This document shows positions 1-24,305 of a stretch of 24,305 nt of DNA, piece by piece. The notes under the pieces were generated by a model. The model did no database searches. It was not told the origin of the DNA and saw nothing but the letters and a program-made list of their open reading frames with translations. Source of the DNA: a virus (Duplodnaviria > Caudoviricetes); the IMG/VR virus record IMGVR_UViG_3300025451_000044, positions 1-24,305 of that record; one strand, given 5' to 3'. A program made the translations under genes and the position numbers. Every line of letters begins with the position of its first letter. The stretch's first letter is position 1.

Positions 1-12
1 AAGGGAAGAAAA

Positions 13-297
13 TTGCCACCCGTTGAAGATGTAGCAGTACACGATAAAGTAAAGATTGGCTCAGACTTCCGATATGGATGCCATAGCTCACGCAATCCAA
101 AGAAGTCTAGTGGATACTACGCACTAACCCGTAGGTATCGTGGCAATGGCACGTTCAGCATAGAAAACGTGTACATACCACACGCTAACACAACCAGGTG
201 TCGCAGCTTTGCGCTATGGGATACAGACCCTGCTTGTGCTGGTTGCCAGTCAGAGCGAGATATTGAGTATCGAGATAAGTGTCTAGCGCTTAGGTGA
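13..297 (+). CDS. Hypothetical Cys-rich phage protein, possibly Zn-binding, convergent with the late operon
   Basis: 94-aa ORF with TTG start and purine-rich AAGGGAAG upstream; YGCH and C-x11-CAGC motifs; ends at the terminator hairpin. The true start may lie outside the window. Confidence 0.6.
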   Translation: MPPVEDVAVHDKVKIGSDFRYGCHSSRNPKKSSGYYALTRRYRGNGTFSIENVYIPHANTTRCRSFALWDTDPACAGCQSERDIEYRDKCLALR

Positions 298-323
298 AAA
301 AAAGACCCTCGCTAGGAGGGTCT
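297..323 (-). terminator. Rho-independent terminator ending the late operon
   Basis: AGACCCTC-gctag-GAGGGTCT inverted repeat with an A7 run at 297-303 (U-tract on the minus strand), between convergent genes. Confidence 0.85.
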
Positions 324-368
324 AATCATTACACCAGGAGAGAGGCGGCAATGAACAAGCGAAGTATA

Positions 369-590
369 TCAGCATCTACCGTTATGCCTCCGAAATGCCG
401 CTTGCTCTAACTCATGGTCATCTCTGCACTCAGCAGAACAATAAATTTTGTCGCCTTCTACAATGTCATTGCAGTAGTGGCATCTACCAGTTCGTTCACG
501 CTTAGGCTTTTTGCTTCTGGCTTTGGCAATCAATCTTTCACGCTCTTTGCTTTCATTCTCTGAAGCGTTGTCTAAAAAGTCTGCGCTCAT
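369..590 (-). CDS. TraR/DksA-like small zinc-finger protein
   Basis: N-terminal DxxDxA motif (DFLDNA) followed by a charged helix and CHYC-x10-CSAEC; ATGA overlap with the Rz stop. Confidence 0.7.
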   Translation of the reverse strand: MSADFLDNASENESKERERLIAKARSKKPKRERTGRCHYCNDIVEGDKIYCSAECRDDHELEQAAFRRHNGRC

Positions 591-1015
591 TGAACCTCAC
601 CCTGATCCTTAATCCAGCCCTGCAAATCGACTAATTGCTGGGTTGTTTCTGCGCATTTGATGGCCAAGTCTGGGGCAACAGAAACATAGTAGGCGGTGGC
701 TTGAGCAGCGTTTGTGGCGGTATCGGGAATTGCGGACATGGGGCCGCTACTGTTGTCGCGCAGCCGCTGATAAGTGCCGCGAATAGTATTAAGGTTAGCC
801 TCATGAGATACCTCTGCTTTCTTTGTGATTCGATTTTGCTGTTTGGTAATCAGGTTGACTTTATCTTGCTGCGCTTTGACAGCCGCTGCCACATCAGCCT
901 TATACTCAGCAAAGTTGTTTCTTTCACGAAGATAAAGCATCCAGCCGCCAGCAACCACAGCGAGAGCAATAAGAACAGCAGCAACCCGATACAACAACGG
1001 CAAAGCCATAAACAT
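587..1015 (-). CDS. Rz: Inner-membrane spanin (Rz-like i-spanin)
   Basis: Single N-terminal TM helix (VAAVLIALAVVAGGWMLYL), periplasmic coiled coil, C-terminal C..TTQQLVDLQGWI typical of Rz; directly after the endolysin. ATG 1015 preferred over GTG 1027. Confidence 0.88.
   Translation of the reverse strand: MFMALPLLYRVAAVLIALAVVAGGWMLYLRERNNFAEYKADVAAAVKAQQDKVNLITKQQNRITKKAEVSHEANLNTIRGTYQRLRDNSSGPMSAIPDTATNAAQATAYYVSVAPDLAIKCAETTQQLVDLQGWIKDQGEVQ
631..804 (-). CDS. Rz1: Outer-membrane lipoprotein spanin (Rz1-like o-spanin) fully embedded in Rz
   Basis: Manually translated, absent from the ORF track: MRLTLILFAALISG|CATTVAAPCPQFPIPPQTLLKPPPTMFLLPQTWPSNAQKQPSN (57 aa). Lipobox ISG-C, Pro-rich mature part, GAGG Shine-Dalgarno 6 nt before ATG, alternative frame inside Rz. 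Confidence 0.9.
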   Translation of the reverse strand: MRLTLILFAALISGCATTVAAPCPQFPIPPQTLLKPPPTMFLLPQTWPSNAQKQPSN

Positions 1016-1019
1016 TGTT

Positions 1020-1478
1020 TTATCCACCCAAACATTTTATAAATTCACCTTGTCTGCGCTTGGTCAGACCAGGCAATACTTGATTGCCCATCTTGTTCCA
1101 TCGCAGGATTTCGTAACAAGCACCAGCATAATCTTCTTTGTTCAGCTTCTTGACCAGCGTTGACCGGCAAAAAGCACCTGAGCCGATATTGTATGCCAGA
1201 CTTACGAAAGCATCATACTCATATTGATGCAATGGCACTTTCACGCATTGCTTGATCGCGCCTTCAAACTGGTTTACGTCAACAAGGGCGCGGTTCGCAG
1301 CCGCCACAGGGTTTGTCCGATCTCCAATCTTGACTCCATCAGTAGAACCAAAACCGATAGTAGGCACATCGCCAGGAACGGGAATATAAGCATTTTCTTT
1401 GTACCCTTCATAAGTAAGGATGCCGACAAATGCAGCCGCTGACAGGCTTAGTGCTGCAATCTGGTTACGTTTCATCAT
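1020..1478 (-). CDS. Endolysin, GH24 (T4/P21-type) lysozyme with probable SAR domain
   Basis: YEG...GDVPTIGFGST, YDAFVSLAYNIG and LPGLTKRRQGE motifs; weakly hydrophobic Ala/Ser-rich N-terminus (RNQIAALSLSAAAFVGIL) directly before the catalytic Glu. Start at ATG 1478 overlapping the holin TGA. Confidence 0.93.
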   Translation of the reverse strand: MMKRNQIAALSLSAAAFVGILTYEGYKENAYIPVPGDVPTIGFGSTDGVKIGDRTNPVAAANRALVDVNQFEGAIKQCVKVPLHQYEYDAFVSLAYNIGSGAFCRSTLVKKLNKEDYAGACYEILRWNKMGNQVLPGLTKRRQGEFIKCLGG

Positions 1479-1678
1479 ATGTTTTTCTGTGCAACCAGCC
1501 GCGCAACAAACGCGCAACAAACGCAAGCGAATGACAAACCGGCAAAAATATGGCGAGGCATAGCGTCAGCATAAAAAGGCAAAATGACTTCCAAGCCAGA
1601 TAAAACGCCAGCAAGAAAAATGAAGCGTAGCGACCAAGACCGCTTGAGAATTTCGCGCCAGTTGTCATAAAGCCTCAC
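1475..1678 (-). CDS. Holin-like small two-TM membrane protein
   Basis: 67 aa, two hydrophobic segments, NWREILKRSWSLR N-terminus and ARLVAQK C-terminus; immediately upstream of the endolysin with ATGA coupling. Confidence 0.75.
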   Translation of the reverse strand: MRLYDNWREILKRSWSLRFIFLAGVLSGLEVILPFYADAMPRHIFAGLSFACVCCAFVARLVAQKNI

Positions 1679-1923
1679 TTGTCAACCTTACTATCAAGCT
1701 TACTGTCTATGGAATCAAGTTTGGCAAACAAACGCTGAACAACCCTGTCAAACTCGTGTCTGGTTACATAGTTACCAGCCACTAAAACTTCAATCTCGCC
1801 AACACGTTTGGCAAGTTCCTGATCTTCTTTCTGAAGGTCTTTGGTTGCTTGCCAAACGGCGTTAAGTAGAAAGCCAAGCACCGCACAGAACCCTGATAAT
1901 ACCCAATCGTAAAATTCTTGCAT
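1675..1923 (-). CDS. Lysis-cassette membrane protein (one N-terminal TM plus coiled coil; holin/antiholin candidate)
   Basis: 82 aa, hydrophobic residues 7-25 then heptad-rich tail (YVTRHEF...KLDSIDSKLD); first gene of the lysis cassette. Confidence 0.65.
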   Translation of the reverse strand: MQEFYDWVLSGFCAVLGFLLNAVWQATKDLQKEDQELAKRVGEIEVLVAGNYVTRHEFDRVVQRLFAKLDSIDSKLDSKVDK

Positions 1924-1965
1924 GGCTTTCTACCTAGTTGTTTAAGCTATTCGAATTTTATCAAA

Positions 1966-2283
1966 TTATGCCCAAATACGACGAGGTTGTGTAGGTGTGA
2001 CTGAAAAAGGTTTTAGCGGCCCAGCATCCTCACCATCCATCACACGAACATTCACATGGAAACCCTCAAGAGGAATAGGCTCTGGAGGATTCTCTGGGTC
2101 TACGATGTCTTGCTTTTCATACAGAACACCAAGCACATCAATGTTCTTGTAGTTAGCTACTTCGTAGCCTTCAGAGGCTTCGATGCCCATTTCAGGATCA
2201 GCTTCTACAGCACCTTCGATGTGATACAGGGTAGCTTTAGCTTCAGCTTCGTCTGTGAATTTCAAGTACATATCATTAAACAT
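1966..2283 (-). CDS. Hypothetical acidic protein associated with the fibre module
   Basis: 105 aa from ATG 2283 (MFNDMYLKFTDEAEA...GFHVNVR...PTQPRRIWA), AAGG upstream; overlaps the HNH stop by 8 nt. Confidence 0.75.
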   Translation of the reverse strand: MFNDMYLKFTDEAEAKATLYHIEGAVEADPEMGIEASEGYEVANYKNIDVLGVLYEKQDIVDPENPPEPIPLEGFHVNVRVMDGEDAGPLKPFSVTPTQPRRIWA

Positions 2284-2776
2284 ATTTGTATACCTTCCCA
2301 ATTTGGATTGCACGAATAGCAGTCGGTGTTATTCCATATTCATCGGCAAGCTCTTTACGCGCTTTTGAAGTTAATCCGATAGAACGTATGATGCGAATCT
2401 GTTCATCTGTAACGTTTCTGAAACGACCAACGATATGCCCATTAATTGTTTCCAATTTTCGCACCGCAGCTTGTTTCTTTGAACGTAATTTTTTGTTCCA
2501 CCGTCCATCATCAACAGACATCTGTACGTTTTCTTGCCTAGTACCTACGCGCATATGATTTGGGTTAACACAACATCTGTTGTGGCACAGGTGCATAACA
2601 TCCATGTCTTTATCAACAGACCCACGGAACCACTGGTAAACAACCCTGTGAGCAAGAGAGCCAAGTGCCGCCCCGTACCCCAATCGATTAATCGAACGAA
2701 GCCACAACCAACACCCTGACATAGGCTCACGTTCAACTAGGTTGTCTATGTTTTCAGGATAGATAACTCGTTTCAC
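2276..2776 (-). CDS. Free-standing HNH (homing-type) endonuclease with C-terminal HTH
   Basis: SGCWLW, AHRVVY, VMHLCHNRCCVNPNHMRVGTRQEN nuclease motif; C-terminal LADEYGITPTAIRAI helix-turn-helix; GTGA overlap with the upstream gene. Confidence 0.92.
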   Translation of the reverse strand: MKRVIYPENIDNLVEREPMSGCWLWLRSINRLGYGAALGSLAHRVVYQWFRGSVDKDMDVMHLCHNRCCVNPNHMRVGTRQENVQMSVDDGRWNKKLRSKKQAAVRKLETINGHIVGRFRNVTDEQIRIIRSIGLTSKARKELADEYGITPTAIRAIQIGKVYKYV

Positions 2777-4041
2777 GATGTAATCCCCTGTAGTTCGGTG
2801 TTAGATAGGCGTTTCGGATAAAAAGCTAGGCGTTTGATGGTGCCGTTGAGTTGGCCTCCTGAATTTCCATCTCTTACTCCACCAATCCGTATTTGCTCAA
2901 TCGCTGGAGATATGGCTGGCAATCCAGAAGTATCAGTAGCAACAGTTGCACCATTCGTTGAAAATCCGAAATCGTTTGTCTTGTATGCAGACGCGAACTT
3001 TAACAAAGTGCCTGTGTTAGACCCGCTGGTCAAATCGGACTGGTTTACATTGGCGTTTTTAATTTGTGATTGCGGCACATTAAAGCCGTTTATAATAATG
3101 TTTATTATACTTTCGACATTGCTTGTTGGAGATAGCTGAAAGAAATGCCTGAATGAGCCACTGTAGTTTCTATTTGTCTCAACCTGGCCCTCACTATAAA
3201 GCGTCCCCTCATCAGCCCTATACCAAGATGAGAAGTTTGAGCCTGTCATACTCGCAGTATCAGCACTACGAGTTACTTGGCTGGCAACTGTTGGGATGTA
3301 GCTTGTGGGGAAAGCACCGACTTCTAGCTGTGCGCCCCAGAGGTAGATGCCGGATGTGCCGTCGCCTGTGTAGGAGCGGTCACCAAACGTAGTTGAACCC
3401 GTTGCCGTCTGGAAACCGACATATAGCGACGACCCGCCCGTTGCCGTATTAAACCCAATGGAGCACCTAAACCAGCCATTGCCAACGCTGGTAATGTTGG
3501 CTTCAGCACCAGAAGAAATAGCCCCCACGCTTCCGGCTGACAGGTTAAAGAAGGCTCCAGGGAAAGTCCCCGCTTTTGTCCTTGCTTCAAGGTACACAAA
3601 AGACCGCTCGGCGGCTTTCACGTAAATACTAGAAACACACGCTGTGTTATCCGGTAGGGTTGGGAACTGTTCAAACCGATGAACGGCATTAGTAGCAGTC
3701 TCAATCAACTTCTCTGCGGTCAGCGCACCATCTGGCGCGGTCGCTGTGTTGGCGGTGACCGTTGATCCTGACTTCACCCAAGCCGCATTATCAAACTGCT
3801 CCGAATAAGTAAGCAAGTTACTCCGCTGCTCCTCAATCAGTAACCCTTTGCTCTCACCAGTGATAGGATCATGGTCAAAACGTGCCACACCAGCGGCTGC
3901 TGTTTGCAGTACGCCGTTGGAGTCAAAATAAGTACCTGTAGAAGCACGAGAGAATGTCACACGAGGATCAAGCTGCTTTGTGTTGGCAAAGTCGAGTAGG
4001 AGAGATGGACGAATGACTGGGTAGTTTGCAGAAATGGTCAT
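2773..4041 (-). CDS. Virion fibre/spike-associated protein with carbohydrate-binding (CBM-like and ConA/LamG-like) domains
   Basis: LLLDFAN..LDPRVTFSRAS, GLLIEEQRSNLL.YSEQFDN..W, GNGWFRC, WGAQLE.G.FPTSYIPT, and C-terminal LNGTIKRLAFYPKRLSNTELQ LamG-type ending; follows the fibre gene. Confidence 0.7.
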   Translation of the reverse strand: MTISANYPVIRPSLLLDFANTKQLDPRVTFSRASTGTYFDSNGVLQTAAAGVARFDHDPITGESKGLLIEEQRSNLLTYSEQFDNAAWVKSGSTVTANTATAPDGALTAEKLIETATNAVHRFEQFPTLPDNTACVSSIYVKAAERSFVYLEARTKAGTFPGAFFNLSAGSVGAISSGAEANITSVGNGWFRCSIGFNTATGGSSLYVGFQTATGSTTFGDRSYTGDGTSGIYLWGAQLEVGAFPTSYIPTVASQVTRSADTASMTGSNFSSWYRADEGTLYSEGQVETNRNYSGSFRHFFQLSPTSNVESIINIIINGFNVPQSQIKNANVNQSDLTSGSNTGTLLKFASAYKTNDFGFSTNGATVATDTSGLPAISPAIEQIRIGGVRDGNSGGQLNGTIKRLAFYPKRLSNTELQGITS

Positions 4042-4050
4042 TTTTGTTCC

Positions 4051-5238
4051 TTAAGCCAGTGTCAGTGTAGCACTACGTACGGTTCCATCTGAACCCTTTA
4101 CCTTTACAACCAGTGTGGTGTTGTTGGTTAATTCAAACGTCATGTCACCTATACCTGCCGGTGTTGCGCTTGCTTGTGGCTTTAGCACAACAGCGTTTGA
4201 TGATTGAAAAGCCATATCACCGAGGAATCCATTAACAGGAACCTCATTCGGCGCTGTGCCAACATCTGCCTGGTTCAATACTGGCAAGTTATTTTCTTGC
4301 AATGTAGTAAAGTTGCCAGATGGACCGCTAATTGTTTTGTTGGTAAGTGTCTCGCTGCCAGCTAATGAGGCCAAATCAGCATCAGTAACTGCTGTATTAA
4401 ATTGAGCTAACGTTCCTGATACTGTGTTGCTACCCAATGCAATTGTCTTGGCTGTCAGTGTCTGCGTATCGCTAGTTCCTACAACTGCACCAGTAGGGGC
4501 TGTTTTATTTGCAAATGCAGCCAAATCAGCATCATAAGCCTGTACAGTTGATCCAATGTTTGCGGCACGAAGTACATTAGAGCCAGAAACTGATAAGTTT
4601 GTGCCATCAAACACAAGATTTGAGTTGCCTACAATCTTTTTGTTTGAGTCAAGATACTGAACCTGGTTAGCAGTACCTTGCACAAACGTCATTGTTCCAG
4701 CGTTGACTGTTACTGTGTCGCCAGAGGCATTGCCTAAAGTGGTATTACCAGTCAGCGTTAAATCAGTTGCGTTAATGCCGTTTAGGAACGTCACGCCAGA
4801 CGCATTGAACTTAAATTGTGCTACACCATTTGCAACAAACGTCACTTCATTTGTTGCAGAGCGATATAGGCCAGTTGTTAAGTCAGAGCCAAAGCGAAGC
4901 GCCGGAGCAGATAGTGAGCCATCAGGGAAAATGCCTTGCCCAATACCGGCCTCTGTTTCTGCGTAGCTATTAATCAGTTCAGCTGCCTGGTTCGCCAAGT
5001 CACGAATATATGACTGGCTAGGCACAATAACGTAAGCCTGTGCAGATTGCGTTGCGCCAAGATAGTTTGAGGCCAGCGTAATTGAAGTATTGCTGACAAT
5101 TGCAGCAATCTCGTACAAACGACCATCTGGGCCGTAAATTGCCTCACCTACGCCAGCATTAGCAATCCAAGCAGTGCCTGAGCCAGTAACGGCTGTTGAT
5201 CCGTTAGTTACAGATATTGTTCCTGTGCGATACCACAT
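4051..5238 (-). CDS. Side tail fibre protein
   Basis: N-terminal MWYRTGTISVTNGSTAVTGSGTAW virion-anchor motif; G/T/A/N-rich shaft with TQTLTAKT and SETLTNKT repeats; located after the tail tip and chaperone. Confidence 0.8.
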   Translation of the reverse strand: MWYRTGTISVTNGSTAVTGSGTAWIANAGVGEAIYGPDGRLYEIAAIVSNTSITLASNYLGATQSAQAYVIVPSQSYIRDLANQAAELINSYAETEAGIGQGIFPDGSLSAPALRFGSDLTTGLYRSATNEVTFVANGVAQFKFNASGVTFLNGINATDLTLTGNTTLGNASGDTVTVNAGTMTFVQGTANQVQYLDSNKKIVGNSNLVFDGTNLSVSGSNVLRAANIGSTVQAYDADLAAFANKTAPTGAVVGTSDTQTLTAKTIALGSNTVSGTLAQFNTAVTDADLASLAGSETLTNKTISGPSGNFTTLQENNLPVLNQADVGTAPNEVPVNGFLGDMAFQSSNAVVLKPQASATPAGIGDMTFELTNNTTLVVKVKGSDGTVRSATLTLA

Positions 5239-5239
5239 A

Positions 5240-5671
5240 CTAGGCTCCTTCGCTTGGCGGTGTAGGCCAAATTATAACATTAGGGTAATCAGGTTGTTGC
5301 GTAATATCAAGCAAGTCTTGTCTATATTGCGCCCATGATTCTCGTTCCTCTTGAGTCATTGCATCGTACCAAATAGGACTAATTCTGTCTGGGCCAGAAG
5401 AAAGCAATTGATCCCTTAAAAATCTTGCTTTTATATCTGAAATTGTATAATTAAAAACCCATTGTTTACTATCATAATTAAATTCATAATCATCGCCAGG
5501 TTTTTCTGGCATTTTACAAACTAAATTATTGTCAATGTAATCAAGATTTGGATTTGAATTTACATTCAAAATAAGCTCGCCATCATTTGCCTGTAAATCA
5601 AAAGTTTCATTTTGGCAAACGCCACTTCGCAATACTTTTCCGTTTGGCAAATATACTGTAAAAGGAGTCAT
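5240..5671 (-). CDS. Tail fibre assembly chaperone
   Basis: C-terminal RDQLL...WAQYRQDLLDITQQPDYPNVIIWPTPP motif characteristic of phage tail assembly chaperones; ATGA-coupled to J. Confidence 0.8.
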   Translation of the reverse strand: MTPFTVYLPNGKVLRSGVCQNETFDLQANDGELILNVNSNPNLDYIDNNLVCKMPEKPGDDYEFNYDSKQWVFNYTISDIKARFLRDQLLSSGPDRISPIWYDAMTQEERESWAQYRQDLLDITQQPDYPNVIIWPTPPSEGA

Positions 5672-8600
5672 TTTTTCATACCTTGAACATAAAGACCAAT
5701 ATCAGTAAATCCAACTGTTCTTGCTGGATTTCCAGCCGTTGCTGTTTTTCTTGATTTCAGTATAACTGTTACATAACCAGCGTTGCAATAACTTGCTCCA
5801 GATCCAGAAATAGATGTAGCATAAGAATCGCCAGTCCATACTCTACAAACCTGCACTCCATTAATGTAAATATAATGTTCTGTTGCAGCAATTCCTTCTG
5901 GATAACCTTGATTTCCATTAAAAGTTGCGTAAACCCATCCAGCTTTATTTAGATAAATAGTTAGAGTTGCAACATTTTGAAAATAAGTTTGTAAATAATA
6001 TGCGCCACCTGTTGTTGCTGTTGGAACTGTTACTGCATTTCCTGCAATCTGTAATGTATCTACAGCCAAATCTGCAATTACACCACTTGCAGCAGTAATA
6101 GTACCAGTAGCAAGTCGTCTGGCAGTAATAGACCCATCGACAATCAGCGATCCATTTATGCCAACTCGATATGCACCATTGACATATCCCATGCCAAACA
6201 TTTGGCGAGGTGTGCCGTCAGAAGGATGGTAAACATTAAATACGTCAGCCAAAACAGTAAAACTGCTGTAGCTTTGGCCTCCGCTATTTAGTGCAATACC
6301 AGCAACCTGCCCACCGGCATTAACCTGTACGCCCCACTTCGCGTTAAGCCCTGTAATCGCGTTTGCGCTTGCTGATGCAGAAACTTTAACTGCCGCAAAG
6401 TCACCAGTGTCTAAACGTGCTTGAACATTGGTAATTTGAGTCGCATTGGCTGAGTCAGCATTAGCGCGAGCCGTTGCTTCTGTCTGGATTGCGGCAGTAT
6501 TGCTATTAACTGTCGCAGTCAGAGAGTTAATGCTAGTCGTTAAAGCACTATCAGCAGATACGCGAGCGTTTTGCTCAGAGATAATATAAGCCTCTACATC
6601 AGCAATGTCGCCATCAAGACGAGCCGCCAGTGTATTACGCGCGGAGGCTTCTGCTGAATCAGCGTTAGCGCGAACCGTTGCTTCATTAGTAATTGCAGCT
6701 TCAAGTGTTGAAACATCGTTGTCAACAGAGACTGCAAGAGCTTGGCGAGCCGAAGCCTCTGCCTGGTCTGCCGCTAGACGAATAGCAGCTTCGTTGACGA
6801 TAGAGCCATTGACGGTTGCCAAGTCGCTCTCGATTTGTGCGGCAAGTTCTTCACGAGCAGTAGCTTCTGCCTCGTCAGCAGTTACACGAGCAGTTTGTTC
6901 GTTAGTGATTGAAGCAGCAAGCTCGGCATCAGCAGTTTCAAGCGCAGCGCCTAGTGCCAGTCTAGCTTCTGCCTCAGCCAACGTTTTACCATCTGTGTAA
7001 GCGCGTAAGGTCTCATCTGCAAACGCAATAGCACCTTGTGTCAGGTTAAAGTTGCGTTCTTCTGTGAACAGATTGCGAAGCACAGCTTCTGCTGCCAAAT
7101 CCTGCTCTTTATACAGATAACGTACATCTTCAACAGTGCGCGTAATTTCAGCGCCGTTAATTGTTGACAGCGTTTCTTCAGCAGTAGTAACGCGAGCGCC
7201 AAGGTCATCAAACTCTGTATTACTGACTTTAGTAACAATCTCGCCCTCTAAAGCATCAATATCAATTTCTGCTGTAGATAAACGAGCATCAATGCCGTTT
7301 ACTGTCGTTAGGCTTGCCTTAAGGCCGATTGCCGTTTCAGCCGCGTCCAAGTCAACTTCGACTGTAGATACACGAGCGTACAGGTCATCAAGATCTGCAA
7401 TCTGGCTTGGGTCAATGACTGCATCAACAATTGCTTGGTCAACATAGGCTTGGGTTGCTCGTAAGGCAATCTGTGCGTTTGCAGCATCAAGGTCTGCCTC
7501 AACAAGGTTTAGTTGGCCTTGCAGATTGTCAACACCAAATATACGAACGGTTCCAGTGCCTTCATCAATATAGATTCCAGCGCCTGTAATCATAGTTTCG
7601 TGCTTATCAATAAGCACTGCTGCACCTAGCAGATTATTGGCAATCGTATCTGTATCTGTGTAAAGCGTATTAATGTCACCATCATGTACGTTTACTTTAG
7701 CAATTAGACCATTTGGGATTTCTGGGTAAGCAGGATTACCACCAATGTCAATTAAGTCAATTCGTTCATTCAGACCGGCAGCAATCTGGTCTGTATTGAT
7801 AGCTCCAAATAGAATTGAAAGCAAGTATTGAGGATCATCGCTAGGAGAACAAGCTACGCCAGCAGTCGCAGATTCTGGATACCAATCAGAGTAGTTGCCA
7901 TTTGCATCAACCAAACGAATCCAGTAGTACCAAGTTTGAGCTACATCCAAACCTGTATGGCTATACGTTGTAGCAGGAACTGCAACATTAGCGATCAAAG
8001 ATGCTTCGCTTCTATTGTTTGAAGCCATTACGCCCCAGATTTCGACAAAAGCAACGTCAAATCCAGTAGTTTTATAAGACCAGGTTAAGATATTTTCAAA
8101 AAAGCCGCCAACAGCAGTCAATGTCATAACTGCGTCTGGGTTTTGAATTACTGGAGTTACAGTGACTTGAGCAGCGCTATCAGGAGGGAACGATGACAAA
8201 TCAGAACCAACGGCTGAAACGGCAAATTTAAGTGCCTTACCGTTAAGGTCTATCGGGTCGCCATTTGCATCTGTAAATATGTATTCATTAAATGCAATGT
8301 AGGTAAGTTCTGTCGTTTCTTTAAGTAAACGCCAGCCGTTTGTATCTTGATAATAAATCTTGTAGCTATATGCTGTACCACCAGCATAAGGATTGCTCCA
8401 AGAGAGCGTAACCGTAATACTAGGTACTTTGTTGGCATAAGTAATCTGGTAAGAGCCTTGCAAAGATGTAACAGGACCTGGTGTTGTTTTATTCGCCCCT
8501 GTTGTACCGCCACCGTTACCGCCTGTCCAGTTTCCACCCCAAGGATCTCTATCTGGGATTTCCTCTGTATCTGCTGTGTAGATTGCTGGCGCGTAAGGGA

Positions 8601-11271
8601 CTAGTTCAATTGTTGCAGTTAAATCATTGCTAGGGCGAACAGACTTGACTAAACACTCAAGGTCTACACGATTAAGTTCACCGTAAATAATTAAATCACC
8701 TTCGGACACTGTAGTTCCGCTAATAATCGCACTTGAGCCGCTTACTGAAAACAAACTGCGAACAGACTGTGTGCCATCTAAATGTCGAACATGAGCGTAG
8801 ATGCTTCCAGTTGTTAGCTTAAATGGCTCATCAATGGTTATGTTGCCGCCACTGACAGAAACAATACGACCTGATCCAGCGCCAATCTTAGGTACATCAT
8901 GCTGCAATCGCACAAGAGAGCCGCGAGTAGCAAGCAGGTTTTCTACGTCACAATCAATCGTAAATGTTTCAATTCGTAACTGACCCTGAGCAATTGCCCT
9001 GCGACCAATTGTGTAAGCCTGGTTGTAACGCGATATGCCAACCAGTTTCATTGTTTCAAACACTGTTGCCTGTGTTTTGCCGCCAGAGCCGTCTGCGTTG
9101 TAATCATCGTCGTAAACAATGATTTCATCAACGTCAGTCTCATTTGTTTTTGTGTATTCAATACGCAAAGCATGTGGCTTGACGTAGTAGCTCATATTGC
9201 CGGAGAACGACTTAATGTTCTTTGGCGTAAAGATTTGAACTGGCGTATCTCTTTCACGGTCAACTGTAATCGAGTATTTTCCGCCATTTTGCGATGGCGT
9301 TGCGTAGCCGGTAGCAGCAATCAGCTTGAGGACTTCCCATGCCGTTGTTTGAGAGGTTACTTCCAAGTCGCAGCAAGCGCGATTGATTGTCGCGGCTTCG
9401 GCAGATCGGTAAAAGAAACTTTGAACTTGATTGCGAGTAAGTTCTGCACTATTGAGTTTGCCAACCCAGAAGTTAAGGCCATCTGTATCTGGCACACGAT
9501 AAAGAATCGTGTAGTACAAATTTGTCACAAAACCTTCGTTAGTTGCTGTATTTGGCGTAGTTGGCGGCGTAAATTCAAAGTTTGGCTGAGTCTCGTTACA
9601 CCAGTCAGCCCAATCTTTAAATGAAACTAAATCAATCCTAGAATCTGCAACTGGATTTTTCGCCGCAGTTCCGCGCATTACATCAAGGAATGCCCAAGCA
9701 GGATTTCTAGTTTCTTCTACTGACCAAGAAGAACCGTTCCAGACAGGCAGCTTGCTTTTTACAACACAAGATAAGTTATTTACAGCACCATTAAGCTGGT
9801 CTGTTCCCTTAATCTTTAGTTCAATCAACCCAATTTGTTTATTTGGAGCAATTGGAGCAATATTTTTTATTGATCGAACAGACGATAAAACGCAACCTGT
9901 TACATGATTTAAAGAACCGTCATAATCATCAGTAAGTCTAACAATGCGAATATCCCACTTTCCAGCAGTTGGAAATGACATATTGATATTTGTAAAAAAT
10001 GGCCTTGCTGCCGCTCTTCCGATATTAACGATACTTGACGAAGATGCAACTGTGTGACTATTTTGATAATCTTGATATGACTCTAAATGATTTCCAAAGT
10101 AATCAATTGTTGTGGTTACAAGTGTTTTGTATTCGTTATTTGCAACTGATGATGATTCTGGCAAATCTGTAACGACAGAATAATGTGGAATTACAAAGTA
10201 AGGGGTTCCAACAGCGTTCCAAGTGTTACTTGTTACCGTTGACTTAATTACTCCATCAGTTATTATAGGATTTGTGATTGGATTCCATGTTGAAGTTCCA
10301 CTTTGACGAACTTGTACTTGTAAATCAATGTCCCATCCTTTTTTTGATCCATTTGTTAATTCCAAATAATACATTCCGTTTGGGAATTGAATTGCTACAG
10401 AAGCAGCGTTTGCATTATCTGTTGTTGATACAATATGTTCAATATCTTTTAATAATGTAATGCTATAAGGGTCTTGCCAGTTATCTTCTTTAACAATCTT
10501 TAGTTCGTCGCCAGCTTCAAATGCTTCGTGAATGTAGTATTCAACATCTTTGTAATTTCCAATTGGGTTTTCACCAATGCGAATATCTTCAATCTTTATT
10601 GGGCCATAACCAACGGTAAATGCTTGATACAGATACTGGTCTGTGCCTTGGGCAATGATGTAAGGCGCAATTGCATGTTGCGGGAACACCTTGCGAGTAC
10701 CGTAGATGCGCGGAATCGCTGCGTACTTATTTAGTTGGTTCCCTATACGGCTGAAGCCATAAACAGGGTCCTCTGCTGTGCCAGAACTGCCAGTTGACGG
10801 CAATCCTGGAACCGGAGGAGGAAATAGCGCATTAAGAGCTAGAGATGCCGCAAGGCCTGCTACTGCTCCAACGCCAGCTCCTATTGCAGCAGCTTGTCCA
10901 GCAGTTAATCCAGCGGCAGTTCCTGGCCCTAATGCGCCAGCAGTAAAATATGAAACAACAACAACAATAGCAATAATTGCAACTGCTTTTAAAATCTGAC
11001 CAGCATCACCACCATGAGGCACAAGCACCATGCCAACGACATCTTTTTCACTAACAAACGTCAGTGCATAATTTTCTGGCTGGATAACTTCATCATTAAG
11101 TACAACGCGCAGATACTTACGCTGCCATTCTTCTTTAATGGCTTCGTCAATGATTTCTTGGATTGAACTACCAGCTTTTACATAAACCTCTTTAACAGAC
11201 TCTTGTAAAGTAAAAGGCGAGTCACGGAACGCTGTGTAAACACTTTTCTGTACTTCAGTCTGTTGCAGCAT
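5668..11271 (-). CDS. Central tail fibre / host-specificity protein (lambda J-like) with N-terminal gpI-like ubiquitin-like domain
   Basis: 1867 aa: IPRIYG, GYGPI, TRNPAW, FN3-like YYWIRLVDANGNYSDW, long coiled-coil repeats, DUF1983-like KWGVQVNAGGQVAGIAL, and VDTLQIAGNAVTVP before the C-terminal domain. Confidence 0.92.
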   Translation of the reverse strand: MLQQTEVQKSVYTAFRDSPFTLQESVKEVYVKAGSSIQEIIDEAIKEEWQRKYLRVVLNDEVIQPENYALTFVSEKDVVGMVLVPHGGDAGQILKAVAIIAIVVVVSYFTAGALGPGTAAGLTAGQAAAIGAGVGAVAGLAASLALNALFPPPVPGLPSTGSSGTAEDPVYGFSRIGNQLNKYAAIPRIYGTRKVFPQHAIAPYIIAQGTDQYLYQAFTVGYGPIKIEDIRIGENPIGNYKDVEYYIHEAFEAGDELKIVKEDNWQDPYSITLLKDIEHIVSTTDNANAASVAIQFPNGMYYLELTNGSKKGWDIDLQVQVRQSGTSTWNPITNPIITDGVIKSTVTSNTWNAVGTPYFVIPHYSVVTDLPESSSVANNEYKTLVTTTIDYFGNHLESYQDYQNSHTVASSSSIVNIGRAAARPFFTNINMSFPTAGKWDIRIVRLTDDYDGSLNHVTGCVLSSVRSIKNIAPIAPNKQIGLIELKIKGTDQLNGAVNNLSCVVKSKLPVWNGSSWSVEETRNPAWAFLDVMRGTAAKNPVADSRIDLVSFKDWADWCNETQPNFEFTPPTTPNTATNEGFVTNLYYTILYRVPDTDGLNFWVGKLNSAELTRNQVQSFFYRSAEAATINRACCDLEVTSQTTAWEVLKLIAATGYATPSQNGGKYSITVDRERDTPVQIFTPKNIKSFSGNMSYYVKPHALRIEYTKTNETDVDEIIVYDDDYNADGSGGKTQATVFETMKLVGISRYNQAYTIGRRAIAQGQLRIETFTIDCDVENLLATRGSLVRLQHDVPKIGAGSGRIVSVSGGNITIDEPFKLTTGSIYAHVRHLDGTQSVRSLFSVSGSSAIISGTTVSEGDLIIYGELNRVDLECLVKSVRPSNDLTATIELVPYAPAIYTADTEEIPDRDPWGGNWTGGNGGGTTGANKTTPGPVTSLQGSYQITYANKVPSITVTLSWSNPYAGGTAYSYKIYYQDTNGWRLLKETTELTYIAFNEYIFTDANGDPIDLNGKALKFAVSAVGSDLSSFPPDSAAQVTVTPVIQNPDAVMTLTAVGGFFENILTWSYKTTGFDVAFVEIWGVMASNNRSEASLIANVAVPATTYSHTGLDVAQTWYYWIRLVDANGNYSDWYPESATAGVACSPSDDPQYLLSILFGAINTDQIAAGLNERIDLIDIGGNPAYPEIPNGLIAKVNVHDGDINTLYTDTDTIANNLLGAAVLIDKHETMITGAGIYIDEGTGTVRIFGVDNLQGQLNLVEADLDAANAQIALRATQAYVDQAIVDAVIDPSQIADLDDLYARVSTVEVDLDAAETAIGLKASLTTVNGIDARLSTAEIDIDALEGEIVTKVSNTEFDDLGARVTTAEETLSTINGAEITRTVEDVRYLYKEQDLAAEAVLRNLFTEERNFNLTQGAIAFADETLRAYTDGKTLAEAEARLALGAALETADAELAASITNEQTARVTADEAEATAREELAAQIESDLATVNGSIVNEAAIRLAADQAEASARQALAVSVDNDVSTLEAAITNEATVRANADSAEASARNTLAARLDGDIADVEAYIISEQNARVSADSALTTSINSLTATVNSNTAAIQTEATARANADSANATQITNVQARLDTGDFAAVKVSASASANAITGLNAKWGVQVNAGGQVAGIALNSGGQSYSSFTVLADVFNVYHPSDGTPRQMFGMGYVNGAYRVGINGSLIVDGSITARRLATGTITAASGVIADLAVDTLQIAGNAVTVPTATTGGAYYLQTYFQNVATLTIYLNKAGWVYATFNGNQGYPEGIAATEHYIYINGVQVCRVWTGDSYATSISGSGASYCNAGYVTVILKSRKTATAGNPARTVGFTDIGLYVQGMKK
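6412..6909 (-). repeat. Five coiled-coil repeats within J (three 108-bp intervals, then one of 96 bp)
   Basis: Units ITNEQTARVTAD, IVNEAAIRLAAD, ITNEATVRANAD, IISEQNARVSAD, IQTEATARANAD start at 6909, 6801, 6693, 6585 and 6489. Confidence 0.85.
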
Positions 11272-11273
11272 AG

Positions 11274-11672
11274 TTAATCCTTAATCTGAGATTTGTGCCG
11301 GTAGTAGCCTTCAATTCGATGTCGCCACTTAACACTATCTAATCTATCAATACAGCTATTATGCCCTGTTTGCGTATGTAGAAACTCTGAATTGCCGAGA
11401 TATACACCAACGTGGCATGGATGCCCCATGAGCCTCAATTTTATACCATCGCCGTATTGCGGTATATCAACTTTTGTCCAGTCATTGCTAAATTCTTGTA
11501 TTGCCGTTGATGTTGCCATCTTATCAAAGGCATCAACGTAAAACTCGTCGTATGACGGTAGTAAAACGCCCATTTCGTGAATGTAGAAAAGACGAAGCAG
11601 CCCCCAACAGTCTGCTCCTACTAAATCCCTGCCTTTGTTCCTGTATGGAACGCCAATTAAGTCTTTAATCAT
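11274..11672 (-). CDS. NlpC/P60 (C40) tail tip assembly protein
   Basis: GVPY..KGRD..GADCWGL catalytic Cys, HVGVY and FLH motifs. Confidence 0.92.
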   Translation of the reverse strand: MIKDLIGVPYRNKGRDLVGADCWGLLRLFYIHEMGVLLPSYDEFYVDAFDKMATSTAIQEFSNDWTKVDIPQYGDGIKLRLMGHPCHVGVYLGNSEFLHTQTGHNSCIDRLDSVKWRHRIEGYYRHKSQIKD

Positions 11673-12139
11673 TTGAACATGCCTGGAAACGTCCGTGGTA
11701 GATAATCGTCAGCAGGGAATCGCTGGTTCAGCAAATCCTGAATCTGCGCTGTCAATGTAATGCTTTGTGAGTTATACGTTGCGTCAACTAGTGACAAGTC
11801 GTCAATGCTGTACTCAACATTGTCTGGCGCACTTGCCATGATGATTTCTGAGGTAATGGTAATACCAGTGCCGTAGGTGCGAATAATCTCAATTAGCTCT
11901 AGGCTGACGTTATCAACGCTAATCTGAATCGTTGGCAGCGTTTCGCCGTCATCTTCTGGCAGCACAAACTGGAACGGGAACGCCATATAGGTTTCGCCAC
12001 GAGATACTACGTCATCTAGGTTGTTGACTAGACGGAAAGTGGTATTTGACTCTTGATGCTGGATTGTTAGCAGCCAAAGGAATACTTCATCTGTGTTTTG
12101 CTCAAGTGCGGCAATCTTGAAAGCACTAGAAAAGCTCAC
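11669..12139 (-). CDS. DUF1833-like tail tip protein (lambda gpL positional analogue)
   Basis: LLTIQH, RLVNN, Y.AFPFQFVLP, ISVDNV and Y.PRTFPGMF motifs; sits between the Dit-like and NlpC genes. Confidence 0.8.
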   Translation of the reverse strand: MSFSSAFKIAALEQNTDEVFLWLLTIQHQESNTTFRLVNNLDDVVSRGETYMAFPFQFVLPEDDGETLPTIQISVDNVSLELIEIIRTYGTGITITSEIIMASAPDNVEYSIDDLSLVDATYNSQSITLTAQIQDLLNQRFPADDYLPRTFPGMFK

Positions 12140-12495
12140 GGTAGAATCTCCAGTTCAAACTTAACGCGCCAAAGGTTTTTGCTGACAAAGACAGGGCCGC
12201 TGATTGCACCTGTTGTTCTGACAACAATTGATGTGCCGGTCAGCGGGTCAGGGAAGTTAAACGGTAGTGCGCCACCTTTGATGTTGCTAAAGAACGTATA
12301 AAACGTCGATTTCTGTGCGTCAGTCAGCAGGAACGACACTGACATCATGCGCTGCGTCCGTGTATAACGCTGGCGTTGCTTTTTCATACCTGCATCCATA
12401 TCACTACGGATTACGTTGTCCTTCAGCGATTCTGAGTATTCACGCTCTGGACAAGTCGGCAGTGTGGTAGGCCATGTTACTGATGCTGTTGTCAT
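12136..12495 (-). CDS. Distal tail protein (lambda gpM-like)
   Basis: WPTTLP, NVIRSDMDAG.KKQRQRYT, GGALPFNFPDP and W.VKFELEILP; directly after the tape measure gene. Confidence 0.75.
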   Translation of the reverse strand: MTTASVTWPTTLPTCPEREYSESLKDNVIRSDMDAGMKKQRQRYTRTQRMMSVSFLLTDAQKSTFYTFFSNIKGGALPFNFPDPLTGTSIVVRTTGAISGPVFVSKNLWRVKFELEILP

Positions 12496-14858
12496 TTTCC
12501 GCTTCTCCGAATGTTGTACGCGTTACGCATTGCGCTGTCAGTCTTTCCTGTAGAAATTGCCTTGTTCACCATGTCAGCCACTAGAATCTCAATCTGACGG
12601 TTGCCAAACGAGTCTGTGGTTGATGTGGCTGTAGCCTGTGTATTGCTAGAGTTGTTGTTGACGACGATTGATACGTCACCAGTTCCTGACTTTGTTCCTG
12701 TAGGCATCGCGCCGCCAACGTAGCCGCCATCAGCGTAGCCTCGCATCATTTTGTAAAGATTGCCGACACCGATGCGTTTTGTTGCTTCTTTATTGAATAC
12801 AAACTCGCCTTTATGAACTGGTCCGGCAATATCGTACTTGTTGCCTTCCCCAGTAAAGCCGCCACCAGCATATCCAGCAAAGCCGCCCTTCCAAAGATCG
12901 TAAACGTAATCTGAATTGCCTTGAACAGAATGTTGCCCACTTGCATCTGGCATAGAAAATGAAGTCGCACCCTTGCTAACAAGTCCAGTGAGCGCCATAC
13001 GAATATAAATACGCATGATGTCGTTAATAAGTGCATTGGCAAAGTCTGTAAAGCTGGCTTTGCCAGTTAATACAAACCGAGTTAGGCCAGTCTCCATGTT
13101 TGTCATGGCATTGCCAAATGCACTTTCAATGTCTTTTGCTACGTTGCCAGCAGTGTCAGCGTAATTCTGGAAGCCACGAATAATGCCATATTGAGCGCTG
13201 CGCTCTTGCTCTTGTCGAGAAGTAATCATTGCTGTTTGAGTTGCAATAGCCGCCTCTGCCGCAGCATTTATTTGATCTCGCTCTGCCTGACGAATAAATC
13301 CGTTCTGAATGATAATGTCTTGAATTACTTTTTCTTGCTCAGCCTGAATCTTGTACTTAGCATTAAGCACTTCCATTTCTTGCGCTGTTTTACCAAGCAG
13401 CGATGCCTGATTTGCTACTTGCTGATTAGAGCGAAGCATGGCCTGTTCAAACTTGTCTGCGCCAACGCGCATATTGTTGAACATCTTTTCTTCTTTGTTA
13501 TCTACCTTTGTTGCTCTTGAAGATGGTGCTTTTTCAAGACCTTGATAACCACCAGCCATTCCTTTTGTAATAGCGTTTATTTTTGCCTGTGTTGCAACAA
13601 CTGAGTTTGCTCTTTGCTGCTCAACTTCAACATACGATGTAACACTATCGCTCAGGTTTTTATTAGCTTTAATAATGTTATTTAGCGTTGATACATAAGT
13701 AGCAGCATCTTGTGTTTCTCCAAACTTTTTCTTTGCTTCGTCAATAGCTGTAGCTACTTCTACAGTTGTATTTTTAATGTTTGCAAATTCTTCTTTAGTG
13801 CCATACTCACTAAATCCAAATAATTTAGTTGTTCTATTGCCAATACCAAACATGTTTTCAACTGCAACTTTTGCTGCGTAAACACCACGCATAAAAGTCC
13901 CAATCTCTTTTAGAGATTCTGTAATACCATCTCTAAAAGTTTTTGTTGCATCAATTTGCTTAATTTCAAGCAAAGTAAGTTGTAAACTTAAATTCGCATT
14001 GATTAACTTTTTGCCTTCTTCTGTTGCTTCCCTGTAGTTTTTACCAAGAGAGCTTAAATCAACATCAACAACAGACTGCATTGCAGAGTCAAGAGCCTGA
14101 GCGCCGTCAGTAAGGTTTTTGAATAAATCAGCAGTTGTTTTTTCTCCGCCTGCTTTCATTACTAAATCTGCAATTGCACCACCAATTGCAGCAACTAAAC
14201 CTAAAGCAGCACCAGCACCCCCAAAAGCTGCAAGCATTTGAGGAGCCTGTTGGCTAAATGCTCGCATGGCAGAAGTGCCGCCGGATACTTGCATTACAAA
14301 GTCAGTAAGCTGATAGCTCGCCTGCTGCGTTATTTGGTTTGAATTTCTAAAAGCACTTTGAGACTTTTGCACAGAACCAGCCATACGCTCTGTAGCAGCA
14401 GATGTTTTATCAGTAGATACAACAACCTGATTGCTTGCGGCAATACGCGCTTGTGCTTGCTCTTGATAAAGCCTAGTTGACCTATCAATGTTTGCCTGTT
14501 GTGCGCGTAAACGCGCTTCTTCCGTAGAACTTAGAGTGCCACGAATCTTAGCAAGATTAGCTTCTGTCTGAGCCATTATCTTAGTTGTGGCATTTACGTT
14601 TTCCATTGCTCGTTGCAATGAAGTGTAGTTTGCCTCAACCGTTTTAATTGACCCAGTTAGCGAGTCGTAACCAACGGCTAACTTCTTTACAGAATTGCCT
14701 GTTGCATCAATTGTTTCAACAACTTTAATCGCCGTACCAGTGAAATCTTCAAACTTGTTTACAAGTCGCTTAATAGAAGCTTCTGATTGCTTTACGTTGC
14801 TTTCAAAGCTGCCTGAGTTTAGAAGTAGGTCAATTACTACGCTACCAGCAGTTGCCAT
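12492..14858 (-). CDS. Tail tape measure protein (lambda-type)
   Basis: 788 aa, helical and Ala-rich; YQLTDFVMQV..G....AFSQQAPQ, FVLTGKASFTDFANALINDI, AGGGFTG.GNKYDIAGPVHKGEFV. Confidence 0.93.
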   Translation of the reverse strand: MATAGSVVIDLLLNSGSFESNVKQSEASIKRLVNKFEDFTGTAIKVVETIDATGNSVKKLAVGYDSLTGSIKTVEANYTSLQRAMENVNATTKIMAQTEANLAKIRGTLSSTEEARLRAQQANIDRSTRLYQEQAQARIAASNQVVVSTDKTSAATERMAGSVQKSQSAFRNSNQITQQASYQLTDFVMQVSGGTSAMRAFSQQAPQMLAAFGGAGAALGLVAAIGGAIADLVMKAGGEKTTADLFKNLTDGAQALDSAMQSVVDVDLSSLGKNYREATEEGKKLINANLSLQLTLLEIKQIDATKTFRDGITESLKEIGTFMRGVYAAKVAVENMFGIGNRTTKLFGFSEYGTKEEFANIKNTTVEVATAIDEAKKKFGETQDAATYVSTLNNIIKANKNLSDSVTSYVEVEQQRANSVVATQAKINAITKGMAGGYQGLEKAPSSRATKVDNKEEKMFNNMRVGADKFEQAMLRSNQQVANQASLLGKTAQEMEVLNAKYKIQAEQEKVIQDIIIQNGFIRQAERDQINAAAEAAIATQTAMITSRQEQERSAQYGIIRGFQNYADTAGNVAKDIESAFGNAMTNMETGLTRFVLTGKASFTDFANALINDIMRIYIRMALTGLVSKGATSFSMPDASGQHSVQGNSDYVYDLWKGGFAGYAGGGFTGEGNKYDIAGPVHKGEFVFNKEATKRIGVGNLYKMMRGYADGGYVGGAMPTGTKSGTGDVSIVVNNNSSNTQATATSTTDSFGNRQIEILVADMVNKAISTGKTDSAMRNAYNIRRSGK

Positions 14859-14860
14859 AT

Positions 14861-15190
14861 CTAACTCCTTTTCGGCGGCTTATCCATGCCTAATGCTTTG
14901 AATGTTGCTAAATCTTCTTCAGAATACTCTGAATCATTAGGTGAATCATACCGTGGTTCAAGCCATTCAAGCAATGATTTTACATCAGCACCATTCATAG
15001 AAGTAGCTACCAAGGCCGCTGGGCGATGGTAACGATGGAAGTCATCAAACGGATGCTGCTTGTAATAGTCGGCCCATCGGAGAAACTCAGAATGTGACAT
15101 GACATTCTTAAGTTCTCCGACAGTCCTACCACCAAGTGCTAATGCTAGTAGATGCCAGAAGTGTTCTTCGCTTCCGGCATCTAGTGCTAC
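14861..15190 (-). CDS. Tail assembly chaperone C-terminal extension (gpT-like), translated as a gpGT fusion by -1 frameshift
   Basis: Reading frame is open from the slippery site (VALDAGSEEHFWHLLALALGGRTVGELKNVMSHSEFLRW...) through the 79-aa ORF to the stop at 14861. Confidence 0.88.
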   Translation of the reverse strand, partial: VALDAGSEEHFWHLLALALGGRTVGELKNVMSHSEFLRWADYYKQHPFDDFHRYHRPAALVATSMNGADVKSLLEWLEPRYDSPNDSEYSEEDLATFKALGMDKPPKRS

Positions 15191-15196
15191 TTTTTT
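15149..15196 (-). promoter_or_regulatory. Programmed -1 ribosomal frameshift signal: A AAA AAG plus 13-bp stem-loop
   Basis: GAA AAA AAG TAG at the chaperone end (heptamer 15190-15196); 6 nt downstream TAGATGCCGGAAG-9 nt loop-CTTCTGGCATCTA (one G-U pair). Confidence 0.9.
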
Positions 15197-15501
15197 TCGT
15201 CGCCTAATCCATTCACTTCGCGTACAGCCTCAAGAATCGGGCCGATTACGCTAGGTTTTAGATTAAGCGCTTGCTCTGCGGTAATAGCAGGTTTGCCATC
15301 TGGTTCGCAAAGACTAAGTGCCAGCAGCTTCGGGTTAGCAAACAATTGCACAGACTCGTCAGACGAGTTCAGCGCATTGACGTAACGCGAAATATCAGCA
15401 GCAGTTAGCTCTTTGAAAAATAGCTTGTGCTTCTTACCATCAGCAAGTTCGACTTCACGTTCTACAACTTCAGTCGAAACGAACAAAGATTTATCTAGCA
15501 T
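15187..15501 (-). CDS. Tail assembly chaperone (gpG-like)
   Basis: 104 aa between tail tube and TMP; LSLCEPDGKP motif; ends in the slippery sequence. Confidence 0.88.
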   Translation of the reverse strand: MLDKSLFVSTEVVEREVELADGKKHKLFFKELTAADISRYVNALNSSDESVQLFANPKLLALSLCEPDGKPAITAEQALNLKPSVIGPILEAVREVNGLGDEKK

Positions 15502-15514
15502 TTTTACCTCTTAG

Positions 15515-15973
15515 TTAAGCCTTGTACGACCAGGCAACAGAACCAGAACGCTGGAGTGTCAGCGTACCGCGCACTACTTCGTTAGTGGCAATATCAATAG
15601 CGATGTCAGCAACAAAACCATCAAAAGCTGCGTAAGTACGGCTAGTGGCAAAAGCCAGTGCGCCAGATACGATAGTTGGAGCAGCAGTGCCGTCAGACAG
15701 GCCAATAGCCCACTCAGTGATTTCGCCTGTGTCTTGCAGGTCAAGCAGCGTCTGGTGACTTGCATCAGTAGGGGTGAACACAAATGGAACAGAGATTTGA
15801 CCTGGGTTGCCAAGGCCGCTTACATACGATTTATCGTCAGTTGCGTTAAGGCAGGTTACTTCGATTTGGTCACGAGTGCCGCCTAGACCAGTAATACCAG
15901 TCGGACAACCCATAGTAACGACAGCAGCACTGTCAATGAAATACAGATTAGTACCTTGTGTCTTAATGCTCAT
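15515..15973 (-). CDS. Major tail tube protein
   Basis: TQGTNLY, GLGG.RDQIEVTCL, GLGNPG, F.GFV and LQRSG motifs; strong AAGGAG Shine-Dalgarno. Confidence 0.9.
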   Translation of the reverse strand: MSIKTQGTNLYFIDSAAVVTMGCPTGITGLGGTRDQIEVTCLNATDDKSYVSGLGNPGQISVPFVFTPTDASHQTLLDLQDTGEITEWAIGLSDGTAAPTIVSGALAFATSRTYAAFDGFVADIAIDIATNEVVRGTLTLQRSGSVAWSYKA

Positions 15974-16005
15974 AATTTACTCCTTAATCTCAGCGCCGAG
16001 ATAGT

Positions 16006-16365
16006 TTATCGAGAGGCAATAAAATCAGCCTCAATCGTCATTCTATACAACTTTGTGTCTGTTTCCCTATTATCTATGATAATTCTGTTGCTTATCAATT
16101 GGCTATCCAGTGCGGCGCGTACTGCATAAGCCAAATTTTCTACGCCAGTATCAGTTTCGGACCAGCAATCAATCTGGATTGTATCTTTGTCGTGGCAAGG
16201 AGCAGCATTAAGCACATCCTGCGGCATCCCTGTCACCATAAACCATGTGATATATGGTTTAACAACATCTTGTGGTGCAGAGCCATGACGATAGATGCGC
16301 GTGGCAACAGTGCTAACGACTGTAGCGTTGCTGCGTAATACTTGGTAAACATTTTGCATTGCCAT
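16006..16365 (-). CDS. Tail completion/terminator protein (DUF3168/gp17-like)
   Basis: RIY..G.APQ....PYITW, IQIDCWS, VRAALD, RETDTKLYR. Confidence 0.85.
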   Translation of the reverse strand: MAMQNVYQVLRSNATVVSTVATRIYRHGSAPQDVVKPYITWFMVTGMPQDVLNAAPCHDKDTIQIDCWSETDTGVENLAYAVRAALDSQLISNRIIIDNRETDTKLYRMTIEADFIASR

Positions 16366-16862
16366 TATTTTTTACCTTTGTTCATGTTTGCCATATCTTT
16401 GACCATTCTGTTAACTCTAGCAATAAGGTTTTCTGCAATAACATTGATTGCTTCTTCTGCTTTTGCTTGGAAAGCAGTACGAATAAATGGTCTTGCTGGC
16501 TGACTATTGTTTTCTGCGCCGTACTCAAAGATTTGCGCAGCTTTAACGGTTGATACAGCCGGACCTTTACGTCCTACATACAGCTTTTTCTTAATGCGAA
16601 CTACATAACGCTCGCCTTTGAACTCTGTTGGTGGCTTGCCGCGAGTGGCAATCAGGTTTTTTTCAATCAGGCCAGTTACATCATTACGACCCATCTCGTT
16701 CTGTAATGCACGAAGCCGCGCCTTTTCTTCGTCACGGATTACTTGTGCGCCGCGTTTAAGCGCCAGCTTTACAGGGCTTCCACGCTTGAACACGACTTCT
16801 TGTGGAAGTGATGTGAGCGTATCAAGTACGCCTTTTAATCCTGAGATTTCAACTGTTTTCAT
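16365..16862 (-). CDS. HK97 gp10-like tail/neck component
   Basis: VEISGLKG.L..L..LP, ALKRGAQVIRDE, FEYG....PARPFIRTAF. Confidence 0.88.
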   Translation of the reverse strand: MKTVEISGLKGVLDTLTSLPQEVVFKRGSPVKLALKRGAQVIRDEEKARLRALQNEMGRNDVTGLIEKNLIATRGKPPTEFKGERYVVRIKKKLYVGRKGPAVSTVKAAQIFEYGAENNSQPARPFIRTAFQAKAEEAINVIAENLIARVNRMVKDMANMNKGKK

Positions 16863-16981
16863 TCCATCCTCTTAAACACATAGGTTGAAATAGCTTCGCG
16901 CCCTAGTTCGGACTCCATTGTGTTCTTTTCAAGGTTGATAAAACCTTGCTCTTTGAACCATTTAATCAGGCCACGGGGTTT
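16859..16981 (-). pseudogene. 3' remnant of a probable SAM-dependent methyltransferase-like gene
   Basis: Frame lacking its own N-terminus: RGLIKWFKEQGFINLEKNTMESELGREAISTYVFKRME*. Its TGA is ATGA-coupled to the gp10 start. Resembles class I MTase C-termini from recollection only. Confidence 0.5.
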
Positions 16982-17075
16982 CTAGCAATACTTCTTGTAG
17001 CTGACACCATGATTTAATGAAGGCTCTAACGTAAATTGAGTCCCCAAGTCCTTGCATATTACGAATAACAATCAT
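16962..17075 (-). pseudogene. 5' remnant of a GT9/heptosyltransferase-like glycosyltransferase
   Basis: MIVIRNMQGLGDSIYVRAFIKSWCQLQEVLLETPWPD* (37 aa): beta-strand, GLGD, helix, beta-strand, as at the start of GT-B/GT9 enzymes. ATG is ATGA-coupled to the head-closure stop; far too short to be a full enzyme. Confidence 0.6.
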
Positions 17076-17407
17076 TGGCCGTCCGTCACTCCGCTGCTGC
17101 ACTTCAGTCGATATTCCTGACGAGCGGTTATATCCGTTTCGATGGATACGATGTTGTAAGTTGACGTATCCCATACGATTCGCATTTTCTGTGTAAGGCC
17201 TGGAAACCAGCGCATGTTAATTCGAGCTGTGACTTCACCTTGCGTAGCGCCTGACTGCACGAACTCTTTGCCTGGGCCAGTCAGGACTTCAGCCGGTACG
17301 TCAGCATAGACATTTTCCCATGTACGAGTGACTGCGCCAGTCGTAGTGTCTTGCACTTCAACCAGCTCTTGTACGGTAACGCGATGGCGTAAGCGATAAG
17401 CAAGCAT
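17072..17407 (-). CDS. Head closure / head-tail joining protein (SPP1 gp16 / HK97 gp7-like)
   Basis: RLRHRVTVQ, QD..TG....W, A.INMRW.PG....MRIVW....YNI.SI. Confidence 0.9.
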   Translation of the reverse strand: MLAYRLRHRVTVQELVEVQDTTTGAVTRTWENVYADVPAEVLTGPGKEFVQSGATQGEVTARINMRWFPGLTQKMRIVWDTSTYNIVSIETDITARQEYRLKCSSGVTDGQ

Positions 17408-17689
17408 TTACACACCCATTTCAACGCGGTACGGCATTAGCTTTGTCTCAGCCGCCATACGCAGCTTTGCTATGTCATCAGGTGATGCTTGATAGCTGGC
17501 TTGTAGCAGCAGCAATACGCCGATGTAGATGCTGTAAGGAAGCTCTGTCCACTCGTCTAGGTTAGCTACGTTAAGAAACATTGCAGCTTCATCCTCTGCT
17601 GACTCAAGCAGGTTCTGTAGCTTTACGTCATCCGAGTCGTGGATAACGTCTAAAAACGATTTGGCGTCAGAAAGCGCAATCAGACTCAT
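17408..17689 (-). CDS. Head-tail connector (HK97 gp6-like)
   Basis: I.LSDAK.FL.V.HD.DD..L..LL.SA, GVLLL, LMPYR motifs. Confidence 0.9.
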   Translation of the reverse strand: MSLIALSDAKSFLDVIHDSDDVKLQNLLESAEDEAAMFLNVANLDEWTELPYSIYIGVLLLLQASYQASPDDIAKLRMAAETKLMPYRVEMGV

Positions 17690-17690
17690 G

Positions 17691-17864
17691 TTAAATCCTT
17701 TCTTCCCAAAATCCAGAAAACACTACTGTAGCAGTTAGGTTGCCTGTGTTGGTTACTACATAATAATAAGTGCCTGGACCAACGCCACGCTCGCTATCGC
17801 CACCATCGCCACGGTCTACAAGTAGCTTAAACAGGTTCTGCCAAAACGGCCATTTGATGTTCAT
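17691..17864 (-). CDS. 57-aa hypothetical protein, possibly an internally deleted remnant
   Basis: Manually translated: MNIKWPFWQNLFKLLVDRGDGGDSERGVGPGTYYYVVTNTGNLTATVVFSGFWEERI*. GAGGA Shine-Dalgarno, ATGA overlap with the upstream stop, fills the gap to gp6 exactly. Confidence 0.7.
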   Translation of the reverse strand: MNIKWPFWQNLFKLLVDRGDGGDSERGVGPGTYYYVVTNTGNLTATVVFSGFWEERI

Positions 17865-18466
17865 ATCAAATCCTCAAGTCTTGCTCTAGGAAAGCAAGTG
17901 ATAGCCGTTTCGCGGCTGGCATTGATTATTTCCACATGGCTGAAATCATCCGCTAATTGCTTGAACTTGTCCAGCCATTGCGATGTCAAGCCAGCGTTGC
18001 CCAAGTTATTAGGGTGATCGCCGTGCCAATGAGACTTGCCACCAGTATGGCCGCAATCAAAGCCGAGCAAGATGACACGCGCTGCACCAGCTTGTTCTGC
18101 CAAGGAAATACAACCTGCTCCTGAGTTTCCATAAATGCCGATCCCTTTAAGCTGCGTGACGTTGTACGACTGGTTTTGGCTATTGCTACTGTAGCGTCCA
18201 CCTTTGAATGTCGCGTTAATCTCGTCGATGTAGGTTTTCCACCAGTCTCTGTCGATTGCAAAAAGTGCATCTGCCCACGGCGCAATACGAAAACTGGTAT
18301 TGGCTACGATAACTGCTTTGGCTTGCGTCCCCGCTTCTTCTCGCCATCTGCGGACTCGTTCAACGTCTTGGTGGCATAGGCTGGGGCCGCTGGCAATGCA
18401 GACGACTGTTCCACCGTCCCAGCGCCCACTAAAGGGCGGTCTTGCAGCACCTTTGTCTGATAGCAC
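17861..18466 (-). CDS. Glycosyltransferase-like domain (DUF115/Maf and CstII sialyltransferase-like fold), probably made as a -1 frameshift fusion
   Basis: VVCIASGPSL, VIVANTSF..APWADALFAID, GNSG..CI.LA...GA.RVILLGFD, HWHG, IINAS motifs. Only a GTG start, 163 nt inside the upstream gene. Confidence 0.7.
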   Translation of the reverse strand: MLSDKGAARPPFSGRWDGGTVVCIASGPSLCHQDVERVRRWREEAGTQAKAVIVANTSFRIAPWADALFAIDRDWWKTYIDEINATFKGGRYSSNSQNQSYNVTQLKGIGIYGNSGAGCISLAEQAGAARVILLGFDCGHTGGKSHWHGDHPNNLGNAGLTSQWLDKFKQLADDFSHVEIINASRETAITCFPRARLEDLI

Positions 18467-18591
18467 ATTGCTAAACCTTCTTGAATGTAGAAATTGGCTT
18501 TGCGATCTGCAATTTCTACGACATCATTTTCTTTTAGGCGACCAAGTTGGTCATCGAATACTGGTTTGCGTGTTGTGATTACGATTTTCAT
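18304..18591 (-). CDS. Small head-associated protein directly downstream of the capsid gene
   Basis: GGAG Shine-Dalgarno; compact N-terminal about 50 aa (GRLKENDVVEIADRKANFYIQEGLA) then a low-complexity basic tail (KKRGRKPK) overlapping the next gene. Confidence 0.75.
   Translation of the reverse strand: MKIVITTRKPVFDDQLGRLKENDVVEIADRKANFYIQEGLAMCYQTKVLQDRPLVGAGTVEQSSALPAAPAYATKTLNESADGEKKRGRKPKQLS
18384..18436 (-). promoter_or_regulatory. Candidate programmed -1 frameshift signal: C CCT TTA plus GC-rich stem-loop
   Basis: Heptamer 18430-18436 is in X XXY YYZ phase with the 95-aa ORF (CGC CCT TTA); a -1 slip enters the glycosyltransferase-like frame (CCC TTT AGT GGG CGC TGG). Downstream GGGCGCTGG...CCAGCGGCCC can pair. 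Confidence 0.65.
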
Positions 18592-18604
18592 AATATCTCC
18601 AATG

Positions 18605-18636
18605 AAAAAGCCCCACAGCTTTTGACCGTGGGGCTT
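18605..18636 (-). terminator. Rho-independent terminator after the capsid gene
   Basis: AAGCCCCACGG-tcaaaag-CTGTGGGGCTT followed by TTTCATT on the minus strand, starting 17 nt after the capsid stop. Confidence 0.8.
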
Positions 18637-18653
18637 AATCTTACAACATTTAC

Positions 18654-19787
18654 TTAGGCAGTGATTGAACCGTAGTAAATTGCGCTTGGTTTTTCCACTC
18701 CGAAACCAAGTCGTTCCTCTGCTCTCAAAGTAACAAGGTTATTGGTGAAATCGGCATTGATGTAGCCCATTTCAACGGTAGCACCTTGACGGTTGTACAG
18801 AGCACATGCCATGTCAAACGCACCGATGGCGAAGTTGCCTTGCGTCATGTTAGCCGACAGAACGATGCGGACACCAAACGGGTTGGCGTTGCCAGCAGCG
18901 CCAGGCATACCATACAGGTAGTTACCCGAACTAGAACCTTCGCGAGTACGCTCCATCGCGCCCCAATCAGCAGGGTTGACGATTACTGCGTCAGGCATGT
19001 AGCCCTTAGCCCACAGAGCGTACTTAGCACGGTTAATTGCATCAACCAGCAGATCGCCAGACGAAGCAGTGTAAGCCGTGTAGTTGCCGCTGTCAGTGAT
19101 GCCGGACAGGTTAGGCGAAGTGCCATTGCCATTCAGCAACTGAGCGTCAACACGCTGTGCCAGGCCATCGCGCAGACGGGTTTCAATGTAAGCGACAACT
19201 GCTGGAGCGTCAGCCAGCAGTTGGTTCGATACCTTGATCCAGTGAGCAACAGTGGTGATAGGCACGTTGTACTGCTCAAACGTGAGGTCCGACTCAGGCT
19301 TGGCAGCACCTTGCGATACTTCAGCAGCATCGTTAGTCCACGAAGCTTCACGCAGCGAGTTGACCATGTTGCTGGCAACAGGAATTGCGCGGAACAGTTG
19401 ACGAATAGTCAGTGGCTTGAAGTCACCAGAGATGATGCCAGCATTTTGCTGTGGGAATACGGTAGTCGTACCAGAAGTAACGGTGTTCTTGACTTCCAGA
19501 CGAGCGCGTTGCGTATTGCCAGCAACCAATTGCTTGAAAGCATCCGACTTGATGAACTCAGCACCAGCCGTTTCAATCACAGAATCCTTAGCGGAAGTCT
19601 TGATGCCTTCCAACTTCTGCGACAGGTCGGTAATCGTCGATTCAAACTTTTCCGACAGAGCCTTAACTTCGTCCTTAGCTTCTTGCGAAACCTTGCCGTT
19701 TACTTCAAGCTGACCTTCGTATTTTTGGATAGCAGCGTCGATAGCCGACTTGTGCGAATCCAATGCTGCCTTAATTTCTAGTTCCAT
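18654..19787 (-). CDS. Major capsid protein, HK97 fold with N-terminal delta (scaffold) domain
   Basis: About 100-aa coiled-coil N-terminus ending LEVK|NT; KPESDLTF, TVAHW..VS.QLLAD, LLNGNG, F.NNLVTLRAEERL. Confidence 0.97.
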   Translation of the reverse strand: MELEIKAALDSHKSAIDAAIQKYEGQLEVNGKVSQEAKDEVKALSEKFESTITDLSQKLEGIKTSAKDSVIETAGAEFIKSDAFKQLVAGNTQRARLEVKNTVTSGTTTVFPQQNAGIISGDFKPLTIRQLFRAIPVASNMVNSLREASWTNDAAEVSQGAAKPESDLTFEQYNVPITTVAHWIKVSNQLLADAPAVVAYIETRLRDGLAQRVDAQLLNGNGTSPNLSGITDSGNYTAYTASSGDLLVDAINRAKYALWAKGYMPDAVIVNPADWGAMERTREGSSSGNYLYGMPGAAGNANPFGVRIVLSANMTQGNFAIGAFDMACALYNRQGATVEMGYINADFTNNLVTLRAEERLGFGVEKPSAIYYGSITA

Positions 19788-19797
19788 AATGTTTCCT

Positions 19798-20448
19798 TTA
19801 TTTAGGGAGTGAGTTGCTCATAGCAAGAATTGCCTGAGCGATTTCATTGGCAGAATTCTGTTCTTGTTCCAGCTCCCCTCGAACAATGGATTTAATGCGA
19901 CTAACCAACATCACCGCATCTTCCTTAGCGTACCCTGACTCCCTCACGAAACGCTCAATATCACGAACTGTTTTCAACTCGTCAATTGCCGACTTAATAT
20001 CGCCAATCTGAGCTGCTAAATCTGCTGGAGATTCTACTACACTAATCTCAACTAATTCAATCTCGTGTAAATCAACGCCGCCAGTTGCATTTGGAATACC
20101 TTTATTGATTCGATAGCCAATAGACATTCCTGTAACTGCACCGTGCTTCAAAGATGCGTAAACATCTTCTGCTTTACTGTGACCAGGGGTTAATTCACCT
20201 TCAACCCACAAACCATGTTCTGTTTCGCTGATTTCGGTCCATTTACCAATTACTTCACCATAATGGTTCCAGCGCATTTGAACAGGGCGGATACGATTTT
20301 CCAATGTTGCAGCATACGCACCTGGAATTACAGTATCACCGTAAGAGTCTACACCGCCAAACTTAGAGGCATAGCCGCTAAAGAATCCACGACGAGCGTC
20401 ATCAAATTTGACTTCAATGTTATTTAGATCAATTAGTTTGTGTTGCAT
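19798..20448 (-). CDS. Prohead maturation protease (HK97 gp4 type, S78)
   Basis: FSGYASKFGGVDSYGD, WNH, GLWVEG.LT, GMSIGY, LVEISVV..PA. ATG 20448 has an AAGGAG Shine-Dalgarno. Confidence 0.95.
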   Translation of the reverse strand: MQHKLIDLNNIEVKFDDARRGFFSGYASKFGGVDSYGDTVIPGAYAATLENRIRPVQMRWNHYGEVIGKWTEISETEHGLWVEGELTPGHSKAEDVYASLKHGAVTGMSIGYRINKGIPNATGGVDLHEIELVEISVVESPADLAAQIGDIKSAIDELKTVRDIERFVRESGYAKEDAVMLVSRIKSIVRGELEQEQNSANEIAQAILAMSNSLPK

Positions 20449-21658
20449 TTGGCACTCCTTGTACGGCAATCTGCGTACCAAGTTTATCAATTGGAGCCAT
20501 GTTTATTTGTGATAACAGCATATCACCACCTTCAACGGTAGGCAAACCTTCGATTTTGCGGACTTCATTAGGAGTCATAATCGTTCCAGCAACTGCTGTT
20601 CGATATGCTTCTAGGCGAGACTTAAAGTCTGAGCGTAAAAGACCCTCAAAATCAAACTCAAATTCGTGCGTTTTAGATTCTGCTTCTGTAAGTAGGTTGC
20701 AAGATACAGAGTTTTCAATACGTTCAAGGTACGGACGCAGATTTAGCTTGTAAAAGCCGCTAACTAACTGCTCAACACCAGAACCCCACGTTGTAGAGCC
20801 AGATGTATCGTTTACCAGTACAGAAGGCACACCGAACCAGCGGCAAATTTCTTCTAGTTGAAACTTACGACTAGCAAGCAACTCAATATCTTGTGGTGAC
20901 ATCGAAACTGGGTCAAATTTCATGCCGTTTTCAAGTACCAACAGGCGTTCGCTAGTTCCTGTAGTCAGTGTGCTGAAGTTTGCGCGTACTGCGTCACGTT
21001 GTTCTGGCGTAAGCAAGCGGTCAATACTCAATACGCCTGAGCGTTTACCGCCGTTCTGATACACCTTAGTAACTGTTTTCTCAGCCGCTTGTGCAATACC
21101 GATCATGTTACGACCAAAGGCAAGTGGCGATTTACCGATAATGCCGTTGCCGTATAGCTTAATGTGCCAGATTGATTCGCTTGAATAAATCTCTACACCT
21201 CCGTCATTTAGGTATTCGTAAACAACTGAGCCATCATCAAGCAACGCTGGCGTAACTTGGCTAGACATAATAGGCAACAACGAACGAATCGTATTTCCTG
21301 TACGAATGATTTTGCAGTAAGCATTACCATGCAACGTCAAGTTGAGCATGATAGTTTCAAAGAACTCAACCCGCGTCTGATAGCGATTAGGTTTTCGCGC
21401 CATTAAACGCGCAAGCCAGAACTCATCGTCACGCTCACGACCCGTAGGTGTTTTTTTGTACACGGCAACAGGCAAACTAGCAACTGTTTCTGAAAGCAGC
21501 TTAACGCAAGCCCATACTGCGCTGGTTTGCATCGCAGAATCTTCAGTAACTGATACAGCAGCCTCATCCGCATATGCACCTGGACCAGTGATTTGGATGC
21601 CTTCTGTGCGCTGTGTGCTGCCACCAAACCAGCTAAATAAATTCTGCCAAAATGCCAT
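20429..21658 (-). CDS. Portal protein (HK97 family)
   Basis: SAVWACV.LLSE.VASLP, PN.YQT, L.LHGNAY, G.SP, ICRWFGVP, MTPNEVR..EGLP...GGD. ATG 21658 or GTG 21664. Confidence 0.97.
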   Translation of the reverse strand: MAFWQNLFSWFGGSTQRTEGIQITGPGAYADEAAVSVTEDSAMQTSAVWACVKLLSETVASLPVAVYKKTPTGRERDDEFWLARLMARKPNRYQTRVEFFETIMLNLTLHGNAYCKIIRTGNTIRSLLPIMSSQVTPALLDDGSVVYEYLNDGGVEIYSSESIWHIKLYGNGIIGKSPLAFGRNMIGIAQAAEKTVTKVYQNGGKRSGVLSIDRLLTPEQRDAVRANFSTLTTGTSERLLVLENGMKFDPVSMSPQDIELLASRKFQLEEICRWFGVPSVLVNDTSGSTTWGSGVEQLVSGFYKLNLRPYLERIENSVSCNLLTEAESKTHEFEFDFEGLLRSDFKSRLEAYRTAVAGTIMTPNEVRKIEGLPTVEGGDMLLSQINMAPIDKLGTQIAVQGVPNATQTN

Positions 21659-21660
21659 AT

Positions 21661-23187
21661 TCACATCCCCAAAGGATTAGCTAGGAAATCGTTAAATGCA
21701 GCTTCGTCATCCATTTCGTCGTGACGCGCAGCTATACCTAACGCCATAGCCATTGCTACTATACCGTCAATTCTACCCGTTGCTTTATGTTTGTCCAGCT
21801 TTCTGTTACCGGCAGTATCTTTTGTAATCATTGCGTTAGCGGCACACATGGTCAAAACAGGATGATTACCATGTGCAATACGACCATTAAGCAATTCTGA
21901 TTCAAGTGTGTCAATTGCTGGCGACATATCCTTAAATCCTTGACCAAACTCAATTAAAGGCAATTCTACGCCTAAATTATTAAGCTCTTTGGTCAAAATG
22001 TCGATGCGCCATCGGTCATAAGCGATTTGCTGGACGTTTAATTGGCTAAATATGTGCGAAATATCCTGTGCAATGTACTCATAATCGACTGTTGCACCTG
22101 GTGTTGTCGCCATATAACCTTGCTTTACCCAGACATCATACGGCTGTCTATCGCGTTTTGCACGGTCTGAAAGTCCGTTTTCTGGGGTCCAGAAGTACGG
22201 AATTGTGTGCCAAACGCCGTTAATTTGTCCGCAAATGACCAGTGCAGTTAAGTCAGTACGGGCAGAAAGGTCTAATCCAGCGTAAACAGGTGAGTTTCCG
22301 AAGTCTAAAACCTTGCCGCCGCATGATTCCCAAACATTACGGCTGATAAATGGCGTAAATGTAGATACACGCTGATTAAGAATCAGGTTTCTGAATGTGT
22401 TTTCCGTGGAAGGCATACGCGCCGCTTGTTTAGCCTGTTCTTCCAAGTCTGGTAAAGAACGGAAGATTCCCAACGCTGGATTTGCTGCGTACCATGCCTC
22501 TGTATCAAGAACATCCGCTTCTTTTTTAGCCGCGTACACATGCGATACGATTTTCGGGTCTTTTGATCGCGCCGCATCATCCAACCATTGCGAGAATAAA
22601 TCCACATCATTGGCCGCCTGGGTAGAAATCGCTACAAGTAAAGGTGATTTGTGTGCGCCTTGAGCCGTTGTGATGGCATCAACGAAGTCATCTTGTGGCC
22701 CACGAATCTGCCCAACCTCATCCAAAATAGCCAAAACAGGCGACAAACCATGCGCTGTTGTACCGTCAGCAGACAATGCTTTGTACTCAACATTAGCTTT
22801 TAAGCCAATAATTCGCTTAGAAGATGGCACTAAACGATACAAACCTTGGAATTTAGGTTGTAAATTTAGCATTTTTTCTGCTAGATGATAAATCAAAGCC
22901 GCTTGTTCCCGCGACCTTGCTCCGCTAACTATCTGTGAGTTTTGTATTCTTTCTGGTCCAATGATATGTGCAAGAAGTAAACATGCAATTGTTGCACTTT
23001 TGGCGTTTTTTCTCGCCATAGACAGGTAAGCGCGTCTAGTTCCGGCAGGATTGTCATAAACATCAAGAATAAACTTTCGCTGAAAGTCTGCAAGCTTGAT
23101 TGGATTACCAACAAACTCGCCTTCTGGCACAAGCAAAAATGTCTCAATGAAGCGACAAACTTTTTGTCCTCTGGTTTCGTTTTTCAT
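21661..23187 (-). CDS. terL: Terminase large subunit (HK97-type)
   Basis: Walker A ARKNAKS, Walker B LAILDE, ISTQA coupling motif, GLDLS and IDG nuclease acidic residues, YDRW. Confidence 0.97.
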   Translation of the reverse strand: MKNETRGQKVCRFIETFLLVPEGEFVGNPIKLADFQRKFILDVYDNPAGTRRAYLSMARKNAKSATIACLLLAHIIGPERIQNSQIVSGARSREQAALIYHLAEKMLNLQPKFQGLYRLVPSSKRIIGLKANVEYKALSADGTTAHGLSPVLAILDEVGQIRGPQDDFVDAITTAQGAHKSPLLVAISTQAANDVDLFSQWLDDAARSKDPKIVSHVYAAKKEADVLDTEAWYAANPALGIFRSLPDLEEQAKQAARMPSTENTFRNLILNQRVSTFTPFISRNVWESCGGKVLDFGNSPVYAGLDLSARTDLTALVICGQINGVWHTIPYFWTPENGLSDRAKRDRQPYDVWVKQGYMATTPGATVDYEYIAQDISHIFSQLNVQQIAYDRWRIDILTKELNNLGVELPLIEFGQGFKDMSPAIDTLESELLNGRIAHGNHPVLTMCAANAMITKDTAGNRKLDKHKATGRIDGIVAMAMALGIAARHDEMDDEAAFNDFLANPLGM

Positions 23188-23228
23188 AATGTGAAATGTT
23201 GTATAATCGCGCGCGCCTCATGCCTGTA

Positions 23229-23684
23229 TCAAATCAAGTCGTCTGCTGATACTTTATCAAGCACTTTACGCGCTTCTCTATCTGCTTTATTGCGTGATTC
23301 TTGATCTTTTCCAGCGGTTCCCATTTGGCTTGCAGATAAACCAAGTGCTTTGTTAAGTTGCAAAACAGTAGACATTAAACTCTGCTTTGCAGAAATTGCT
23401 GGATTTGTTACTGGCCATCCTTTTTCAGATAGAACCATAAGACCTTTGCTGTTGATTTCGCTGTTTGCCTCATCAACCTGCGCGTAAGTAACAGCCAAGT
23501 TAGTCGCTAGCAGAATATGGTTTTCATCCCATGATTCAACTTCCCTGCTGCGAACCACGCGCTCAAAATAATTGCGCTGCAATTCATCAAGTGGATACGC
23601 AGGTTCAACGCCAGCCATGATTCGCTTTGTCGTTTCAATTTGACCAGCAATTGTGTTTTTCTGTGTGCGTTTACGTTGTGCCAT
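23229..23684 (-). CDS. terS: Terminase small subunit (P27-like)
   Basis: Position upstream of TerL; KGLMV...G.PVTNPA and LGLS motifs; AGGAG Shine-Dalgarno. Confidence 0.85.
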   Translation of the reverse strand: MAQRKRTQKNTIAGQIETTKRIMAGVEPAYPLDELQRNYFERVVRSREVESWDENHILLATNLAVTYAQVDEANSEINSKGLMVLSEKGWPVTNPAISAKQSLMSTVLQLNKALGLSASQMGTAGKDQESRNKADREARKVLDKVSADDLI

Positions 23685-23693
23685 ATCAATCTC

Positions 23694-23999
23694 CTATTTG
23701 TACCAGTGCGAATTTCTGTCTAGTGGTTGGCCGTCAGCATCACCACCAATTTCAATCTCACGCTTTTCCATCTTCTGCTTCGTGCTGTTGTGATGAGCAT
23801 AGCATAGGCTTTGAAACGGGCCGCGATAGAACCTAACTTCGTCACCACGGTGCGGAAAGATATGGTCAACTACATTAGCCAGTGTAATCTTGCCTTGCTG
23901 TTCGCACATGACGCATAACGGATTCTCTGTGATGTGCGCTTTGCGTATCTTCTGCCACTTGTAGGTGCGATACAGGTGTTGGTATTCGTGGTTAGCCAT
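23694..23999 (-). CDS. Terminase-associated HNH endonuclease (HK97 gp74-like)
   Basis: W..IR......NPLCVMC, VVDHI.PHRGD, QSLC..HHN..K; adjacent to TerS. Confidence 0.92.
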   Translation of the reverse strand: MANHEYQHLYRTYKWQKIRKAHITENPLCVMCEQQGKITLANVVDHIFPHRGDEVRFYRGPFQSLCYAHHNSTKQKMEKREIEIGGDADGQPLDRNSHWYK

Positions 24000-24030
24000 T
24001 TGAGTTGTAAAGGATTACTTGATAACTGAA

Positions 24031-24186
24031 TTATAGCGTCTGCTGTGTATTCCGCTCTGCACCAAATTCATCACCACCTTCGTCGTCACCTTCTTCAACC
24101 AGGCACTCAAGCAAAGCGTCAAGCTTCTGGTGAAGCACACTTAGCTCAAATAAAACAACCTCAATCTTTTGTTCTACGGTTTTCAT
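24031..24186 (-). CDS. Small acidic hypothetical protein (51 aa)
   Basis: Manually translated MKTVEQKIEVVLFELSVLHQKLDALLECLVEEGDDEGGDEFGAERNTQQTL*; GAGG Shine-Dalgarno 5 nt upstream. Confidence 0.7.
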   Translation of the reverse strand: MKTVEQKIEVVLFELSVLHQKLDALLECLVEEGDDEGGDEFGAERNTQQTL

Positions 24187-24305
24187 GTCAACCTCATGTC
24201 TAAAAAGTGTCAGAAAGTATACATATGTTACTGCTTATGTACATTTTATGGCGTTTTGTATACATATATTACCCCCTCAAAGTGCAGCACCCGATGAAAT
24301 ACTTG

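Follow-up and report, generated by a model that had tools for sequence, protein, structure and literature searches.

The locus described here raises the question of how an enzyme is translated whose reading frame begins inside the preceding gene and offers a single GTG as a possible start. The window, i.e. the whole stretch of 24,305 nt that was analysed, represents an entire metagenome contig (locus L005), and DNA nearly identical to it is present in further freshwater and wastewater runs. It carries a phage head-to-tail module on the minus strand, as do all features given below, in which the genes for the large terminase, portal, protease and capsid are followed by a small gene, the enzyme ORF, a 57-codon ORF and, downstream of the latter, a gp6-like head-tail connector gene. 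The 57-aa ORF beside the enzyme ORF is a deletion remnant. The major capsid gene is of the HK97 type (18654-19787; Pfam Phage_capsid, E 5e-44). The small gene (18304..18591) encodes 95 amino acids and has the Shine-Dalgarno sequence GGAG (18597..18600) 5 nt before its ATG, and the 201-codon enzyme ORF (17861-18466) begins with a GTG (18464..18466) that has GAAGG 9 nt upstream. As stated in the preliminary description of this DNA, the two frames overlap by 163 nt, and this GTG is the sole ATG, GTG or TTG ahead of the conserved enzyme motif. Comparison with related sequences makes it quite probable that the enzyme is instead reached by a conserved, widespread and so far unannotated -1 programmed frameshift, which would join the N-domain of the small gene to the enzyme.

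The proposed slip site is located at codons 52-54 of the small gene, which read CGC CCT TTA and thus contain the heptamer C CCT TTA (18430..18436) in the phase of the 0 frame. A -1 slip at this position enters the enzyme frame as CCC TTT AGT GGG CGC TGG, i.e. P(F/L)SGRW, ten codons before the motif VVCIASGPS. Although C CCT TTA is the sole in-phase heptamer of the type X XXY YYZ in the small gene, a single such heptamer is near chance in the window, where 0.13 are expected over the 54 in-phase positions of the overlap, and the fold of an 86-nt segment of the window was not unusual when compared to shuffled sequences (z -0.19). Since the heptamer and the fold of the window are both unremarkable alone, the significance of the slip site derives only from the comparison of related loci. 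The near-chance occurrence also favors an alternative that we regard as unlikely, namely that the two genes simply overlap, that the window enzyme is made alone from the GTG at 18466, and that the heptamer is coincidental.

The enzyme alignment drew 386 viral stretches, of which the best 80 were kept, and the enzyme loci, the small-protein loci and phage D3 together gave 89 loci with the motif and 68 distinct junctions. These include 65 junctions of the overlap type, a stand-alone enzyme with its own ATG (L057) and an in-frame fusion (L086), while L089 repeats L088. In the 65 overlap loci the 0-frame ORF starts at least 59 codons upstream of the motif and continues 29-44 codons beyond it, and the enzyme is without exception in the -1 frame, at a distance of about 24 nt from the N-domain. 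In 60 of 64 loci, the gene directly upstream encodes an HK97-type capsid homologue (28-89% identity); the remaining four have no upstream sequence or no detectable match. One locus, L021, appeared in a stop-to-stop scan as a fusion of capsid and N-domain; this candidate was rejected, as the capsid ends in another frame and the scan had only picked up an open frame in G+C-rich DNA.

The 0 frame reads NNC CCN in 64 of the 65 junctions, where the site precedes the motif by 7-13 codons (8 or 10 in most cases); as slip positions were picked by requiring C CC, 64/65 rather than 64/64 is the fair count. The exception, L088, has CCT TTT and offers T TTT one codon later. The counts of start codons, heptamers and proline codons given here cover the 64 loci with a defined slip site. 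In these, the codon before the slip proline specifies 11 different amino acids and nevertheless has C in its wobble position throughout, compared to 33-69% for the commonest base at other upstream wobble positions. The slip proline itself is encoded by CCT in 45 loci, CCC in 13, CCA in six and CCG in none, despite a mean G+C content of 58%. A tRNA-Pro that reads CCU by wobble pairing can form Watson-Crick pairs with the -1 CCC, and the bias towards CCU together with the absence of CCG fits such re-pairing. A complete X XXY YYZ is present in 24 of the 64 loci (CCCTTTN in 18, CCCAAAG and CCCCCCN in three each). The conservation of the heptamer, which had been proposed as a check in the preliminary description, thus holds for the C CCN core, its phase and the synonymous-site constraint, but for less than half of the loci as far as the full heptamer is concerned. 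In contigs from four runs CCCTTT is invariant and the seventh base is A or G. The 40 sites without a full heptamer would need single-tRNA slippage on C CCN, a -1 site that is known by analogy only.

Between the last enzyme-frame stop and VVCIASGPS, 55 of the 64 loci contain no ATG, GTG or TTG, compared to about 25 expected from the rate of start codons inside the enzyme ORF. In 14 loci the enzyme-frame stop is found 0-2 codons ahead of the CCC, e.g. TGA CCG CCC TTT in L004 and TAA CCC in L010, and in eight of these 14 the near-cognate codons CTG, ATT, ATC and ATA are absent as well. The window GTG lies 10 codons ahead of the slip site, and among the 64 DNA loci a GTG at that place, whose conservation and use had been named as evidence against a frameshift, occurs only in the window and in L002. 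In the close relatives L001, L008 and L016, whose enzymes are 73-86% identical, the GTG is absent and C CCT TT(A/G) is kept. In addition, the enzyme profile does not cover the stretch from the GTG to the slip site. These observations argue against simple overlap of two independently started genes. On the other hand, the window GTG is accompanied by GAAGG, it is unchanged in related contigs, and the proteins of the near clusters P0081-P0092 begin with ML(S/P)DKG (the seven nearest were aligned), that is, at the GTG; therefore a free 201-aa enzyme may also form in the window, as an added independent route suggested by the sequence. Initiation without a frameshift is further favored by the existence of stand-alone enzymes (P1 PmgO, PAJU2 ORF010 and L057) and by the retention of Cys43, whose codon creates the -1 frame NTG. 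Gene calls are often truncated in this family, and the motif is absent from 23 of the best 120 enzyme homologues.

A different type of recoding, such as transcriptional slippage, a +2 shift or hop, or initiation at a non-canonical codon, was also considered. It is compatible with the fact that 40 of the 64 sites are not canonical tandem-slippage heptamers and with the short spacing between slip site and downstream stem. However, the junctions lack the long homopolymer runs on which a polymerase could slip, eight loci have no near-cognate start between stop and motif, and the preference for CCU and avoidance of CCG fit re-pairing of tRNA-Pro, which makes any of these routes very improbable.

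The -1 frameshift at C CCN is further supported by natural fusions, which the preliminary description had suggested to look for. Three of the best 120 enzyme homologues, P0097, P0106 (244 aa) and P0120 (247 aa), carry N-domain and enzyme in a single frame, match the N-domain HMM with E values of 3e-16 to 4e-21, and join the two parts as ...YQTKVLRDRPRDGRWDTVVCIASGPS..., i.e. at the predicted slip junction. Simple overlap of two genes leaves both these fusions and the constraint on C CCN unexplained. A fourth protein, P0190, has a weaker N-terminal extension. The structure model of P0120 (pLDDT 94.4, pTM 0.86) has both domains folded, with pLDDT 93-97 in the N-domain, and the locus that encodes it, L086, lacks a tail in all frames. 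When the N-domain was used for an exhaustive profile search, 113 clusters were obtained, nearly all of 49-141 aa, of which a single one contains the enzyme fusion; thus fusion at the DNA level is possible but rare.

Downstream of the slip site, the pairing stretches noted previously, GGGCGCTGG (18419-18427) and CCAGCGGCCC (18384-18393) with the inner pairing GACGG/TCGTC, were confirmed, at a distance of 2 nt from the heptamer. The comparison of loci extends them to a family-wide stem of 11 bp with the consensus GGCCGCUGGCG ... CGCCAGCGGCC, of which the window forms 9 pairs between a 5' arm (GGGCGCTGGGA, 18417..18427; enzyme-frame codons G-R-W-D) and a 3' arm (TGCCAGCGGCC, 18385..18395; enzyme-frame codons (I)-A-S-G-(P)). 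In the junction alignment A3, columns 16-26 pair with columns 48-58 in 86.3% of 699 cells, compared to 24-58% when the partner was slid, 15 cells of the stem have changed on both sides, and 0 of 500 shuffles reached this. When folding energies of 50-nt windows were averaged across the 64 loci, one sharp minimum was obtained (-22.3 kcal/mol), which belongs to windows whose first base lies 5 nt into the slip site; the background is about -10 to -17 kcal/mol. On A3, RNAalifold run with its defaults failed to find the stem and returned a trivial hairpin of 3 pairs, so the stem was tested as an explicit structure. Upon synonymous recoding the folding energy was -19.2 compared to the native -22.7 kcal/mol (mean z -0.99; control regions -0.45 and -0.75), a modest excess only; most of the stability is kept, and the stem is largely a consequence of the encoded GRW...ASGP. 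Natural controls that encode the same amino acids and need no shift form fewer pairs, 5/11 in L086 and 4/11 in PAJU2 relative to a median of 10/11 in the 65 overlap loci, these being two controls only. Hence the stem is present, while its selection as an RNA structure is not proven by these sequence data. Its 2-nt spacer is short of the 5-9 nt that usually separate a slip site from a stem. Upstream of the slip site, a Shine-Dalgarno-like element was seen as a shallow dip only (mean -3.6 kcal/mol), and comparable dips occur elsewhere.

The small protein consists of the N-domain, a linker predicted to be disordered and a basic tail (GEKKRGRKPKQLS). Its 80 full-length homologues of 90-116 aa are 52-93% identical over the whole length, and in their alignment (A1) P53 is invariant and the N-domain, the K/R columns of the tail and the basic end (G-x-KKRGRKPK) are conserved. 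The N-domain comprises codons 1-53 (18433..18591; MKIVITT...VLQDRP), as supported by the A1 HMM, the profile search and the fold of P0120. The HMM built from A1 columns 1-54 matches 59 of 93 loci, and two sequence subfamilies of the N-domain can be distinguished among the loci, both of which have the basic tail. In the model of the small protein, residues 1-50 have a pLDDT of about 80 and residues 55-89 fall below 50. The earlier characterization of the 0-frame product as turning low-complexity after the slip site therefore agrees with the predicted disorder of this region, but not with the conserved length and basic end of the tail. The basic, AT-hook-like tail (18307..18345) is written over a variable loop of the enzyme, WREEAGTQAKA, and a median of six K/R was counted among the last 18 residues of the small protein in 64 loci. 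In the relatives L003 and L011-L013, where the enzyme gene is absent, the small protein has 73-78 aa and has kept both the N-domain and a KKRGRK tail; the basic tail is therefore ancestral and no by-product of the overlap.

AT-hook motifs consist of an R-G-R-P core flanked by K/R. The window tail, KKRGRKPK, has GRK where an AT-hook has GRP and gave no Pfam match, but [RK]GR[PK] occurs in 28 of 64 tails, several of which read KRGRPRK, and it is also kept in the enzyme-free L003 and L011-L013. Searches of the N-domain against Pfam remained below significance, with L9_N matching 2 of 28 rows (best E 0.0024) and DUF7210 likewise 2 of 28 (best E 0.022), and a profile search of the PDB found bL9 (9qt5_G) only at a non-significant E of 0.065. 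Prediction of a complex between capsid (A6) and N-domain (A5) gave a score of 0.00, which speaks neither for nor against an interaction. A scan of contigs with the small protein gave 63 pattern matches, none of which was confirmed, and a search with A1 for longer homologues found none among 8000 candidates, which is weak evidence. In 19 of 28 A1 rows, the 0 frame has retained the Cys43 codon, from which the NTG of the -1 frame arises.

The part of the -1 frame that follows the slip (17861..18436, with the stop at 17861-17863) contains the enzyme domain. The enzyme ORF matches PHROG 4603, annotated as 'alpha-2,3-sialyltransferase', with an E value of 1.9e-53, and the profile begins at ORF residue 24, i.e. 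at the first strand. The Pfam family MptE-like (PF01973) was matched by the window with 18.8 bits, below the gathering cut-off of 34.6, and weakly by 17 of 21 relatives (best E 3e-5), while no solved relative of the enzyme was found in the PDB by sequence. When the model of the P0120 fusion was searched with Foldseek, Maf (5mu5, E 1.3e-5), MptE (8sd5) and CstII (1ro8) were retrieved with probability 1.0, E values of 1.3e-5 to 1.7e-3, TM scores of 0.39-0.49 and sequence identities of 13-14%, and therefore the previous designation 'glycosyltransferase-like' is fair at the level of the fold. According to this model the enzyme has a Maf/CstII/MptE-like fold, with membership in a named family not established, and its predicted role would be the transfer of a nucleotide-activated sugar or a similar group. 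The motifs ASGPSL and HWHGDHP show little or no variation in the enzyme alignment (A2), and they may be counterparts of the CstII motifs, namely the G-x-G-P-S-L nucleotide-binding turn after the N-terminal strand and the catalytic His. In 63 of the 64 loci the enzyme frame is uninterrupted and shows conservation over about 190 codons, with 46-86% identity, and 930 homologues were found. This degree of conservation, including the invariant motifs, makes it hardly credible that the enzyme ORF is an unexpressed relic, i.e. a decaying gene overprinted on the small gene, as might be thought from the missing start codons and from the deletion remnant of 57 aa next to it.

The overlap and its phase, the missing starts in relatives, the conserved C CCN, the stem and the natural fusions are direct observations. 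A frameshift that accounts for them would allow the 95-codon gene to give two proteins, the plain 95-aa product and, via a -1 slip at C CCU UUA, a fusion of 243 aa. That two such products share an N-domain (about 53 aa here, 54 aa as given there) was already suggested in the preliminary description, and the fusions, the conserved C CCN and the non-conserved GTG all argue for it. In the proposed mechanism, the peptidyl-tRNA-Pro on CCU would re-pair with the overlapping CCC, thereby exchanging a G.U wobble for a G-C pair, and in about a third of the loci, including the window, the tRNA in the A site might slip as well (UUA to UUU). The stem, which starts 2 nt downstream and has its G+C core 5 nt downstream, could pause the ribosome. 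After the slip, translation would continue as ...P(L/F)SGRWDGGTVVCIASGPSL... to the stop at 17861, and most ribosomes would presumably stay in frame and produce the tailed 95-aa protein. The shared N-domain might then bring the enzyme to the binding target of the small protein, for which the head interior, the capsid and DNA are candidates; a tethering of the fusion to the head at a fixed ratio, as proposed in the preliminary description, is thus hypothetical. A more far-reaching proposal, which we consider possible but doubtful, is that HK97-type head modules, those of freshwater and wastewater phages as well as that of D3, use tRNA-Pro slippage at C CCU to link a nonulosonate-transferase-like enzyme with a small L9-N-like adaptor that otherwise carries a DNA hook, so that the assembling head or the packaged DNA would receive a metered amount of enzyme, which might modify the virion or travel with the genome.

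Frameshifts in structural modules have been found earlier for the lambda-type tail assembly chaperone G/GT (Xu, Hendrix and Duda 2004; described briefly in PMC10885494). Similar to G/GT, the window presents a conserved putative -1 slip that would yield two products in a set ratio, a short one and a longer one, both starting with the same N-terminal part. In contrast to G/GT, which precedes the tape measure gene, the site in the window follows the capsid gene, and the -1 frame appears to encode a folded enzyme, as judged from the model, rather than a chaperone extension. Moreover, the 0-frame product runs 41 codons over the start of the enzyme, and this region therefore codes in two frames, unlike in G/GT. 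As in the loci described here, the position of the G/GT frameshift is reportedly conserved although the sequences have diverged. In the T7 gene 10A/10B and in Lactobacillus phage A2, a -1 slip in the head gene adds a C-terminal extension to the capsid protein. The D3 site, C CCA AAG, belongs to the same class of heptamers as these; however, the shifted gene is here a separate gene of 95 codons and not the capsid gene, and the appended part is an enzyme of about 190 aa. In E. coli dnaX (tau/gamma) the slippery A AAA AAG is combined with a downstream stem-loop and an upstream Shine-Dalgarno-like element, and the shift truncates the protein. In the present loci, too, a stem-loop follows the putative slippery site, and a Shine-Dalgarno-like element may precede it, but this element is weak, most sites are C CCN instead of A AAA AAG, and no truncation would result. 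For further details, the frameshift in the A2 major head protein was reported by Garcia et al. (2004; cited in PMC10885494), and the thermodynamics of the dnaX frameshift are given as the subject of PMC6787027. With respect to the enzyme, the flagellin glycosyltransferase Maf (5mu5), the sialyltransferase CstII (1ro8) and the pyrophosphokinase MptE (8sd5) resemble its predicted fold, although the enzyme domain is much smaller than Maf.

A search of the literature outside subscription journals revealed no description of a frameshift arrangement of small gene and enzyme; the arrangement was not found in the searched portion of the 2016 recoding review (PMC5009743) or in the PRFect paper (PMC10885494), and searches for papers on PmgO, DUF7210, a D3 frameshift and PAJU2 yielded nothing pertinent. 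If confirmed, the site would be the third conserved frameshift site in structural modules of tailed phages, beside those of the tail chaperone and the capsid extension. To our knowledge, there is no earlier case of a shifted frame in such modules that carries an enzyme. It would also point to single-tRNA-Pro -1 slippage as a natural signal, and it suggests a simple rule by which annotators could recognize such loci, namely a small gene behind that of the capsid, an NNC CCN site, and an enzyme frame at -1. Moreover, it would account for the annotation of a common phage 'sialyltransferase' gene as truncated or lacking a start.

The enzyme was also detected by tblastn in 79 phage records, including those of cultured phages. 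PmgO of P1 and HdmB of P7, ORF010 of PAJU2 and a homologue in Klebsiella phage Eowyn belong to the enzyme family with 34-36% identity and are annotated, by annotation only, with a 'putative morphogenetic function' in P1 and as 'structural protein' in PAJU2 and Eowyn. Unlike the enzyme in the window, these proteins stand alone, have their own ATG and lack an upstream N-domain gene in a -1 arrangement. P1 PmgN was considered as a counterpart of the N-domain and rejected, as no likeness was seen by eye and pmgO, which has its own ATG, is in the +1 frame. In contrast to these stand-alone enzymes, D3-type Pseudomonas phages have the layout of the window (orf6.5/orf7), and their site ATC CCA AAG provides the classical heptamer C CCA AAG at the same place. 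Phage D3 could thus serve as a cultured model for the role of a Maf/CstII-like enzyme that is putatively linked to the virion. The annotated D3 orf7 starts within the enzyme, while the enzyme match begins inside orf6.5, in the -1 frame. None of three D3-type records that were examined (NC_002484, PP083311 and PQ738200) contains a joined CDS or slippage annotation, and they give the enzyme as a protein of 152 or 134 aa.

Among the related viral loci compared with the window, four (L003, L011, L012 and L013) lack the gene for the Maf/CstII/MptE-like enzyme and encode a small protein of 73–78 aa, which has the N-domain and the KKRGRK tail of the window type and is directly followed on its 3' side by a protein of about 200 aa. 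This arrangement suggests that the start of the enzyme was overprinted on a small-protein linker that had grown longer. The ~200-aa protein, a member of PHROG 13935 (unknown function), is intact in L001 (3728–4330) and L002, and the 57-aa ORF found 3' of the enzyme ORF in the window (17691–17864, minus strand) is the remnant of this protein left by an in-frame deletion, the end points of which differ slightly in L006 and L007, two contigs near-identical to the window.

Within the small gene, the Cys43 codon (TGC, 0 frame; 18463–18465, minus strand) creates an NTG in the -1 frame, and this cysteine is retained in 19 of the 28 aligned small proteins. Its retention may be a by-product, or a second internal start may have been selected for in this clade.

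Stand-alone homologues of the enzyme in phage PAJU2 (7780–8349) and Klebsiella phage Eowyn (2333–2866) are both labeled 'structural protein', and these record annotations by themselves hint at virion association. In L062, the enzyme frame is open for 494 codons without a stop (357–1838), and may be fused to the next gene or have lost its stop.

In the window, the capsid stop is separated from the small gene by a stretch with a terminator-like hairpin (18608–18636, minus strand; 12 pairs, followed by a T run), which could reduce transcription of the genes 3' of the capsid gene. Between capsid gene and small gene, L002 carries an inserted 232-aa ORF (2306–3004) with Cys pairs and an H..N..H-like motif, which, judged by eye, looks like a homing HNH endonuclease.
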